A stretch of DNA of 64,000 nt. Source: Polaromonas sp. (GTDB lineage Bacteria; Pseudomonadota; Gammaproteobacteria; Burkholderiales; Burkholderiaceae_C). Made by a program: the position numbers and the translations under genes. Position 1 is the first letter of the stretch. Each line of letters opens with the position of its first letter. Below the pieces are notes generated by a model. That model ran no database searches. It was not told the origin of the DNA and saw nothing but the letters and a program-made list of their open reading frames with translations. The stretch spans positions 197 to 64,196 of the forward strand of contig JANPLX010000100.1 of NCBI GenBank assembly GCA_031422495.1, in the 5' to 3' direction. Shown here one piece after another: positions 1 through 64,000 of the stretch.

Positions 1-886
1 CGCCCGTAAAGCCAATGAATACCAGCGCCACTACGGTGTTGAAAACCAAGTGAAAAACAACCACTTGCGTCGCTGCGCCGGTGATGATGCCACTGCTGTA
101 TTTCAGCCAAACGCCAATAAATGGTGCAGCAAACAAAATACCTAAAGCTTTGAAAAACAAATTGCCCAAAGGCACTTGGCGTATCGTCACGGCAGAGTTG
201 ATGGTCGTCAGCACAGCTAATAACCCACTGCCTAAATTGGCACCCAGTACCAGACCGAGTGCGACGTCCATAGGGATAACTTGCGAAGCTGCAAGCGTAG
301 CGACTAACAAGACAGTCGCTAAACTTGAGTAAGCTAAACAGGCGATTACGGCACCTACAAGTATTTCAAGAAGTAAATCACTGCTAAGTGATTTCAAAGC
401 CAGTTGCACAACTTCTGATTGCGTTAACACGCGAGTTGATGCACTGATTAAACTCAGAGCTAATAGCATCAAGCCCAGCCCAATCAATATCCGACCCACA
501 CGTCCAACAGTGGTGTTTTGTCTAGCAATAAACAACAAAACACCTATGAAAATGAGTAGCGGTGATAACCAGCTCAAATCAAAGTGGAATACCACCGCCA
601 TCAAACTAGTGCCTACATCTGCACCCAGCATCACGGCAAGTGCTGCAGTTAGTGTCACCAAACCTTGTCCCACAAACGCAGACACAATGAGTGCAGTCGC
701 CGTGCTGGACTGCACCACAGCGGTTACGCCCAAACCAGCCAATGCTGCAGTAGCTCGGTTACCCGTTGCCTGAGACAAGATTTGCCTAAGATTTGCACCA
801 AACACGCGCAAGATGCCTGTTCGCACAAGTTGTGTTCCCCATACCAACAGCGCGATTGCAGCTAATAAATTTAATAATTGTTTCAT
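1..886 (-). CDS. Na+/phosphate cotransporter family protein (YjbB/NptA-like), N-terminal part; the gene runs off the left edge
   Basis: Absent from the ORF track because it is open at the window edge. The reverse complement from CAT 884-886 reads MKQLLNLLAAIALLVWGTQLVRTGILRVFGANLRQ.... This closely matches the conserved N-terminus of E. coli YjbB-type Na/Pi cotransporters. Plus-strand ORFs 81-332 and 510-773 are its antisense shadows. Confidence 0.8.
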   Translation of the reverse strand, partial: MKQLLNLLAAIALLVWGTQLVRTGILRVFGANLRQILSQATGNRATAALAGLGVTAVVQSSTATALIVSAFVGQGLVTLTAALAVMLGADVGTSLMAVVFHFDLSWLSPLLIFIGVLLFIARQNTTVGRVGRILIGLGLMLLALSLISASTRVLTQSEVVQLALKSLSSDLLLEILVGAVIACLAYSSLATVLLVATLAASQVIPMDVALGLVLGANLGSGLLAVLTTINSAVTIRQVPLGNLFFKALGILFAAPFIGVWLKYSSGIITGAATQVVVFHLVFNTVVALVFIGFTG

Positions 887-992
887 CTAACTCCAAACCT
901 AGTCATCATCATAACGGGTCGCTGAAGTGACGACATATTGAAAAATATTAAGTTTTTGTGATGGATCTAGACTTTATTGCGTTTATGCTGTT

Positions 993-2708
993 ATGAACAA
1001 AAAGCACTATGGAGACGATATGCTGACAAAAAATAAATTTTGGCCGAAACGCGTACCACGCAGTATCACGCCGCCGCAAACACCGTTGTGGGACAACTTG
1101 GCGATCAGCGCCAAGCGCTACCCAGACAAAGCTGCCTTGGTGTTTTTTGGTAGCGTGTTGACTTATGCTGAATTGATGCAAAAAGCAGAGCGACTAGCTG
1201 CTTATTTATCTCAGCTAGGTGTAAAAAAAGGCGACAGAGTTGTGCTGAACATGCAAAATTGCCCGCAGCTCATCATTGCACATTGGGCGATATTGCGGGC
1301 CAATGCTGTGGTCGTCCCTGTGAACCCGATGAACCGCGCTGAAGAATTAAAGCATTACGTTACTGACCCTGATGCCAAAGTCGCCATCACCACGGGAGAT
1401 TTGGCAGCTGAGTTGGTGCTGGCTAACGATGCATTAGAGCCGAGCTTGCGCTTGAATCACCTCATTGTGACTCAATTTACGGATGCATTCGACGCACAAG
1501 TCGAAGGCGAAGACGCACCGCCTACGGCTTGGCGCGATTGGTTATTGACCAAGCATGCATTGCCTCGATTACAGGGTGATGTGGCACATGCTTGGCTGGA
1601 CGCTATAGCTTGTCAAGACAACCCTCCAGAGCTGACCGTCAAACCTGCTGACCTTGCCATCTTACCCTACACCAGCGGCACGACGGGGCTGCCCAAAGGC
1701 TGCATGCATACACAAGCCAGCATCATGCACAACGCCGTTGCTAGCAATTTATGGGGCAACGGTTCGGCAGAAACCGTGGGCTTGGTCGTTGTGCCGATGT
1801 TTCATATCACGGGCATGGTCAGCGTGATGCACGGCAGCATTTACAGCGGCGCGACCATGGTGCTGATGCCGCGATGGGACAGAGATCTAGCTGGTCGTTT
1901 GATTTCGCGCTACCAAGTGACGCATTGGACAAACATCCCCACGATGGTGATTGATTTGATGGGCAGCCCAAATTTCGAGAAATTTGATTTGACCAGCTTG
2001 GTCACCATTGGTGGGGGGGGCGCTGCCATGCCGCAAGCAGTGGCGCAGCGCTTGTTTGACCAATTTGGTTTGCGCTATGTAGAAGGTTATGGTTTGACGG
2101 AAACAGCTGCACCTTCCCACAGCAACCCACCTGATGCGCCAAAACAGCAGTGCTTAGGCATCCCGTTCATGGGCGTTGATGCACGCGTGATTGACCCAGA
2201 AACCTTGGCTGAAATGCCACAGGGCGAAGCTGGAGAAATCATCATGAATGGACCACAAATATTCTCTGGCTACTGGAAACGACCAGATGCAACAAAGTTG
2301 GCTTTCATCGAGAGAGACGGCAAAAGTTTTTTCCGCTCGGGTGATTTGGGTCGTATCGACGAAGATGGCTACTTCTTTATCACCGATAGGCTCAAACGCA
2401 TGATCAACGCCAGCGGCTTCAAAGTTTGGCCGGCAGAGGTAGAAGCTTTAATGTTCCGCCACCCTGCCATTCAAGAGGCTTGCATCATCAGCACGCAAGA
2501 TACCTATCGCGGTGAATCCGTCAAGGCAGTCGTCGTTTTACGTGGTACACATAAGACAACGACCGAACAAGAAATCATCGACTGGTGCAGAGGCAACATG
2601 GCCGTGTATAAAATGCCGCGCACAGTTCAATTCGTCGATGCATTGCCTAAAAGCGGCAGTGGCAAAGTGATGTGGCGGCTGTTGCAGGATGCCGAAAAGG
2701 TTACTTAA
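993..2708 (+). CDS. AMP-dependent acyl-CoA synthetase / long-chain fatty-acid-CoA ligase
   Basis: 571-aa ORF with the adenylate-forming motifs YTSGTTGLPKG, GYGLTE and SGDLG..DEDGYFFITDRLKRMI. The true start may be the internal MLTKNKF at about 1020. Confidence 0.9.
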   Translation: MNKKHYGDDMLTKNKFWPKRVPRSITPPQTPLWDNLAISAKRYPDKAALVFFGSVLTYAELMQKAERLAAYLSQLGVKKGDRVVLNMQNCPQLIIAHWAILRANAVVVPVNPMNRAEELKHYVTDPDAKVAITTGDLAAELVLANDALEPSLRLNHLIVTQFTDAFDAQVEGEDAPPTAWRDWLLTKHALPRLQGDVAHAWLDAIACQDNPPELTVKPADLAILPYTSGTTGLPKGCMHTQASIMHNAVASNLWGNGSAETVGLVVVPMFHITGMVSVMHGSIYSGATMVLMPRWDRDLAGRLISRYQVTHWTNIPTMVIDLMGSPNFEKFDLTSLVTIGGGGAAMPQAVAQRLFDQFGLRYVEGYGLTETAAPSHSNPPDAPKQQCLGIPFMGVDARVIDPETLAEMPQGEAGEIIMNGPQIFSGYWKRPDATKLAFIERDGKSFFRSGDLGRIDEDGYFFITDRLKRMINASGFKVWPAEVEALMFRHPAIQEACIISTQDTYRGESVKAVVVLRGTHKTTTEQEIIDWCRGNMAVYKMPRTVQFVDALPKSGSGKVMWRLLQDAEKVT

Positions 2709-2725
2709 CTCTAAGGTTTTAGATT

Positions 2726-3991
2726 TCAAGTTTGAAATGCAAAATCCACCTCAGGCGCTAAGCCGCTGATGATGCGGGCAATCGATTTTCCGGAACCACA
2801 AGCGTGGGTCCATCCCAACGTGCCGTGGCCTGTGTTGAGGTAAAAATTGCTGAGTTTGGTTTTGCCGATCAAAGGTACATTGGAAGGCGTGGCTGGTCGT
2901 AAACCGGTCCAAAATTGGGCTTGCTCTGCATCGCCAGCGCCTGGAAAGAGCTGCTCTACACGTTTCACGATCGCTTCGCAGCGAACGCGGTTTAAATATC
3001 GGTCATAGCCATTGAGTTCCGCCGTTCCCGCGATGCGTATTGTGTCGCCCGCAGGCGTGGTATAGCGCGAAAACACCAATTTGTACTCATCGTCAGTCAA
3101 AGACACTTGATAGGCCTTGGCAGCATCGACGACTGGCATGGTGACTGAGTAGCCTTTGGCCGGGTAAATGGGTAGGTTGATGCCCAACGGTGCGGCATAA
3201 ATGGGGCTCATAGAGCCCATCGCCATCACATAGGCATCAGCGCGAACGCGTTGAAACCGACCTTCGCTGTCAGTCGCTTCGACATGGTCAATCGCGCCAC
3301 CTGCTTCACGTAGCGCGGTAACTGTGTGGCTCATCAAAAACTTGACGCCAGCGTTTTGGCACAACTTCACCAGTTCACGCGCAAATAAATTAGCATCGCC
3401 AGATTCGTCTTCCGCAGTATAGGTTGCACCGGCTAACTGGGGGCGAATGTGTTGCAGGGAAGGCTCAAGGCGAACTGCTTCGTCTGCAGAGATGACTTGC
3501 CGCTCACAACCCAAAGAACGCATGAGTTCAGCGGGTTTCAATGCACCGTCAAATTCTTTTTGCGTCGTATAAAAATGCAAAATACCCTGTGTCCGCTGGG
3601 CGTAGCTCAAGCCCGTGTCGCGTCGCAGCGCTTGCAACATGTCGCGGCTATACGTGCCTAATCGCACAATTTGTTCAATGTTATGACGGGTACGCGCAGG
3701 GGTGCATTCACGCAAAAACTGCAATCCCCACAGCCATTGGCGCATGTCTGCGCGAATTCTGAAGAGTAAAGGTGCGTCCTCTTTGCCCAACCACTGCAAC
3801 ACTTTGAGCGGTGCACTCGGATTCGCCCAAGGCTCAGCATGGCTCACTGATATTTGACCGCCATTGGCAAAGCTGGTTTCCGCAGCGGGTGAAGCTTGCC
3901 GGTCTATGACGGTGACCTCATGACCCAACTGAGAAAGATAATAGGCAGAGCTGACGCCAAGCAAACCGCTACCGAGTACTAAAACACGCAT
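2726..3991 (-). CDS. dadA: FAD-dependent D-amino-acid dehydrogenase family oxidoreductase (DadA-like), downstream of a glycine riboswitch
   Basis: 421 aa. The N-terminal MRVLVLGSGLLGVSSAYYLSQLGHEVTVIDR dinucleotide fold and C-terminal FWTGLRPATPSNVPLIG...NTGHGTLGW are collinear with E. coli DadA. Confidence 0.85.
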   Translation of the reverse strand: MRVLVLGSGLLGVSSAYYLSQLGHEVTVIDRQASPAAETSFANGGQISVSHAEPWANPSAPLKVLQWLGKEDAPLLFRIRADMRQWLWGLQFLRECTPARTRHNIEQIVRLGTYSRDMLQALRRDTGLSYAQRTQGILHFYTTQKEFDGALKPAELMRSLGCERQVISADEAVRLEPSLQHIRPQLAGATYTAEDESGDANLFARELVKLCQNAGVKFLMSHTVTALREAGGAIDHVEATDSEGRFQRVRADAYVMAMGSMSPIYAAPLGINLPIYPAKGYSVTMPVVDAAKAYQVSLTDDEYKLVFSRYTTPAGDTIRIAGTAELNGYDRYLNRVRCEAIVKRVEQLFPGAGDAEQAQFWTGLRPATPSNVPLIGKTKLSNFYLNTGHGTLGWTHACGSGKSIARIISGLAPEVDFAFQT

Positions 3992-4004
3992 TTTTGACCT
4001 TTTT

Positions 4005-4068
4005 ATGGATGCAGCCGGCGATTTTATTGTCTAAGTAGCTATAAAAATAATAGCAAAAAACTATAGGA
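4005..4068 (-). repeat. Composite repeat, copy A (GCCGGC core 4013-4029, AT palindrome GCTATAAAAATAATAGC 4038-4054), in the 5' UTR of the dadA-like gene
   Basis: agccggcgattttattgtctaagtagctataaaaataatagc aligns with copy G, tagccggcgtatttattgcctacagcgctattaaaaatatag. Confidence 0.8.
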
Positions 4069-4089
4069 AAAAACAAACGTACGCATGCT

Positions 4090-4338
4090 GCTGTGCCGCT
4101 CCCCCTGTCCTTGGTACCTGAGAGATTCACAGAGAGCCAGTTGGCATTCTGTTTGCTCCTTCGGTGCAAGTCATGCGTTAACACTGATCGGTGATGACGC
4201 TACTTGGCTCTCCAGACGGCTTTTAAAAAGGTGCAGTACATCACCCAAAATTGACGTAGGTCAATTTTATGGATACCTGAGCGTTCATGGGAGTTTGCGC
4301 CTTCGGTGGCATAGTTAGACTATGCTCTCTCCTGCAAA
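4090..4338 (-). promoter_or_regulatory. Tandem glycine riboswitch (two aptamers) on the minus strand, upstream of the dadA-like gene
   Basis: Aptamer 1 (fwd 4271-4338), read on the reverse complement: GCAGGAGAGAGCAUAG-UCUAA-CUAUGC-CACCGAAGGCGCAAAC...CGCUCAGGUAUCC. Aptamer 2 (fwd 4096-4220): GUCUGGAGAGCC...GCACCGAAGGAGCAAAC...AAUCUCUCAGGUACCAAGGACAG. These are the glycine-riboswitch hallmarks: GGAGAG, CACCGAAGG(G/A)GCAA and CUCUCAGG..AAGGACAG. A U-rich tract (fwd 4066-4078) follows. Confidence 0.8.
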
Positions 4339-4384
4339 ATCAATTGTAGTATAAATTTAGACGTTGAAATAATAAACAAAAGGA

Positions 4385-5410
4385 ATGAATATGTTTGAAA
4401 CCGTCATAGCTGGCAGCTTGCCAAAACCCGCTTGGTTGTCTGAAACACAAAAACTCTGGCCACAGTGGAAATCTGAAGGTGCAGAACTGGCTCAAGCCAA
4501 AATAGATGCCACGCTGCTGTGGATCAAAGCGCAAGAAGATGCGGGCCTGGACATCATTGGCGACGGTGAGCAATCACGCCAACACTTCGTACACGGCTTT
4601 TTAGAGCAAGTAGAAGGCATTGATTTTGAGCACAAAGTGACCATGGGCATACGTAACAACCGCTACGACGCCCAAGTGCCACAAGTAGTGTCCGCACTTA
4701 AGCTCAAGGGGCGCGTGCATGAAGTTGAAGCTGGAATTTTGCGTGCGCACACCAAGAAAAAAATCAAATTCACATTGCCTGGCCCAATGACGATTGTGGA
4801 TACGGTTGCCGACAAGTTTTATGGTGACCGTGTGGTCATGGCGATGGCGTTTGCCGATTTGTTGAACCAAGAAGCACGCGCACTGCAAGCGCAAGGCGTG
4901 GACATCATTCAGTTCGATGAGCCAGCGTTTAACGTTTACATGCAAGACGCCGCCGACTGGGGTGTCGCAGCCGTCGAGCGTGCCGCTGCTGGCTTGACAT
5001 GTACAACGGCAGTGCACATTTGCTATGGCTACGGCATCAAAGCCAATGACGATTGGAAAAAAACACTGGGTGATGAGTGGAACCAGTACGAATTGGTACT
5101 ACCCGTTTTGGCTAAAAGCAGCATCAAACAAGTCAGTTTAGAGAGCTACCAGTCGCACGTCCCAGCACATTTGATGGCTTTGCTAGCAGGCAAAGACGTG
5201 ATGGTGGGTGTGATTGATGTTGCCAGTGACACCATTGAAACGCCTGAGCAAATTGCCGACACCATTGGCCGCGCCCTGCAGTTTGTGCCAAAAAACAAGT
5301 TGTTCCCCTGCACCAATTGCGGCTTAGCGCCCATGAGCCGTGAAGTGGCTATCAAAAAGCTTGAGGCTTTGGCGCAAGGTGCTGCTTTGGCGCGAACACG
5401 TTTTGCTTGA
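4385..5410 (+). CDS. Cobalamin-independent methionine synthase family protein (short MetE-like, about 340 aa)
   Basis: The 341-aa ORF reads MFETVIAGSLPKPAWL...GDGEQSRQHFVHGF...IQFDEPAF...CTNCGLAP. The last segment holds the Zn-ligand Cys region typical of the MetE C-terminal catalytic domain family. Confidence 0.8.
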   Translation: MNMFETVIAGSLPKPAWLSETQKLWPQWKSEGAELAQAKIDATLLWIKAQEDAGLDIIGDGEQSRQHFVHGFLEQVEGIDFEHKVTMGIRNNRYDAQVPQVVSALKLKGRVHEVEAGILRAHTKKKIKFTLPGPMTIVDTVADKFYGDRVVMAMAFADLLNQEARALQAQGVDIIQFDEPAFNVYMQDAADWGVAAVERAAAGLTCTTAVHICYGYGIKANDDWKKTLGDEWNQYELVLPVLAKSSIKQVSLESYQSHVPAHLMALLAGKDVMVGVIDVASDTIETPEQIADTIGRALQFVPKNKLFPCTNCGLAPMSREVAIKKLEALAQGAALARTRFA

Positions 5411-5439
5411 GTTTGAGCTCGATAGATTAGGATTATTTT

Positions 5440-6597
5440 ATGCACGAAGATAGAAAAGCGCGTTTACTAGCCACTCTGCAACGTGAAATCGACAGTGGTC
5501 GCTTGCCCGGTGCAGTGGTCATGTTGTCACGTCATGGCAAAGTGGAGCTGTTTGAAAGTCTGGGTCAACAAAATCCAAATGACGGTTCAACAATGGCGTT
5601 AGATTCGATCTTTCGCATTTACTCGATGACCAAACCTATCGTCTCTGTCGCCATCATGATGCTGATGGAGCAGGGCAAGCTGTTGCTGAGCGACAATGTG
5701 GGCAAGTATTTGCCGGAATATGCGAAACAACAGCTTACTATTGAGGTTGGCGGCCAGGTGAACTACGTCGCTGTCAAGTCAGCTACGGTGCAAGATTTGC
5801 TACGACATACTGCAGGTTTAACGTATGAATTTTTGGGTAACTCAGCAGCTCAAAAAGCCTACCGCGCTGCCAAAATTAGTATGGCATTGCGTGACTATAG
5901 TAATGCTGAATTTTCTAAGCTCCTAGCCGCGCAACCCCTTCAGTACGAACCTGGCACAATGTGGGAATACAGCCGAGCCACGGATGTTTTGGGCGCATTG
6001 GTTGAAGTTGTTAGCGGGCAAACACTTGGAAGTTTCCTGAACGAGCAAGTTTTCAAGCCGTTAAAAATGCTAGAGACTGCATTTAGTGTGCCCGAAGACA
6101 AACACCACCGCATCGCTGAGCCTTTCACCAAAGACCCAGATGGTGGTATTCAGCTGAAACTGATCAATATCCAAGACCCACCGAAGTTTGAATCGGGCGG
6201 CGGCGGATTAGTGTCTACTGCGCATGACTACGCAAGGTTTTTGCAGTTCATGCTCAACAAAGGTGATCTGGATAGCGTGCGACTTTTGAGTAGTCATACG
6301 GTTGATTTCATGACTGCCGACCATTTGGGCGATTTGCCCATCAGTACCGCTAGCGCAGGCACGCTGTTGCCACCTGGGCATGGTTTTGGCTTAGGCTTTG
6401 CGGTGCGTAAAGAAACGGGCATCTGCACCGTGCTGGGTTCTGCAGGTGTGTACTACTGGGGCGGTATTGCTGGAACGACGTTTTTTGTCGATCCAAAACT
6501 TGATATGTTTGCGATGATGTTGATTCAAGCGCCGAATCAGCGCGATTATTATCGTCCGCTGTTCAGAAACTTGGTTTACGCGGCACTAGAGCCTTAA
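5440..6597 (+). CDS. Serine hydrolase, beta-lactamase/transpeptidase-like family
   Basis: 385 aa with the S-x-x-K motif in IYSMTKPI and class-C-like family architecture. Confidence 0.8.
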   Translation: MHEDRKARLLATLQREIDSGRLPGAVVMLSRHGKVELFESLGQQNPNDGSTMALDSIFRIYSMTKPIVSVAIMMLMEQGKLLLSDNVGKYLPEYAKQQLTIEVGGQVNYVAVKSATVQDLLRHTAGLTYEFLGNSAAQKAYRAAKISMALRDYSNAEFSKLLAAQPLQYEPGTMWEYSRATDVLGALVEVVSGQTLGSFLNEQVFKPLKMLETAFSVPEDKHHRIAEPFTKDPDGGIQLKLINIQDPPKFESGGGGLVSTAHDYARFLQFMLNKGDLDSVRLLSSHTVDFMTADHLGDLPISTASAGTLLPPGHGFGLGFAVRKETGICTVLGSAGVYYWGGIAGTTFFVDPKLDMFAMMLIQAPNQRDYYRPLFRNLVYAALEP

Positions 6598-6662
6598 AAA
6601 TTAGGTAGTTATGGTTCTAGCCGGTGTATTAATTGATTAAGTAGCTATCATAAATATAGCTT
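6597..6662 (-). repeat. Composite repeat, copy B, abutting two convergent stop codons
   Basis: ggttctagccggtgtattaattgattaagtagctatcataaatatagc. Both the core and the AT palindrome are present. Confidence 0.8.
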
Positions 6663-6670
6663 GATAAAAA

Positions 6671-7714
6671 CTACTCTTTCGCTACTTGCAGCACCAATTT
6701 ACCAAAGTTACTGCCATTAAAGAGGTTGATTAAAGTCTCTGGGAAGGTGTCCAACCCTACGACCACATCTTCTTTGCTCTTCATGCGACCATCTTTCAAA
6801 TAGCCTGCCATTTCAGCAATTGCCAAGTGGTAACGTGGCGCATAGTCAAACACCACAATGCCTTCCATACGGGCGCGGTTGACCAGCAGGCTGAGGTAGT
6901 TTTTTGGCCCTTGAATAGCCGTTGTGTTGTTGTACTGGCTTATCGCGCCGCATATGATGATGCGTGCTTTCATGTTGATGCGAGTTAGCACGGTGTCCAG
7001 AATTTCGCCTCCGACATTGTCAAAATAAATGTCGACGCCTTTGGGGCAGTGTTCTTTGAGACCGTCTTTGACTGCGCTTGGTCCTGATTTGTAGTCGATG
7101 CAAGCATCAAAACCAAGCTCATTCACCACCCAGTCGCATTTCGCTTTGCCGCCTGCAATGCCGACAACTCGGCAGCCCTTGATTTTGGCCATTTGACCGA
7201 CGGTTTGGCCTACCGCACCCGCTGCGCCTGATACAACAACAGTTTCACCCGCTTTGGGTTGCCCCGCGTCCATCAAGCCAAAATAACCGGTCATGCCAGG
7301 CATGCCCAGAACATTGAGCCATTGGTTAACAGTACCGACGTTTAAGTCGATTTTGACAATACCACTTCGTTTGATTTGATCTGCTGGTACTTGCAAATAT
7401 TCTTGTACGCCCAAGCCAGCGTTGACATAATCGCCCACTGCAAAGTCTTTATTTTTTGAAGCGATGACGCGACCCACACCACCAGCTCGCATGACTTCAC
7501 CAATGCCGACAGGTGGAATGTAACTTTTACCTTCGTTCATCCAACCGCGCATGGCGGGATCGAGTGACAGCGATAAAGTTTTGACTACCACGCCGCCGTC
7601 TTGTGGCTCTGCGATGGCTTCCTGTGTGAAGCTCCAGCCTTCACGGGTGGGCAAGCCTACGGGACGTACAGCTAGGCGAATTTGGTGGTTAACTAGGGTG
7701 CTAATCGTTGACAT
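6671..7714 (-). CDS. NADP-dependent oxidoreductase, medium-chain dehydrogenase family (YncB/CurA-like)
   Basis: 347 aa with the VVVSGAAGAVGQTVGQ Rossmann motif and an overall alkenal/one reductase-like pattern. Confidence 0.8.
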   Translation of the reverse strand: MSTISTLVNHQIRLAVRPVGLPTREGWSFTQEAIAEPQDGGVVVKTLSLSLDPAMRGWMNEGKSYIPPVGIGEVMRAGGVGRVIASKNKDFAVGDYVNAGLGVQEYLQVPADQIKRSGIVKIDLNVGTVNQWLNVLGMPGMTGYFGLMDAGQPKAGETVVVSGAAGAVGQTVGQMAKIKGCRVVGIAGGKAKCDWVVNELGFDACIDYKSGPSAVKDGLKEHCPKGVDIYFDNVGGEILDTVLTRINMKARIIICGAISQYNNTTAIQGPKNYLSLLVNRARMEGIVVFDYAPRYHLAIAEMAGYLKDGRMKSKEDVVVGLDTFPETLINLFNGSNFGKLVLQVAKE

Positions 7715-7741
7715 GGTGCAAATCTTTCAAAAGGAAAAAAA

Positions 7742-8686
7742 TTAGGTTATCTTACCTAACAACAAGTATTCCATCAATGCTTTTTGTGCATGAAGACGGT
7801 TCTCAGCTTCCTCCCAAACCACGGATTGTGGACCGTCAATGACTTCAGCTTCCACTTCTTCGCCACGGTGCGCGGGCAGGCAGTGCATGAACAGGGCGTC
7901 AGGTTTAGCGGCGCGCATCATGTCAGTATCTACACACCAATCAGCAAACGCTTTTTTACGCGCTTCGTTTTCAGCCTCAAAGCCCATGCTGGTCCATACG
8001 TCAGTGGTGACCAAATCTGCCCCTTCACACGCTTGCATCGGGTCTTTGAAAACTTTATAGCTGTCTGTCGAGCGCAGTCCTGCAATGTCTTGGTCTACTC
8101 CGTAACCACTTGGGGTGCTGATGTGAACTTTGAAGCCTAAAATCTCGCTAGCTTGTAGCCATGTGTTGGCCATGTTGTTGCCGTCGCCCACCCAGGCTAC
8201 AGTTTTACCTAAAATTGAGCCACGGTGTTCAATGAAAGTAAAAATATCAGCCAAGATTTGGCAGGGATGAAATTCGTTGGTCAAGCCGTTGATCACGGGA
8301 ACGCGTGAATGCGCTGCAAAGCTATCAATTTTGGTTTGCTCAAAAGTGCGAATCATCACCAAATCAACCATGCGGCTGATCACTTTGGCGCTGTCCTCAA
8401 TCGGCTCGGCACGACCCAGTTGGCTGCCATCGGTTGTCAAATGCACTACTGAGCCGCCCAGTTGGTACATGCCTGCTTCAAAGCTCACACGGGTGCGGGT
8501 CGAGGCTTTTTCAAATATCATAGCCAGAGTACGATCAGCTAGGGGCTGGTGCTTTTCGTAAGCTTTGAATTTTTTCTTGATCAGCGCTGCACGCTCAAAA
8601 ATGTACGCGTACTCAGCCGCCGTCAAGTCGCTGAATTGCAGGTAATGTTTGATAGCTTTGGTGCTGATTGGCGTATTTGTACTCAT
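7742..8686 (-). CDS. argF: Ornithine carbamoyltransferase
   Basis: 314 aa with the motifs STRTRVSFE, HPCQ and HCLPAHRGEE. Confidence 0.95.
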   Translation of the reverse strand: MSTNTPISTKAIKHYLQFSDLTAAEYAYIFERAALIKKKFKAYEKHQPLADRTLAMIFEKASTRTRVSFEAGMYQLGGSVVHLTTDGSQLGRAEPIEDSAKVISRMVDLVMIRTFEQTKIDSFAAHSRVPVINGLTNEFHPCQILADIFTFIEHRGSILGKTVAWVGDGNNMANTWLQASEILGFKVHISTPSGYGVDQDIAGLRSTDSYKVFKDPMQACEGADLVTTDVWTSMGFEAENEARKKAFADWCVDTDMMRAAKPDALFMHCLPAHRGEEVEAEVIDGPQSVVWEEAENRLHAQKALMEYLLLGKIT

Positions 8687-9897
8687 GCTTTTTCAGTCAA
8701 CATTTGAATCACCAGTGGTATCAAGATGGAGACAATCTCATCAATCTCAGCCGCTGTGATGATGAGCGGCGGCACCATTCGAATGACGCTGTCTGCTGTC
8801 ACACTGATGAGCAAGCCTTTTTCAGCGCAACGTCCAGTCAACTCGCTGCAGGGTTTGTTAAGCTCCATGCCTATCATCAAACCTTGTCCCCGAATTTCTT
8901 TCAAACCTGCTTTGCCGACTTGGCTGTCATTCATGGCTTTGGTTAAAACGGCTTTGAAATAATCGCCCATCTTGGCTGCATGCGCTAGCAAGCCATCTTC
9001 TTCCATGATGCGAATGGTTTCAATGCCTGCCCGCATTGCCAGTGGGTTACCGCCAAATGTTGTGCCGTGGTTGCCGGGTTGGAAGATGTTGGCTGCTTTG
9101 GGGCCAGCAACGACTGCGCCAATCGGCACACCACTGCCCAAACCTTTAGCCAAAGGCATCACGTCCGGCACGATACCTGCCCACTGGTGAGCAAACCATT
9201 TGCCGGTGCGACCCATACCGCATTGCACTTCGTCAATCATCAAGAGCCAATCGTTGACATCGCACAATTTACGTACTTGCTGCAAATACTCAACCCGCAT
9301 CGGGTTGACACCACCTTCGCCTTGAATGGTTTCAAAAAACACCGCGGTGACATTTTTATTGCCAGCAGTTGCTTTTTTAAGCGCTTCAATGTCGTTTTGC
9401 GGCACGCGAATGAAGCCTTCAACCAGTGGGCCAAAGCCAGCTTGCACTTTCGGGTTGCCCGTCGCACTCAGGGTGGCGATACTGCGACCGTGAAAAGCTT
9501 TTTCATAAACGACGATTTCGGGGCGGTCAATGCCTTTGTCATGGCCATACTTGCGAGCCAGCTTTAGAGCAGCTTCGTTGGCTTCTAAACCTGTACAGCA
9601 GAAAAATACATTGGTCATACCAGACAGTTCAACCAATTTGGCGGCTAATTTCTCCTGTCCCGGCACATGGTAATAGTTGCAACTGTGGATGATTTTGCTC
9701 AGTTGGTCTTGCAAGGCCGGTACCAATTTGGGGTGGTTGTGGCCTAAGGTATTGACCGCAATGCCGCCCAAAGCATCAATATAGCTTTTGCCGTTGATAT
9801 CCCACACGCGGCAGCCTTGACCATGCGATAAGGCTATGGGCACGCGGCCATAGGTATTCATCACATGAGGGGAGGCGGCTTCGATGAATGCGGGCAT
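8683..9897 (-). CDS. argD: Acetylornithine (succinylornithine) aminotransferase, class III PLP enzyme
   Basis: 404 aa with LMIDEVQCGMGRTGKWFA and GTTFGGNPLA motifs. It has a 4-bp ATGA overlap with argF. Confidence 0.9.
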   Translation of the reverse strand: MPAFIEAASPHVMNTYGRVPIALSHGQGCRVWDINGKSYIDALGGIAVNTLGHNHPKLVPALQDQLSKIIHSCNYYHVPGQEKLAAKLVELSGMTNVFFCCTGLEANEAALKLARKYGHDKGIDRPEIVVYEKAFHGRSIATLSATGNPKVQAGFGPLVEGFIRVPQNDIEALKKATAGNKNVTAVFFETIQGEGGVNPMRVEYLQQVRKLCDVNDWLLMIDEVQCGMGRTGKWFAHQWAGIVPDVMPLAKGLGSGVPIGAVVAGPKAANIFQPGNHGTTFGGNPLAMRAGIETIRIMEEDGLLAHAAKMGDYFKAVLTKAMNDSQVGKAGLKEIRGQGLMIGMELNKPCSELTGRCAEKGLLISVTADSVIRMVPPLIITAAEIDEIVSILIPLVIQMLTEKA

Positions 9898-10151
9898 AGT
9901 ATTACTCCAAAAAGACGAGGTGCTATTTAATAGTTGTGGTTTGATTTTAGTAGCAAGATTTCAGTCGGTTCATGCAAGTTTTGAATGGGAATGCATTGCT
10001 TGGCGCATCAATACTTGAGACTTCATCTAAATCTAGTTTAAGTCTTATATAAGATAGAATACTTGTGCAGTGCAGCAAAACCTGTTTCACCGCTACATAA
10101 ACCCTGAAATCCATAGGGTGAATGACAGTATCAACCTCGCAGTCTCGCTAC

Positions 10152-10454
10152 ATGACGACTTACACGGCTAAAGAATTTTTCATACAAGGCATCACCCAGG
10201 ATGGCAAAGTATTTCGCCCCTCTGATTGGGCCGAACGCTTGGCCGGTGTGATGAGCCAATTTCGCCCCGGTGGCCCAAAGCCTGGTAGCCATTTGAGCTA
10301 TTCGCCATGGTGTTTACCAACTAATTTAGGCGATATCAAGTGCGTGATCGTTAACCGAGACATCCGAGATGCAGAACCTATGGCTTGGGATTTTGTGATG
10401 AATTTTGCCAAAGACAACAACTTGGTCATGACCGAAGCCTGCAAATTTCCTTAA
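10152..10454 (+). CDS. DUF3579-like small protein
   Basis: The ORF track gives 10122-10454, and I prefer the internal start MTTYTAKEFFIQGITQDGKVFRPSDWAERL. This sequence pattern and its position next to the arg genes recall the DUF3579 family of Burkholderiales. Confidence 0.6.
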   Translation: MTTYTAKEFFIQGITQDGKVFRPSDWAERLAGVMSQFRPGGPKPGSHLSYSPWCLPTNLGDIKCVIVNRDIRDAEPMAWDFVMNFAKDNNLVMTEACKFP

Positions 10455-10617
10455 ATTTGTAGAATGACCCTAAAAAAGCACGATCGTACTATTTTAGGTA
10501 AAAATGTTGGATAATACTAATTAGAATAGCTGGAAATGTTTGACGTTTACGTAAAGGTAAAGCTAGCGTGAGAATAAACGTCAATCAAAACGAATTCAAT
10601 CTTAGGAGTAGCTCAAA

Positions 10618-11367
10618 ATGAAAGTCTTGGTCGCAGTCAAACGTGTTGTTGATTACAACGTCAAAGTTCGTGTCAAATCGGACAACACCGGCGTCGATAT
10701 CGCCAACGTCAAAATGAGCATGAACCCGTTTGATGAAATCGCGGTTGAAGAAGCCGTTCGCTTGAAAGAAAAAGGCGTTGTGACTGAAATCATCGCCGTG
10801 TCTTGCGGTGTCGCGCAATGTTCCGAGACCTTGCGCACTGCCATGGCCATTGGCGCTGACCGCGCTATTTTGGTTGAAACATCTGAAGAATTGCAACCAC
10901 TCGCCGTTGCAAAATTACTCAAAGCCTTGGTCGACAAAGAGCAGCCAGGTTTGGTCATCTTAGGCAAACAAGCGATTGACGATGATTGCAACCAAACCGG
11001 CCAAATGTTGGCTGCCTTAGGTGACATGCCACAAGCCACGTTTGCATCGAAGGTTGAAATTGTTGATGGTAAAGCAGTTGTGTCACGTGAAGTCGACGGC
11101 GGTATGGAGACCCTGTCTATCAGCATGCCAGCAGTCATCACCACCGATTTGCGCTTGAACGAGCCACGCTACGTGACCTTGCCAAACATCATGAAGGCCA
11201 AGAAAAAGCAACTCGATATCTTCAAACCTGAAGACTTGGGCGTTGACGTCAGCCCTCGCTTGAAGACCCTCAAAGTGTCCGAGCCACCAAAACGCAGCGC
11301 GGGTATCAAAGTGCCCGATGTGGCCACACTCGTCGCTAAATTGAAAACTGAAGCCAAAGTACTCTAA
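10618..11367 (+). CDS. etfB: Electron transfer flavoprotein beta subunit
   Basis: 249 aa, [19 protein letters not shown]...; a canonical EtfB. Confidence 0.95.
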
Positions 11368-11413
11368 GCCATTGCGCTGAATCTCCTGCCGAATCCCTTA
11401 AGGAATCAACATC

Positions 11414-12346
11414 ATGTCATCATTAGTAATCGCCGAACACGACAACGCTAGCATCAAGCCCGCCACTCTTAACACCGTTACTGCTGCATTGCAGTGTGGT
11501 GGTGATGTGCACGTGCTGGTCGCTGGCTCTAACGCAGCCGCTGCCGCTGCAGCCGCCGCACAAATCGCTGGCGTCACCAAAGTATTGCACGCAGACGACG
11601 CTGACTTAGCACATGGCTTGGCAGAAAACGTCGCTGCCCAAGTGTTAGCGGTCGCTTCCAACTACTCTCACATCTTGTTTCCCGCAACGGCCAGCGGCAA
11701 AAACGTCGCGCCTCGCGTGGCTGCCAAATTGGACGTGGGTCAAATCTCTGACATCACCAAAGTTGACAGTCCTGACACATTTGAGCGCCCGATTTATGCA
11801 GGTAATGCGATTGCAACCGTGCAAAGCTTGGATGCCATTAAAGTATTAACCGTTAGAACTACTGGATTCGACCCAGCCGGCGTAAATAATGCCTCAGTAG
11901 CTATTGAAACTGTAGCAATTCAAGCTCCAAGTGCTCAATCTACATTCATGGGCAGCGAGATTGCGAAGAACGACAGACCTGAGCTAACAGCAGCCAAAAT
12001 CATCGTCAGCGGTGGCCGTGCTTTGGGCAGTGCAGAGAAATTCAACGAAGTGATGACCCCACTGGCAGACAAACTGGGTGCAGCCATGGGCGCATCACGA
12101 GCTGCCGTTGATGCCGGTTATGCACCCAACGATTGGCAAGTTGGCCAAACCGGCAAAATTGTTGCCCCACAGTTGTATGTGGCTTGCGGCATCAGCGGCG
12201 CGATTCAGCATTTGGCGGGCATGAAAGACTCCAAAGTCATCGTCGCCATCAACAAAGACGAAGAGGCGCCGATTTTCTCGGTGGCTGACTACGGTCTGGT
12301 GGCAGATTTGTTTACCGCCGTGCCTGAGTTGGTTGCGGCTCTGTAA
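11414..12346 (+). CDS. etfA: Electron transfer flavoprotein alpha subunit
   Basis: 310 aa with C-terminal PQLYVACGISGAIQHLAGMKDSKVIVAINKDEEAPIF. Confidence 0.95.
   Translation: MSSLVIAEHDNASIKPATLNTVTAALQCGGDVHVLVAGSNAAAAAAAAAQIAGVTKVLHADDADLAHGLAENVAAQVLAVASNYSHILFPATASGKNVAPRVAAKLDVGQISDITKVDSPDTFERPIYAGNAIATVQSLDAIKVLTVRTTGFDPAGVNNASVAIETVAIQAPSAQSTFMGSEIAKNDRPELTAAKIIVSGGRALGSAEKFNEVMTPLADKLGAAMGASRAAVDAGYAPNDWQVGQTGKIVAPQLYVACGISGAIQHLAGMKDSKVIVAINKDEEAPIFSVADYGLVADLFTAVPELVAAL
11872..11922 (-). repeat. Composite repeat copy embedded in frame in the etfA inter-domain linker
   Basis: cccagccggcgtaaataatgcctcagtagctattgaaactgtagcaatt versus copy G tctagccggcgtatttattgcctacagcgctattaaaaatatagtaatt. 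This is about 70% identity by eye, with the same spacing between core and palindrome. It encodes ...PAGVNNASVAIETVAI.... Confidence 0.65.
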
Positions 12347-12380
12347 ATTGTTTTAAATTATTTAAACTAGGTAAGCTCTC

Positions 12381-14174
12381 ATGACGTACCGCGCCCCTGT
12401 GAAAGACATGCTGTTCAACATGCAGCATTTGGCAAATATTGAACAAGTGGCGCAGTTGCCAGGTTTTGAGGATGCCGGTTTTGACACCGCGCAAGCCGTG
12501 TTGGAAGAATGCGCCAAATTCAGCGAAGGCGTGCTCAGCCCGTTGAATTGGGAAGGTGATAAAAACCCTTCCAGCTGGAAAAATGGTGTCGTCACCTCCA
12601 CTCCGGGTTTCAAAGAGGCCTTCAAGCAATTTGCCGACGGTGGCTGGCAAGGGCTGCAGCATCCGCAAGCTTTTGGCGGTCAAGGTTTGCCGAAAACGAT
12701 TGGCTCTGCTTGCGGCGAAATGCTGAACAGCGCGAACATGAGTTTTGCCCTTTGCCCTTTACTCAGCGACGGCGCGATTGAAGCTTTACTGACTGCAGGT
12801 TCGGACGATTTAAAAGCGATTTATTTAGAAAACTTGGTCAGCGGCAAATGGACAGGCACCATGAACCTGACCGAGCCACAAGCGGGTAGCGATTTAGCCG
12901 CAGTGCGCACCCGTGCCGAACCGCAAGCCGACGGTAGCTACAAAGTATTTGGTACGAAAATCTACATCACCTGGGGTGAGCACGACATGGCCGAAAACAT
13001 CGTCCATTTGGTGCTGGCTCGTGTGGTCGGTGCGCCTGAAGGCGTCAAAGGCATCAGCTTATTTGTGGTGCCGAAATTTATGGTCAACAAAGATGGCTCA
13101 GTAGGCACACGTAATGACGTGCACTGCGTCAGCATCGAGCACAAAATGGGCATCAAAGCCAGCCCGACGGCGGTTTTGCAGTATGGCGATAACGGCGGAG
13201 CGATTGGCTATTTAGTTGGTCAAGAAAACCGTGGCTTGGAATATATGTTCATCATGATGAACGCCGCACGTTTCGGCGTCGGCGTCCAAGGCATCGCGAT
13301 TGCCGAGCGCGCTTACCAAAAAGCCGTGCAATTCGCCAAAGACCGCGTGCAAAGCCGCCCTGTTGATGGCTCTATTGCCGCCAGCGCCCCCATCATTCAC
13401 CACCCAGACGTCAAGCGCATGCTTATGACCATGCGTGCCTACACCGAAGGCTGCCGCGCCATGGCGATCAGCTCAGCCGCCGCCTACGATGCATCACACC
13501 ACCACCCAGATGCAGACGTGCGCAAACAAAACGCTGCGTTTTACGAATTCATGGTGCCGCTCATCAAAGGTTACAGTACCGAAATGAGTTTGGAAGTTGC
13601 CAGCCTGGGCGTGCAAGTGCACGGTGGCATGGGCTTTATCGAAGAAACCGGCGCAGCGCAGTATTACCGTGATGCGAAGATTTTGACGATTTACGAAGGC
13701 ACAACCGCCATTCAAGCGAACGACTTGGTAGGCCGCAAAACCGCCCGAGACGGCGGTCAAACTGCCAAAGGTATCGCTGCGCAAATTGAAGTGACAGAAG
13801 CAGAATTGGTTCTAAGCGGCAGTATAGAAGCAAAAGCGGTATTGAAACACCTCACTGCAGCGCGTTTGGCGTTCATCGATGTGGTGAACTTCGTCGCTGG
13901 AAATACCAAGGCTTCGCCCAATGCGGTGTTTTCAGGCAGCGTTCCTTACCTCATGCTCGCTGGTAACTTGATGGCTGGTTGGCAATTAGGTCGCAGTCTG
14001 CTGGTTGCAGAAGCTCAACTTGCTGCTGGCGGCGAAGACGCCGCTTTCATGAATGCCAAAATCATCACTGCTCAGTTTTACGCTGAGCACCTGTTGTGCA
14101 GAGTACCAAGTATGCGCGGAAGTATTGTGGATGGCGCAACGTCTGTGACAGCGATGGCTTTAGAGTCGTTCTAA
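12381..14174 (+). CDS. Acyl-CoA dehydrogenase, long (about 600 aa) form
   Basis: 597 aa. Acyl-CoA dehydrogenase (ACAD) N-terminal, middle and C-terminal motifs are present (TEPQAGSD, GGMGFIEETGAAQYYRDAKILTIYEGTT), plus a C-terminal extension. It lies directly downstream of etfBA. Confidence 0.9.
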   Translation: MTYRAPVKDMLFNMQHLANIEQVAQLPGFEDAGFDTAQAVLEECAKFSEGVLSPLNWEGDKNPSSWKNGVVTSTPGFKEAFKQFADGGWQGLQHPQAFGGQGLPKTIGSACGEMLNSANMSFALCPLLSDGAIEALLTAGSDDLKAIYLENLVSGKWTGTMNLTEPQAGSDLAAVRTRAEPQADGSYKVFGTKIYITWGEHDMAENIVHLVLARVVGAPEGVKGISLFVVPKFMVNKDGSVGTRNDVHCVSIEHKMGIKASPTAVLQYGDNGGAIGYLVGQENRGLEYMFIMMNAARFGVGVQGIAIAERAYQKAVQFAKDRVQSRPVDGSIAASAPIIHHPDVKRMLMTMRAYTEGCRAMAISSAAAYDASHHHPDADVRKQNAAFYEFMVPLIKGYSTEMSLEVASLGVQVHGGMGFIEETGAAQYYRDAKILTIYEGTTAIQANDLVGRKTARDGGQTAKGIAAQIEVTEAELVLSGSIEAKAVLKHLTAARLAFIDVVNFVAGNTKASPNAVFSGSVPYLMLAGNLMAGWQLGRSLLVAEAQLAAGGEDAAFMNAKIITAQFYAEHLLCRVPSMRGSIVDGATSVTAMALESF

Positions 14175-14190
14175 AATCATTCATTATTTA

Positions 14191-14258
14191 CCCTAAAACG
14201 CTATAAATATAATAGCTGTTTAAGCAATAAATACGCCGGCTAGAGGCGTACTTAAGTG
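14191..14258 (+). repeat. Composite repeat, copy C
   Basis: ccctaaaacGCTATAAATATAATAGCtgtttaaGCAATAAATACGCCGGCTAGAGGCGTActtaag. The core can fold as a TACGCC/GGCGTA hairpin. Confidence 0.85.
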
Positions 14259-14305
14259 TGAAAAGTGCGTTTCGTTGAAGTTGTTACTATTATTTGGAGA
14301 TATTC

Positions 14306-15259
14306 ATGTCAAAACTGCCCCCGATTCTGCAAAACCTGCCATTCCCCGTCATCGCCAGTCCGTTGTTCATCATCAGCAACCCCAAGTCGGTGATTGCCCA
14401 GTGCATCGCCGGTGTTGTTGGCAGCATGCCAGCCTTGAACGCTCGCCCTGCAGCGCAGCTGGAAGACTGGTTGGCAGAAATCACCGAAGCTTTGGCCGCG
14501 CATGACAAAGCCAATCCGAACAACAAAGCCGCGCCTTTCGCCATCAACCAAATCGTCCATAAAAGCAATGACCGCTTAGAGCACGACATGCAGGTTTGCG
14601 AAAAATACAAAGTGCCTATCGTTATCACCAGCTTGGGTGCCCGCGAAGACGTGAACGTCGCTGTCAAAGCTTGGGGCGGCATCACGCTGCATGACGTGAT
14701 CAGCAACGTGTTTGCCCGCAAAGCCATCGAAAAAGGCGCAACCGGCTTGATTCCCGTCGCTACAGGCGCAGGCGGCCACGCTAGCGTGAAAAGCCCTTTT
14801 GCCATGATTCAAGAAATCCGTCAATGGTTTGACGGCCCGGTCGTCTTGTCTGGCTCTATCGCCACCGGCGGTGCAGTGCTTGCAGCACAAGCTATGGGCG
14901 CAGATTTGGCCTACATCGGCAGCGCCTTTATCGCTACCCACGAAGCTCGCGCGGTAGACGGCTACAAAGAAATGATCACCCAAAGCAATTCAGACGACAT
15001 TGTTTACAGTAACTTCTACACGGGTATTCACGGTAATTACTTGAAGGGAAGCATCCGCAACTCTGGCATGGATCCTGATAACTTGCCCGAAAGTGACCCT
15101 AGCAAGATGAACTTTGGCGGTGGCGGCGAAGCCAAAGCCTGGAAAGACATTTGGGGATGTGGGCAAGGTATTGGCGCGATCAGCAAGGTACAAAGCACCG
15201 CTGATTATGTGGCGCAGCTGAAGCGTGAGTACGCTGAAGCCAAGGCAAAGCTTTGCTAA
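14306..15259 (+). CDS. Nitronate monooxygenase (2-nitropropane dioxygenase) family protein
   Basis: The ORF track starts at 14294. ATG 14306 is preceded by GGAG. The sequence has the NMO-like pattern LPFPVIASPLF...GGHA.... Confidence 0.8.
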   Translation: MSKLPPILQNLPFPVIASPLFIISNPKSVIAQCIAGVVGSMPALNARPAAQLEDWLAEITEALAAHDKANPNNKAAPFAINQIVHKSNDRLEHDMQVCEKYKVPIVITSLGAREDVNVAVKAWGGITLHDVISNVFARKAIEKGATGLIPVATGAGGHASVKSPFAMIQEIRQWFDGPVVLSGSIATGGAVLAAQAMGADLAYIGSAFIATHEARAVDGYKEMITQSNSDDIVYSNFYTGIHGNYLKGSIRNSGMDPDNLPESDPSKMNFGGGGEAKAWKDIWGCGQGIGAISKVQSTADYVAQLKREYAEAKAKLC

Positions 15260-15294
15260 TTTAAAAAAGCCAAAGCTCAAAAACTCAGATTTAA

Positions 15295-15330
15295 CCCCGA
15301 CGCACAGCATTGTGTTGCGGGGTTTTTCTT
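15295..15330 (+). terminator. Rho-independent terminator after the NMO gene
   Basis: CCCCGACGCACA-gcat-TGTGTTGCGGGG stem (9 Watson-Crick pairs, 1 wobble, 2 mismatches) followed by TTTTTCTT. Confidence 0.6.
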
Positions 15331-15339
15331 AGTTTGATA

Positions 15340-15359
15340 TACTGTATAAATTAACAGTA
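15340..15359 (+). promoter_or_regulatory. LexA (SOS) box
   Basis: TACTGTATAAATTAACAGTA is a perfect CTGT-N8-ACAG palindrome 19 bp upstream of the Y-family polymerase start codon. Confidence 0.8.
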
Positions 15360-15377
15360 TTTATTCGTTATTCTCCC

Positions 15378-16679
15378 ATGCTCCGCACCCTTTTTGTCGA
15401 CTTTAACGCCTACTTTGCCTCGGTTGAGCAGCAAATTAACCCCGCGCTACGAGGGCGGCCAGTGGGCGTGGTGCCGGTGATGGCGGCTACCTCTTGCTGT
15501 ATTGCAGCGAGTTATGAGGCGAAGGCTTTTGGGATCAAAACTGGGACGAGCGTGGCAGATGCGAAGAAGCTCTGTCCCGAAATCACACTGGTAGTGGGGC
15601 GGCACGAGGTGTATGTGGACTTTCACCAGCGAGCGGTGGCGGCTGTGGAGCGGATCGCGCCCGTGCGGCAGGTCATGAGTATTGATGAAATGGAGTGCGA
15701 GTTAACAGGGACTTGGCGCGGCCGTGAAAAAGCGGTCAGCATTGCCGAGCGCATCAAAAAAGAGCTAATCAACACCGTGGGCGTGTGCATGCGCAGCTCA
15801 ATCGGCATTGCGCCCAACACCATGCTGGGCAAGTTGGCGTCTGATATGCAAAAGCCCAATGGGCTGACGGTATTGGAACAGGCGGATATTCCAGCCAAGC
15901 TGCTGCACCTGAAGCCCGCTGCCATCAGTGGTGTGGGGCCGCGCATGGTAGAGCGGTTAGAGCGCGCCAAAATCATCACCATGGCTGACTTGTACGCCGC
16001 ACCGCGCGACGTGCTGTACACGGTGTGGGGTGGTGTGGGCGGCACTGAGATGTATGACAAACTGCGTGGGCAGTGGTATGACCCGCGCGATGTGGTGACG
16101 CGTAGTTTAGGCCATTCCCACGTGCTGCCACCTGAGCTTCGCAATGCCGAAGGCGCGTGGAACGTGTTGAATCGGCTCACCCAAAAAGCGGCGATGCGGC
16201 TGCGCAAGCAGGGGTTTTACGCGACAGGGATGAGCGTGTTCGTGAAAGGCAAGCGACTTGGCGATGTGAAATCTGGCAGCCAGCGCGACACTACGTTTTG
16301 CGAAACGCAAGACACGGCCTTCTTTTTGCATGTGTTGGCCAAGCTGTGGACCAAGCCTGCGGGGCAGGGTTTGATCTTGCAGCCTCAGCCATTGGCTGTG
16401 GGGTTGACATTTTTTGGCCTAGTACCCGCAGCACAGCATACGCCGACGCTGTTTGAGGCGAAGTTTGAGTCAATTCTTATACCGCCACCCCTGAGTGCGC
16501 TGGCCAGTCCACCGCTTGCGCCTTTGGGCGACCGCGGTCGTTTGTCTGCCACAGTCGACAAAATCAACCGTTTGTACGGCAAAAACGCCTTGTATTTCGC
16601 CAGCGCACATGGGGCGCTGGACAACGCACCGATGCGGATTGCGTTCACGCGGATTCCTGACATTGAGACAGAGCGATGA
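15378..16679 (+). CDS. Y-family (ImpB/MucB/SamB-type) DNA polymerase
   Basis: 433 aa with N-terminal MLRTLFVDFNAYFASVEQ and SIDEMECEL catalytic-carboxylate motifs. An SOS box lies upstream. Confidence 0.85.
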   Translation: MLRTLFVDFNAYFASVEQQINPALRGRPVGVVPVMAATSCCIAASYEAKAFGIKTGTSVADAKKLCPEITLVVGRHEVYVDFHQRAVAAVERIAPVRQVMSIDEMECELTGTWRGREKAVSIAERIKKELINTVGVCMRSSIGIAPNTMLGKLASDMQKPNGLTVLEQADIPAKLLHLKPAAISGVGPRMVERLERAKIITMADLYAAPRDVLYTVWGGVGGTEMYDKLRGQWYDPRDVVTRSLGHSHVLPPELRNAEGAWNVLNRLTQKAAMRLRKQGFYATGMSVFVKGKRLGDVKSGSQRDTTFCETQDTAFFLHVLAKLWTKPAGQGLILQPQPLAVGLTFFGLVPAAQHTPTLFEAKFESILIPPPLSALASPPLAPLGDRGRLSATVDKINRLYGKNALYFASAHGALDNAPMRIAFTRIPDIETER

Positions 16680-16855
16680 GGCTGGAAATGAGAATAACGG
16701 CAAGTATATTGCTTTCAAAGCATTGTGTTAAGACGGTAAAACACGTAAAACAAGGGGAAACACTTAGCGCGACGCTGCTGAATGTTTAGAAAAGGTAGTA
16801 ATAATTCATCACAACTTATTCAACAAGATGTATATTTATCAAAGGGAAAAGAACC

Positions 16856-17650
16856 ATGAAAAGCATTCAAAAAATAGCATCATTTGCTGCACTGGTTGTA
16901 TCTGCAATTGCATTTAGCGGCGCAGCACAAGCGCAGTCTGCATTGGACGATGTGCTGAAGGCCAAAGAAATCAAAATCGGCATTCCAACAGATTTCCCGC
17001 CTTATGGCTTCGTCGGCACAGACCTGAAGCCACAGGGCTTGGATATTGACATGGGTTTATACATTGCGCAAAAGCTGGGTGTCAAAGCCGAGCTGGTGCC
17101 TGTGAGCAGCGCCAACCGCATTCCTTACTTGCAAACCAAAAAGGCCGATATCGTGATTTCGACTTTGGGCAAAAACGCAGAGCGTGAAAAGGTGATTGAT
17201 TTCACGTCTGCTTACTCACCATTTTTCCAAGCGGTTTTCGCTGCCAAAAATGTTTCCATCAAAAGCTTTGCTGATTTGGCAGGCAAAAGCGTGGGTGTGA
17301 CCCGTGGTGCGATTGAAGACCAAGAGTTGACCAAGCTCGCGTCTAGTGGCACGGATATCAAGCGCTTTGAAGACAACAACGCCACCGTGTCTTCCTTCGT
17401 CGCAGGACAAGTGCAGGCCGTTGCCACGGGTGCATCGGTTGCAGGCAACATGATGGCGAAGAATCCGCAATTGAACACAGAGTACAAACTCTTGCTGAAA
17501 GATTCGCCTAACTTTATCGGCGTTGGCAAGGGCGAAGACAAGCTGCGTTTGAAAGTTAACGAAATCATCGCCGAAGCCAAAAAATCTGGCGACTTGGACA
17601 AAATGGCGAACAAATGGCTGGGTCGCCCTGCTGGCGATTTGCCGCAATAA
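16856..17650 (+). CDS. Amino-acid ABC transporter substrate-binding protein (family 3)
   Basis: 264 aa with a signal peptide (...AFSGAAQAQS) and a polar-amino-acid substrate-binding-protein (SBP) pattern. Confidence 0.85.
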   Translation: MKSIQKIASFAALVVSAIAFSGAAQAQSALDDVLKAKEIKIGIPTDFPPYGFVGTDLKPQGLDIDMGLYIAQKLGVKAELVPVSSANRIPYLQTKKADIVISTLGKNAEREKVIDFTSAYSPFFQAVFAAKNVSIKSFADLAGKSVGVTRGAIEDQELTKLASSGTDIKRFEDNNATVSSFVAGQVQAVATGASVAGNMMAKNPQLNTEYKLLLKDSPNFIGVGKGEDKLRLKVNEIIAEAKKSGDLDKMANKWLGRPAGDLPQ

Positions 17651-17685
17651 ACTGTGCTGACGAGTTGACAAATTTGCACTACTGA

Positions 17686-18348
17686 ATGCGCATTGAGCTT
17701 GATTTTCTAGCGGTGCTGGAGCAATGGCCACTGCTGCTCAAAGGTGTTGCGTGGACATTGGCTTTGACCACCCTTTCCGCCAGCATAGGCGTGGTGGTGG
17801 GTGTTGCCTGCGCTTGGTCTCGTACTTACGGTGCGACTTGGCTCAAGTGGGTGGTCGGCACCTATGTTGAGTTGATTCGCAACACGCCTTTCATCGTTCA
17901 GCTGTTTTTTATTTATTTTGGTTTGCCAGCGGCTGGCGTGAAGTTATCAGCAGAGATGGCATCCGTCATCGCCATGGTGGTGAACTTGGGCGCTTATGCA
18001 ACCGAAATCATACGCGCTGGCATCGAGGCAACACCCAAAGGGCAAATCGAAGCGGCGATCAGCTTGGCTTTGAACCGCATGCAAACATTCACACGCGTCA
18101 TCTTGCCGCCAGCTTTTAAAAAAATATGGCCCGCTTTGGTGAGTCAAATCATCATAGTCATGCTGGGCTCGGCCGTGTGTGGGCAAATATCGACTGAAGA
18201 ACTCAGCTACGCAGCCAATTTGATTCAAAGCCGCAATTTCAGAGCGTTTGAGGCATTCATCATCGCCACGCTGATCTATTTGGCGCTGTCTATGGCGGTG
18301 CGTAAGCTGCTCAACTGGTTAGGACCACGATTCCTGTGGGGGCGCTAA
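17686..18348 (+). CDS. Amino-acid ABC transporter permease (HisM/GlnP type)
   Basis: 220 aa; multi-pass membrane protein with an EAA-like loop (IEAAISLALNRMQTFTRVILP). Confidence 0.85.
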   Translation: MRIELDFLAVLEQWPLLLKGVAWTLALTTLSASIGVVVGVACAWSRTYGATWLKWVVGTYVELIRNTPFIVQLFFIYFGLPAAGVKLSAEMASVIAMVVNLGAYATEIIRAGIEATPKGQIEAAISLALNRMQTFTRVILPPAFKKIWPALVSQIIIVMLGSAVCGQISTEELSYAANLIQSRNFRAFEAFIIATLIYLALSMAVRKLLNWLGPRFLWGR

Positions 18349-18381
18349 TAAGCGTCTAGCCGCTAAGCGCAAAAAACACAC

Positions 18382-19029
18382 ATGGTTGAATTTTCAATTT
18401 GGGATATTTTTCGTAATTTGCTGTTGGCAGGTCGCTGGACAGTTGCTTTATCGCTGGTCGCATTTATTGGCGGTGGCTTGGTGGGCTTGGCATTGTTGGT
18501 GCTGCGTCTGTCCAAATTGCCGATGGCAGATAAATTTGTTGGCGGCTATGTGCAGCTTTTCCAAGGCACACCCTTGTTGATGCAGCTTTTTTTATCGTAC
18601 TTTGGTATTGCGCTGCTTGGCATCAACACCTCTGCTTCGGTGGTAGCTGCTGTGGCATTGACGCTGTATAACAGCGCATTTTTGACCGAAATTTGGCGTG
18701 GCTGTGTCAACGCTATACCCAAGGGGCAATGGGAAGCGGCAGAGAGTTTGGCGCTCAATTTTGGCGAACAACTGCGTTATGTGGTGTTGCCATAAGCGGT
18801 CAATATTGCGATTCCACCCACAGTGGGTTTTCTGGTGCAAGTCATCAAAGGCACGGCTTTGGCGTCGGTCATTGGTTTTATAGAGTTGACCAAAGCGGGC
18901 ACCATGATTACCAACGCCACCTTCAAGCCATTTTTGGTTTACAGCTGTTTGGCGTTGATGTATTTTGCGCTGTGTTTCCCTGTGTCGATGTATGCGCGCA
19001 GGCTTGAGAGGAAGTTAAATCGTGGCTAA
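18382..19029 (+). pseudogene. Second amino-acid ABC permease, interrupted by one in-frame TAA (18793-18795)
   Basis: ORFs 18382-18795 and 18823-19029 are in the same frame. Read through, the junction is ...LRYVVLP*AVNIAIPPTVGFLVQVIKGT.... The stop sits exactly where this family has the conserved Gln of LPQA (TAA versus CAA). Confidence 0.75.
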
Positions 19030-19783
19030 ACATATCACTGACGATTCAAAAAATTTAATTGAAATTAGCCAACTGCGTAAAAGCTTTGGTGCAAACGAGG
19101 TGCTCAAAGGCATTGATTTGCAAGTGCAACAGGGCGAGGTGATTGCCATCATTGGCAAAAGCGGCTCGGGAAAAAGTACGCTGTTGCGCTGCATCAATGG
19201 TTTGGAAGAATTTCAGTCAGGAACCTTAATCGTCGATGGACAAGCCTTGAAGCACAAAGATGCGCTGGCGATGCGAGCACTGCGGCAAAAAGTGGGCATG
19301 ATTTTTCAGAGCTTTAACTTGTTCCCACATCTCAGTGTTGGGAAAAACGTGATGCTTGCTCCCAATTTGGTCAAACAAACTGATGCTGCAACTGGCGAAG
19401 TGCAAGCCCGTAAATTATTAGAACGTGTGGGTTTGGCTGAGAAATACGATGCGTATCCAGACCAGCTTTCGGGTGGACAGCAACAGCGCGTTGCCATTGC
19501 CCGTGCACTGGCTATGGAGCCTGCTGTACTGCTCTGCGATGAAATCACGTCTGCGTTAGACCCAGAGTTAGTCGGTGAAGTGCTGCGAGTCGTGGAGACT
19601 TTGGCGAACGAGGGCATGACGCTTTTGATGGTGACGCACGAAATGAGCTTTGCTCGCAAAGTTAGCGACCGCGTGATTTTCATGCACCAAGGTTGCGTGC
19701 ACGAAATGGGCTCACCTCAAGAGCTGTTTGCAAATCCTAAAACACCTGAGTTACAGCAGTTTTTAGCGTCTATTAACGATTGA
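19022..19783 (+). CDS. Amino-acid ABC transporter ATP-binding protein
   Basis: 253 aa with Walker A GKSGSGKST, signature LSGGQQQR and Walker B LLCDE. Confidence 0.9.
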   Translation: MAKHITDDSKNLIEISQLRKSFGANEVLKGIDLQVQQGEVIAIIGKSGSGKSTLLRCINGLEEFQSGTLIVDGQALKHKDALAMRALRQKVGMIFQSFNLFPHLSVGKNVMLAPNLVKQTDAATGEVQARKLLERVGLAEKYDAYPDQLSGGQQQRVAIARALAMEPAVLLCDEITSALDPELVGEVLRVVETLANEGMTLLMVTHEMSFARKVSDRVIFMHQGCVHEMGSPQELFANPKTPELQQFLASIND

Positions 19784-19795
19784 GCTGTTGAACGT

Positions 19796-21577
19796 TTAAG
19801 CGTCTTGAGATAGCTTCGATAGTAACGCCGAAAAAGCTTCAATTGCCAGTTGCATATCATCGCTGGTTGTAGATTCCAGTGGGTTATGGCTGATACCGGA
19901 ATTTTCGCCCCGCACAAACAGCATCGCTTGCGGCATCACTTCATGCAACTTCATGGCATCGTGGCCAGCGCCACTGGGCATGCGGTACACAGGGACACCT
20001 AAGCTGTCTACAGCTTGCTCCCAGTGCTGTTGCCACGCGGTTGCGCTAGGTGCGGCTGCAGCGCGCATGGTTTCTTCAAGCGTGTAGCGCACTTGGCGGC
20101 GCTCGCAAATCGCTTTAAACTGGCTCACGATGTCGCTAACCAAGGCATCGCGTTGGCCATCGTTGGGTGCGCGCATATCCAGTGTGAACTGGCATCGCCC
20201 AGGCACGACGTTGGTCGAACCATTGGGCACGTTGAGTTGTCCCACCGTTGCAACCGAATCCTCATCTTGTGCGGCGCGTTGCTCAGCAAACAAGATCAAC
20301 TCGGCAACAGCTGCAGCCGCATCGAAGCGTCTGTTCATGGGCGTGGTGCCAGCATGACATGCCATGCCGATCACTTCGCAGGCATAGCGCACGCTGCCGT
20401 TGATAGATGTGACGACACCAAGTGGGATGCTCAACTCATTGAGTACGGGCCCCTGCTCAATGTGTACTTCAACAAAACCCAAATAATCTTCTGTGCGGCG
20501 TTTTACCTTTTCAATATCAGTTAACCCGTTGGGAATCAAGTCAGCATGCAGCATCGCTTGCCGCATAGAGATACCATCTGCATCGAGTTGATCCAACCAC
20601 GCAGGATTGAACTGACCAATCAAAGCACTTGAGCCTAAAAATGTTGCCTTGTAACGTTGACCTTCTTCTTCAGCAAACCCAACCACTTCAATATGAAAAG
20701 GCAAGCGTTTACCTCGACGTTTCAATTCGCGTACACATGCCATCGGTACAAAAATACCCAAGCGACCATCGTATTTGCCGCCGTTGCGCACAGTGTCATA
20801 GTGACTGCCAGTTAGCAGTGATTTTGCGTTAGTAGTAGTCGCGTGATAGCGTCCAACGACATTTCCCACAGCGTCAATGCTGACTTCATCAAAGCCACAA
20901 TCATTCATCGTTTGTGAAATATCTTTAGCGCAGGCGCGGTGTGCATCGGTGAGATACGTCACCGTTAGTTGCTGCTTTTCAGCATAACCAGCATCTGTGT
21001 GCGTGCTCAGGTGCTCTTGCAAATCCCAAACGTCGTTGCCCAAGCTGGGTGCAATGCCAAATTTGTCGTTGAGACGAATTTCGACAATGCGGTGTATTTG
21101 TCGCAAGCATTCTTGCAATTCGAATTCTGGGTGATTGTGCAAACGGCGCTCAAACGTAGCTAATATTTGCGCTTTACTCAAACCCGTGCCGCGTGCTCCG
21201 CGCACTGCCAAAATAAACGGGAAACCAAATTTGTCTGCATACGATTTATTTAGTGCCGCAATTTTGTGCAATTCTTCTGCCGTGCACTGTGTCAAGTCTG
21301 CTTTATTTTGCTCGTTGGTCGATTCTGCTGTCAGCGCATTGCTTTGCATCGCTTTGCCTGCTAACTCTGGATGTGCACGAATCAAATTGAGCTGTTCTTC
21401 TCGTTCAGCTGTCGCGAGTACTTGCGTCATGCAATATTTGAGCTGCGCAAGCGATTTAAAAGGCCGTTGGGCTACTGCACGGTCAGCTATCCAAAGCGAG
21501 TGTTCGTACAAACCTGCCAGCATCACTACCGCATCAGCAGATGTTGCGGCGTTGAGTTTTTGTAAAGTCAAAGTCAT
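19796..21577 (-). CDS. Fusion protein: OHCU decarboxylase (N-terminal) + allantoate amidohydrolase-type M20 hydrolase (C-terminal)
   Basis: The N-terminal part has YEHSLWIA...LIRAHPELAG...KFGFPFILAVRG (UraD hallmarks). The C-terminal part has GSHYDTVRNGGKYDGRLGI...GFAEEEG (AllC/carbamoyl-amidohydrolase). I place the start at MTLTLQKLN (21577) rather than the ORF-track start 21643, which would overlap puuE. Confidence 0.8.
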   Translation of the reverse strand: MTLTLQKLNAATSADAVVMLAGLYEHSLWIADRAVAQRPFKSLAQLKYCMTQVLATAEREEQLNLIRAHPELAGKAMQSNALTAESTNEQNKADLTQCTAEELHKIAALNKSYADKFGFPFILAVRGARGTGLSKAQILATFERRLHNHPEFELQECLRQIHRIVEIRLNDKFGIAPSLGNDVWDLQEHLSTHTDAGYAEKQQLTVTYLTDAHRACAKDISQTMNDCGFDEVSIDAVGNVVGRYHATTTNAKSLLTGSHYDTVRNGGKYDGRLGIFVPMACVRELKRRGKRLPFHIEVVGFAEEEGQRYKATFLGSSALIGQFNPAWLDQLDADGISMRQAMLHADLIPNGLTDIEKVKRRTEDYLGFVEVHIEQGPVLNELSIPLGVVTSINGSVRYACEVIGMACHAGTTPMNRRFDAAAAVAELILFAEQRAAQDEDSVATVGQLNVPNGSTNVVPGRCQFTLDMRAPNDGQRDALVSDIVSQFKAICERRQVRYTLEETMRAAAAPSATAWQQHWEQAVDSLGVPVYRMPSGAGHDAMKLHEVMPQAMLFVRGENSGISHNPLESTTSDDMQLAIEAFSALLSKLSQDA

Positions 21578-21599
21578 GGTGCGTTGGTTCAAGTCAATT

Positions 21600-22550
21600 T
21601 CAAGTTGTTTTGTATGGATGCGTTTGTTTCCAATGCTGCGCAATGTCTAAACGTGTGCAAATCCACACTTTGTTGTGCGCCTGCACATAGTCCAAAAAAT
21701 TTTGAAGTGATTTCATCCGTCCAGGACGTCCTAAAAGACGGCAATGCATACCGACGTTCATCATCTTTGGTGCGTTTAGACCATTCGGGTCGCCTTCTGT
21801 ATACAACACATCAAAACTATCTTTCAGGTAGGTAAAAAAATCGTCACCTTGCGCAAACCCTTGCGCCGATGCAAAACGCATGTCGTTGGTGTCAAGTGTG
21901 TACGGCACAATGAGCTGCGGCACTACATCGCCACTGGTTTTTTGCACTTTCATCCAAAATGGTAAATCGTCACCATAGTAATCACTGTCGTACTCGAAGC
22001 CACCATAATCGGCAACTAGACGTCGTGTGTTTGGGCTGTCGCGTCCGGTGTACCAGCCCAGTGGTCGCTCGCCTGTCATCTGGCTAATGATCTCCATACC
22101 AATGCGCATGTGTTCGCGCTCTAACGCTTCATCAAGGTTTTGGTAGCTGATCCAACGCCAACCGTGGCAAGCGATTTCATGCCCCAGTTCTTTGAACGCG
22201 GCGGTTAACTCTGGGTGACGCTGCAGAGCGATGCTGACACCAAACACCGTCAGCGGTAATTTGCGCAATTCAAACTCCCTTAGCAATCGCCAAACACCTG
22301 CACGAGATCCATATTCGTATATGCTCTCCATGCTCTGATGGCGTGCCGTAAAAGCGCTGGCGTTGAACATTTCAGATAAAAATTGCTCAGACGCCGCATC
22401 GCCATGCAGCACAGAGTTTTCACCGCCTTCTTCATAATTCAACACAAACTGCAACGCAATACGCGACTCATTTGGCCACGCAGCATGTGGCACGTCGCGT
22501 CCATAGCCGATCAAATCGCGAGGGTAGGGCAATGTACTGTCGTAGGTCAT
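21600..22550 (-). CDS. puuE: Allantoinase, PuuE type (polysaccharide deacetylase fold)
   Basis: 316 aa, PYPRDLIGYGRDVPHAAWPNESRIALQFVLNYEEGGENSVLHGD; the typical PuuE N-terminus. Confidence 0.85.
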   Translation of the reverse strand: MTYDSTLPYPRDLIGYGRDVPHAAWPNESRIALQFVLNYEEGGENSVLHGDAASEQFLSEMFNASAFTARHQSMESIYEYGSRAGVWRLLREFELRKLPLTVFGVSIALQRHPELTAAFKELGHEIACHGWRWISYQNLDEALEREHMRIGMEIISQMTGERPLGWYTGRDSPNTRRLVADYGGFEYDSDYYGDDLPFWMKVQKTSGDVVPQLIVPYTLDTNDMRFASAQGFAQGDDFFTYLKDSFDVLYTEGDPNGLNAPKMMNVGMHCRLLGRPGRMKSLQNFLDYVQAHNKVWICTRLDIAQHWKQTHPYKTT

Positions 22551-22588
22551 GGTAATAGAATTTGTTGCGTTTTGAAGTTGAAAACGAG

Positions 22589-23278
22589 TTAATCTTTTAA
22601 ATCTAAACCAGCTAAGACACTTTGTAAATGCTCTTGCATCAGTTGCTTGGCTAAGCTTATGTTTTTATCTGCAATCGCTTGAAGAATATCAACATGCTCG
22701 TCGTGCGAATGCCCAGCAGCGTGATCTGATTGGTATAGCAGGGTGATCAAAGAGCAGCGTGAAATTAAATCCTGCAGTGACTGCGCTAACACGTCATTCT
22801 CTAGAAGCTCAGCCATCAAGACATGAAAATCACCCAGCAGTTCAACTCGGTTGGCAGCATCTGAGCTATGCACAGCCGCCGCTTCGATTTTGATGTGAGC
22901 ACGCAGGACTTTGATTTTTTGCGGGGTGATGCCCGCAATCAACGACTCCAACATCGCAGATTCTAAAATCATGCGTACGGCAAACACCTCACGCGCTTCT
23001 TTGCTGGAAGGGGCGGCTACAAACGCGCCGCGTGCCTGCTCGATCCGTATCAAATGTTTTTGAGAGAGTTGGTAAAGCGCCTGCCGAACCAGCGTACGAG
23101 AGACACCAAATTGATCCGCAATCTGCTGCTCTTTAAGTTTTTCGCCAGGCTGTAAACGATGCTCAATAATGGCCTTCGTTAAAGACTGCACAATATGCTC
23201 TGTGCTTGAAATACCCTTATCGGCAGACACAGTTTCAGCTTGCATTGATGGAAAAATTAGCAATTTGGCAGAAGTCAT
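22589..23278 (-). CDS. GntR-family (FadR/FCD subfamily) transcriptional regulator
   Basis: HTH IADQFGVSRTLVRQALYQLSQKHLI plus a helical FCD-like C-terminus. The start is uncertain (23278 or 23245). The ORF-track start 23335 overlaps hiuH. Confidence 0.8.
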   Translation of the reverse strand: MTSAKLLIFPSMQAETVSADKGISSTEHIVQSLTKAIIEHRLQPGEKLKEQQIADQFGVSRTLVRQALYQLSQKHLIRIEQARGAFVAAPSSKEAREVFAVRMILESAMLESLIAGITPQKIKVLRAHIKIEAAAVHSSDAANRVELLGDFHVLMAELLENDVLAQSLQDLISRCSLITLLYQSDHAAGHSHDEHVDILQAIADKNISLAKQLMQEHLQSVLAGLDLKD

Positions 23279-23319
23279 GGCAAAATTGTATACACTTTTA
23301 AGTAATTCAGGGGAAATAA

Positions 23320-23688
23320 ATGGGACTTTCAACACACGTTCTGGACACGATGCACGGTTGCCCAGCAGCAGGCATGCTAGTCAAACTGTATACGATGACT
23401 TTCGACAGTGTCGGTGGCGAGAATTCCACATTAGTAAAAGCCATAACCCTAAACGCCGATGGCCGCAACCCAGATGGTCTTTTGTTTGACAATGCGAGTC
23501 TGAAGGTCGGCACTTATAGACTGGTTTTTGATGTGGCCGCTTATTTCAAATCATTGGCTGTAGTTTTGCCCGAGCCCAATTTCTTGAGCTTGGTGAGCAT
23601 TGATTTTGGCATTGCCCATGCAGATCAGCACTACCATGTTCCCCTGCTCGTTAGTCCTTGGAGCTACTCAACTTACCGTGGTTCGTAA
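23320..23688 (+). CDS. uraH: 5-hydroxyisourate hydrolase (transthyretin-like)
   Basis: 122 aa with N-terminal LSTHVLDT..G.PA and the C-terminal signature YSTYRGS. Confidence 0.9.
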   Translation: MGLSTHVLDTMHGCPAAGMLVKLYTMTFDSVGGENSTLVKAITLNADGRNPDGLLFDNASLKVGTYRLVFDVAAYFKSLAVVLPEPNFLSLVSIDFGIAHADQHYHVPLLVSPWSYSTYRGS

Positions 23689-23725
23689 TTTAAAGCGACT
23701 CGTAATATTCGGTTCGAAAAATAAT

Positions 23726-24958
23726 ATGGAATCCTATTTATTAGACTGGGCAAACTTGCTATTGCGCTGGGTGCATGTCATCACGGCGATTGCATGGATA
23801 GGCTCATCGTTTTACTTTGTATTTTTAGACAACAACTTGTTGAAGCCAAAATCGCCTGATTTGCTTGAAAAAGGCGTTGATGGGGCGATGTGGGCAGTCC
23901 ATGGTGGTGGGTTTTACAACCCGCAAAAATACATGATTGCCCCCAAAGTTATTCATAGTAAGTTGCACTGGTTTTATTGGGAAAGCTACAGCACATGGTT
24001 GTCGGGTTTTGCACTATTTACGTTGCTTTACCTTTACAACGCATCAACGTATTTGATCGACAAGTCGCTGATGGATTGGACGCCGGCAGCCGCTATCAGT
24101 GCGGCAATCGCGTTTTTAGTCGTCTTTTGGTTGGTTTACGACGGTGTTTGTCGACTTTTTGGTTTCAAAAAAAATGGTGAATTGATCGTTGGCTTGGTCA
24201 TGCTGCTAGTCATCGTGGCTGCCTCATGGCTTGCCTGCCAATTGTTTGCGGGTCGGGCTGCGTTTTTACTGGTCGGTGCCATGGTTGCCACGGCCATGAG
24301 CGCTAACGTGTTCTTTTGGATCATTCCCGGTCAGCGCACCATGGTTGCCGCGATGACCAGCGACCAGCCCTATGACGCCAAAGCCATGGCCATCCACGGC
24401 AAGCGCGGCAAGCAGCGCAGCATTCATAACACTTATTTCACGCTGCCAGTGATCTTTGCCATGTTGAGCAACCACTACAGTTTCACCTACACCCACCCGC
24501 AGAATTGGCTGATTTTGGTGCTCATGATGTTCTCAGGCGCAGCCATTCGCCAGTATTTTGTGATGCGCCACGGCTACAAACATGGCCGCACAGGCAACCC
24601 GTGGCCGTATGCTGCAGTGGGTGTTGTTGCGATATTAGGCGTGATTGTTTGGTTAGCACCCACAGCTAAAACGGCTGCAAAACCTTCTGAAAAACCAATT
24701 TCAATTCAGATAGCTACTCCTTCTGGCGCAAAACCCGTCTCGGCAGAAATAACAAACATCATCGAAAAACGCTGCCTGATGTGCCACGGCGAGCAGGTGC
24801 AAATGAAAAATGTGCGTTTAGATTCAGCAGAAAACCTGCAAAAGAACGCTGCTATGGTGTACCAGCAAGTCATTGTGACAAAACAGATGCCCATGAACAA
24901 CTCAACCGGCTTGACGGACGAAGAGCGTCAAAAGCTGGGTGAATGGGCTAAACCTTAA
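23726..24958 (+). CDS. puuD: Membrane urate hydroxylase, PuuD type, with a C-terminal cytochrome c domain
   Basis: Polytopic membrane protein starting MESYLLDWANLLLRWVHVITAIAWIGSSFYFVFLDN, with C-terminal CLMCHG haem motif. The ORF-track start 23600 overlaps uraH, and ATG 23726 fits better. Confidence 0.8.
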   Translation: MESYLLDWANLLLRWVHVITAIAWIGSSFYFVFLDNNLLKPKSPDLLEKGVDGAMWAVHGGGFYNPQKYMIAPKVIHSKLHWFYWESYSTWLSGFALFTLLYLYNASTYLIDKSLMDWTPAAAISAAIAFLVVFWLVYDGVCRLFGFKKNGELIVGLVMLLVIVAASWLACQLFAGRAAFLLVGAMVATAMSANVFFWIIPGQRTMVAAMTSDQPYDAKAMAIHGKRGKQRSIHNTYFTLPVIFAMLSNHYSFTYTHPQNWLILVLMMFSGAAIRQYFVMRHGYKHGRTGNPWPYAAVGVVAILGVIVWLAPTAKTAAKPSEKPISIQIATPSGAKPVSAEITNIIEKRCLMCHGEQVQMKNVRLDSAENLQKNAAMVYQQVIVTKQMPMNNSTGLTDEERQKLGEWAKP

Positions 24959-25004
24959 GAATATTGAATTGTAAGAATATTGACTTAGAGGAATATAGAC
25001 TTAC
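24957..25004 (+). repeat. Three tandem 16-bp direct repeats upstream of xdhA
   Basis: AAGAATATTGAATTGT / AAGAATATTGACTTAG / AGGAATATAGACTTAC, beginning inside the puuD stop codon. Confidence 0.8.
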
Positions 25005-25074
25005 ATCAAGCCATTTCAAGTTAGGCTGGGTAAAATGGTGATAGGTCATTTTCCAGCCATTTTTAGAGGTCTTC

Positions 25075-26571
25075 ATGAGCCAAGTTACCAACTCCGTTCG
25101 CTTCGTCCTCGACGGCAAGATCGTCGAGGCGCAGGGCGCGCGGCGCACCACAACTGTCTTGGACTATTTGCGCGAGCAAATGCATCGCACCGGTACCAAA
25201 GAGGGCTGCGCTGAGGGGGATTGTGGGGCTTGCGTGGTTTTAGTGGGCGAGTTGAACGCGGCAGGAACAGGCGTTGACTATGTGCCGACGAACAGCTGTA
25301 TGCAATTGCTGCCCTCGTTAGACGGCAAATCCATCAAAACTGTGGAAAGTTTGAAACGTGCTGATGGTACGTTGCATCCGATCCAAGAGTCTATGGCGAC
25401 TTGCTTTGGCTCGCAATGCGGTTTTTGCACACCGGGTATTGTGATGAGTTTGGCGGGTTTGGTGCAAACCAACACCGCACCGAACCGTACAGAAATCAAC
25501 GATGCGCTGAGTGGCAATTTGTGCCGCTGCACAGGCTACAAACCCATCATCGACGCCACCTTACAAGCCTGCAAAGCAGCGCCCGAGCAGCTGAAAATCG
25601 AAGACGAAGCCGACATCGCCCTGCTCAAAAACATCCGCCGCGCCGCTGTGCCGATTTACAACTTGGATGGCGATATCGTCGTGCAGCCCGTCGTGCGCAC
25701 CCGCAAGGGCAACGAATTTGTCGCTCCTGCCACAGTGGCAGAGGTGGCTGATTACCTCGTCAAACACCCCAACGCCACGCTACTCGCAGGCAGCACAGAG
25801 ATCGGTCTGCAGGTCAACAAGCAGTTCACCCGCCCCGACAACATCGTTTACTTGGGTAATGTCACCGAACTGAAAACGATTACCTCTAAAAACGGCATGT
25901 GGCACATTGGCGCAGCCGTGTCGCTCACGCAAGTTCAAAACCTTATTGGTGATACCTATCCTGACTTTGCCGAGGTGCTACGTCGATTTGGCTCACCGCC
26001 TATCCGCTCGACCGCGACCTTAGCCGGCAATATCGCCAACGGCTCGCCGATTGGTGATTCCATGCCGTGTTTGCTCGCTTTGGGGGCAACGATGACGCTA
26101 CGCCGTGGTGACAAAACGCGCCAAGTTGCTTTGGAAAACTTCTATACCGGCATGAAGAAAAACGTGCTGCAAGCGGGCGAATTCATTGAAGCTGTACTCT
26201 TGCCGCAACCCAAAAAGGGTAGCGCCTTCCGCGCCCACAAAATCAGCAAACGCTTCGACCAGGACATCTCTGCCATCGTCTGCGCCATGAGCTACGTGCT
26301 GGTGGGTGGCAAGTTCAAAAATGTCAAAATAGCCTACAACGGTTTAGCATCGTCACCCTGTCGTGCTCCTAAATTAGAAGCAATATTAGAAGAAAATACG
26401 CCGGCTAATGTGCAAAGTGCAGCGCTTGATGCGGCAATCACTGCCAGTTTTCCTGCGCGTGACGGCTTGCGTGCCACTTGGGCGTATCGCTCCTTGGTTG
26501 CGCGCAATTTGGTGATGCAATTTGTGGAAGAGTCAATCGAATCCTCAGACCTCATGAAGGAGACTGTGTAA
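25075..26571 (+). CDS. xdhA: Xanthine dehydrogenase small subunit (2Fe-2S + FAD domains)
   Basis: 498 aa with GCAEGDCGACVV and CRCTGYKPI iron-sulfur motifs, then the FAD-binding domain. Confidence 0.9.
   Translation: MSQVTNSVRFVLDGKIVEAQGARRTTTVLDYLREQMHRTGTKEGCAEGDCGACVVLVGELNAAGTGVDYVPTNSCMQLLPSLDGKSIKTVESLKRADGTLHPIQESMATCFGSQCGFCTPGIVMSLAGLVQTNTAPNRTEINDALSGNLCRCTGYKPIIDATLQACKAAPEQLKIEDEADIALLKNIRRAAVPIYNLDGDIVVQPVVRTRKGNEFVAPATVAEVADYLVKHPNATLLAGSTEIGLQVNKQFTRPDNIVYLGNVTELKTITSKNGMWHIGAAVSLTQVQNLIGDTYPDFAEVLRRFGSPPIRSTATLAGNIANGSPIGDSMPCLLALGATMTLRRGDKTRQVALENFYTGMKKNVLQAGEFIEAVLLPQPKKGSAFRAHKISKRFDQDISAIVCAMSYVLVGGKFKNVKIAYNGLASSPCRAPKLEAILEENTPANVQSAALDAAITASFPARDGLRATWAYRSLVARNLVMQFVEESIESSDLMKETV
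26369..26410 (+). repeat. Partial composite-repeat copy in frame near the xdhA 3' end
   Basis: cctaaattagaaGCAATAttagaagaAAATACGCCGGCTAatg contains a 14-mer identical to the repeat core. It encodes ...LEAILEENTPAN.... Confidence 0.55.
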
Positions 26572-28985
26572 TGAATGCACCTACCACGCTCAAAGAACTG
26601 ATGCCAAACTTGGCCGACTCAGCGGCTCAGGGCACAGACGTAATCCACGAATCCGCCCGACTACACGTCACCGGCGAAGCGGTCTACACCGACGACATTC
26701 CCGAACTGCGTGGAACGCTCTATGCAGCGCTGATTTTGTCCCCCGTCGCCCACGGCGAGTTGATTGGTGAGGGCATTGACCGCGCCGCCATCCTAGCTGA
26801 GCATGGTGTGGTGGCGGTTTACACAGCGAGCGACATTCCGGGTGAAAACAACTGCGGCCCAATCATCCATGACGACCCGTTTCTGGCTTCTGGGAAGGTC
26901 GAATTCATCGGCCAAGCCATTGCAGTGGTCGTGGCACGGGACATGCTTTACGCCCGCGAAGTCGCTAAAAAAGCGGTGGTCAAAGTTAAAGAATTACCAG
27001 CGATTTTGACGATTGACGAAGCCATGACAGCCAAAAGCTTCATCATGCCACCCAAAGGAATCACACGTGGCACGCCGGCCGAGGCCATCAAAACCGCGTC
27101 GCACACCCTCAAAGGCGAAACCACCTGCGGCCAGCAGGAGCAGTTTTACCTAGAAGGCCAAATCACCTACGCTGTACCGCGTGAAGATGGTCAATTGACG
27201 CTGTATGTGTCGACCCAACACCCCGACGGCAACCAGCGCGAAGCAGCAGCAGCGCTGAATTTGTCCACGAATGACGTCGAAGTGATCTGCCGCCGCATGG
27301 GCGGTGCTTTTGGCGGCAAAGAGGGCAATGCCAGCATCTTCTCGCAAAGTGCAGCATTGGCAGCCTTCAAGCTGCAAAAGCCGGTAAAACTGCGTGTGAA
27401 CCGTGATGACGACATGATGATCACCGGTAAACGCCACGATTTCCGCGCCCAATACGAGGTGGGTTTCGATGACGCCGGCCATATTTTGGGTGTTGACGTG
27501 GTTTTAGCCTCGCGCTGCGGCTACAGCACCGACTTTTCTGGCCCAGTGAACGACCGCGCCGTGTTGCACATCGACAACTGCTATTACCTGCCGAATCTTT
27601 CCATCATCAGCCACCGATGCAAAACCAATATGCAAAGCGCCACAGCGTTTCGCGGCTTTGGCGGCCCGCAGGGCATGTTTGCGATTGAGACGGTCATCGA
27701 GCAGATTGCCCAAAAATTAGGAAAAGACCCGTTGGACGTGCGTAAGGCCAATTTGTACAAAGACGCTGCGGTTTCTGGCAATATTGACACGATCACCACC
27801 CAATACGGCCAGCAGATTGAAGACTGGATTGGCGATAAGGTGATGACTCAATTAGAAGAGGAATCTAACTATACCCAGCGCAGAATAAGCCTAGCTAGCT
27901 ACAACAAAACGAGCAAGTACAAGAAGAAGGGCATCGCCCTCGTACCGTTGAAATTCGGTATCAGCTTCACCGCCACCATGTTGAATCAGGGCGGCGCGCT
28001 GCTGAATATTTACATGGACGGCTCGGTCAGCGTCAACCATGGCGGCACGGAGATGGGGCAGGGCTTGAACACCAAAATGGCGCAGGTCGCGGCGGATGGT
28101 TTGGGCATTCCGGTCAGCTTGGTTCGGGTGACGGGTACGGACACGCAGAAAGTGCCGAACGCCTCGGCCACAGCGGCTTCTAGCGGTGCAGACATCAACG
28201 GTGCGGCGGTGAATAACGCTTGCGACCAGATGCGGGTTCGCTTGGCTGCAGTGGCAGGGCGGATGCTTAATTGCGCACCAGATGCTATTAAATTCATAGC
28301 TGGACAGGCAATAAATACGCCGGCTATGTCTAAAAATGACACTAAAAATAGTGTTTCATGGCAAGAAGTCGTCAAACAAGCTTGGCTAGACCGCGTCGGC
28401 CTGTCTGTGACGGGGTTTTACATGACACCAGACATCAAATACGACTTCGCCACCCTGAACGGCAAGGCGTTTTACTACTTCTGCTACGGCGCAGCGGTGA
28501 CCGAGGTCGAAATCGACACCCGCACTGGCGAGTGGTGGCTGCAAAAGGTCGATATCGTGCACGACGCCGGCAAATCCATCAACCCTGCTATTGATTTAGG
28601 TCAAATCGAAGGCGCTTACGTGCAAGGCATGGGCTGGTTGACGATGGAGGAGTGCATTTGGGACATGAAAGCCAAGACGATCGATGGCGTGGACGGACTG
28701 GGTCGCGGAAAACTCCTCACCCACGGCCCCAGCACCTACAAAATCCCGGTGGCGAGTGACATTCCGGAGCATTTCAAAGTCAGCTTTTTCGACGGCGAAA
28801 ACATCAAACCCACGCCGTTTAAGAGCAAAGCCGTCGGCGAGCCGCCGCTGATGCTGGCTTTAAGTGCGTATTTTGCGATCCGTGACGCCGTCAGCGCCTC
28901 TGCAGACCACAAAGTCCCCGTTTTCATGGACGCACCTGCTACACCAGAGCGGATTTTGATGGCTTGCGAAGCCTTGAAACGCTAA
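26571..28985 (+). CDS. xdhB: Xanthine dehydrogenase molybdopterin-binding large subunit
   Basis: Start MNAPTTLKE overlaps the xdhA stop (TAATG). Motifs GGAFGGKE, FRGFGGPQG and GEPPL are present. The ORF-track start 26478 is an upstream extension. Confidence 0.9.
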   Translation: MNAPTTLKELMPNLADSAAQGTDVIHESARLHVTGEAVYTDDIPELRGTLYAALILSPVAHGELIGEGIDRAAILAEHGVVAVYTASDIPGENNCGPIIHDDPFLASGKVEFIGQAIAVVVARDMLYAREVAKKAVVKVKELPAILTIDEAMTAKSFIMPPKGITRGTPAEAIKTASHTLKGETTCGQQEQFYLEGQITYAVPREDGQLTLYVSTQHPDGNQREAAAALNLSTNDVEVICRRMGGAFGGKEGNASIFSQSAALAAFKLQKPVKLRVNRDDDMMITGKRHDFRAQYEVGFDDAGHILGVDVVLASRCGYSTDFSGPVNDRAVLHIDNCYYLPNLSIISHRCKTNMQSATAFRGFGGPQGMFAIETVIEQIAQKLGKDPLDVRKANLYKDAAVSGNIDTITTQYGQQIEDWIGDKVMTQLEEESNYTQRRISLASYNKTSKYKKKGIALVPLKFGISFTATMLNQGGALLNIYMDGSVSVNHGGTEMGQGLNTKMAQVAADGLGIPVSLVRVTGTDTQKVPNASATAASSGADINGAAVNNACDQMRVRLAAVAGRMLNCAPDAIKFIAGQAINTPAMSKNDTKNSVSWQEVVKQAWLDRVGLSVTGFYMTPDIKYDFATLNGKAFYYFCYGAAVTEVEIDTRTGEWWLQKVDIVHDAGKSINPAIDLGQIEGAYVQGMGWLTMEECIWDMKAKTIDGVDGLGRGKLLTHGPSTYKIPVASDIPEHFKVSFFDGENIKPTPFKSKAVGEPPLMLALSAYFAIRDAVSASADHKVPVFMDAPATPERILMACEALKR
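28284..28352 (+). repeat. Full-length composite repeat in frame inside xdhB
   Basis: GCTATTAAATTCATAGCtggacaGGCAATAAATACGCCGGCTAtgtctaaaaatgacactaaaaatag. It matches intergenic copy L (53325) at 36 of 43 nt. It encodes DAIKFIAGQAINTPAMSKNDTKNS. Confidence 0.85.
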
Positions 28986-28992
28986 AAATACC

Positions 28993-29040
28993 GCTCGCCC
29001 TGAGCCTGTCGAAGGGTTTCGACAAGCTCAACCCGAACGG
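28993..29040. repeat. REP-like GC palindrome between xdhB and xdhC
   Basis: GAGCCTGTCGAA-gggt-TTCGACAAGCTC (12-bp stem, 1 mismatch). It belongs to the hairpin type that translates as ...LSLSK.FD.LRA.G... in spurious ORFs (here ORF 28939-29139 minus). Confidence 0.65.
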
Positions 29041-29064
29041 ATACTTCAAAAAATTAGGAAAAAA

Positions 29065-29964
29065 GTGGATTTCACCGCCGAATTTCAACGACTTTTGGCC
29101 AGTGAAGACGCAGTAGTTGTCTCCATAGCGTCCACCCAAGGCTCAGTCCCGCGCGAGACGGGGACGTGGATGGCGGTGTTTGCCGGCCACATCGTCGGCA
29201 CGATAGGCGGCGGTCACGTCGAATTTGAAGCCATTACCGAAGCTAGAGCGCTTTTACGCGGCAATTATTCTTCAGAGCCGTCGTTCCCGCGAAGGCGGGA
29301 ATCCACTGCGGATGACAGCACAAGTTCGTATGCAAAACGATATGTCTTAGGCCCAAGCCTAGGCCAATGCTGCGGTGGTGTGATGACTTTATGCTATCAA
29401 AAATATAGCTATTTAGGCATTAAATACGACGGCTATAGCCAAAATATGCCTAAAAATGAGGCATTTAAGTCGATTTCATACCCAAAACTCCAAAACGTCG
29501 CCCTATTCGGCGGCGGTCACGTCGGCAAAGCCATCGTCAATATCCTCAGCACCTTGCCCATGCAGGTGATGTGGATCGACAGCCGCGATGAAATCTTCCC
29601 AGACGAGCTTCCCAGTAATGTCATCTGCGAACATTCCGACCCTGTGCAAGCCGCAGTCAACGACTTAGCTGCCGGCTGCCACATCCTCATCATGAGCTTC
29701 AGCCACGCCGAAGACCTAGACATCGTCGCCGCATGCCTATTGCGCCAGCGGGAAAGGGCGGATTTGTCTTTCATAGGCTTGATTGGCAGCAAAACCAAGT
29801 GGGCAACTTTTCGGCATCGACTTGAGGACAGAGGATTCACCGCGTCGGAATTGGCGCACGTCACCTGTCCGATAGGGGTAGACGGTGTGAAAGGGAAGGA
29901 GCCTGAGGTGATTGCGGTTGGGGTGGCGGCACAATTACTAAAATTGCGAAGTTTAACCTCTTAA
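29065..29964 (+). CDS. xdhC: Xanthine dehydrogenase accessory (Moco insertion) protein XdhC
   Basis: 299 aa (GTG start). Motifs GSVPRE..GT, GGGHVE, LGQCCGG and the C-terminal Rossmann LFGGGHVGKA are present. Confidence 0.85.
   Translation: MDFTAEFQRLLASEDAVVVSIASTQGSVPRETGTWMAVFAGHIVGTIGGGHVEFEAITEARALLRGNYSSEPSFPRRRESTADDSTSSYAKRYVLGPSLGQCCGGVMTLCYQKYSYLGIKYDGYSQNMPKNEAFKSISYPKLQNVALFGGGHVGKAIVNILSTLPMQVMWIDSRDEIFPDELPSNVICEHSDPVQAAVNDLAAGCHILIMSFSHAEDLDIVAACLLRQRERADLSFIGLIGSKTKWATFRHRLEDRGFTASELAHVTCPIGVDGVKGKEPEVIAVGVAAQLLKLRSLTS
29281..29305. repeat. Short GC hairpin repeat in frame inside xdhC
   Basis: TCGTTCCCGCGAAGGCGGGAATCCA (TTCCCGC/GCGGGAA stem) encodes SFPRRRES inside a variable XdhC loop. 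Confidence 0.6.
29393..29470 (+). repeat. Full-length composite repeat in frame in the xdhC inter-domain linker
   Basis: GCTATCAAAAATATAGCtatttaGGCATTAAATACGACGGCTATAGCCaaaatatgCCTAAAAAtgaggcatttaag. It is about 80% identical by eye to copy K2 (50353). The consensus GGC TAG AGC reads GGC TAT AGC here. It encodes CYQKYSYLGIKYDGYSQNMPKNEAFKS. Confidence 0.85.
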
Positions 29965-30022
29965 GTATGTATCTAGCCGGCGTATTTATTGCCTACAGCG
30001 CTATTAAAAATATAGTAATTTG
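29961..30022 (-). repeat. Composite repeat, copy G, starting at the xdhC stop codon
   Basis: ttaagtatgtatCTAGCCGGCGTATTTATTGCCtacagcGCTATTAAAAATATAGtaatttg. Confidence 0.85.
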
Positions 30023-30034
30023 AGTTTAAAAACT

Positions 30035-30661
30035 ATGTCATCAAAAGAACTCAAACATATCGCAAAGATCACTATCGCGCATTACGACAGCAGCGCAGAA
30101 TCGTTTTGGCAAGGCACCAAAGACCACGATGTGAGCCAAAACATTGCCGCATTGTTGCAATACATAGAAGTGCCTGCGCCGTTTGAGTTGCTTGATTTCG
30201 GTTGTGGGCCAGGGCGGGATTTGAAGACTTTTAAGTCCCTAGGTCACCATCCCGTCGGGCTTGAGGGTGCGACGGCTTTGGCAGCGATGGCGCGTGAATT
30301 CAGCGGCTGCGAGGTGTGGGAGCAGAATTTTTTAGAGTTAGCGCTTCCCAAAGCATGTTTTGACGGTATTTTTGCTAACGCCGTGCTGTTTCATGTGCCA
30401 AGTGCCGCTTTACCCAACATATTGACTCAGCTTTACGAGACGCTCAAACCCGGCGGCGTGCTGTTTTGCTCCAATCCGCGAGGTGAAGGCCAAGAAGGCT
30501 GGCAAGGCGATCGTTATGGTGCTTATCACGACTTAGAAACGTGGCGCGGCTACATGACAGCAGCTGGCTTTGCTGAATTAACCCATTACTACCGACCTGC
30601 TGGGCTGCCGATTGAGCAGCAGCCTTGGTTGGCGACGGTGTGGCGCAGGCCGAGTATTTAG
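30035..30661 (+). CDS. Class I SAM-dependent methyltransferase
   Basis: Motif I LLDFGCGPGRD, with an overall small methyltransferase pattern. ATG 30035 is preferred over TTG 30020. Confidence 0.75.
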   Translation: MSSKELKHIAKITIAHYDSSAESFWQGTKDHDVSQNIAALLQYIEVPAPFELLDFGCGPGRDLKTFKSLGHHPVGLEGATALAAMAREFSGCEVWEQNFLELALPKACFDGIFANAVLFHVPSAALPNILTQLYETLKPGGVLFCSNPRGEGQEGWQGDRYGAYHDLETWRGYMTAAGFAELTHYYRPAGLPIEQQPWLATVWRRPSI

Positions 30662-30664
30662 GGA

Positions 30665-31318
30665 TTATTTCGCCAATTCTTTGGATTTGTTCAACATGGC
30701 TTGAACCGCACGTTCGTCCAAGCCATACATGTCAGCAAACTCTGCAGCGCTCTTGCCGCTGCTCTCAAAAGCACGTTTTAAAGCCGTTTGTTTGGCAAAT
30801 TTAGCGTCGTACTCTGCTAAGGCCTCTTCTAGCAACAGCGTTGCCTCGGCTTCATTGGTTTGCACGCGCAATTGGTACTCTTGGCGGCTCAGGCCGCTAG
30901 CTTCGAAGGCTTTTACCAGTTGCGCTCTGAACTCTGAACGCAGGTCGATTTTGGATCTGGCTTGGCGTCGGCTGAAAAGCTGCAGTAGCGACACGTAAAC
31001 GTGCTCTGGCGAAACGTCTTCGCCTGGATTGCCTTGCAAATCATGGCGTTTGTTGCCAGAAACGACGCATTGCAAATAGCGCGTTGACCGCGCGTGGAAG
31101 CCCAAAGCGGCTTTCAGGCTGTCTTTTTGGAAAACATCCGGATGCGCTGCCATCAGGTCTTGGTAAGTACCTAATTTGAGGGGCATAAACGCGTTACCAA
31201 ACAGGTGAGGGTAGAGTTCAAACAGCTTTTGCAAGACAGGTTGGACATCTATTTTTGGTTTAACAGGTTTTTCAGCGGATTGGGACGTGATCTCAGGCGT
31301 TTGGATAGGTTCGGTCAT
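30665..31318 (-). CDS. proQ: ProQ/FinO-family RNA-binding protein
   Basis: 217 aa. VLQKLFELYPHLFGNAFMPLKLGTYQDLMAAHP...LKAALGFHARSTRYL matches the ProQ/FinO N-terminal domain. Confidence 0.8.
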   Translation of the reverse strand: MTEPIQTPEITSQSAEKPVKPKIDVQPVLQKLFELYPHLFGNAFMPLKLGTYQDLMAAHPDVFQKDSLKAALGFHARSTRYLQCVVSGNKRHDLQGNPGEDVSPEHVYVSLLQLFSRRQARSKIDLRSEFRAQLVKAFEASGLSRQEYQLRVQTNEAEATLLLEEALAEYDAKFAKQTALKRAFESSGKSAAEFADMYGLDERAVQAMLNKSKELAK

Positions 31319-31329
31319 AATTTGAGGTT

Positions 31330-31388
31330 GCTATATTTTTAATAGCAATACAGGCAATAAATATGCTGGCTAACGGCGTATTACAGTG
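31330..31388 (+). repeat. Composite repeat, copy H
   Basis: GCTATATTTTTAATAGCaatacaGGCAATAAATATGCTGGCTAACGGCGTATTacag. Confidence 0.8.
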
Positions 31389-31411
31389 TTTTTTGAGTGA
31401 AAGAGGGTCAA

Positions 31412-32725
31412 TTATAGCGATTTAAACACGTCAGCTGCGACTGCAATCGTTTCATCAATGTCAGCGTCTGTGTGCGCGCTGCTCACGAAGCCAGCTTCGT
31501 ACAAGGCGGGCGCGATGTAAATGCCACGATCCAGCAGGCCGTGGAATAGCTTGTTGAAGCGCGGGCTGTCGGTGGTCATCACTTTGGCGTAGTTTTGCGG
31601 CAGCTCGTTCATCAAGAAAAAGCCAAACATGCCACCCTGGCTGTCACCGCAGAAGGGCACACCAGCGGCTTGGGCGGCTTGGGTCAAACCAGACACCAGA
31701 TTTTGCGTTTTGCGCCCGAGTTCTTCAAAGAAACCGGGTTTTTGGATCTCTTTCAAGGTTGCCAAGCCACAAGCGGTGGCTACTGGGTTGCCCGACAGCG
31801 TGCCCGCTTGGTAAACCCCGCCCAGCGGTGCCAAGTGCTCCATGATGGCGCGGGAAGCGCCAAAAGCCGCCAGTGGCATGCCACCGCCGATGACTTTGCC
31901 CAGCACAGTGATATCAGGTTTGATGCCCAAAACCGCCTGCGCACTGCCCAAAGCGACGCGGCAGCCAGACATGACTTCGTCAAATATCAGCAGCGCGCTA
32001 TATTCGGAACATAGCTCACGGCAACGGGTGGCGAAAGCGTGGCTGGCGCGGACGAAGTTCATGTTGCCAGCTATCGGCTCGATCATGACGCAGGCCAGTT
32101 CTTTGCCATGCTGTGCAAAGGCTTCTTCCAGCTGGGGAATGTTGTTGAACTCCAGCACCAAGGTGTCTTTCACCACGTCTGCAGGCACGCCTGAGCTGGT
32201 GGGGTGGCCAAAAGTGGCCAAACCAGAGCCGGCTTTGACCAACAGCGCATCAGCATGGCCGTGGTAGCAGCCCTCAAATTTGATGAATTTAACGCGTCCC
32301 GTGGCACCCCTAGCCAAGCGAATAGCGCTCATAGAGGCTTCGGTGCCTGAGCTAACTAAGCGCACCATCTCCATCGAAGGCACCAACTTAATGATTTCTT
32401 CAGCTAATTCGACCTCACGCTCTGTCGGTGCACCGAATGAAAATCCATCTAAAGCGGCTTTTTGTACGGCTTCTAGCACGGCTGGGTGGCCGTGGCCCAA
32501 AATCATCGGACCCCAAGAGCCGATGTAATCAATATAGCGCTGACCGTTGGCATCCCAAAAGTAGGCGCCTTGGGCGCGTTTGACGAAGCGAGGTGTACCG
32601 CCTACGGCTTTGAATGCGCGAACCGGAGAGTTAACGCCGCCCGGAATGCTGCGTTTAGCGCGCTCAAACAATTCGACGTTGCTGTCTTGATTTGCGGCAT
32701 TTTGTAAGCTTTTAGTTGTATTCAT
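31412..32725 (-). CDS. hemL: Glutamate-1-semialdehyde 2,1-aminomutase
   Basis: 437 aa with [19 protein letters not shown] and KVIGGGMPL motifs. Confidence 0.95.
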
Positions 32726-32874
32726 GGTTCAAGAATTTTAAAACGAAGCGCAAAACTGCGCTTTTATAGTTGATTACCCCTAGTGCAAGAAGTAACAAGA
32801 CGGCTATTTGTCGGATTATCCCGACACCCAAATGTTAGAAAGTGTAATTTCAGTCAATTGCTGTCCTACAATGG

Positions 32875-33084
32875 ATGAATTCTAATCTTTGTACGAAGGC
32901 GACGCTGGCGGTGACTGATTCTAAAACTTGGTTGTGTTTAATCTGTGGTTGGTTGTATGAAGAGAAGCTGGGCTCGCCTGACGACGGCATACCGCCAGGT
33001 ACACCTTGGGCACAAGTTCCCATGAATTGGACTTGTCCTGAGTGTGGCGCACGTAAAGAAGATTTTGAGATGGTTGAGATTTAA
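32875..33084 (+). CDS. Rubredoxin
   Basis: WLCLICGWLYEE...WTCPECGARKEDFEMVEI carries the two CxxC pairs. The N-terminal extension and start are uncertain. Confidence 0.8.
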   Translation: MNSNLCTKATLAVTDSKTWLCLICGWLYEEKLGSPDDGIPPGTPWAQVPMNWTCPECGARKEDFEMVEI

Positions 33085-33152
33085 GTAAAGATATCAGCAG
33101 AGATATCAGTAAATATATAAGTAGAGATCTGATTGATTTTTGGAGAAATACT

Positions 33153-33548
33153 ATGGCTACATCGAATACAGCATTGAAGATTTTGGTTATTGACGACAGC
33201 AACACTGTGCGTCAAAGCGCGGAAATGTTTTTGCGCCAAGGCGGCCATGAGGTGTTTTTGGCGGAAGATGGTTTTGATGCACTGTCAAAAGTGAGTGATC
33301 ACCAGCCAGACATGATTTTTTGCGATATTTTGATGCCGCGATTGGACGGTTATCAAACCTGCGCCATCATCAAGCGAAACCCGCATTACGAAAACATTCC
33401 TATCGTCATGTTGTCGTCCAAAGACGGCGTTTTTGACAAAGCGCGTGGCCGCATGGTCGGTGCACAGCAATATTTAACCAAACCTTTCATCAAAGACGCT
33501 TTGTTGCAATCTGTGCAGCATTTTGCTGGTCAGAAAGCTGTTCAGTAA
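33153..33548 (+). CDS. pilG: Twitching-motility response regulator PilG (CheY-like)
   Basis: 131-aa receiver domain (VIDDS...DILMPRLDG...K). It is the first gene of the pilGHIJ-chpA order. Confidence 0.85.
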   Translation: MATSNTALKILVIDDSNTVRQSAEMFLRQGGHEVFLAEDGFDALSKVSDHQPDMIFCDILMPRLDGYQTCAIIKRNPHYENIPIVMLSSKDGVFDKARGRMVGAQQYLTKPFIKDALLQSVQHFAGQKAVQ

Positions 33549-33591
33549 ATAGTGCATTAAACAGCGTTGAATAGCGCGTAAGAAAACAGTT

Positions 33592-33628
33592 GAAAAAATC
33601 GAAAAATCGAAAAATCGAAAAATTGAGA
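33592..33628 (+). repeat. Tandem octamer (GAAAAATC) x4 in the pilG-pilH spacer
   Basis: gaaaaaatc gaaaaatc gaaaaatc gaaaaatt, ending 8 nt before the pilH ATG. Confidence 0.85.
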
Positions 33629-33635
33629 ATTAAAA

Positions 33636-34001
33636 ATGACCATTCATAAAGTACTTGTTGTAGATGACTCCAAAACGGAGTTGATGTTTATCTCTGATCT
33701 GTTGCAAAAAAACGGCTTTGAAGTCGCCACTGCTGACGGCGGTGAACAAGCCATGCAATGCTTGGCCAAAGAAACGCCAGATTTGATATTGATGGACGTG
33801 GTGATGCCAGGTAAAAACGGTTTCCAATTGGCCAGAACAATCAATCGCGATCCTTTGTATGCGAATGTACCGATCATTTTTTGCAGCAGTAAAGACCAAG
33901 AAACTGACCGTTTATGGGGCATGCGCCAAGGCGCGAAAGATTACATCACCAAGCCTTTCAATTCAGACGAATTGATTGCCAAAATACGAGCGCAAGGCTG
34001 A
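33636..34001 (+). CDS. pilH: Twitching-motility response regulator PilH (CheY-like)
   Basis: 121-aa receiver domain (VVDDS...DVVMPGKNG...K). Confidence 0.85.
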   Translation: MTIHKVLVVDDSKTELMFISDLLQKNGFEVATADGGEQAMQCLAKETPDLILMDVVMPGKNGFQLARTINRDPLYANVPIIFCSSKDQETDRLWGMRQGAKDYITKPFNSDELIAKIRAQG

Positions 34002-34067
34002 ATTAATACCTTGAAAGGTGTGTCGCTGACATCAGTATAAAGCGCCTTCAAGTTAGAACTACAAAGT

Positions 34068-34604
34068 ATGGACAAGCGACAAAAACTACGTGATATGCAA
34101 ACCCGTTTGGCTGAAAAGCTGCAAGCGGTACGTTCGGGTGAGGTGACGTCTTCTGCTGCCTGGTTGGCTGTGGATTCTGGCGGCGCTAAATACCTGTTTC
34201 CATTGGGGCAATCCGGTGAAATTTTTGCTTGGGCACCGATTCAAAAAGTAGCCCACACGCAAGACTGGTATTTAGGTGTTGCCAATATTCGTGGCTCTTT
34301 GTTCGGTGTGGCTGATTTCACGGGGTTTGTGCAGCGGACTAAAGCAACGCTGAACAATGAGTTGTCGCGCTCAGAGGCACGCTTTGTGACCCTCAATGCC
34401 GCACTGGATGTTAATTGTGCTTTGTATGTGGACCGCTTGGAAGGTTTGCGTAGTACGGAGTCTTTTGTCGAATCGCACGAGCCCACAACAGGTTCCCCAG
34501 AATTTTTTGGACACACTTATGTAGACGTGAATGGCTTGCCTTGGCAAGAAATCAATTTGCAAGTGTTGTCTCAACAAGATAGTTTTTTAAATATTATTGC
34601 GTAA
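34068..34604 (+). CDS. pilI: CheW-like coupling protein PilI
   Basis: 178 aa with a CheW-like pattern, positioned between pilH and pilJ. Confidence 0.75.
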   Translation: MDKRQKLRDMQTRLAEKLQAVRSGEVTSSAAWLAVDSGGAKYLFPLGQSGEIFAWAPIQKVAHTQDWYLGVANIRGSLFGVADFTGFVQRTKATLNNELSRSEARFVTLNAALDVNCALYVDRLEGLRSTESFVESHEPTTGSPEFFGHTYVDVNGLPWQEINLQVLSQQDSFLNIIA

Positions 34605-34625
34605 AGATTTATTAAAGGTCGCCTC

Positions 34626-36902
34626 ATGTCAGAATTAAACCTATTTCAAAAACTGTTTTCTAGAAAATCTTCTCCGGTTGAAGAGGAGCAAACGCGAAGT
34701 TTTGATGCGTCACTTAATTCAGATGATGCGACATCCATGAATGCTGCAGACTCGTCTGCCATGCTATTAAATCCAGCAGCAGCGACCGCTGGAGCAGCTA
34801 CCTACGCGGAAGATGAGCCTGTCGTCTCAGACGCGGATTTGCTTGATATTCCGATTTTAGGCAAAAAAACTGTTACCCAACATCAACGAACTTTGGCCTC
34901 TCTACTTGCTTTAGCATTGTTACTGCTGGCTTTCGTGACGTTTTGGACGCTGAGTCGAGCGGATAAAGTGACGCAGCAGTTGTCAGCCACTGGCCAAGCT
35001 TTGATGCAGTCACAACGTCTCGCTAAATCTGTGTCGCAAGCGATGGTGGGTAGTGCCCAAGCGTTTCCTGACGTGAAAGAAAGCTCTGAAGTCTTTTCTA
35101 AAAGTATTCGTGCTTTAGAAAAGGGTGATGACACCATGCGTATCGATGCTGTGCCAGCAGATGCGCAACAAAATGTAGCTATTATTTCGCCATTGATGGA
35201 GCGAGCTGAAAAAAATGCAAAAACCGTGATGGGTCAGCAAAAAATCTTGACACAAATCAACTCTGCTTTGCGAGCAATTAATCGCCAATCGTCTGATTTG
35301 TTAGAGATTGCAGAAACGATTTCCTCACTAAAACTACAACAAAATGCTGCGCCCACAGAAATTTCAGCTGCCGGTCAGCTTGTGATGTTGACACAACGTA
35401 TCGGTAAATCAGCCAATGAATTTTTGACCATGGAGGGTGTGAGCGCAGAGGCTGTGTTCTTGTTAGGTAAAGACTTAAATTCGTTCAAAGAAATCGCGCA
35501 AGGTCTGCAAACAGGTAGTGCAGAGCTACGGTTGTCGGGCACCAAAGATCCGCAAACGATTGAGCGATTAACAGAGTTGAACAAGTTATACGATCAAACA
35601 CGTGTTCAAGCGGGTGCCATTTTGGGCAACTTGCAAGGTATTGTGTCAGCACGTGAAGCGCAGGTTTCTATTCTCAACGACAGTGAACCATTACGTAAAA
35701 ATTTGGAAGAGTTGCAACTTAAGTTGTCTGGCCAAACGGGTTTGGGTTTTTGGGGTATTTTGGGATTATTTTTATCTACTTTGTTTGCCTTGGCTTGCGC
35801 TGGCGGTTTGGCATTTGTGCAATTGCGGGACAGTAAGCGTCAACAAGCTGTGGCTCAAGCGCAGCGTCTAACAGCTGAAAGTCAAGAGTTGCAAGCCAAG
35901 CGCGTGAATGATGGTAACCAAGCGGCGATTTTGCGATTGATGAACGAGTTGCAAGCAGTTGCAGAGGGTGATTTGACACAAGAAACCACGGTGACTGAAG
36001 ACATTACGGGTGCCATTGCTGACTCTGTGAACTATACAGTCGAAGAATTGCGATTGTTGGTCGGAAACGTGCAAAACACCGCTAGCCGTGTAGCGCAAAC
36101 GACAACACAAGTTGAAAACACTTCAACTGAGCTGTTGGCTGCTTCTACAGAGCAGTTGCGTGAAATTCGTGAAACGGGTCAGTCTGTGTTGGATATGGCC
36201 GGTCGAATCAACAAAGTATCTGCGCAAGCACAAGATTCGGCTTTGGTGGCGCGTCAATCGCTGGTGGCTGCAGAGTCTGGCTTATCAGCGGTGCAAAATG
36301 CGATTGGCGGTATGAATTCCATTCGTGACCAAATTCAAGAAACATCCAAACGTATCAAACGATTGGGCGAATCTTCGCAAGAGATTGGTGAGATTACAGA
36401 ACTGATTTCTGATATTACCGAGCAAACCAACGTGCTGGCTTTGAATGCAACGATTCAAGCTGCATCAGCTGGTGAAGCTGGTCGGGGCTTCTCGGTAGTG
36501 GCGGAAGAGGTGCAGCGATTGGCTGAACGCTCAGCGGATGCGACACGACAAATTTCTGCACTGGTGAAAGCAATTCAAACCGACACTCAAGATGCGGTTG
36601 CTGCGATGGAGCGCTCAACACAGGGTGTGGTTGAAGGTGCAAAACTGTCAGATACTGCAGGTACGGCATTGACTGAGATTGATAAAGTTTCACGTCGTTT
36701 GGCAGAGTTGATTGAGCAAATTTCAAGCGCTACGTCTGCTGAGGCAACTTCTGCGAATACTGTGGCGAATAATATTCAACACATTTTTGCGGTGACCGAG
36801 CAAACCGGTGAAGGTACAAGAGCAACTGCGCAGCAGGTGCGTGAATTGTCGAAAATGGCCAATGATTTACGTGAATCAGTTTCGCGATTCAAGATTGCTT
36901 AA
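34626..36902 (+). CDS. pilJ: Methyl-accepting chemotaxis protein PilJ
   Basis: 758 aa: two transmembrane (TM) segments, a large periplasmic domain, HAMP, and the conserved signalling hairpin [40 protein letters not shown]. Confidence 0.9.
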
Positions 36903-36947
36903 GATTATACTTTTGTAAATTTTTAACCTTCCAATTACAAATCATTT

Positions 36948-39900
36948 ATGCAACTTGTAGATATCCCTTTGACCCCTGAGCTAGACGTGGCTGTAAAGGA
37001 TTTAGGTCCTTTATCGTGGGTATTGGAAGAATTACGCAAATCATTTGATGCGTCCATCAAAGGTTTAAAACGATTTGTACGTGAAACTAATGTTGTGCAG
37101 TCAGATCTTGCCGCTGTTGATGTCAACCCATTACGTGCTGCTAAATTGCATTTGCATCAGGCGTCTGGTGCCTTAAGGTTGTTGGAGTTAGAAGAGACGG
37201 TTGCAATTGTTGAGGCTATGGAGGCTGTCGTCAATAAATTTTCTCTTCGGCCATCATTGGCAACAGAGGATGCAACTAGTAAGCTTGAACACGCTAGCTT
37301 TGCAGTTTTAGAATATTTAGAATCGCTTTTAGCTGGCAAAGAAGTCTCGTCTGTTGGCTTGTTTGTTCAATACAGCGACGTGAAAGTATTGGCGGGTTTT
37401 GATCGTTCTCATCCTGCGGATCTATGGATGCGTCAGCCATTTACTTGGCTCAATCCAAGTATGCCGTCTATACGATCAATTGATTACGCGCCAGAAGTGC
37501 GCGCTTCAATTGATTCTGCCTTATTGAAAATAATGCAGTCTTCTGATGCCCTAGCGGCTAGCGAATTAAACCAAATCAGTCTAGGATTGGCGGAATCGCA
37601 AAGTAACGTAAAAGCCTCAGTATTTTGGAAAATTTGCGCAGCTTTTTTCGAGGCGTTAGCTCAAAAGCGAATTCCTGTGGACCTGTTTGCCAAGCGATCA
37701 GCGTCAGGTATCGTTGTTCATTACAACAATTTGAAGCATGGTGATTGGGTATTTTCAGACAAATTCATGCACAATTTGCTGTTCTTTTGTGATCAAGCGC
37801 AAATCGAAAGTCAAGCGCAATCACCCTGTTTGTCGATTGTTAAAAAAACATGGTCTCTGGCAACAAAACAGCCCGCTAATTACACAACGAGTCATTATGG
37901 GCACTTTGATCCTGCCCTGTTGGCATTGTCGAGAAAACGTATCGTTGTAGCTAAAGAATTGTGGACATCGCTTTCTGGCGGTGATATACAAAAGATTCGT
38001 GGCACATCGGAGCAATTTAAACTCGTTTCTGAATCCTTGTTGAAGCTATATCCTTCTAGCAAACCATTGGCGCAAGCTTTGCTCAATGCTTCTGACATTG
38101 TTGTAGCAACCAAAGAGCCACCACGTACTGAATTAGCCATGGAAGTGGCTACTGCCATACTCTATTTAGAAGCTGTATTTGAAGGCTGGGGCTCAACAGA
38201 TCAAGAGATGGAAAGTCGCGCTATCAAATTAGCGCAGCGTATGGAAAACGTTAGAAATGGCGGTCAATCTGAAACAGTAGAACCTTGGATTGAAGAGCTG
38301 TACCGTAGAGTCAGTGATAGAGAGTCGATGGGAAGTGTCGTCGGCGAGCTACGTATATGTTTGACAGATATTGAAAAATCTATCGACCAATACTTCCGTC
38401 ATCCAACTGAAAAGAATGTTTTGCAATTTGTTCCAAACAAGCTAGGGCAAATGCGCGGTATTTTCTCGGTACTTGGTTTAGATCAGGCTGCAAGTGCTGT
38501 AATAAGTATGCGAGATCGCGTCGAGGAATTTGAGCTAAATAATTTTGATTTTGATGCTGCACGTTTGGGTGGTCAAATCGATAAGTTTGGAAATAATTTA
38601 GGAGCACTCGGTTTTTTAATTGACATGCTCAATTATCAACCGGCTTTGGTGAAAAAATTATTTGTATATGACAGTAAGTCAGGCGATCTAAATCCGTTGA
38701 TGGGTCGTGAAGCAAAACAAATTGAGAGTTTTGCACCAGAGTTGCCTGTAATTCAACCAAGCCCAAGCCCAGTTGAAGCTGCTGCACTAGTCTTGCCCTT
38801 TGTAGCGGCCGTAGCTATTCCTGAGTCTACGTCACTTCCCGTTTCTGTTCCGATGCAATCAACTGTAAATGCATCCTCAACACAAATATCAGCATTGCCA
38901 GCATTGCCAGCAGTGCAAGTAGCACCAGTAACAGCAGCAATACCAGAGCCAGCGGCTGCAGTGATAGCGGTAGTAGCTAAACCTGTAGCCATACCAGAAT
39001 CTAAGTCGGTTACGGCAGAGTCTGAGAAAACTTTATCTGCTGATGAGATCGAACTTCGCTCAATTTTTTTAGAAGAAGCGGCTGAGGTAGTTGTTGCTGG
39101 ACTGCAAGCTTCGAACGCCATGTTGCTGCATCCAGAAAAACCAGAAAATCTTGAACTGCAATCTACTTTGCGCAGAGCCTTTCATACGTTAAAAGGCAGT
39201 GCGCGTATGGTTGGACTGGATGAGTTTGGGGAAGCAGGTTGGGCGTTCGAGCAACTTGTTAATACTAAGCTGGCAGATCAAAAACCATTTGAAGCTGATT
39301 TTTGCAGATTAACTATAGCTGCATTACAGTCGTTTAATATTTGGGCGAAAGACATTGAATCAAATACGGCACAGCGCTGGAAGGCTGATACTTTCCGTAA
39401 CGCTGCTGATGCAATGCGAATTGAAAATCGATTTGATATCACTGGTTTAATGCTTTCTGAAAATGAAATCAAGCAAGAGCAAAAAATTGAAGCAGTATTG
39501 TCTGAAGATGAAGCGTTATTGTTGTCGCTAGAAGCTTTCGAACTTCTAGAGTTGCCAGAAGCTACTTCGGAAATCGATGCAGAGCTTTTGCGCGAAGTTG
39601 TAAATAAAGCTGAGATTCAAGAAGAGGTTGCTAAATCATTTATAGCTCCAGCAGCTCCTGTAGCTTCTGTAGCTCCAGTTACGCCAATCATTGCAGCTGC
39701 AGAAGAAATACAAATTCCAAAAACAATCATCACGCATGACACGCCGAAAGTTGTTACTCAAACAGCTGGAACCATTGAAAACAAGACTCCGCAAATAACT
39801 GTGCCAGTAATAGTGCCAGAACCAGTGCCAGCGCCAGCGTCAGCGTCAGCGTCAGTCATTTTGCAGGTTCAGGAAGCTAAATCAAAACCTTTGACTGTAG

Positions 39901-42900
39901 CCGCTAATTCAGTAGTTGTGCTCAAGCCATCTGTAAATTCTGCGCAACACGAAGAGCAATTCAAAGTCATTGGCTCATTGAAAATTGGCATTCCGCTTTA
40001 CAACGTCTATTTGAATGAAGCGGACGAATGGTCTAGGTGTTTAGTCACAGAATTAGACGAATGGGCGTTGGAGCTACATCGTCCCTTGCTTGCAACGACG
40101 GTCAATTACGCGCATTCTTTGGCTGGTAGTTCTGCTACCGTCGGATTCAAGCAATTGTCAGGATTGGCAAAATTATTAGAGCATGCATTAGACAAGGCAA
40201 CTCAGCAATTGCAAGGAAATGTTGAACATGCTCGTCTCTTCGCTGCTGCTGCTGAAGAATGTCGCCGTTTGTTGCATCAGTTTGCAGCTGGGTTTTTAGT
40301 AGAACCGAAATCAAGTGTTGTTCGCGAACTTGAGGCGTTTAAGTTGTTGGTCGTGAAAGATGAACTTCCTCCTGTTATTGAAGTATTAAATAAATCTAAG
40401 CCCGAGCCCGAGCTTAAAGATGCTGCCAAATTGGAGATTGAGAAGGTAGAGAAGGCAGAGAAGTTAGAACAAGTAACTAATAAAATTTCATTTGCAACCA
40501 TATCTGCGCACGAAACTAAAAATACACAGACTGTACGTAATAAATCTTCAATATTGCACATCGACAATGATGATGATATTGAACTTGTTGACACATTAGA
40601 TGCTGATCTATTTCATATATTTGAAGAAGAGGCACAAGAGTTATTGCCCAATTTGGGTAAAGCAATGCGGCAATGGTCTGTGCATCCAGATAATTTGAGT
40701 GCACGATCTGAAATTTTGCGAACTCTACATACGTTAAAAGGCAGTTCACGTTTGGCAGGCGCTATGCGCTTGGGCGAATTATCGCACCGCATGGAGTCTG
40801 AAATTGAGGCTTTAGGGACTGAGAATTTATCAGTTGATATGCTTGAGCCTTTGAATGTTCGGCTAGAACATCTTCAGCAAAACTTCGAGGCTTTGCGACA
40901 TCCAACTGAGTATTTGAATACTGATAGCAAAGTCGAGCAGATATTAGTTGTTGATGCTGAGGTTGAAAAATCTAGACTGATCAATACGGCACTTGCAAAA
41001 GATGTTTCAAGTGTAGAGGTTGGTAAATCATCAAAAATGATGGTTAAACCACCCGCAAGTAGCATTTTGAAAGCGGATAAAAAGGAATCCAGACAATCAG
41101 TCAGAGTACGCGCACGTTTGTTAGACCGACTGGTCAACCAAGCGGGAGAGGTGATGTTGACGCGGACTCGGATTGAATCTGAATTGGGTCAATTGCGTGG
41201 CACTTTAGGTGACCTCACAGGAAACTTAGATCGCTTGCGTCAACAACTTCGCGATGTTGAGTTTCAAGCAGAAACGCAAATGCAATCGCGGATGGAGCAG
41301 TCAAAAGATTCTCAAAAAGGATTTGATCCGCTCGAGTTTGACCGGTTTACTCGCGTTCAAGAGTTGACGCGTATGATGGCAGAGTCTGTAAACGACGTTG
41401 CAACTGTTCAGCGCAGCTTGCAAAGAACAGTCGATTTAACAGAAGACGATTTGGTGGCTCAGGCGCGACAAACTCGTGATTTGCAGCGGGATTTGTTGCG
41501 TACGCGCATGGAAGAGTTTGAAAGTATTTCAGATCGACTTTATCGTGTTGTTAGACAGGCATCAAAGGATACCGATAAACAAGTAAAGCTTGACATCGTG
41601 GGTGGTTCAATTGAAGTTGACCGTGGCGTGCTTGAGCGCATGACGCCTTCATTCGAGCATTTACTTCGTAATTGTGTAGCACATGGATTGGAATCGGCTG
41701 AAAAAAGAGCTCAAACTGGAAAAGATGCAATTGGTGCTATTGCAATTAATCTGATGCAAGACGGTAATGATGTGGTCATTGAGTTTAGTGATGACGGAGG
41801 CGGTCTCAATTACCAGCGTATCCGCGAGCAAGCGATAGCCCAAAAGTTAATTGATAAAAACAATAAATTGACTGATGCCGAAACTATCAATTTAATTTTT
41901 ACACCAGGATTATCAACTGCCACCAAAGTAACTGAGTTATCGGGTCGCGGCATTGGTTTGGATGTTGTTCGTTCTGAAATTATTGCTTTGGGTGGCCGCA
42001 TTGATGTTAGCAGTGAGCCTAACAAAGGTTCTCGCTTCAAACTGGTGTTACCGTTAACAACAGCAGTCACGCAGGTGGTCATGATGCGTTCTGGCAATTT
42101 GTCTTTTGGTGTTCCATCGCATTTGGTAGAGATTGTACGTAGAGCACCGTTGGCAGATGTAGAGAAAGCTTATAACCACGCGTATTGGGGTACTGCTGAA
42201 GACAACATACCTTTTTATTGGTCCGGGTCTTTACTGCAAGCTTCTCAGCGAAGTAGCGAGCCTTTGACTAAGACAAATCCAGTGGTTATTTTTAGAAGCG
42301 CTGGTCAGCGAATCGCTATCCATGTCGATGAAATCTTTGGTAATAAGGAAGTTGTGATTAAGAATCTAGGCCCACAACTTGCACGCTTGCCAGGCCTTGC
42401 GGGTATGGCGATTCTTGTATCTGGTGCAGTAGCGCTGATATACAACCCAGTAGCACTGGCAGCCGTTTATGGCTCTTCTGTACAGCAATACAGCCCCACA
42501 CGCTTTCAAGATGCACCAGCCGCTGGCGGTGTGATTTCGCCTACGCAAGCAAGCCTCGCTGAGCTTCAAACGCCTTTGGTTTTGGTGGTTGATGACTCGA
42601 TAACTGTACGCCGAGTGACGCAACGAATGTTGCAACGTGAAGGCTTCCGCGTTGTCTTGGCAGTCGATGGTTTGCAAGCGATTGAAAAGTTAAACCTTGA
42701 AATTCCAGCGGTTGTCTTGTCAGACATTGAAATGCCACGTATGGACGGTTTTGATTTGGTGCGCAATATCCGCGCAGACTCTAAGTTGAAGCACTTACCA
42801 ATCGTCATGATCACTTCACGCATTGCTGAGAAGCATCGTGAGTTGGCTATGGAGCTTGGCGTGAATGACTATTTAGGTAAGCCATATTCTGAAGAAGGTT

Positions 42901-42965
42901 TGCTCACTGTGTTGCGTCAGCATACTGCGCAAAAAGTTGCAGAACCAGAAAAAATTAAAGTTTAG
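36948..42965 (+). CDS. chpA: ChpA/PilL hybrid CheA-type histidine kinase (multi-Hpt, HATPase, CheW-like, C-terminal receiver)
   Basis: 2005 aa. Hpt-like motifs are LHLHQASGALRLL, RGIFSVLGLDQAA (no His), FHTLKGSARMVGL, AHSLAGSSATVGF and LHTLKGSSRLAG. The kinase core has GRGIGLDVV, followed by a CheW-like domain and a receiver LVVDDS...DIEMPRMDG. Confidence 0.9.
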   Translation: MQLVDIPLTPELDVAVKDLGPLSWVLEELRKSFDASIKGLKRFVRETNVVQSDLAAVDVNPLRAAKLHLHQASGALRLLELEETVAIVEAMEAVVNKFSLRPSLATEDATSKLEHASFAVLEYLESLLAGKEVSSVGLFVQYSDVKVLAGFDRSHPADLWMRQPFTWLNPSMPSIRSIDYAPEVRASIDSALLKIMQSSDALAASELNQISLGLAESQSNVKASVFWKICAAFFEALAQKRIPVDLFAKRSASGIVVHYNNLKHGDWVFSDKFMHNLLFFCDQAQIESQAQSPCLSIVKKTWSLATKQPANYTTSHYGHFDPALLALSRKRIVVAKELWTSLSGGDIQKIRGTSEQFKLVSESLLKLYPSSKPLAQALLNASDIVVATKEPPRTELAMEVATAILYLEAVFEGWGSTDQEMESRAIKLAQRMENVRNGGQSETVEPWIEELYRRVSDRESMGSVVGELRICLTDIEKSIDQYFRHPTEKNVLQFVPNKLGQMRGIFSVLGLDQAASAVISMRDRVEEFELNNFDFDAARLGGQIDKFGNNLGALGFLIDMLNYQPALVKKLFVYDSKSGDLNPLMGREAKQIESFAPELPVIQPSPSPVEAAALVLPFVAAVAIPESTSLPVSVPMQSTVNASSTQISALPALPAVQVAPVTAAIPEPAAAVIAVVAKPVAIPESKSVTAESEKTLSADEIELRSIFLEEAAEVVVAGLQASNAMLLHPEKPENLELQSTLRRAFHTLKGSARMVGLDEFGEAGWAFEQLVNTKLADQKPFEADFCRLTIAALQSFNIWAKDIESNTAQRWKADTFRNAADAMRIENRFDITGLMLSENEIKQEQKIEAVLSEDEALLLSLEAFELLELPEATSEIDAELLREVVNKAEIQEEVAKSFIAPAAPVASVAPVTPIIAAAEEIQIPKTIITHDTPKVVTQTAGTIENKTPQITVPVIVPEPVPAPASASASVILQVQEAKSKPLTVAANSVVVLKPSVNSAQHEEQFKVIGSLKIGIPLYNVYLNEADEWSRCLVTELDEWALELHRPLLATTVNYAHSLAGSSATVGFKQLSGLAKLLEHALDKATQQLQGNVEHARLFAAAAEECRRLLHQFAAGFLVEPKSSVVRELEAFKLLVVKDELPPVIEVLNKSKPEPELKDAAKLEIEKVEKAEKLEQVTNKISFATISAHETKNTQTVRNKSSILHIDNDDDIELVDTLDADLFHIFEEEAQELLPNLGKAMRQWSVHPDNLSARSEILRTLHTLKGSSRLAGAMRLGELSHRMESEIEALGTENLSVDMLEPLNVRLEHLQQNFEALRHPTEYLNTDSKVEQILVVDAEVEKSRLINTALAKDVSSVEVGKSSKMMVKPPASSILKADKKESRQSVRVRARLLDRLVNQAGEVMLTRTRIESELGQLRGTLGDLTGNLDRLRQQLRDVEFQAETQMQSRMEQSKDSQKGFDPLEFDRFTRVQELTRMMAESVNDVATVQRSLQRTVDLTEDDLVAQARQTRDLQRDLLRTRMEEFESISDRLYRVVRQASKDTDKQVKLDIVGGSIEVDRGVLERMTPSFEHLLRNCVAHGLESAEKRAQTGKDAIGAIAINLMQDGNDVVIEFSDDGGGLNYQRIREQAIAQKLIDKNNKLTDAETINLIFTPGLSTATKVTELSGRGIGLDVVRSEIIALGGRIDVSSEPNKGSRFKLVLPLTTAVTQVVMMRSGNLSFGVPSHLVEIVRRAPLADVEKAYNHAYWGTAEDNIPFYWSGSLLQASQRSSEPLTKTNPVVIFRSAGQRIAIHVDEIFGNKEVVIKNLGPQLARLPGLAGMAILVSGAVALIYNPVALAAVYGSSVQQYSPTRFQDAPAAGGVISPTQASLAELQTPLVLVVDDSITVRRVTQRMLQREGFRVVLAVDGLQAIEKLNLEIPAVVLSDIEMPRMDGFDLVRNIRADSKLKHLPIVMITSRIAEKHRELAMELGVNDYLGKPYSEEGLLTVLRQHTAQKVAEPEKIKV

Positions 42966-44434
42966 TTTTTTACTTTTTTAACTACCGAGTATCTAAGCAA
43001 AGTTTTTTCTCGAGCCTCTGCATGATTCACGACTGGATATGGATAATCCAAACCAATCGTTACGCATGCAGATTCCAAGTCAATAGGTTTTGCGTTCCAC
43101 GGCTCATGCAGTGCTGAATTAGGTAATTTTCTCAATTGTGGCAAATACTTTCTAATAAACTTACCTTCAGCATCAAACTTTTCACTTTGACTGGTTGGAT
43201 TGAAAATTCGAAAGTAGGGTTGTGCATCACAACCACTAGAACTTGCCCATTGCCAACCGCCATTGTTGGCAGATAAATCAAAGTCGTTAAGTTTCTCTGC
43301 GAAATATCGTTCACCCCAGCGCCAGTCGATACCTAAATCTTTGACCAAAAAACTAGCCGCTACCATACGCAAGCGGTTGTGCATATAACCCGTTTGATTG
43401 ATCTGAGCCATGGCAGCATCAACCAAGGGATATCCCGTTCGCCCCTCGCACCAAGCTGCAAACAAGCTATCTGCTCTTTCACCTTGCTCCCATTTGATGG
43501 CGTTGTATTCCGGTTTAAATGCGCCTGATGCCGCGTACGGAAAGTTGCTGAGAATTTGAAAATAGAAATCACGCCAAATCAACTCACTCAACCAAACATT
43601 CGCACCTTGGCTGCCCACTAACACGCGTTGGTACGCTACAGCTGCTAATTTCCGAATTGACACCGTTCCAAACCGCAGGTGCACGCCTAAATAGCTGGGA
43701 CCTTTAACAGCAGGGAAGTCGCGAGTGGCGTGGTAATCATCCATGCGGTCAAAAAAATCTTCAAATAATTGTCGTCCACCCTCCATGCCCGTGGGTATTT
43801 TTAGTGCTGCTAAGTTAGTTGATTCAAAACCTATTTCAGCTAGTTTGGCAACTGATCGTCGATGTTCAACCGGGCGTTCCACTAGAGCATTCTTGTACTT
43901 TTCTACAAGGTAGGGTCGCAGATAAAATTCAGTAAGCTTCTTGAGGTACGCATTTTTGTACGGGGTGAAAACGCCATATGGTTTACCCATTTGTGTGAGA
44001 ATTTCAGTCCGTTCAAAAATCACATGGTCTTTATAAGTGTGAAAAGCAATACCAAGGTTGGCTAATTTCCCGAGTACCACCGAATCTCGATTAACCGCTT
44101 GAGGTTCGTAGTCATGATTGGAGAAAACCGCTTGAGCTGACAACTCTTGTGCTAGCTTTGGAATCTCATCACTCGCCCAAGCATGTCGAACGATCAAACC
44201 GCTATTGGGTTTGTCTGAAAGTTGGCGAATCGATGCATCAAGTTCAACCAAGGACTCGCGTATAAACTCAACCCTGCGGTCGGCTTTCGGCAATGAATCT
44301 AAAATTTCGCGGTCGAATACAAAGACACAATGCACGGTTTTACAGTGTTTTAGGGCGTGGTACAGCGCAGCATTATCATCTGTGCGCAAATCGCGTCTGA
44401 ACCACATTAAGCCGGTGTCAAATTCTTTGTCCAT
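42962..44434 (-). CDS. phrB: Deoxyribodipyrimidine photolyase / cryptochrome family protein
   Basis: 490 aa with N-terminal LMWFRRDLRTDDNAAL and FAD-binding C-terminal WRDFY...TGYPLVDAAM..L..TGYMHNRLRM. It overlaps the chpA stop convergently by 4 bp. Confidence 0.85.
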   Translation of the reverse strand: MDKEFDTGLMWFRRDLRTDDNAALYHALKHCKTVHCVFVFDREILDSLPKADRRVEFIRESLVELDASIRQLSDKPNSGLIVRHAWASDEIPKLAQELSAQAVFSNHDYEPQAVNRDSVVLGKLANLGIAFHTYKDHVIFERTEILTQMGKPYGVFTPYKNAYLKKLTEFYLRPYLVEKYKNALVERPVEHRRSVAKLAEIGFESTNLAALKIPTGMEGGRQLFEDFFDRMDDYHATRDFPAVKGPSYLGVHLRFGTVSIRKLAAVAYQRVLVGSQGANVWLSELIWRDFYFQILSNFPYAASGAFKPEYNAIKWEQGERADSLFAAWCEGRTGYPLVDAAMAQINQTGYMHNRLRMVAASFLVKDLGIDWRWGERYFAEKLNDFDLSANNGGWQWASSSGCDAQPYFRIFNPTSQSEKFDAEGKFIRKYLPQLRKLPNSALHEPWNAKPIDLESACVTIGLDYPYPVVNHAEAREKTLLRYSVVKKVKN

Positions 44435-44477
44435 ATTTTCAGCAAACTTCCTGTTGCGTTCCCGTTAAAATGATGCC

Positions 44478-45089
44478 ATGTCAGCTGATTTTGCACCAAT
44501 TAACCTCACCCACCATTTCTTGATCGCCATGCCGGGTCTTGAGGACGACGGTTTTGCCAGATCGGTGGTGTATTTATGCGAGCATAGTAAGCGTGGCGCC
44601 TTGGGTTTGGTGATCAATAAGCCTAGCGAATTAAATCTAAAAAATTTGTTTGATAAAGTTGACTTGCCCATGCCACGGCAAGATCTGACAACTGCAGTCG
44701 TCTTCCACGGTGGCCCGGTTCAGACTGAGCGTGGTTTTGTGCTCCATGAAGCCATGCATGGCACGCCTTCTGCCGGTGATACGCCCTCTGAAAAATCGGT
44801 TTATGCGTCAACCATGACCATTCCTGGCGGGCTAGAAATGACCACCTCGCGCGATGTTTTAGAAGCCATATCTACTGGTTCAGGCCCGAGCCGCGTTTTG
44901 GTGTCGCTTGGCTATTCCTCATGGGGCAAGGGTCAGCTTGAATCTGAATTGGCTGGCAACAGCTGGCTGACCGTCGCTGCAGACCTCAATGTCATTTTCG
45001 ACACGCCGATTGAGCAGCGTTATGACAAAGCCCTGAAGCTTCTGGGCATTGAGGCATGGATGTTGTCGCCAGTGGCGGGCAGAGCGTGA
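44478..45089 (+). CDS. yqgE: YqgE/AlgH family protein (UPF0301)
   Basis: LTHHFLIAMPGLEDDGFARSVVYLCEHSKRGALGLVINKP is the family hallmark. Confidence 0.85.
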   Translation: MSADFAPINLTHHFLIAMPGLEDDGFARSVVYLCEHSKRGALGLVINKPSELNLKNLFDKVDLPMPRQDLTTAVVFHGGPVQTERGFVLHEAMHGTPSAGDTPSEKSVYASTMTIPGGLEMTTSRDVLEAISTGSGPSRVLVSLGYSSWGKGQLESELAGNSWLTVAADLNVIFDTPIEQRYDKALKLLGIEAWMLSPVAGRA

Positions 45090-45094
45090 GCTCC

Positions 45095-45523
45095 ATGTCT
45101 GCCGCTTCCCCACCTTCAAGCCCACTTACCGTCCCTGCGCATTGCCAGTCATTTTTAGCGTTTGATTTCGGGCTCAAACGCACAGGCGCCGCTGTTGGTA
45201 ATCGCCTCATGCGTACAGCGCAAGGATTAGTCACTATCAAAGCAGAAGGCGATGCTCGCTGGCCTCTCATAGCAGATCGCATCAAAGAGTGGCAGCCTGA
45301 TGCTATAGTGATCGGCGTTCCCTACTACCAAGACGGTGCTGCGCACGATAATACCAGACGAGCAAAAAAATTTGGTCGACAATTGCATGCAAGGTACAAC
45401 TTGCCAGTTTTTGAAGTAGATGAGCGGTATAGCACCACAGAAGCACTAGAAATGGGTGCCAAGGACCCAGATGCTGGTGCAGCCTGTATCATCCTAGAGC
45501 AGTTTTTAAGGAGTTTGCCTTGA
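45095..45523 (+). CDS. ruvX: Holliday-junction resolvase-like nuclease RuvX (YqgF)
   Basis: FLAFDFGLKRTGAAVGN motif. The internal start MSAASPP avoids overlap with yqgE (the ORF track starts at 45056). Confidence 0.8.
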   Translation: MSAASPPSSPLTVPAHCQSFLAFDFGLKRTGAAVGNRLMRTAQGLVTIKAEGDARWPLIADRIKEWQPDAIVIGVPYYQDGAAHDNTRRAKKFGRQLHARYNLPVFEVDERYSTTEALEMGAKDPDAGAACIILEQFLRSLP

Positions 45524-46056
45524 CATCACCGACTTCGCCTTCTGTGGGAACTCTGGCCTTAGACGCCGAGGCCATGTACCAAGATTTGCTTCGCTATGTG
45601 CAGCAAATTCATGCACCAACTATGCAGTTGGTCGGTATTACCTCTGGCGGAGCTTGGTTGGTCGAGCGCTTACATCGCGATTTGAAGTTAACAGGCAAAC
45701 CAGGCATCATTTCCTCGACCTTGCACCGCGACGATTTTTCAAAACGCGGCTTAAGTGATGGCGGTCAGACGACGCTGCCATTTGATGTCGAAGGCGCAGA
45801 TATTTTGTTGGTTGACGACGTGCTGTTCACCGGTCGAACTATACGCGCAGTGGTCAACGAACTCTTCGATTACGGTCGCCCACTCCGAGTGCAACTTGCC
45901 GTTTTGGTGGACAGAGGTGGTCGTGAACTACCTATCCATGCCGAGTATGCCTCAGCTCGTTTATTCTTACCTACTAATCAATCACTCACCTTGGCCCGCA
46001 GCGAAGCTGGAACATTCAGCTTTGAAGTCAGAGAACGCTTGAACACTAAAAAATAA
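45520..46056 (+). CDS. pyrR: PyrR: bifunctional pyr regulator / uracil phosphoribosyltransferase
   Basis: 178 aa with the PRPP-binding loop ILLVDDVLFTGRTIRA. Confidence 0.85.
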   Translation: MTSPTSPSVGTLALDAEAMYQDLLRYVQQIHAPTMQLVGITSGGAWLVERLHRDLKLTGKPGIISSTLHRDDFSKRGLSDGGQTTLPFDVEGADILLVDDVLFTGRTIRAVVNELFDYGRPLRVQLAVLVDRGGRELPIHAEYASARLFLPTNQSLTLARSEAGTFSFEVRERLNTKK

Positions 46057-46085
46057 AACTAAAAAATAAAACTAAAAATACAATA
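46045..46085 (+). repeat. AT-rich 13-bp tandem repeat spanning the pyrR stop and the pyrB leader
   Basis: actaaaaaataaa / actaaaaaataaa / actaaaaatacaa.... Confidence 0.7.
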
Positions 46086-46090
46086 AAAAT

Positions 46091-47053
46091 ATGCTCTACA
46101 AACGCAACCCCCAACTAAATAAAAACGGTGAACTCATCCACTTGCTGTCGATTGAGGGATTGCCCAAAGCAACGCTGACGCATATTTTAGACACCGCAGC
46201 CAACTTCGTTTCAGTCAACGACCGCGAAGTTAAAAAAGTCCCGCTCTTACGCGGTAAAAGTGTTTTTAACCTGTTCTTTGAAAACTCCACCCGCACCCGC
46301 ACGACTTTTGAGATTGCCGCCAAGCGCCTCAGCGCCGACGTCATCAACCTCGACATCGCACGCTCATCTGCCTCCAAAGGCGAGTCCCTGCTAGACACCA
46401 TTGCCAACCTCAGCGCCATGGCTGCTGATTTGTTTGTGGTGCGTCACAGCGAATCCGGCGCTCCTTATTTGATCGCCCAGCATGTCGCGCCGCACGTGCA
46501 TGTGATTAACGCTGGAGATGGCAGACATTCGCACCCGACGCAGGGTTTGCTGGACATGTTCACCATTCGGCACTACAAAAAAGACTTTTCTAACCTTACC
46601 GTCGCCATCGTAGGCGACGTATTACATTCGCGTGTTGCTCGGTCAGATATTCATGCTTTAACAACGCTGGGCTGCGCCGAAGTGCGCGTGGTTGGCCCCA
46701 AAACCTTGGTTCCTAGCGACATGGCGCAAATGGGTGTTCGCGTCTGCCACACCTTGGAAGAGGGCATCAAAGACTGCGACGTCGTCATCACTTTGCGCTT
46801 GCAAAGCGAGCGTATGACGGGAGCGCTGCTGCCCAGTAGCCAAGAATTCTTCAAAAGCTACGGCCTGACGCAAGACAAACTGCAGCTCGCCAAGCCAGAC
46901 GCCATCGTCATGCACCCAGGGCCGATCAACCGGGGCGTCGAAATCGACTCTGCCGTGGTTGACGGCCAGCAAAGCGTGATCTTGCCGCAAGTGACCTTCG
47001 GCATCGCTGTGCGCATGGCGGTGATGAGTATCGTTGCCGGTAATGACGCCTAG
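46091..47053 (+). CDS. pyrB: Aspartate carbamoyltransferase catalytic subunit
   Basis: 320 aa with [17 protein letters not shown] and HPGP motifs. Confidence 0.95.
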
Positions 47054-47098
47054 ACAGATGCTTAAAAAATATAAAAAGACGCATAAAAAAGAGAAGCT

Positions 47099-48406
47099 AT
47101 GAATATCCTCATTAAAAATGGCCGAGTCATCAATCCAGCCACAGGATTTGATGAAATATGTGACATAGCCGTTGAATCACCTCATGTTATAGCTATTAAA
47201 AATATAGCGAAAAACTTCACACCTGATACAACGATTGACGCCACAGGCTGCATCGTCACTGCTGGTTTTGTTGATTTGGCGGCACGTTTACGCGAGCCTG
47301 GCCATGAGCACGAGGGCATGCTGCAAAGTGAGCTGGCCGCTGCAGTGGCTGGTGGTGTGACTAGTTTGGTTTGCATGCCAGACACTGAGCCGGTATTGGA
47401 CGAGCCCGGTTTGATCGAAATGCTCAAATTCCGCGCTGAAAAGCAGCACCAATCGCGTGTTTTCCCGCTAGGTGCGCTCACTGTGAATCTCAAAGGCGAA
47501 GTGTTGACCGAGATGGTCGAGTTGTCCGAAGCCGGCTGCGTGGGCTTTAGCCAAGCAGAAGTTCCTTTAGAAAACACCCAAGTGCTACAGCGCGCTTTGC
47601 AATACGCCAGCACCTTTGGCTACACCGTGTGGCTGCGCCCGCAAGACATCCATTTGGGCAAAGGCGTCGCTGCCAGCGGCGCTTTGGCTACGCGGATGGG
47701 TTTAAGTGGTGTTCCCGTCGCGGCAGAAACAATTGCGTTGCACACGATTTTTGAGTTGATGAAAGCGACCACAGGCTCCCGCGTGCATATTTGCCGCATC
47801 AGCAGCGCTGCAGGCGTGGCACTCGTGCGTCAAGCCAAGGCAGATGGCTTGTTGGTCAGCTGCGATGTGAGTATTAACTCACTTCATTTGACTGACATCG
47901 ATATGGGCTACTACGACAGCCGCGCTAGGCTCAACCCACCCCTGCGCCAGCAGCGCGACCGCGATGCCCTGCGTGCGGCCTTGGTTGACGGCACGATTGA
48001 CGCCTTGGTATCCGACCACACGCCGGTTAGCGACGACGCCAAAACCTTACCTTTCGCCGAAGCCGAAGCCGGTGCTACTGGTTTGGAGTTGCTGCTCAGC
48101 CTCGCCCTCAAATGGCAGTCAGAAAGCAGCGACAAAACGCTGACTTTGGCCAATGCACTCGCCACCATCACCAGCCAACCTGCCAAAATATTGGAGGCCA
48201 ATTTGGGCGCTGAGTACGCCAGCTTGGGCCAATTGGTTGTGGGCGGCGTTGCCGACATTTGCATTTTCGACCCCAAAGCGGCTTGGACTGTTTCCTCAAG
48301 CAGCTTGCGCAGCCAAGGCAAACACACGCCATTCGTGAGCTACGAGCTGCCCGGCAAAGTGGTGGCCACCATCGTGGCTGGGCATGTGGCTTTTGAAGCG
48401 AAGTAA
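47099..48406 (+). CDS. Dihydroorotase-like protein (PyrC'/PyrX type, partner of PyrB)
   Basis: 435 aa. It is a dihydroorotase (DHOase)-family fold directly after pyrB. The first metal motif reads GFVDLAARL instead of the usual HxH, as in non-catalytic PyrC'. Confidence 0.8.
   Translation: MNILIKNGRVINPATGFDEICDIAVESPHVIAIKNIAKNFTPDTTIDATGCIVTAGFVDLAARLREPGHEHEGMLQSELAAAVAGGVTSLVCMPDTEPVLDEPGLIEMLKFRAEKQHQSRVFPLGALTVNLKGEVLTEMVELSEAGCVGFSQAEVPLENTQVLQRALQYASTFGYTVWLRPQDIHLGKGVAASGALATRMGLSGVPVAAETIALHTIFELMKATTGSRVHICRISSAAGVALVRQAKADGLLVSCDVSINSLHLTDIDMGYYDSRARLNPPLRQQRDRDALRAALVDGTIDALVSDHTPVSDDAKTLPFAEAEAGATGLELLLSLALKWQSESSDKTLTLANALATITSQPAKILEANLGAEYASLGQLVVGGVADICIFDPKAAWTVSSSSLRSQGKHTPFVSYELPGKVVATIVAGHVAFEAK
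47164..47209 (-). repeat. Composite repeat copy in frame near the pyrC' N-terminus
   Basis: catagccgttgaatcacctcatgttataGCTATTAAAAATATAGcg. It has 16 nt identical to copy G, and ctcatgt plus the core remnant align with copy J. It encodes ...IAVESPHVIAIKNIAK.... Confidence 0.65.
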
Positions 48407-48450
48407 GTCATTTCTGGTACTTAACTTGCCGATATTGCTTGAAAGTATTG

Positions 48451-49185
48451 ATGTCTCAACTGCGCGCCTTCGGTAAATTGTGCTTATTCATTCCTCATCT
48501 TGTGTGGGGAATTTTCAGTATTTACGTCATATTTCCCAAGTTAAATCAAACTCAAAAAAACAAACGGATTGAGGCTTGGGCCGGTGCATTGCTTGCCAAG
48601 CTTGCTATTAAATTAGTAGTAAAAGGCAACCCACCCACCACAGGCCCGGTACTTTTGGTCTCTAACCATATTTCGTGGCTAGATATCTTGGTCATGCATG
48701 CGTCTAAACATTGCCGCTTCGTCAGCAAAGCAGACGTCAAGCATTGGCCCATTTTGGGTGCCTTGGCGACTGGTGCTGGCACCTTGTACATAGAGCGCGA
48801 GTCTAGGCGCGATGCCATGCGAGTCGTGCATCACATGTGCGAGGCCTTGCAAAATGGCGAGATTTTGGCAGTTTTTCCAGAGGGGACAACGGGCAATGGC
48901 ATTGAGATGCTCCCCTTTCACGCCAACTTGCTGCAAGCCCCCATCGTCTGCAACATACCCGTTCAGCCACTGGCGTTGCGCTATTTAGACCCCCAATCCG
49001 GCCAAACCAGCCAAGCTATGAGCTACGTGGGCGATGAAAGCCTGCTTGACTCGTTGTGGCGAACTTTGAAAGCCAAAGGCGTGATAGCCCAAGTTACCTA
49101 CGGCGAACCCCAATCGTCAAATGACCGAACCCGCAGAATGTGGTCGGATGATTTGAGGGGGGAGATTGAGCGCCTTAAAGCTTAA
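48451..49185 (+). CDS. plsC: 1-acyl-sn-glycerol-3-phosphate (lysophospholipid) acyltransferase
   Basis: NHISWLD (Hx4D) and FPEGTT motifs. The ORF track starts at TTG 48439. Confidence 0.85.
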   Translation: MSQLRAFGKLCLFIPHLVWGIFSIYVIFPKLNQTQKNKRIEAWAGALLAKLAIKLVVKGNPPTTGPVLLVSNHISWLDILVMHASKHCRFVSKADVKHWPILGALATGAGTLYIERESRRDAMRVVHHMCEALQNGEILAVFPEGTTGNGIEMLPFHANLLQAPIVCNIPVQPLALRYLDPQSGQTSQAMSYVGDESLLDSLWRTLKAKGVIAQVTYGEPQSSNDRTRRMWSDDLRGEIERLKA

Positions 49186-49202
49186 AAGGCTTGAATTGCT
49201 TG

Positions 49203-49267
49203 ATTTTTAGGTGTTTTTAGGCTCTAGTCGGCGTATTCATTGCTCATGTAGCTATTTTTTTTATAGC
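49203..49267 (-). repeat. Composite repeat, copy J
   Basis: tttttaggCTCTAGTCGGCGTATTCATTGCtcatgtaGCTATTTTTTTTATAGC. Confidence 0.8.
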
Positions 49268-49297
49268 ATTTTGTGTGTAAAATGTTCGGGTGAGACA

Positions 49298-50086
49298 TCA
49301 CTTCTTTAGCCTTCGGAGCATGGTAGCCGCTGACTCGGAGGGCTTGCAATTCAAGGTGGTCTCGTACTCGACAAGCAATTGACGGATTGCGTGCTCAATC
49401 GCTACAGCACCAAGTCGCTTTGCGTTCAATTCCGTGACCATGATTGCCCGATACACATAGGTGATGAGTTGATTCTGCCACTCTTTAATGCGCGGTGTAC
49501 CGAGCATTCCTGTCATGTGGTATCTCGGAGTAAATCCGCCGTAGAGTTCCATGATGTGAGGGTAGGCTCCGTGAACATAGCCAGAGAAGGCCTTGTGGAC
49601 CGTCTCCAATGTGCCCTGCGCATCGTGCGGATTGAGCTGATCCTTCGAGAGTTTGCCAAATGCCGCGTTGATTTTGCGACGGGGAACCATGTCGCGGTTT
49701 TGAGCGGAACTAAGCAGATCGTTCGGGTTCTCGAATTCTTCTTTGAAGAAATCTTTGAGCATTTTGATCTGGTCCTTGCTCGGACCAGTCTGTTCGACTG
49801 GACCCATGAAGAACAAGATTTCATAAATGAAGTCATCGGCCATTCGACAGAGTGCGCCGATTTCCTGCGTGTATCCAGCTCGCAGTAATACCAAGGCTGC
49901 ATTTAGCGTACTGACCAGTTTTACACCTTTGAGATAGCAGAAGAGTACGTCTGATTGTTCTAGGTGTCGGTAGTACATAAAATCGCCGATCTGAACGCGT
50001 ACCGGTTGAGGCACGAATGAAGACAATGAGTTGTAGTTCGCATTGAGCTTGCGCAAGGCTTCAGTGAGGTATTCGGTGGGTTCCAT
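49298..50086 (-). CDS. Hypothetical protein, predicted all-helical, no recognisable family
   Basis: Clean 262-aa ORF (MEPTEYLTEALRKLNANYNS...). By eye its Leu codon usage is CTC-rich, where neighbours prefer TTG/CTG. It is flanked by repeat copies on both sides. Confidence 0.6.
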   Translation of the reverse strand: MEPTEYLTEALRKLNANYNSLSSFVPQPVRVQIGDFMYYRHLEQSDVLFCYLKGVKLVSTLNAALVLLRAGYTQEIGALCRMADDFIYEILFFMGPVEQTGPSKDQIKMLKDFFKEEFENPNDLLSSAQNRDMVPRRKINAAFGKLSKDQLNPHDAQGTLETVHKAFSGYVHGAYPHIMELYGGFTPRYHMTGMLGTPRIKEWQNQLITYVYRAIMVTELNAKRLGAVAIEHAIRQLLVEYETTLNCKPSESAATMLRRLKK

Positions 50087-50194
50087 GTGCGCCTAACGTA
50101 ATCAATGCCGCAAAACCTTCACCATAATCTGAGGGTTGCCGGAAAATCTCGTCAATAAATTGCTCCTGCGAATGACTTGAACTATAGCTTAGAG

Positions 50195-50337
50195 CAGCAA
50201 TAGGTAGTGTTTTTACTTGCCGCATAAGTTAAACGCGGGTTGTCACGGGTAAGCCATTTTTAGACAAATACCATAGCACTAAAGCCAACAAACACGCCGG
50301 CTAGAGTGTAATTTAGAGGGTCAAAAACCCTAAAACT
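50195..50337 (+). repeat. Degenerate composite-repeat copies K0 and K1
   Basis: K0: ctatagcttagagcagcaataggtag...cgcataagttaa. K1: aaagCCAACAAACACGCCGGCTAGAGtgtaATTTAGAGGGtcaaaaaCCCTAAAAc. Confidence 0.6.
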
Positions 50338-50352
50338 GGACTTCGCCATTTT

Positions 50353-50422
50353 GCTATCAAATAAATAGCGAATTAGGCAATAAATACGCCGGCTAGAGCC
50401 ATATTTAGTCCCTAAAAAGACG
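50353..50422 (+). repeat. Composite repeat, copy K2, ending at the ABC ATPase stop codon
   Basis: GCTATCAAATAAATAGCgaattaGGCAATAAATACGCCGGCTAGAGCCatatttagtCCCTAAAAAgacg. Confidence 0.85.
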
Positions 50423-50423
50423 T

Positions 50424-51563
50424 TTAAACCGTTTTTTCCCGCTCAAACGTCACCACATGGTCCACTTCTGCGCGTATGCCTATCCATTCGCCTAACTGGT
50501 GGTCGTGGTGGCTGGGGACGTGGGCTACGACGGTTTCGCCGGTTTTTAGTTTGAGGGTGTAGAGGAATTCTGAGCCGCGAAAGGCTTTTCTGATGATTTG
50601 CGCTTTGGTGGGGGCGTTGTCGTCGTGGACGATGTCGTCTGCGCGTAGCAGCACGTCGCATTCACCGACGGGCAGGGCTTCTAGCACGGCGGGGCTGATG
50701 TCGTGGAGTTCGCCTAAGGGGGTGACGACGTGTTTGTGCAAGCCGATGCCGGTTTTTCGATGATTTTCATGATTTTCATGATTTCCATGATTTTCATGTC
50801 CACCATGCTCATCATGCAGCTCAACCGTAGCTTTAGAAAACACGCCATGCCCAATGAAATCGGCCACAAACCGCGTGGCGGGGCGGTGGTAGAGGGTGTA
50901 GGCGTCGGCCCATTGGTGCAGCTTGCCTTCATGCATCACGCCGATCAGGTCGCCTATGGCAAAGGCTTCGAGCTGATCGTGGGTGACAAACAGGGCGGTG
51001 GCATTGGCTTTTTTCAAGATGGCGCGTAGCTCATGGGCCAGGCGCTCGCGCAGGTCAACGTCAAGGTTCGAAAACGGCTCATCAAGCAACAAAAGCTGCG
51101 GCTTGGGTGCCAGAGCGCGGGCGAGGGCGACGCGCTGCTGTTGGCCGCCTGAGAGCTCGTGCGGGTAGCGTTTACCAGCATCGGGCAAATCGACCAAAGC
51201 CAGCACCTCGGCAACTCGCGCCATGCGCTGGTCTTTTGGCAGGTGGTGGATGCCAAACGCCACGTTGTGCGCCACGTCCATGTGCGGGAATAGGGCGTAA
51301 TCTTGAAACACCATACCGATGCGGCGTGATTCGGGCGCTAGGTGAACTGTTTCGCTGCTAACAATCGTTTTAGAGAGCAATACTGTCCCAGCGGATGCCC
51401 GCTCTAAGCCCGCTACGGCGCGCAACAACGTGGTTTTGCCGCAGCCAGAAGGGCCGATGAGTACGCCAATGTCGCCAGCGCGCAGGCCAAAGCTGACGCC
51501 GCCAACGGCTTCGGTCGTGCTGTTGCCGTAGCTCACATGAAGGTTTTTGACTTCTAAAAACAT
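50424..51563 (-). CDS. ABC transporter ATP-binding protein (FbpC/PotA-like, Fe3+ or polyamine type) with a His-rich insertion
   Basis: Walker A GPSGCGKTT, LSGGQQQRVALARAL, Walker B LLLDEP, and a C-terminal regulatory domain. Start MFLEVKNLHVSYG (51563) is preferred over the ORF-track start 51668. Confidence 0.85.
   Translation of the reverse strand: MFLEVKNLHVSYGNSTTEAVGGVSFGLRAGDIGVLIGPSGCGKTTLLRAVAGLERASAGTVLLSKTIVSSETVHLAPESRRIGMVFQDYALFPHMDVAHNVAFGIHHLPKDQRMARVAEVLALVDLPDAGKRYPHELSGGQQQRVALARALAPKPQLLLLDEPFSNLDVDLRERLAHELRAILKKANATALFVTHDQLEAFAIGDLIGVMHEGKLHQWADAYTLYHRPATRFVADFIGHGVFSKATVELHDEHGGHENHGNHENHENHRKTGIGLHKHVVTPLGELHDISPAVLEALPVGECDVLLRADDIVHDDNAPTKAQIIRKAFRGSEFLYTLKLKTGETVVAHVPSHHDHQLGEWIGIRAEVDHVVTFEREKTV
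50761..50814 (-). repeat. Coding 9-bp tandem repeat giving a His-rich (HEN)n loop
   Basis: tgattttca x2, tgatttcca, tgattttca, then the degenerate units tgtccacca and tgctcatca. The minus-strand translation is ...HDEHGGHENHGNHENHENH.... Confidence 0.85.
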
Positions 51564-51643
51564 AATGGCAATATCTTGTAGCGGTAATGAAAGCCGGTTT
51601 GTAAATTGAATTTGTAAATGCGTACAATTCTCATTTAGATTGT

Positions 51644-53323
51644 ATGCTGACACAAAAATCCCTATCAAACCCCGACTTTAGCCTGACCAAACGCACCAAG
51701 AGGGGACGTTTTGCCCTCCGTGTCTTGCTGTGCGCGTTCGCCTTGGTGCTGTTGTTGCCTATTTTGGCGGTCATCGCGTCGGTGCTGCAGTGGAATGGGG
51801 AATCCGCGCAAATCCTGCGGGAAATGAGCCAAACCGTGCTGCCAGATTACGCCATAACCTCGCTGATGTTGTGCATCTTGGTGGCGATAGGCGTGGCGGT
51901 GGTTGGCATGGCGACGGCAATTGCAGTCACCTTGTTTGAGTTCGCCGGCCGCAAAACGTTTGAGTGGGCGCTGTTATTGCCCATCGCCATGCCCGCCTAC
52001 GTGGTGGCGTATGCCTATACCGACTTTTTGCAGTTCAGTGGCCCAGCGCAGGGCTGGATTCGTGGTGCTTTTGGCTTAGAAGGGCGCGTGTTACCAGAAA
52101 TTCGCAGCGTTTGGGGGGCGGCCTGGGTGTTCACGTTTTGCCTTTATCCCTATGTGTATTTGCTGGCTCGCACCGCCTTGGCAGAGCGCGCCACGCATTT
52201 GATGGACGCTGCTCGTCTGTTGGGCGCGCCGCTGCGCCGCCGCATCAAAGAAATCGCTTTGCCATTGGCGCGCCCCGCAGTGGCAGCTGGCATCGCCTTG
52301 GCACTGATGGAAACATTGGCAGATTTTGGCGTCTCCAGCTACTTTGGTATCCAAACTTTCACAGCAGGTATTTATAAAGCTTGGTTGGTGTTAGACAGCC
52401 GCATCGCAGCCGCACAACTTGCCACGCTGTTGCTAATTACGGTAGTGTTGCTCTTAAAAATAGAGCGAAAAGCGCAAAAGAAGATGCGATTTTCAGCCGC
52501 CAAAGGTGCTAACCAAGCCCATAAATCCCAAACAGCGGAAAAATTGCAAGGCAAACAGCTCGCCGTCGCATGGCTGGTCTGCATCACGCCGATTTTGATG
52601 GGTTTTGTGTTGCCGCTGCTGTTCATCTTGCGTCCGTTTTTAGCAGCGTTGCGGGCTAACAATGTTCTGCTGCCGTGGGCACAATTTGGTCAATGGGCGG
52701 CGAACAGCCTGTTTTTGGGCGTAGTTAGTGCCGTTTTGGCGGTGGCATTCGCATTAGTCATCGCCTTTGCTATGCGCACCCGGCCTGATAGGTTGACGCA
52801 CTTTGTGGGTAACTTGGCTGGGCTAGGGTATGCCATTCCCGGCGCAGTGATTGTCGTTGGTTTGCTTATCCCAGTCGGTTGGATACAGTCAAAATGGCCT
52901 CAAGCCGGCGTAGGATATTGGGTAACTGCTACAGTTTTAGGAGTAATTTGGGCTTACGTTGTACGCTTTAGCGGCGTGGCGTTGCAATCGGTGCAAAGCG
53001 GTTACGCGAAGATTCCAAGCAGTTTTGACGATTCTGCCCGCATGCTGGGCACGAACGGCTTGAACTTGCTGCGCCGCGTGCATTTGCCCTTGCTCAAGCG
53101 CTCCACAGCGGCGGCGGCATTGTTGGTATTTGTCGATGTGATGAAAGAGCTACCCGCCACGCTGGTGCTGCGTCCTTTCAACATGGACACCTTAGCTGTC
53201 GTCACCTACCAGCTAGCTCGGGATGAACGCTTGGGCGAGGCAGCGTTGCCCGCTTTGGCGTTGGTTTTGGTGGGATTATTGCCGGTTTTGTTACTTAGCC
53301 GAACATTGCGTTCAGCTAAATAA
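51644..53323 (+). CDS. Iron(III)-type ABC transporter permease (two fused permease domains, FbpB-like)
   Basis: 559 aa, about 12 TM segments, with two EAA-like loops (AARLLGAPLRRRIKEIALPLARP and SARMLGTNGLNLLRRVHLPLLKRS). Confidence 0.8.
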   Translation: MLTQKSLSNPDFSLTKRTKRGRFALRVLLCAFALVLLLPILAVIASVLQWNGESAQILREMSQTVLPDYAITSLMLCILVAIGVAVVGMATAIAVTLFEFAGRKTFEWALLLPIAMPAYVVAYAYTDFLQFSGPAQGWIRGAFGLEGRVLPEIRSVWGAAWVFTFCLYPYVYLLARTALAERATHLMDAARLLGAPLRRRIKEIALPLARPAVAAGIALALMETLADFGVSSYFGIQTFTAGIYKAWLVLDSRIAAAQLATLLLITVVLLLKIERKAQKKMRFSAAKGANQAHKSQTAEKLQGKQLAVAWLVCITPILMGFVLPLLFILRPFLAALRANNVLLPWAQFGQWAANSLFLGVVSAVLAVAFALVIAFAMRTRPDRLTHFVGNLAGLGYAIPGAVIVVGLLIPVGWIQSKWPQAGVGYWVTATVLGVIWAYVVRFSGVALQSVQSGYAKIPSSFDDSARMLGTNGLNLLRRVHLPLLKRSTAAAALLVFVDVMKELPATLVLRPFNMDTLAVVTYQLARDERLGEAALPALALVLVGLLPVLLLSRTLRSAK

Positions 53324-53324
53324 T

Positions 53325-53396
53325 GCTATATATTTAATAGCTGGATAGGCAATAAATACGCCGAATAGCGATATTTGCCTCTAATTTGGTCCCTCG
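53325..53396 (+). repeat. Composite repeat, copy L, starting 2 nt after the permease stop
   Basis: GCTATATATTTAATAGCtggataGGCAATAAATACGCCGAATAGCGatatttgcctctaatttggtCCCTcgac. Confidence 0.85.
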
Positions 53397-54187
53397 ACAG
53401 AAATCATAATGCAGCCTGTAGACCGCATAAATGTTAGTTTCTTCATGATATTTTTGGAAAAGTACCGTCAAAAAGAAAAGTGTCCCCCTTTTGTTGCAGT
53501 TTTGACACATCATGATTGTTCACGTCACGATCTGCGTTGCGTGCGCGAGTGTGAAAGCGTTCGGACTACCAGCGTTTTTCCTAATGAAGCTCTAGACTTT
53601 GCAGGCCCATACCTCTATTTGCACTAATTTGATTTTTTTTTGAATAGGGGATTTAATCTCTGCTTGAGAAAAGGCTAGGGTTCCGCTTCATCAAAGCTGT
53701 AGACATTCAACCCACCCCTCCTGATTCGTGACAGACAGCTACAGAGACAAAGCCGACCTTCAACTGAATTTTTGAAGATCCGCTTTCGCGCTTAAAACAA
53801 CCACTCAAATTCACAACATTTAAACGAAATTAAGTTAAGCTTGATCATGACAAAGTGTAGACAAGGGCATAAGTACCTATACCAGCCATCATTCAGTGCG
53901 CGCTAACTCACAGACCAAAATTACACAAATTGTTGACAAAGGTTGGCTACGGACATCACCCGTAGTCCTGACAAGATCCAGTCCGATAGCCATTGTGGAG
54001 TAGTCCATGTCCAATCCCCTGTCAACCGCCATGGAGCACAATGAGGCCTATCGACTTTTTAACATGCGTGCAACTGGCTTTGCTTGAAACCTTTCGGCCT
54101 AAAACCTGAGGTTTTTCAGCGGACTTTGTGCGTTTGCGCACAGACTGACTCTGCTGTATCAGGAACACTTGTAAATCACCTCAACCC

Positions 54188-54598
54188 ATGGAGCTTTCAA
54201 TGAATTCCAAATCGTTCAATACCTGCCGGGCGCTTTGTGCCACGGCGCTCGCCGCAACCTGCTTTTTGTCATCAGTTCAAGCGCAAACCACCCCTGCGGG
54301 CAATATGCCAGCTGCCATGCCCCACGGCCAGATGCAAAAAGGCATGATGGGTTCCGACGATATGAAAAAATCGATGATGACGGGGATGGACGGCATGAAC
54401 AAAATGACCATGACTGGCGACATCGACAAAGACTTTGCCATGATGATGAAGATTCACCACCAGCAGGCGGTTGACATGTCTGAAATGGAAATTGCACATG
54501 GCAAATCACCCGCCATGAAGGCGATGGCCAAGCAGATCATTGCTGCCCAAAAGAAAGAGATAGCCAAATTTGACCAGTTTCTTGCCAAGCAAAAATGA
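54188..54598 (+). CDS. Met-rich periplasmic DUF305-like protein (putative copper binding)
   Basis: Signal peptide, a Met/His-rich stretch MPAAMPHGQMQKGMMGSDDMKKSMMTGMDGMNKMTM, then DKDFAMMMKIHHQQAVDMSEME...AKQIIAAQKKEI, resembling DUF305. Confidence 0.65.
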   Translation: MELSMNSKSFNTCRALCATALAATCFLSSVQAQTTPAGNMPAAMPHGQMQKGMMGSDDMKKSMMTGMDGMNKMTMTGDIDKDFAMMMKIHHQQAVDMSEMEIAHGKSPAMKAMAKQIIAAQKKEIAKFDQFLAKQK

Positions 54599-54611
54599 TT
54601 GATGGCGTGTT

Positions 54612-56966
54612 ATGGCGTTCCAACCCAGCATCGTCTCCAACGAAGCCGAATTGTCGCTGAATGACCCGGTGTGCGGCATGACCGTGACGCCACAATCGCC
54701 TCACATGCTCCAGCACGAGGGCAAGCCGATTTATTTCTGCAGCGCGGGTTGCAAGGGTAAATTTGCGGCCAATCCGGCCAAGTATCCCTTTGCGACCTTT
54801 GACGCGGCCATGCCCGCTCTGGCACCAACACCGGCGATGTTCGAGCCTGTGGCTGCCGGTGCCATCTACACCTGCCCTATGCACCCCGAGGTGCGGCAGG
54901 ATAAACCCGGTGCCTGCCCCAAATGCGGCATGGCGCTGGAGCCTGAAATGCCCACGCTTGATGAGGGTGAGAGCCCTGAATTGACCGATTTCAAACGGCG
55001 CTTCATCTGGACACTGCCTCTGACCATCGTTGTCACCGCGCTGGCCATGGTAGGCCATGGTCTGCAACTGTTCGAGATGGCGACGCAGAGCTGGATTGAA
55101 CTGATGTTGACCTTGCCCATCGTGCTGTGGGCGGGCTGGCCGTTTTTTGAGCGTGGCGCACAGTCCATCATCAACCGCAGCCCGAACATGTGGACGCTGA
55201 TTGGCCTGGGCACAGCTGCAGCCTTTGTCTACAGCGTAGTCGCCACTGCGGCACCAGACGTGTTTCCCGCCTCGTTCATGTCGATGGGACGCGTGGCGGT
55301 TTACTTTGAAGCAGCAGCGGTGATTATTTCCCTCACGTTGCTTGGCCAGATTCTCGAACTCAAGGCCCGTTCGCAAACCTCGGCCGCCATCAAGTCCCTG
55401 CTCGGTCTGGCACCCAAGACGGCGCGGCGCATCAATGCGGACGGCGCAGAGGAAGACGTGCCCCTCACCCACGTGCATGTAGGCGACTTGCTGCGGATTC
55501 GCCCCGGTGAAAAAGTGCCCGTCGATGGTGTGGTGACCGAGGGCAGCAGCGCCGTGGATGAATCCATGCTGACGGGCGAGCCCATGCCCATCACCAAGCG
55601 CGTGGGCGACAAACTGATTGGCGCGACCATGAATACCAGTGGCGCGCTGGTGATGCGCTCAGAGAAAGTGGGCTCGCAAACGGTGCTGGCCAGCATTGTG
55701 CAGATGGTCATACAGGCACAGCGCTCCAGGGCGCCGATGCAGCGCATGGCCGACCAGGTGGCTGGTTATTTTGTAGTCACCGTGGTCGGCATTGCCTTGC
55801 TGACTTTTGTGGTGTGGGGGCTGGTGGGGCCGGAGCCGAGCTGGGTTTATGGGTTGATCAACGCGGTGGCGGTGCTCATCATCGCGTGTCCCTGCGCATT
55901 GGGTCTGGCCACGCCGATGTCGATCATGGTTGCCACTGGCAAGGCCGCGACCCAGGGCGTGCTGTTTCGGGACGCAGCGGCCATTGAGAATTTTCGCAAG
56001 GTAGACACGCTGATCGTGGACAAGACCGGTACGCTGACAGAGGGCAAGCCGAAGTTTGACCGCGCCGTGGCGGCACCTGGCTTCGCCGAAGACGACGTGC
56101 TGCAGATGGCAGCGAGCCTGGACCAGGGCAGCGAGCACCCATTGGCCCACGCCATCGTGGCAGCGGCGCGCGAGCGGGGTCTGGCGCTGGACAAGGCTGA
56201 AGGATTTGAGTCAAGCACCGGCATCGGCGTGCGCGGCACGGTGGGCGGCAAGCAGCTGGCACTCGGCAACACCGCGCTGATGACACAACTCAACGTCGCG
56301 GTCGATGCCCTCAAGGCGCATGCTGAAGCCTTGCGCGCCACCGGGGCCAGTGTGATGTTCCTCGCGGTGAACGGCCAGAGCGCCGGTCTACTGGCGGTGT
56401 CCGACCCGATCAAGGCCAGCACGGCGGAGGCATTGGCCCTGCTTACGGCATCCGGTCTGCGCGTGATCATGGCTACTGGTGACGGTCTGACGACGGCGAA
56501 AGCGGTCGCGGCCACGCTGGGCATCGACGAGGTTCATGGTGAGGTCAAACCCGCCGACAAGCTGGAAATGGTAAGTCGGCTGCAGCGCGAAGGCCGCATC
56601 GTTGCCATGGCCGGTGACGGTATCAACGACGCGCCGGCGCTGGCCAAGGCCGATGTGGGCGTGGCCATGGGCACGGGCACCGACGTGGCGAGGAACAGCG
56701 CGCAGGTGACGCTGGTTAAAGGCGACCTGCGCGGCATTGCGGTGGCGCGCGAGATATCGCAGCAAACCATTGCCAACATGAAGCAGAACCTTGGCTTTGC
56801 CTTTGTCTACAACGCGTTGGGCGTGCCGCTGGCCGCTGGTGTGCTGTACCCCTTCACCGGCTGGCTGCTGTCGCCGATGATTGCAGCGCTGGCGATGAGC
56901 CTGAGCTCGGTGTCGGTCATCACCAATGCGCTGCGATTGAGACGCGCCGCGCCCAAGCAAGACTGA
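54612..56966 (+). CDS. copA: Copper-translocating P1B-type ATPase
   Basis: 784 aa with CPC ([13 protein letters not shown]), DKTGTLT, SEHPLA and GDGINDAP motifs. The N-terminus has a YHS/TRASH-like CGMTV...FCSAGC and a YTCPMHPEV...CPKCGM metal-binding module instead of a CxxC heavy-metal-associated (HMA) domain. Confidence 0.9.
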
Positions 56967-56982
56967 AAATAGCAGAACAGCC

Positions 56983-57525
56983 ATGGACATCCTTGCACAC
57001 GCTTTATGGGCCGGAGCAGGGATGGCGCTGGCGCGTCGCCGGTGGCCCATCTCCCCGCGCACCGTGATGGTGACTGTGGTGCTGGCCACGTTGCCAGACT
57101 TATTTCATCTGCTGCCAATCGCCGGATGGTGGGCGTTTGGCGATGGTTCTCTGGAGGCGCTGCGGGCCTATGCCGTTGCATTGCCGGGTCAAGAGCCCGC
57201 TCTGCCGCCAATGGTCGAAGCATGGTCGCACCACCTGCACTGTGTAGCGCACAGCGCCATTATCGCTGGTGCTGTGACACTGCTGGTGTGGGCAGTGCTG
57301 CGCTCGCTATGGATACCTTTGCTGGGCTGGTGGTCACACATCGTCATCGACGTGTTCACGCATTCTGCCGATTACTACCCTTCCCCCGTGCTTTATCCCA
57401 TTACAGAGCGCGGTTTTGATGGCCTGGCCTGGAATACACCTTGGTTCATGGTGCTGAACTACGCGGCGCTGGGCTTGACCGGACTGTGGCTATGGCGTTC
57501 CAAAAGAAGCAGACGCAGCCAATAA
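56983..57525 (+). CDS. Membrane protein, possibly YdjM/DUF457-like metal-dependent hydrolase
   Basis: 180 aa, hydrophobic, His-rich at helix ends (MDILAHALWAG..., WSHHLHCVAHS, WSHIVIDVFTHSAD). The family assignment is tentative. Confidence 0.45.
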   Translation: MDILAHALWAGAGMALARRRWPISPRTVMVTVVLATLPDLFHLLPIAGWWAFGDGSLEALRAYAVALPGQEPALPPMVEAWSHHLHCVAHSAIIAGAVTLLVWAVLRSLWIPLLGWWSHIVIDVFTHSADYYPSPVLYPITERGFDGLAWNTPWFMVLNYAALGLTGLWLWRSKRSRRSQ

Positions 57526-57584
57526 TTGCGTCCATGTTCCTTGGCAAAAAACTCGGCGTATTTCACCAAGTAATTGGCGAAAAT

Positions 57585-57822
57585 ATGCCCATGACACCAA
57601 GCCTCGCACCTTTCTTTCAGCCCCTCACGGGCCTCTACGAACCCTCCGCCATCCAGCAGCTGGCGGACGGGCGCTTCCTAGTGGTTGAAGATGAAAAAGA
57701 GCATTCCTTCAGCCTGCTCACCCTGAGCGCCAGCGGGAATGCCAGCAGCAAAGCATTTGGTCCGGGCTGGTTCCATGGCAGGGATCCGATCTGGAAGCTG
57801 GACGACCTGGAAGGATTGCGCT
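57585..57822 (+). pseudogene. 5' fragment of a hypothetical (DUF3616-like?) gene, truncated at the IS630 scar
   Basis: MPMTPSLAPFFQPLTGLYEPSAIQQLADGRFLVVEDEKEHSFSLL...KLDDLEGL. The sensible sequence stops at the GGAATTCA junction. Confidence 0.35.
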
Positions 57823-58034
57823 GGAATTCAAACCGGCACTTTCGTCGATGTGCAGAGACACGGTGCACAGCTTTTCGATGGCTTCGGTCAAACGCCTCAA
57901 TCGGGCGTGGGCTTTTCACAGCAAGGTTTTCAACTTGTCAAAGACTCGTTCCATTGGGTTGAAATCGGGACTGAAGGGTTGCAGATAACACAGAATCGCA
58001 CCAGCGGCCTTGATGGCTGCTTATGGGGAATTCA
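57823..58034 (-). mobile_element. IS630-family transposase C-terminal remnant (pseudogene) bounded by 8-bp direct repeats
   Basis: The minus-strand translation AAIKAAGAILCYLQPFSPDFNPMERVFDKLKTLL*KAHARLRRLTEAIEKLC... matches the IS630/Tc1 DDE C-terminal motif (YSPDLNPIE..F.KLK) and carries an internal stop. GGAATTCA occurs at both ends (57823-57830 and 58027-58034). Confidence 0.7.
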
Positions 58035-58394
58035 GTAGGCACCTAGAAAACTGTCGTTCCCCAATACCCGCTTTCGCTCCCATTCCTGACGACCAAGCAA
58101 ATGGCTGATTAAGAGACAAAGCGGTAGTAGAAAAAGTTGAAAAGCAACCTCAAAAGCGGTCACTGAATTTACTGGCTATTGGTCAGTTTTTTGGCGAAAA
58201 ATTTTACGAAATAAATTTCCAAATTTCACAGTTAAAAAGTGGTGATGGTGAATTAGGATAGGCTACAAAAAATCAACTTTTGGCGTAAGTTCAACTTCTG
58301 ATAACTATCTGCCCCCACAAAGCTCGGAGCCGGCGGGGCAGTTGGGATGGATTAAAGGCTAGCCGGTAAATGCTGGTCCGTGATGATGGTGGCC

Positions 58395-59702
58395 TCAGCG
58401 CGCCGGTGTCACGCGCCAGACGGTGTTGGATAGATCGTCGGCCACGATCAACGCGCCCTTAGGGTCGACGGTCACGCCAACTGGACGGCCCATGGTCTTG
58501 CCCTCGACCTGGAAACCGCTGACGAAGTCGACGGGTGGGCCGCTGGGGCGGCCGTTGGCGTAAGGCACGAAGATCACCTTGTAGCCGACAGGCGCGTCCC
58601 GGTTCCAGCTGCCGTGCAACCCGATGAAAGCGCCTTGGGCAAACGGGGCCGCGAACCCACTCTGTACGAAGGACAGTCCCAAAGGCGCGGAATGTGACTG
58701 CAATGCGAAGTCCGGCCTTACCGAGGCCTGTACCAGTCTCTCGTTCTGTGGCTGTACACGGCGGTCAACGTTGGGCCCCCAATAGGCGTAAGGCCAGCCG
58801 TAAAAAGCACCTTCTCGTACCGAGGTGAGGTAGTCCGGGACGAGGTCGGGGCCCAGCTCGTCTCTTTCATTCACCACAGCCCAAAGCTGCCGGCTTGTGG
58901 GTTCGAAAGCAAGTGCTGTGGGATTGCGTAGGCCTGTTGCGAACGCCCGTGTGGCACCACTGCTAGCGTCGACCTGCCAGACGACTGCCCGGTTCTCCTC
59001 TACCGCCAAGCCGCGCTCGCCGATATTGCTATTTGAACCGATGCCAACATAAAGATAGCGCCCGTCGGCATCAGCGGCGAGCGCCTTCGTCCAGTGGTGG
59101 TTGATCGCTGAAGGCAGTTTGGCCACTGTCACAGGAGTCGCAGTAGCCTGCGTCTGGCCGTCCACATATTCCATCCGCACCAGCGCATCCTGATTGGCAA
59201 CATATAGCCGGTTTCCAACCAAGGCCAAGCCGTACGGCGCATTGAGGTTCTTCGCGTAGACCCACCGTCCTTCGTAAACGCCGTCTCCATCGGCATCGCG
59301 CAACAAGGTCAGTTGGTTGCCGCCTTTAACGGATGTGGTGCCTTTGGATTTGATGATGCCGGCGATGTAGTCCTTGGGTCGGAGGACGGGAGCACCCCCG
59401 CCCTTGCCTTCGGCCACCAGAATGTCGCCATTGGGCAAAACCAGAGTCTGGCGCGGCACTTTCAAATCGGTCGCGATGGCTTTGATTGTCCAGCCCAGCG
59501 GCACGGCGGGAAGGCGGTCACCCCAGCCTGCTGGTTTTGCGATGCTCATACTGGGCAGCAAACCTCGCTGCGGGGGCGGCAGGTTCGGATTGCCGAGTTG
59601 GGCGCTACTTGCTTGGGCCGCCGCGACGGCAAAAATCATTGTGGTGCCAAGAATCACGCCTGTGGTGAAGGTGGCTCTGATGAGCTGACTCAAGGTTCTC
59701 AT
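58395..59702 (-). CDS. PQQ-dependent sugar (sorbosone/glucose) dehydrogenase family beta-propeller protein
   Basis: 435 aa with a signal peptide and GLRNPTALAFEP...DYLTSVREGAFYGWPYAYWG, typical of the sorbosone dehydrogenase family. Confidence 0.75.
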   Translation of the reverse strand: MRTLSQLIRATFTTGVILGTTMIFAVAAAQASSAQLGNPNLPPPQRGLLPSMSIAKPAGWGDRLPAVPLGWTIKAIATDLKVPRQTLVLPNGDILVAEGKGGGAPVLRPKDYIAGIIKSKGTTSVKGGNQLTLLRDADGDGVYEGRWVYAKNLNAPYGLALVGNRLYVANQDALVRMEYVDGQTQATATPVTVAKLPSAINHHWTKALAADADGRYLYVGIGSNSNIGERGLAVEENRAVVWQVDASSGATRAFATGLRNPTALAFEPTSRQLWAVVNERDELGPDLVPDYLTSVREGAFYGWPYAYWGPNVDRRVQPQNERLVQASVRPDFALQSHSAPLGLSFVQSGFAAPFAQGAFIGLHGSWNRDAPVGYKVIFVPYANGRPSGPPVDFVSGFQVEGKTMGRPVGVTVDPKGALIVADDLSNTVWRVTPAR

Positions 59703-60094
59703 GCTGTCCTCCGCAAAGTGCCTTTAAGCCCAACCAGGCTGACCATCGCGGCGAGCACCACCACCATGGCCGACAAAATCAGTCCGGTCGGCATCGCTGC
59801 CCAACCGTCCTTGGCGTGGACCAGGGCATTGAGGAAGCCGACGACAAAAGTCGCCAGCAACAAACTCAGATAAATCATGCTGCGACGATGGCGCGTAGCG
59901 GGCGACCGCAGCAGATCTATCGCACCCCACAGCAACACTGGGCCGACTATAAGCAGGCCTCCTGCCATCAGCCACGAGGCAAAATTCAGCCATTGGATCT
60001 GATGGCTGCTGAAGTAGGCCCAATCGCTGAGCAGCGCTCCCAAGAACAGCGGGAAGGAGGACAAGGCTAAGACTGCGTGCATTCGGGTATTCAT
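59699..60094 (-). CDS. Small membrane protein (DUF2231-like), translationally coupled to the dehydrogenase
   Basis: 131 aa, 4 TM segments, with a 4-bp overlap with the downstream gene. The family call is tentative. Confidence 0.5.
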   Translation of the reverse strand: MNTRMHAVLALSSFPLFLGALLSDWAYFSSHQIQWLNFASWLMAGGLLIVGPVLLWGAIDLLRSPATRHRRSMIYLSLLLATFVVGFLNALVHAKDGWAAMPTGLILSAMVVVLAAMVSLVGLKGTLRRTA

Positions 60095-60374
60095 AGCTGA
60101 AACGATGTTTGCGAAGTAGTAGATTTGGAATCCGTATCAGTTTTACACAACCTCCAGCGCGAATCGCTGATGGCGTGAATCGCTTATAGGCTTTAGGGAC
60201 CAATTTGACAGCCTACACGATCCACAAACTGTAGTGCAAAGGCAATCATCTTAAACCCCATTTTGGCTACCGTCTGTTCGATACCGCACAGAGAGTAATT
60301 TTTCTTAGTGCTTTAATTTGCGTTGCAACTGCCGCATCACAACGGGCCTGCGCCCAAAGCGGAATAACTATGGC

Positions 60375-61139
60375 ATGAAAGAATCATTAAGATGGATCCC
60401 CTACTGCGGCGAGGCACCGGGCCCAGAGGTCTGGCTGAGCCGCTGGAATTTCGATCCGGTGCTCGGCGCAGGGTTGCTACTGCTTGCGCTTGCGCTGTTG
60501 CGCTTGCCACTCAGCCAAGACCTTACTGCCCGGCGACTTTTGAGTCTGCGTAGTGCGTGGGCTCTGGCCGTCGTGCTTTACGTGTCTCCGCTGTGTGCCT
60601 TGAGCTCAGCATTCTTCACAGTGCGGGTAATTCATCACATCGCGCTCGTGTTGGTGATGGCACCCTTGCTTGTGTTCGGATTGGAACCCTGGCTGCAGCG
60701 ACTGCCGATTTCGCTTTGGAGTTCTACCGCCATCGCCGCGGCAATCTTCTGGACTTGGCATGCGCCTGCCCCCTACGCGGCCGCGCTGTCATCGGTCTCG
60801 ATCTACGCGCTGATGCAATTCACGCTGCTGTCCAGCGCGATGGTTTTCTGGATCGCGATCCGTACATCTGATCCGCCTGCGGCGATGGCTGCCATCCTGG
60901 TCACGACTGTGTTGATGGGTTTGCTGGGCGCGTTGATCACCTTCGCAGGTCGGCCGCTGTATGTCCCGCACTTCGCTTCAACACTGAGCTGGGGCGTGTC
61001 GCCGTTGGAAGATCAGCAACTCGCCGGCATCACTATGTGGGCACCCGGCAGCATTGCCTACTTGGCTGCGGCAATGTGGATCGGCTGGCGATGGATGAGC
61101 GCCGCACGTACGCGTGAGATGCGCACCGAGCCAGTATGA
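60375..61139 (+). CDS. Cytochrome c oxidase assembly factor, caa3 CtaG-like membrane protein
   Basis: Polytopic protein with WNFDPVLGAGLLLLALA... and QQLAGITMWAPGSIAYL. The start at MKESLRW is preferred over the ORF-track start 60318. Confidence 0.6.
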   Translation: MKESLRWIPYCGEAPGPEVWLSRWNFDPVLGAGLLLLALALLRLPLSQDLTARRLLSLRSAWALAVVLYVSPLCALSSAFFTVRVIHHIALVLVMAPLLVFGLEPWLQRLPISLWSSTAIAAAIFWTWHAPAPYAAALSSVSIYALMQFTLLSSAMVFWIAIRTSDPPAAMAAILVTTVLMGLLGALITFAGRPLYVPHFASTLSWGVSPLEDQQLAGITMWAPGSIAYLAAAMWIGWRWMSAARTREMRTEPV

Positions 61140-61783
61140 ATCTCGTTGCTGCCATTGAATGGGCCGAGGGCTACCACCGGCGCGGTGTGTACTCGCCCAT
61201 CGGCGTCGCCTTTCACTGGGTAATGGCGGCGCTGATGATTTTTCAGCTTGCGCACGGCTGGTACTTGGGCTGGTTACCGGTGGGCGGTGACAAGTACGTC
61301 GGTTACCAAACCCACACGCAGGTCGGACTGACGATCATGCTGCTTGGCACATTGCGCTTTCTTTGGTACAGCCAACTCAGTGGGCCCGACAACGTTGACG
61401 AAGCCTCGTTGGCAGGTAAGGCCAGCCGCATGCTGCAAACTTGGTTTTATCTGAGCTTCTTCGCGCTTCCGATAAGTGGCTGGGTCATGTGGTCAACGCT
61501 ACCGAGCGATTTGCCGTTGTCAATCGCCGGTGTGCTTCCGTTTCCCAATTTGCCTTTCGATCAGTTGTCTGAACGTTTACAGCACAGCCTGATGCAGTGG
61601 GCCGCAGCAGCGCACTTCTGGATCGTGTGGATCACGGCACTGATCATTCCCGGCCATGCCGGGGCGGCCGTGCTGCACTACCTGGTCAAGCGGGACAAAG
61701 TCCTGCATTCGATGTTCGACCTCAATGGGCCTGAGGTGCCGGGCGTACTGGGATCCGCGCAAGATAAAGGCTCAGCTGTGTGA
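61136..61783 (+). CDS. Cytochrome b561 family protein
   Basis: 215 aa, 4 TM segments, with His ligands in FHWVMAALMIFQLAHGWYL and AAHFWIVW...GHAGAAVLHY. Confidence 0.65.
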   Translation: MNLVAAIEWAEGYHRRGVYSPIGVAFHWVMAALMIFQLAHGWYLGWLPVGGDKYVGYQTHTQVGLTIMLLGTLRFLWYSQLSGPDNVDEASLAGKASRMLQTWFYLSFFALPISGWVMWSTLPSDLPLSIAGVLPFPNLPFDQLSERLQHSLMQWAAAAHFWIVWITALIIPGHAGAAVLHYLVKRDKVLHSMFDLNGPEVPGVLGSAQDKGSAV

Positions 61784-62408
61784 CCTCCGCAGGCTTGAGC
61801 TGCTGCGCCACTTTCAACATCACATGATTGCCATCATTCCGCCTTTTCGAGACCTGCCAGTCCTGCAACTGCTGAACCAGGTAGAACGCTGGCTGCGCGT
61901 TCAGCGGTGGTCCGTTCACAGTGCCGAGACCTTCGGTACCATGGCATTGCATACATGCATCGACGTACAGCTTTGGCGTCGTCGCAGCCAGAAGTTCTTG
62001 ATTAGCAGATGGCAAAGCCTGAGACGGCAGAGCAGCGTAGAAACTGGCTACTCGAACTCGTTCATCGCTGTCAAGAAAGCGCGCCACGTCGCGCATCACC
62101 TCATGTGGCCTCAGGCCAGTCGCATAATCTTCCATCTGTTTTTGCAGATAGCCCGTCGGCAGGCCCGCCAAGCGCGGCGCGTCGAAACCATTGCCCTCGC
62201 CCCGCGCGCCGTGACAGGTGACACAGGCGTAGCGCGCGCCGCCTTCACCACCACTCATTGCAATGAGTTCACCACTTCGGCCCCACTGGTCATCACTGCG
62301 GCTCATGCGATCTGTGCAAGCCGAGGTCAATACTGCCACGATCAAAGTCAGCGTTTGGCTGAAACGGCACGAAAGCCAGTGTCGGGAAAGCGATGGTTGT
62401 CTGCTCAT
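61722..62408 (-). CDS. Dihaem c-type cytochrome (c4-like), probable lipoprotein
   Basis: CVTCHG and CMQCHG motifs. The start at MSRQPS...LIVAVLTSAC (lipobox) is preferred over the ORF-track start 62468. Confidence 0.7.
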   Translation of the reverse strand: MSRQPSLSRHWLSCRFSQTLTLIVAVLTSACTDRMSRSDDQWGRSGELIAMSGGEGGARYACVTCHGARGEGNGFDAPRLAGLPTGYLQKQMEDYATGLRPHEVMRDVARFLDSDERVRVASFYAALPSQALPSANQELLAATTPKLYVDACMQCHGTEGLGTVNGPPLNAQPAFYLVQQLQDWQVSKRRNDGNHVMLKVAQQLKPAEVTQLSLYLARIPVRPAPQAH

Positions 62409-62447
62409 GGAAACTGAATTATCGTCTACACCAAGGAGGGTCTGCCT

Positions 62448-62835
62448 ATGGGCGCGCTCAGCAACCATAGCAGGTCAGTGGTTAATACTTTTGTGTACGT
62501 CCCTTGTTGCATGTGACGGTCCGCCTGATCGGACTTCCACGCTGGGTGACGCCAACACAGCAAAGGGTCGGCAGCTCGTCATAAGCAAAGGCTGCGTTGC
62601 GTGTCACACCTTCCCCGATGTGGAGTGGCCACGTGGCGGGCTAGGACCCTCGCTGCAAAACTTTGGGCGTCAGGGCTTGATCGCTGGACGTCTGCCGAAC
62701 CAACCTGGCGTGTTGATGGAGTTCGTACGGAACGCGCCAATGTTGGTGACCGGAACGGCCATGCCTACCATTTTAATGACTGACCAGGAAGCCCGCGATG
62801 TTACAGCCTATCTCCTCACTCTCAAGCCTAGCTGA
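62448..62835 (+). CDS. Monohaem c-type cytochrome, probable lipoprotein; apparent 1-nt frameshift just after the start codon
   Basis: The CVACH motif lies in the 62263-62835 frame. A strong AAGGAGG plus ATG at 62448 is out of frame by one G. Removing one G of ATGGGC gives MARSATIAGQWLILLCTSLVAC, a perfect lipoprotein signal. Confidence 0.5.
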
Positions 62836-63802
62836 AGCGTTGAGCGGCTGGCCAGCGCCGGTGCTCGATCCGCATGGCCCGTTTTCGAACTCAGTCACCA
62901 CGCTGGCTTGGGTGTTGATCGCCCTTATGACGCTGATCTTCGTGCTGGTGTGTGCAGCCATGTGGGTGGCGCTGTATGGCAGCGACAAGCTGCGCGCCCA
63001 GCTCGGTGGCGAGCACGTCGTCAAATGGTTCGGGCTGATCGTGCCGGCCGGCGTGCTGTTCTTGTTGCTGGCATGGGGCACGACGATGGTTGCAGGAATG
63101 ACGACGATCAAGGGCGACGAGTTGCGTATGCGCGTGTCTGGGAATATCTACTGGTGGCGCGTGTCCTACCTCGATGCTGCGGGCAATCAAGTAATGGCCG
63201 ATGCCAACGAACTGCACATCCCCGCCGGTCGCCCGGTGGTCGTCGACATGGTCTCCGAAGATGTGATCCACAGCTTTTGGGTCCCCAAACTCGGTGGCAA
63301 GATGGACATGATTCCGGGCCGCACGAACCGGCTCAAGCTGCAAGCCGATAAGGCTGGCAACTTCGGGGGTCAATGCGCTGAATTCTGTGGTGGGGCGCAT
63401 TCGCTGATGGGTTTCGTAGTCGTGGCGCATGAGCCTGCTGACTGGCAGCGCTGGTACGATGCACGACTTGCGCGTCTGCACTCAGCACCGGTTCTAACTG
63501 AGACGCCGGTTCCTATCAGCGATGAGGTGAAGCGTGGCCGCCAGCTCTTCGGAGAGGTCGGTTGCGCTGCTTGCCACCGAGTTGCTGGTAGCTCTGCGCA
63601 AGGTCTATCTGGCCCGGACTTGACGCACGTGGGCTCGCGTCTTTCCTTGGGCGCAGGAATTTTGCCTAACACCCGGGGCACGTTGATCGGCTGGATCGGT
63701 GACAGCCAATCGATCAAACCGAATAACCGCATGCCAGCCTACCGCTCGCTGCAGGCCGCCGAGCTGAATGCTCTGGCCGCTTACATGGAGTCGTTGAAAT
63801 GA
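62798..63802 (+). CDS. coxB: Cytochrome c oxidase subunit II with fused C-terminal cytochrome c (caa3 type)
   Basis: CuA motif HSFWVPKLGGKMDMIPGR...GQCAEFCGGAHSLM and C-terminal CAACH. Confidence 0.9.
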   Translation: MLQPISSLSSLAEALSGWPAPVLDPHGPFSNSVTTLAWVLIALMTLIFVLVCAAMWVALYGSDKLRAQLGGEHVVKWFGLIVPAGVLFLLLAWGTTMVAGMTTIKGDELRMRVSGNIYWWRVSYLDAAGNQVMADANELHIPAGRPVVVDMVSEDVIHSFWVPKLGGKMDMIPGRTNRLKLQADKAGNFGGQCAEFCGGAHSLMGFVVVAHEPADWQRWYDARLARLHSAPVLTETPVPISDEVKRGRQLFGEVGCAACHRVAGSSAQGLSGPDLTHVGSRLSLGAGILPNTRGTLIGWIGDSQSIKPNNRMPAYRSLQAAELNALAAYMESLK

Positions 63803-64000
63803 CGCACAGCACTCCTCCTGGCGTTGTCGGCGCTCTTAGAGATGCCGCAACCGCGCCTTCGGAAACCGGCTTCGACGCGCAGCTCTACAAGCGCTTCCCG
63901 ACACAAGGGGACAGGCCGCCCGGCGAACTAGAAACGTTGAAAAAGGTCTGGGAAACCCCGATGGGATGGCGATCTTTCAGCGCTGTCAACAACAACTTCA
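63799..64000 (+). CDS. ctaD: Cytochrome c oxidase subunit I, N-terminal fragment (runs off the window)
   Basis: ATGA overlap with the coxB stop. The ORF is open to the window end (MTHSTPPGVV...TLKKVWETPMGWRSFSAVNNN). The call rests mostly on position. Confidence 0.55.
   Translation, partial: MTHSTPPGVVGALRDAATAPSETGFDAQLYKRFPTQGDRPPGELETLKKVWETPMGWRSFSAVNNNF

Follow-up and report, generated by a model that had tools for sequence, protein, structure and literature searches.

The xdhB and xdhC genes of a Polaromonas sp. probably incorporated the DNA of a short interspersed repeat, kept it at permissive sites after the removal of a stop codon, and now translate it as passenger peptides. In the present study, we analyzed a 64-kb stretch of DNA from this bacterium (64,000 nucleotides; hereafter, the window), in which the same repeat is also present between genes. 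The copies in xdhB and xdhC add a new case to an oddity already known, namely, selfish repeats within working genes. We do not infer any new catalytic or regulatory function for them.

The repeat and its intergenic copies

The window contains an AT-rich repeat of ~70 nt with two hairpins, present in at least nine intergenic copies. Hairpin 1 (GCTAT, a 7-nt loop, and ATAGC) is followed by a conserved core, GGCAATAAATACGCCGGCTA, by hairpin 2, in which AAATAcGCC pairs with GGCaTATTT, and by a short tail. The most conserved part is the non-palindromic core (18-20 nt), not a stem. The GTAG tag is found in some copies only and is not a consensus feature, and the GC content estimated from the consensus is ~35-40%. 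The core AATAAATACGCCGGCTAG occurred 11 times with three or fewer mismatches, whereas 0.02 occurrences were expected by chance.

Copies were scored with a profile built from the nine truly intergenic copies; coding copies were never in the training set. Profile matches on the plus strand were located at 14197..14258 (the reference copy), 31327..31389, 50257..50410 (two tandem copies, 50257-50320 and 50349-50410), and 53321..53381, which starts at the stop codon of the upstream ORF. Those on the minus strand were located at 3996..4057, after a tandem glycine riboswitch and ahead of the start codon of its downstream gene, and at 6603..6662 and 49216..49269, each between two convergent genes. The copy that an earlier, sequence-only reading of this DNA had noted at the xdhC stop was recovered with 56.7 bits (29957..30019, minus strand). 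It lies right after this stop and before a methyltransferase start (ATG at 30037), its position is kept in the loci L001, L002, L006, and L010, and it belongs to the family as an ordinary intergenic copy.

In-frame copies in xdhB and xdhC

The three xdh genes are intact on the plus strand: xdhA (25075..26571), encoding the Fe-S/FAD subunit (Pfam Fer2, Fer2_2, FAD_binding_5, and CO_deh_flav_C); xdhB (26571..28985), encoding the molybdopterin subunit, the start of which overlaps the xdhA stop (TAATG); and xdhC (29065..29964), encoding the Moco-insertion chaperone, with a GTG start and an AGGA ribosome-binding site. XdhB matched the sequence of the R. capsulatus crystal structure 1JRO_B with 728 bits, and XdhC comprises the Pfam domains XdhC_CoxI (residues 12-66) and XdhC_C (146-291). 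The dN/dS values were 0.04-0.10 for xdhA against relatives, 0.05-0.085 for xdhB, and 0.13-0.22 for xdhC. Judged by these values (0.04-0.22 overall), all three genes are under strong purifying selection and appear to be functional. Intact ORFs were found in all of the MAG and metagenome relatives examined, in agreement with the earlier premise that they are not pseudogenes.

The full-length in-frame copy in xdhB is located at 28284..28352 (plus strand; residues 572-594, peptide AIKFIAGQAINTPAMSKNDTKNS). The intergenic-only profile matched it at 28282-28326 with 42.0 bits (E=4e-12), and it is identical to the copies at 14200 and 50353 in 35 of 43 nt and to the copy at 53325 in 34 of 39. Its offset from the gene start is 1713 nt (28284-26571; 0 mod 3), and the single stop of the consensus in this frame, TAG, reads CAG. 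Relative to the bare 53-residue form of Limnohabitans, Rubrivivax, and others, the 72-nt copy represents a net gain of 24 nt (8 residues). The native hairpin is present in R. capsulatus 1JRO_B, and, when aligned with this sequence, the copy overlays the ancestral beta-hairpin xVxFxAGQ. A local AF2 model, the overall pLDDT of which was only 53.5, placed a strand at 573-576, a turn, a strand at 579-582, and then a loop. Based on this model and the alignment, the hairpin-1 part (AIKFIAGQAIN) may replace the ancestral beta-hairpin and the remainder may extend the following loop.

The full-length in-frame copy in xdhC, at 29393..29470 (plus strand; residues 110-136, peptide (C)YQKYSYLGIKYDGYSQNMPKNEAFKS), is situated between the two Pfam domains. 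The same profile matched it at 29390-29445 with 34.8 bits (E=8e-10), and 54 of 66 nt are identical to the copy at 50353. Its offset of 328 nt (29393-29065) is 1 mod 3, one base off the frame of the xdhB copy. The net gain is 5-12 residues of 26. In this segment, pN was ~0.22-0.30 and pS ~0.3, versus 0.1 and 0.5, respectively, in the remainder of the gene; the copy forms part of the inter-domain linker and evolves almost neutrally.

Leave-one-out scoring of the intergenic copies gave 17.7 to 52.5 bits; by this measure, the copies in xdhB and xdhC are typical of the family. The sequence-only reading had correctly noted a difference in frame between these two copies and a change from GGC-TAG-AGC to GGC-TAT-AGC in xdhC that removes the only stop of its frame. 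In each of the two frames, that of xdhB and that of xdhC, a consensus of 81 metagenome copies contains exactly one stop, and the former stop position in xdhC is TAT, TAC, or TGC across seven aligned taxa. The identities that it had given (36/43 for xdhB and ~80% for xdhC) were close to ours, and its placement of the copies in variable regions holds, in terms of length, for the inter-domain stretch of XdhC and for the hairpin and loop at the surface of XdhB.

It had also claimed a third coding copy within xdhABC, a partial one in xdhA, whereas our profile scores support those in xdhB and xdhC only. We rejected xdhA 26369..26410 (plus strand) as a repeat copy because it is native coding sequence: it scored E=0.05 with a first profile and was unreported at E<10 with the cleaner intergenic-only profile. 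This stretch has no indels against ~40 orthologues, and the peptide LEAVLEGKTPAxV is kept as far as Limnohabitans. The window has GAAAATACGCCGGCT where native orthologues have GGCAAAACACCGGCT, 2-3 nt off the ancestral KTPA codons. The stretch is located within CO_deh_flav_C (residues 387-486) and not in a variable C-terminal tail.

Composition and age of the copies

The GC content of the xdhB and xdhC segments was 0.33-0.37, versus ~0.55-0.6 in their surroundings, and their AT-ending codons were retained even in orthologues with a GC3 of 0.84-0.91. Synonymous sites were more conserved in the repeat segments than elsewhere; in the xdhB segment, the conserved AT-ending synonymous codons amounted to 5/6 against a background of 0.22 (L040) and to 7/8 against 0.40 (L019).

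The xdhB stretch was found with the same frame and length in Variovorax, Hydrogenophaga, and Tibeticola loci, which speaks against a recent event in the Polaromonas genome. No intergenic copies were detected in these loci (9-14 kb each) or, except for two marginal matches, in an estimated ~190 kb of loci from lineages sharing the stretch. Among 80 genome loci, intergenic copies were present in the closest clade only. The sequence-only reading had named the same stretch in orthologues without the intergenic repeat as evidence against itself; in formal terms, this was observed for xdhB, over 9-14 kb per locus, and it changes the history of the copy, not its homology. The xdhB copy, which is shared with Variovorax and other members of the Comamonadaceae, appears to be ancient, either inherited or exchanged among them as a cassette. 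The xdhC copy was found in the closest clade only and appears to be younger. Since there are few signs of the family outside the close clade, an old origin needs the loss of the family, cassette exchange, or sampling that was too thin.

Other coding copies

A further coding copy in the opposite orientation was found in etfA at 11873..11919 (minus strand; peptide FDPAGVNNASVAIETVA), with 21.4 bits and E=1e-5 out of sample; the length of this EtfA differs by only 1 residue from that of Paracoccus ETF 1EFP_A. A PlsC-like ORF scored 18.5 bits at 48574-48623. Its peptide presumably fits the native family pattern of E. coli PlsC, and the AT-rich coding DNA may resemble the repeat only by chance.

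Of 123 repeat copies in metagenomes, 18 were within long ORFs (genes such as MoaC, MetH, and PepN), and nine of the ten copy-carrying ORFs tested matched known Pfam families, including MoaC, DapF, HemD, and AroA-Cmk. At least three reading frames and both orientations of the repeat are in use, and the xdhB-frame stop is altered in the coding copies of many genes by varied single-base changes (Q, K, L, and G). Ten metagenome contigs carrying copies have a GC content of 61-66%.

Origin of the coding copies

Plain insertion is not borne out by the orthologue alignments. The net gain was smaller than the element in all four cases (8 of 24 residues in xdhB, 5-12 of 26 in xdhC, 1 in etfA, and 8-12 of 25 in MoaC), which is not predicted by simple insertion. 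In the course of events that we propose, repeat DNA became part of xdhB and xdhC and the stop was lost by point mutation (TAG to CAG and TAG to TAT, respectively), both as observed. The copies would have been retained because the sites were structurally permissive and these mutations removed the one stop of the frame. Adjoining native codons may later have been lost or overwritten, a pattern visible in the alignments for which we suggest this mechanism, so that the net gain would be only 5-12 residues. At present, the copies appear to be passenger peptides of working proteins.

The conserved synonymous sites and the bases shared between copies in Variovorax point to gene conversion or a constraint at the DNA level in addition to one past insertion. 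Instead of a transposition-like insertion, ectopic gene conversion or template switching may have overwritten patches of the target, with ongoing homogenization (concerted evolution). We consider this to be possible, albeit clearly less probable than not. It fits the small net gains in 4/4 cases tested, the lower pS and higher pN of the xdhC segment relative to the remainder of the gene, and the closeness of the window's xdhB copy to the present consensus though the stretch is common to several genera. Furthermore, the xdhB and xdhC copies within one Variovorax genome share species-specific bases (GGCGAATGGC in L013, GGCTACTGGC in L017, and GGCTAATGGC in L019), and, in small samples, the true pairing of copies was the best of 24 permutations (223/17280 for the clades combined). 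However, the window's own clade gave no signal (53/120 permutations, also in small samples), and the first 70-nt patch in unrelated DNA still requires an insertion-like step.

It appears unlikely that the motif is kept for a function in DNA or RNA, such as a site for a nucleoid or recombination protein, an RNA hairpin acting on translation or on the stability of the mRNA, or an uptake-signal-like sequence, with the peptide as a by-product. The strongly conserved core of 18-20 nt, the stability of copies at orthologous positions, the excess of conserved AT-ending synonymous codons in xdhB, and the low pS in xdhC are consistent with such a function, but are also explained by gene conversion. Moreover, no bias was found in the orientation of copies relative to flanking genes, an Rfam search of the repeat returned no match, and promoter and terminator scans were at background level. 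In distant orthologues, the peptide pattern is retained despite the free decay of hairpin 1, and the element is far longer than known uptake sequences.

The reverse direction, in which the intergenic family of the clade descends from an older, taxonomically wider xdhB stretch, is highly improbable. The stretch occurs in several genera and intergenic copies in the closest clade only, and the native motif xVxFxAGQ is similar to the translated hairpin; however, the stretch has a base composition foreign to xdhB and exceeds the ancestral form by 8 residues, the family consensus has TAG where xdhB reads CAG, copies are present in many unrelated genes and in the contigs with a GC content of 61-66%, and the intergenic copies carry no flanking xdhB sequence. 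Chance similarity of AT-rich coding DNA, which accounts for xdhA and may apply to the PlsC-like ORF, is refuted for xdhB and xdhC by the E-values from a profile blind to both and by the 11 core occurrences.

Comparison with known systems

The Rickettsia palindromic elements (RPE; Ogata et al. 2000 and 2002, as summarized in PMC10969869), which the sequence-only reading had invoked as a precedent, are an apt comparison. In this summary, they are short palindromic interspersed repeats located between genes and in frame within unrelated housekeeping genes, the host genes are intact, protein sites are tolerant, and a peptide recurs (in Polaromonas, ..AIxFIAxQAINTPATGQNDTKN..). They differ in their host, an obligate intracellular alphaproteobacterium rather than a free-living betaproteobacterium, in their length (~100-150 versus ~70 nt), in their unrelated sequence, and in their one conserved frame, versus at least three frames and both orientations here; the net gain with the Polaromonas repeat is also smaller than the element.

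Di Nocera et al. 2013 (PMC3733652) cataloged intragenic REPs, GTAG- and CGTC-tagged palindromic repeats, in many free-living bacteria. These are also small stem-loop repeats, located for the most part downstream of genes and in some cases overlapping stops; a minority lie entirely within known genes, encode 20-30 residues, and were read as neutral insertions in loops or linkers. In contrast, the Polaromonas repeat has the GTAG tag in some copies only, and its conserved part is a non-palindromic core. The earlier remark that no such description was known for a betaproteobacterial repeat was too strong, given these REPs and the Beta-proteobacterial repeat element (BRE) of Hot et al. 2011 (PMC3110155), a GC-rich interspersed repeat of betaproteobacteria that reaches its highest abundance in Polaromonas JS666 and has some of its copies wholly within coding sequences. 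Since BRE have ~69% GC and 75-91 bp, versus ~35-40% GC and ~70 nt here, they are a different family.

Intragenic ERIC and other small mobile sequences of enterobacteria were reportedly described by Delihas in 2007 as in-frame fusions within genes. They resemble the present copies in this respect, but are from other taxa, have other sequences, and have MITE-type terminal inverted repeats, none of which are evident in the Polaromonas repeat. DNA uptake sequences (Neisseria DUS and Pasteurellaceae USS) have cores of 9-12 nt, occur approximately once per kb, and originate by point mutation plus uptake bias. They are likewise conserved motifs tolerated in certain frames and in weakly constrained protein parts, with little or no change in length, whereas the Polaromonas unit is ~70 nt, has two hairpins, and adds residues.

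Other repeats in xdhB and xdhC

Further repeats occupy the same XdhB site and the XdhC linker, in support of the permissiveness of both. Some sister lineages (L006, L075, L009, and L016) have a different, GC-rich repeat at the same XdhB site. Its type is represented in the window by a palindromic repeat in the xdhB-xdhC spacer (28991..29040, plus strand; fold of -23.8 kcal/mol, z = -3.8), the motif of which recurs at other loci, and in these four lineages it is translated within xdhB (RPELVEGL...SVRTE). In Variovorax and a more distant Polaromonas clade, the XdhC linker contains a second stretch derived from a repeat, at a different position and in a different frame. The xdhC of the window has a second in-frame repeat at 29275..29310 (plus strand), a GC-rich palindrome, TTCCCGCGAAGGCGGGAA, that is read as SFPRRREST, represents a third repeat type in the linker, and may resemble Neisseria dRS3. 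In the XdhC alignment, this peptide was present in the window, L001, L002, and L003, and the exact motif recurs at four unrelated metagenome loci as well as in the xdhC genes of L002 and L003.

Results

All of the expected domains of the xanthine dehydrogenase operon xdhABC were complete in a Pfam search. The Fe-S/FAD subunit is encoded by xdhA (25075-26571, + strand), an ORF with the expected Pfam domains, and the Moco subunit by xdhB (26571-28985, +), the ATG of which overlaps the xdhA stop codon. The chaperone gene xdhC (29065-29964, +) is an ORF with XdhC_CoxI at residues 12-66 and XdhC_C at residues 146-291. XdhB matched the B chain of Rhodobacter capsulatus XDH (1JRO_B, E=1e-217) and showed 99% identity to its counterpart in a Polaromonas sp. 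MAG (L001) and 75-93% identity to those in 79 further Comamonadaceae loci. Pairwise dN/dS values against relatives were 0.04-0.10 for XdhA, 0.05-0.085 for XdhB, and 0.13-0.22 for XdhC, and the host ORFs were intact in all relatives examined. The sequence-only reading had stated that its proposal would fail if the xdh genes were non-functional pseudogenes. Open reading frames and dN/dS of 0.04-0.22 do not agree with pseudogenes, and xdhA, xdhB, and xdhC appear to be functional genes.

A repeat search and alignment detected an AT-rich interspersed repeat on both strands of the window. The repeat core, AATAAATACGCCGGCTAG, gave 11 matches in the window at three or fewer mismatches, against 0.02 expected. 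The consensus of approximately 70 nt, obtained from 81 metagenome copies (aaattTGCTATAtATTTAATAGCt.cTtAGGCAATAAATACGCCGGCTAgAGgCatATTT..c..atAAatT), consists in order of hairpin 1, the conserved core, hairpin 2, and a tail. Folding paired GCTAT with ATAGC across 7 nt in hairpin 1 and AAATAcGCC with GGCaTATTT in hairpin 2, which gives stem-loop DNA. The window contains nine intergenic copies in addition to copies in xdhB, xdhC, and etfA, and the density was approximately one per 5 kb (13 profile matches in 64 kb). Copies lie a few bases from gene ends without orientation bias. The consensus carries a single stop codon in the frame used in xdhC (GGC TAG AG) and a single one in the frame used in xdhB (TAG before GCAAT). 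Rfam in gathering mode returned only two glycine riboswitch aptamers in the whole window and no match to the repeat, and tandem repeat copies searched in E-value mode gave no match. No clean pair of filled and empty sites was found.

Copies of the repeat had been proposed from the sequence in xdhA, xdhB, and xdhC and at the xdhC stop codon. We scored them using a profile built from the nine truly intergenic copies only. The xdhB copy (28282-28326, +) scored 42.0 bits (E=4e-12) and the xdhC copy (29390-29445, +) 34.8 bits (E=8e-10), and the copy that follows the xdhC stop (29957-30019, - strand) is real, with 56.7 bits. Since the intergenic copies themselves scored 17.7-52.5 bits when left out one at a time, the copies in xdhB and xdhC are typical of the family. 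Nucleotide identities of 35/43 and 34/39 for xdhB and 54/66 for xdhC agreed with the earlier estimates. Coordinate arithmetic confirmed that the two copies are read in different frames, one base apart. The proposed loss of the stop codon in the xdhC frame was also borne out, with seven taxa having TAT, TAC, or TGC instead of the consensus TAG in xdhC; the consensus TAG of the xdhB frame is CAG in xdhB. The encoded XdhB and XdhC repeat peptides include AIKFIAGQAINTPAMSK and YSYLGIK.

The partial copy proposed in xdhA (26369-26410, +) was not retained. It was not reported by the profile at E<10, and the stretch is native DNA in orthologues. The alignment with approximately 40 orthologues was gap-free, LEAVLEGKTPAxV was conserved out to Limnohabitans, and the native DNA reads GGCAAAACACCGGCT (KTPA) versus GAAAATACGCCGGCT (NTPA) in the window. 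The repeat-like pieces GCAATA and AAATACGCCGGCTA are non-contiguous and 9 nt apart. This verdict was reached because of the profile score and the native orthologue DNA rather than the absence of an indel alone; the latter was dropped as a test of non-membership since the etfA copy is also almost without a length change. The stretch, previously assigned to the C-terminal tail, is located inside the CO_deh_flav_C domain (Pfam).

Three forms were distinguished in the XdhB segment between RMLxC and W..KQAWLDRV. The bare form (xVVFxGGxxxG...) has 53 residues and occurs in Limnohabitans, Rubrivivax, and others; the AT-rich-repeat form (AIKFIAGQAINTPAxGxxDxKNSV) has 60-61 residues and occurs in Polaromonas, Variovorax, and others; and the GC-rich-repeat form of the genome loci L006, L075, L009, and L016 is longer (68-80 residues). 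The AT-rich-repeat allele was present in at least 97 of the 120 closest XdhB clusters, the GC-rich-repeat allele in 6-7, and the bare form in five. R. capsulatus has CAARDVIFDAGQVQASGKSW at this site. This native sequence implies that the 72-nt xdhB element adds only 24 nt and overlays an ancestral hairpin; the net gain was eight of the 24-26 residues of the element, the remainder overlaying native residues. The xdhB stretch was present in an identical frame and length in Variovorax (L012, L013, L017-L019), Hydrogenophaga (L021, L022), Tibeticola (L031), and others, and its DNA similarity fell with distance. The xdhB copy thus appears to be old and of the replacement type. Among the 80 genome loci, intergenic AT-rich copies were seen only in the closest Polaromonas clade, and metagenome contigs at 61-66% GC also hold copies of the AT-rich repeat.

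We modeled XdhB with AlphaFold2 using 47 homologues, all with at least 79% identity, and used the stretch 551-600 alone. The model was poor overall (pLDDT 53.5, pTM 0.50) and locally confident (pLDDT of approximately 89 for residues 551-580). In this part, IKFI (573-576) and QAIN (579-582) are predicted to pair as a beta-hairpin; the loop that comes next (583-593) was modeled with lower confidence. The XdhB alleles of the locus L002 and of the proteins P0020, P0026, P0029, P0032, P0034, and P0037 are longer by 4-11 residues, located behind the repeat stretch (e.g., GEIGIKNSLNDDKTSVKTSVS), which look like a duplicated 3' part of the element.

A separate GC-rich hairpin repeat is located in the xdhB-xdhC spacer of the window (28991-29040). 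It is translated (RPELVEGL..SVRTE) in xdhB of L006, L075, L009, and L016 at the site of the AT-rich repeat, and, therefore, two unrelated repeats use one XdhB loop. In a neighbour-joining tree, each GC-rich-repeat allele was nested beside AT-rich-repeat sisters. This nesting indicates that the XdhB cassette may have been exchanged by recombination between lineages, and the alleles at the shared loop look recombined. A comparison with BRE (PMC3110155) did not find the motif of the GC-rich repeat in the supplement text searched.

The xdhC copy (YQKYSYLGIKYDGYSQNMPKNEAFKS) was found only in the window and at the loci L001, L002, L003, L006, L010, and L075, between XdhC_CoxI (12-66) and XdhC_C (146-291). 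It yielded a net gain of 5-12 residues for an element of 24-26 residues, with the remainder overlaying native residues. The segment had pN of approximately 0.22-0.30 and pS of approximately 0.3, versus 0.1 and 0.5 in the rest of the gene. From these values, the protein sequence of the copy appears to evolve almost neutrally, and synonymous changes are unusually few. It also appears to be younger than the xdhB copy. A sister clade of more distant Polaromonas and Variovorax (L008, L011, L013, and L015-L019) has a repeat-like stretch that differs from this copy, is slightly shifted within the same XdhC linker, and uses the xdhB-type frame. In L019, this stretch (AIKLVALRAYSMPANGLK) was identical to the xdhB copy of the same locus at 41 of 57 nt. 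Since the stretch is different and its position shifted, the XdhC linker was probably hit at least twice by repeats.

A further repeat occurs in xdhC at 29275-29310. Here, the GC-rich palindrome TTCCCGCGAAGGCGGGAA encodes SFPRRREST, a peptide also seen in three relatives, and the motif was detected again at unrelated metagenome loci. It may resemble the Neisseria dRS3 element.

Species-specific bases were common to the xdhB copy and the xdhC copy of the same genome in four Variovorax loci, and the true pairing was the best of 24 permutations. With three clades combined, the result was 223 of 17280 permutations; the permutation test detected no xdhB-xdhC pairing signal in the window's own clade. 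AT-ending codons were conserved more strongly in the xdhB stretch than elsewhere in the gene. These small samples are only suggestive of concerted evolution between coding copies, and the Variovorax xdhB and xdhC copies give hints of gene conversion.

Copies were also present in other genes, including housekeeping genes. A metagenome census by an exact 17-mer scan, which is biased by that seed, covered 120 contigs and gave 123 copies scoring 25 bits or more, 18 of them inside long ORFs. Twelve of these 18 use the xdhB frame (..IAxQAINTPATGQ..), with hosts identified by eye from translations as PepN, MoaC, MetH, SDR, AroA-Cmk, GlcE-like, YgiQ-like, and DUF3025, among others. The other six are read in the opposite orientation (..AGVFI..AI..) in, by eye, DapF, HemD, XerC/D-like, ComEC, and DUF2520, among others; the xdhC frame was used by none in this 17-mer-seeded census. 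Of ten ORFs searched against Pfam, nine matched known families, among them MoaC, DapF, HemD, and AroA-Cmk; the PepN, MetH, YgiQ-like, and ComEC assignments are those made by eye. Metagenome coding copies share peptides, such as IAIDFIAPQAINTPATGQNDTKNIV in MoaC. This copy lengthens MoaC by 8-12 residues, and the native VDVDF strand is overlaid by IAIDF.

In the window, a copy at 11873-11919 lies on the - strand inside etfA (11414-12346), opposite to the gene, and scored 21.4 bits out of sample. Its peptide, FDPAGVNNASVAIETVA, is located in the linker that joins the ETF domain to the ETF_alpha domain; the length differs from that of Paracoccus ETF by one residue. A weak repeat-like stretch (48574-48623, 18.5 bits) encodes WAGALLAKLAIKLVV in an ORF for a PlsC-like acyltransferase (48439-49185). 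This peptide also fits the native family pattern, as in E. coli PlsC, and the stretch may thus be due to chance or may be a very old copy.

Discussion

The best reading of these results is an RPE-like or intragenic-REP-like phenomenon, in which a palindromic repeat of the genome supplies segments that are translated and tolerated within working proteins. As in RPE, the repeat is found both between genes and inside ORFs (nine intergenic and three coding copies in the window; 18/123 in the metagenomes), the host ORFs are open and under purifying selection (dN/dS of 0.04-0.22), and the DNA is palindromic, with two hairpins. In-frame repeats have been documented for Rickettsia, ERIC, BOX, and Anabaena MITEs (PMC10969869), and in-frame REPs in many free-living bacteria (PMC3733652). 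A further documented case is a GC-rich betaproteobacterial repeat, BRE, which is most abundant in Polaromonas JS666 (PMC3110155). The same paper gives BRE as 75-91 bp with a GC content of about 69%, whereas the AT-rich repeat is about 70 nt. The literature searched gave no description of the AT-rich family, which shows known in-frame behavior with some unusual details.

The repeat was also compared with other mobile or dispersed elements. A GTAG-type tag (GTAGCTAT) occurs in 4 of 11 window copies; however, no base is in the majority at its position in the consensus of 81 copies, and the GTAG/CGTC tag of classical REPs is thus not a conserved feature of this repeat, which differs from REP/RAYT in this respect. 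With respect to MITEs, no long terminal inverted repeats are evident in the consensus, which only has AT-rich, AAATT-like ends on both sides. DNA uptake sequences have a core of 9-12 nt, occur about once per kb, and do not change the length of genes; in contrast, the AT-rich repeat is approximately 70 nt, occurs approximately once per 5 kb, and adds net residues. An uptake-sequence-like origin by point mutation was rejected on the basis of the element length and net insertions.

To account for net gains that are always much shorter than the element, we favor a mechanism in which neighboring native codons would be deleted or a patch replaced. The persistence of the xdhB stretch near the present consensus over large distances would be explained by gene conversion, which is our preferred answer. 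We tentatively raise a broader proposal, which we regard as possible but somewhat improbable: the AT-rich repeat may act as a selfish 70-nt module that is 'translatable' (readable in three of six frames) and has repeatedly colonized beta-hairpins and linkers of Comamonadaceae housekeeping enzymes (XdhB, XdhC, EtfA, MoaC, MetH, PepN, AroA, DapF, HemD, and others). The commonest frame would supply a strand-turn-strand and loop (AIxFIAxQAINTPATGQNDTKN), and gene conversion with the genomic family would homogenize coding copies. If so, non-coding repeat sequence would flow continuously into the proteins of free-living bacteria.

Rickettsia provides the best-known in-frame selfish repeats, and such repeats have often been tied to weak selection in intracellular bacteria. 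The RPE-like behavior described here is that of abundant free-living freshwater and glacier Betaproteobacteria. With a copy kept across genera, alternative cassettes in one loop, and hints of concerted evolution, this system may be useful for studies on the conversion of repeats into protein. The peptides ..AINTPATGQ.., RPELVEGL, and SFPRRRES serve as markers of repeat-derived segments and can cause errors in alignments, domain boundaries, and structure models.

When the copy that follows the xdhC stop is read as its reverse complement (29989-30016, +), the sigma-70-like hexamers TTGCCT and TATAGT, separated by 16 nt, point at a methyltransferase gene (ATG at 30037). We gave this pair no weight because a promoter and terminator scan of 28000-30200 yielded counts equal to the shuffle level. 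A tandem glycine riboswitch with two aptamers is located at 4095-4344 (-), and its expected target is the gene at 2726-3991. A repeat copy at 3996-4057 (-) is wedged in the interval from the riboswitch to the start codon of this gene.

Follow-up and report, generated by a model that had tools for sequence, protein, structure and literature searches.

The 17-nt palindrome inside the pyrC' gene of this Polaromonas genome is a real, non-random solo palindrome of a dispersed repeat, and it is written over native codons; the site is neither an insertion nor an eroded whole element. An earlier note on this DNA, which had read the site as a repeat copy with an eroded core and a spacer, is therefore supported in part. 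The window, that is, the whole stretch of 64,000 nt that we analysed, lies on contig C100 of a Polaromonas metagenome bin (3.03 Mb, 50% GC), and it holds the following features at the site.

47099 to 48406, forward strand: pyrC', a dihydroorotase-like gene of the inactive type (435 aa), with pyrB (46091-47053) upstream.
47192 to 47208, forward strand: the solo palindrome GCTAT-TAAAAAT-ATAGC, GCTATTAAAAATATAGC, in pyrC' codons 32-37 (A-I-K-N-I-A).
47164 to 47191, forward strand: the stretch claimed as eroded core and spacer, which is native pyrC' coding sequence (D-I-A-V-E-S-P-H-V-I) with no alignment to the repeat profile.

The host gene is intact and in frame as a 435-aa ORF that begins 45 nt after the end of pyrB, and its product matches the NCBIfam model NF005791 over the full length (666 bits; cut-off 442). 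The protein has the dihydroorotase fold and has lost the HxH metal motif, reading VDLAARLREPG where the Aquifex dihydroorotase (3D6N) has IDIHVHLRDPG. Together with its adjacency to pyrB this places the gene as pyrC', and the lost motif suggests a catalytically inactive type of dihydroorotase. GC content is 36% in codons 1-47 and 57% in the remainder of the gene.

The palindrome is composed of a 5-bp stem and a 7-nt AT loop and is read in pyrC' as GCT ATT AAA AAT ATA GCG. Its first 16 nt, GCTATTAAAAATATAG (47192-47207), had been described as identical to an intergenic repeat copy, and this identity proved exact (30000-30015, forward strand), with a second exact match at 31331-31346 on the reverse strand; the next C in pyrC' extends the 16-mer to the 17-mer. 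In shuffled sequence 0.01 matches to the 16-mer are expected with up to two mismatches allowed. The copies in the window that serve for comparison are listed here.

29974 to 30018, forward strand: intergenic full copy ('copy G') with the identical 16-mer.
31328 to 31372, reverse strand: family copy with the identical 16-mer on the minus strand.
49217 to 49269, forward strand: intergenic copy ('copy J') with the CTCATGT spacer.

These copies belong to an abundant family. A profile of the ~72-nt element detects 672 copies in the 3.0-Mb genome at E<1e-3, of which 631 reach E<1e-5, and the 20-nt core TAGCCGGCGTATTTATTGCC occurs 429 times with two or fewer mismatches. The element runs from a left arm and GC core through a spacer to GCTAT-N7-ATAGC, a pattern that occurs 362 times in the genome, 332 of them within family copies. 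The loop varies in sequence and is rich in A/T; its commonest variant, TAAAAAT (37/362), is exactly the one found in pyrC'. The 16-mer itself has 44 occurrences genome-wide, of which only the one in pyrC' is without a recognisable adjoining core, with partly eroded cores beside the copies on contigs C139 and C191. Among partial copies the palindrome end is retained in 13 within genes and 9 outside them, and is missing in 0 and 2, respectively. A covariation analysis of the stem across 452 copies found variation too slight to tell a hairpin from a double-stranded binding site. A codon-model screen placed 183/672 family copies (27%) within long ORFs whose flanks look coding on either side, and translated copies are present in real proteins (acyl-CoA synthetase, ACS; PurL; HrpA; an ABC exporter; an M16 peptidase).

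At pyrC' the resemblance to the family is confined to the palindrome. An nhmmer search with a 429-copy profile aligned the palindrome only (model positions 49-71, E=3), and the stretch where the core would be expected matches the TAGCCGGCGTATTTATTGCC consensus, by eye, at 5/20 positions; the eroded core that had been proposed is not real. A TAGCCG at the right distance was considered as a core remnant and rejected, as it is produced by GAC-ATA-GCC-GTT, the codons of a conserved D-[L/I]-A-[V/I] motif that is present in all orthologues, including those from core-less genomes. The supposed spacer of copy J fared no better: CTCATGT is 3 nt out of register, ending 4 nt before GCTAT in pyrC' and 1 nt before it in copy J, and at this site it is limited to the window and the 96%-identical orthologue L001, the other palindrome-bearing orthologues having TCTAAAGT or GGTCGTAT. 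The entire stretch 47164-47191 is homologous, codon for codon and gap-free, to orthologues of core-less genomes.

The absence of a length change, suspected earlier, was borne out. We took pyrC' orthologues from species-representative genomes, all genomes compared being metagenome bins or drafts, and aligned 60+ of them without an indel. Because the first 70 residues align gap-free to more than 60 orthologues, including the palindrome-less L007, nothing has been inserted; the length is the ancestral one, and there is no extra DNA relative to the empty site in relatives. The repeat peptide also does not replace a G-x-I-x-x-I-G beta-hairpin, as had been supposed: A-I is part of the ancestral GRIVAIG hairpin motif, K-N-I-A occupies the position of G-x-x-P/A in relatives, and the Aquifex dihydroorotase has GK-IKKIDKNI in the same place. 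L009 likewise has K-N at the site (SLKNTL). Judged from these alignments, the peptide AIKNIAKNF is ordinary for dihydroorotases and within normal family variation, and ordinary substitution could be the source of AIKNIA.

We next turn to the nucleotides of the site. The 17-mer is identical letter for letter in nine species (the window, L001-L006, L012 and L017; 79-96% protein identity), and the codons flanking it differ freely among these nine genes. It is the longest invariant nucleotide run in the 1.3-kb nine-species alignment, and the borders of the run are those of the palindrome. Across the alignment only 19% of the degenerate codons with a conserved amino acid are invariant; within codons 1-47, 5/5 silent sites are invariant in the palindrome versus 3/22 outside it (Fisher p=7e-4), and the same comparison against codons 1-70 gives p=3e-4. 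AT bias alone is inadequate to account for this invariance, because these nine genomes use different AT-rich synonyms for the neighbouring I, K, N and A codons of the AT-rich segment. Chance is thus an unlikely author of this segment, and some force on the DNA itself appears to shape it.

Solo palindromes elsewhere in the genome bear on the same question. GCTAT-N7-ATAGC was found 15 times outside recognisable family copies, compared with 0-4 times for each of the other spacings from N3 to N12. Among the A-I-x-x-I-A peptides in long ORFs, 6/24 are encoded GCT...ATA, where genome codon usage (GCT 25.5% of Ala, ATA 10.9% of Ile) predicts 0.67 (binomial p=4e-5), and the bias is specific to this spacing, since five control spacings together gave 3/154 (p=2e-4). 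Roughly nine in ten of these solo palindromes cannot be put down to accidents of codon choice, and the one in pyrC' is the best conserved. Solo sites in NadE and Dxr are, like pyrC', free of indels. In Dxr, GCT...ATA is kept in nearly all genomes, including 5/7 GC-rich ones, in which ATA is rare. The NadE palindrome drifts and lacks conservation in that set of genomes; the variants found there, GCT/ATA and GCG/ATC, are both palindromic, which could be explained by genome GC content too.

The reading frame is also non-random. The statement that the pyrC' and etfA copies share one element frame is correct, both being +0, as is the copy in the adjoining acyltransferase gene. A further proposal, that only one frame of this orientation is tolerated, holds genome-wide as a strong preference for one frame per orientation, which stop codons do not explain. 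Near-full coding copies (n=127) are distributed over the frames as +0, 48; +1, 3; +2, 6; -0, 5; -1, 56; and -2, 9, and in 326 clearly non-coding copies the same frames are free of stops in 17%, 1%, 28%, 14%, 13% and 1%, so that usage differs from availability (chi-square p=1e-36). Both favoured frames, +0 and -1 (104/127), turn the palindrome into A-I-x-x-I-A (GCT-ATx...ATA-GCx), and +2, the frame most often stop-free, gives a Cys/Arg/Ser-rich peptide and is avoided in genes. The preference for one frame per orientation therefore stems from the encoded peptide and not from stops alone.

The pyrC' site is the palindrome-only case within a wider pattern of length-neutral overprinting, to which two longer tracts in the window belong.

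11873 to 11919, forward strand: etfA copy, 47 nt, model positions 25-71 (nhmmer E=1.8e-7), frame +0, length-neutral.
48439 to 49185: acyltransferase gene (plsC/olsA-like), the next gene after pyrC'.
48580 to 48623, forward strand: acyltransferase copy, 44 nt, model positions 28-71, 33/44 identical to the consensus, frame +0, length-neutral.

All 15 etfA orthologues have the same length, 310 aa, with G011 and G014 showing the ancestral state, and in an etfA relative the near-palindrome GCTATTGAAGTGGTAGC predates the core-like 24 nt upstream. The acyltransferase copy aligns with relatives without a gap, and 5/9 silent sites within it are invariant versus 14/110 outside the copy (p=0.005). The palindrome end of the element is common to the tracts in pyrC', etfA and the acyltransferase gene, which start at model positions 49, 25 and 28, respectively. 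True insertions occur as well, with ACS copy 2 adding 16-20 aa and the PurL copies a net 10-11 aa; ACS copy 1 lies in a replaced segment with a net change of -5 aa.

We then compared the site across Polaromonas relatives. In a pyrC' tree computed with the N-terminus left out, L001-L007, L012 and L017 group together as a supported clade, and the core is abundant in their genomes (131-538 copies). L007, inside this repeat-rich clade, is without the palindrome and reads AIGHAG (GCCATCGGTCATGCCGG). Compared with the others it shows 12-14 differences over 21 positions of the site against a background of 15-19% (p ~1e-5 to 1e-7), a comparison confounded by the loop being the fastest-evolving of the protein, and a difference that lies mainly in this ~21-nt patch is only suggestive. 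L016 and L019 form a separate clade with 0 and 13 core copies in their genomes, and carry GCTATTAAAAACATTGC and GCTATTAAAAGCATTGC, respectively, at the site, 14-15/17 identical to the palindrome. Both genomes hold relics of both purL repeat copies, so the repeat is ancestral to them, and their pyrC' versions are best read as silent-site decay after the repeat was mostly lost. The earlier note had regarded orthologues that share the site in genomes lacking the repeat family as evidence against its reading. L016 corresponds to such a case in having no core copies, yet its genome contains 93 palindromes in addition to the purL relics. Relatives taken as 'family-less' from a core-pattern search were likewise dropped from that role when a palindrome-pattern search found palindromes there. 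The motif is over-represented genus-wide: besides the 362 here, GCTAT-N7-ATAGC is present in all 16 Polaromonas genomes tested (37-370 copies versus 1-5 for a reversed control), and in genomes without the TAGCCGGCGTATTTATTGCC core it adjoins other, diverged GC hairpins. The palindrome is a conserved module of a genus-wide repeat superfamily, and the core is lineage-specific.

On balance, we think it probable that a solo palindrome was overprinted length-neutrally on pyrC' by a templated patch and was then kept at the DNA level. The 17-mer would have overwritten native codons in the variable loop after the GRIVAIG hairpin, with the length unchanged and in the single phase that gives the tolerated peptide A-I-x-x-I-A. 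The patch may have arisen by short gene-conversion-like or template-switch copying from one of the hundreds of dispersed copies, perhaps anchored on the palindrome and with a tract of variable length. The same process could also have given etfA and the adjoining acyltransferase gene their 44-47 nt of element sequence without a change in length, selection then retaining in-frame, length-neutral products only. Later maintenance might come from selection on the DNA, through a putative signal (a protein-binding site or a hairpin) that the repeat also carries, or from recurrent correction against the dispersed copies. This account is supported by the lack of an indel, the silent-site invariance, the collinear overprints with ancestral states in relatives and the exact modal 17-mer, although AIKNIA with AT-rich codons allows about two loop variants, which makes the last identity less striking. 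Counting against it are the NadE solo palindrome, which is not conserved in the same genomes, the tract itself, 17 nt being short for RecA-type conversion, and the negative searches at the site, where no binding protein was found.

A molecular drive, like that of uptake signals or HIP1, would offer a different origin: a palindrome favoured by cellular machinery (uptake, repair, methylation) would be built by point mutation and codon choice, in pyrC' stepwise from x-[I/L]-K-N-x-x. Several results fit such a drive, as the motif is plentiful throughout the genus irrespective of the adjoining core, the solo sites in pyrC', NadE and Dxr are without indels, Dxr retains GCT and the rare ATA in 5/7 GC-rich genomes, and L016 and L019, at 14-15/17 identity, could be intermediates. 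Coding palindromes without indels that show both a frame bias and a spacing-specific codon-choice bias at A-I-x-x-I-A (6/24 versus 0.67 expected; 3/154 at other spacings) are the pattern that such a system would leave. We nevertheless consider it rather unlikely: it does not readily account for the overprints of 44-47 nt in the acyltransferase gene and etfA, as these take in the lineage-specific, fast-evolving core, many full copies add residues (16-20 aa in ACS copy 2; 10-11 aa net in PurL), and the NadE solo site drifts freely. A wider proposition, which we put forward tentatively, is that GCTAT-N7-ATAGC is a genus-wide functional DNA signal, with a putative role, for instance as a protein-binding or hairpin site, in uptake, repair, replication or chromosome organisation, that is carried by the repeat and colonises genes by length-neutral overprinting. 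If so, a DNA-level drive would dictate codon choice, and even the peptide A-I-x-x-I-A, in dozens of housekeeping genes, and pyrC' would be the cleanest solo example.

Returning to chance, one could argue that an ordinary AIKNIA loop in an AT-drifting 5' segment happens to spell the palindrome, and that its constancy reflects codon preference and shared ancestry. The peptide is indeed normal for the family, codons 1-47 have 36% GC, every codon of the palindrome is at or near its AT-richest form, and about 0.67 such palindromes are expected genome-wide. We regard this as improbable, however, given that six were observed, with an excess specific to the N7 spacing, that adjoining I, K, N and A codons do switch between AT-rich synonyms across the nine species, that ATA makes up merely 10.9% of Ile codons, and that the invariant run stops exactly at the palindrome borders; the comparisons disfavour chance at p of about 1e-3 to 1e-4. 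Finally, the entry of a whole ~70-nt element followed by core decay and compensating deletions that restored the length, for which the translated full copies in ACS, PurL, HrpA and the ABC exporter and the replaced segment at ACS copy 1 (net -5 aa) offer precedents, is very improbable in the face of zero length difference from every pyrC' orthologue, a supposed core that aligns codon for codon with the native sequence of core-less genomes, a profile match (E=3) to the palindrome alone, and other explanations for TAGCCG and CTCATGT.

Repeats within genes are usually described as tolerated insertions. Here, a piece of a repeat lies over native codons, is length-neutral and has its silent sites fixed across species, which suggests that DNA-level forces, whether templated correction or selection on a DNA signal, can override codon drift and help to set the sequence of a housekeeping protein. 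Sites of this kind make purifying selection look stronger than it is, and they can mislead work on dN/dS and codon usage in these genomes. Together with etfA and the acyltransferase gene, pyrC' could provide a tractable system for studying the role of the palindrome and the spread of a short repeat by conversion rather than transposition.

The family resembles several known systems in part. Rickettsia palindromic elements are insertions that add a peptide segment to proteins (MITE review PMC10969869). Like them, the present family is a dispersed palindromic repeat that is translated in frame in intact genes, here with ~27% of copies in long coding-like ORFs. Unlike them, the pyrC' site carries only the 17-nt module and adds no residues, hence no added peptide segment is found there, and the etfA and acyltransferase copies are also length-neutral.

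DNA uptake sequences (DUS in Neisseria, USS in Pasteurellaceae) and the cyanobacterial HIP1 are short over-represented motifs that are conserved within a genus and lie in genes without indels. The Polaromonas palindrome shares with them an over-representation of hundreds of times, a genus-wide occurrence, a position in genes without indels, a frame and codon bias, and a location in poorly constrained protein segments. It differs in being usually one part of an element of ~72 nt that has two hairpins and a lineage-specific core; genes also contain longer collinear stretches of this element.

REP and BIME elements, which are associated with RAYT transposases, are abundant, short, GC-rich hairpin repeats that are mostly intergenic and modular. 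The Polaromonas repeat is similarly abundant, modular and mostly intergenic with short hairpins, and the genome encodes one Y1 transposase; in contrast to the GC-rich REP hairpins, the palindrome combines an AT-rich loop with a stem of 5 bp. The Y1-transposase gene (Y1_Tnp; C89:10981-11685) is present in a single copy with one family copy 14 nt downstream. We considered a RAYT as the mobiliser of the repeat and rejected it, as this sole Y1-transposase gene lies between inverted copies of a different repeat (AATTGGGGTCAGATT...) and has a family copy on one side only, rather than being flanked by inverted copies of the family as in REP/RAYT systems.

Closest to home, P. naphthalenivorans CJ2 carries a spaced motif, ATAGCT(N)22CAAAAG, in 125 copies, 81% of them intergenic and 14% in genes, which was left unexplained (PMC5217627). 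It has the ATAGC half of the palindrome in common with the present repeat, and was reported as a statistical motif pair only, with no analysis of coding copies, frames or silent sites (PMC5217627). From the shared ATAGC and the genus-wide palindrome counts, the CJ2 motif probably represents the same repeat family.

Searches for regulatory signals at the pyrC' site were negative. A scan of 46900-47500 gave no match to promoters or terminators, and the predicted RNA fold of 47150-47230 was no better than that of shuffles (z=-0.46). The site does not appear to match the PyrR RNA-binding consensus. Rfam searches of the whole window and of the local sequence returned no family for the repeat or for the pyrC' site; the only Rfam matches were two glycine riboswitch aptamers elsewhere in the window.

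The composite repeat, an element of about 72 nt, also enters the acyltransferase gene that neighbours pyrC', the inactive-type dihydroorotase gene carrying the solo palindrome.

Window 48580-48623, plus strand: partial copy of the composite repeat, 44 nt, inside the ORF at 48439-49185, an acyltransferase (plsC/olsA-like)

This copy comprises one half of the core together with the spacer and a palindrome that is imperfect. It is read in the same element frame as in pyrC' (the +0 frame), giving AGALLAKLAIKLVVK, and the length of the acyltransferase is unaltered relative to that of its relatives. The copy was found in all 8 other repeat-rich genomes whose locus spans the gene (L001-L007, L012), and its silent sites show conservation in excess. 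At the pyrB-pyrC' junction, GC content is 34-38% across the intergenic spacer and pyrC' codons 1-47 (window 47054-47240), versus 57% in the remainder of pyrC'. All palindrome-bearing orthologues share this dip at the 5' end (0.35-0.49), and it is weaker in orthologues lacking the palindrome.

Two further coding palindromes were compared between genomes.

C66:1514: palindrome site in dxr, compared with loci L132-L147
C14:2598: palindrome site in nadE, compared with loci L117-L131

The palindrome-stem codons GCT and ATA of the Dxr helix A-[I/L]-E-x-I-A are retained in nearly all 17 genomes, including 5 of the 7 GC-rich genomes, in which the ATA codon is seldom used; in G002 the site reads AIKNIA (GCTATAAAAAATATAGC). 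Of the nine repeat-rich genomes having nadE, the window genome included, four encode A-I-K-D-I-A with GCT...ATA, three with GCG...ATC and one with a mixture. Both codon pairs preserve a perfect 5-bp palindrome, and the switch between them is compensatory or else a by-product of genome GC content. Among control spacings, only A-I-x5-I-A showed any use of GCT...ATA (3 of 36 such peptides genome-wide), which hints at a second favoured spacing (GCTAT-N16-ATAGC) or at tandem modules.

Translated repeats also occur in proteins encoded elsewhere in the genome.

C105:16175-20332: purL, compared with loci L108-L116
C18:43562-45328: acyl-CoA synthetase (ACS), with a second translated repeat inserted

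In PurL, the linker that joins the synthetase domain to the glutaminase domain forms a hot spot where the translated repeats differ between genomes, being of the composite, VIPAQAGIH...RLRGND or PLPLGEGRGEG type; the linker of G009 is the shortest state and apparently empty of repeat. The ACS insertion, unrelated to the composite repeat, encodes ...SVRPEPVEGLRK... and is lacking from the ACS of G003 and G005. In HrpA (C110) the same repeat adjoins a composite-repeat copy.

The genome has a single Y1-transposase gene, located outside the window.

C89:10981-11685, minus strand: Y1-transposase (PF01797), RAYT-like, 235 aa

It is flanked on both sides, in inverted orientation, by a repeat other than the composite repeat (AATTGGGGTCAGATTCTAATTAAT), and one composite-repeat copy lies 14 nt downstream of it. 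The window itself also contains tandem glycine riboswitch aptamers (4095-4344, minus strand; Rfam RF00504, 53 and 40 bits).
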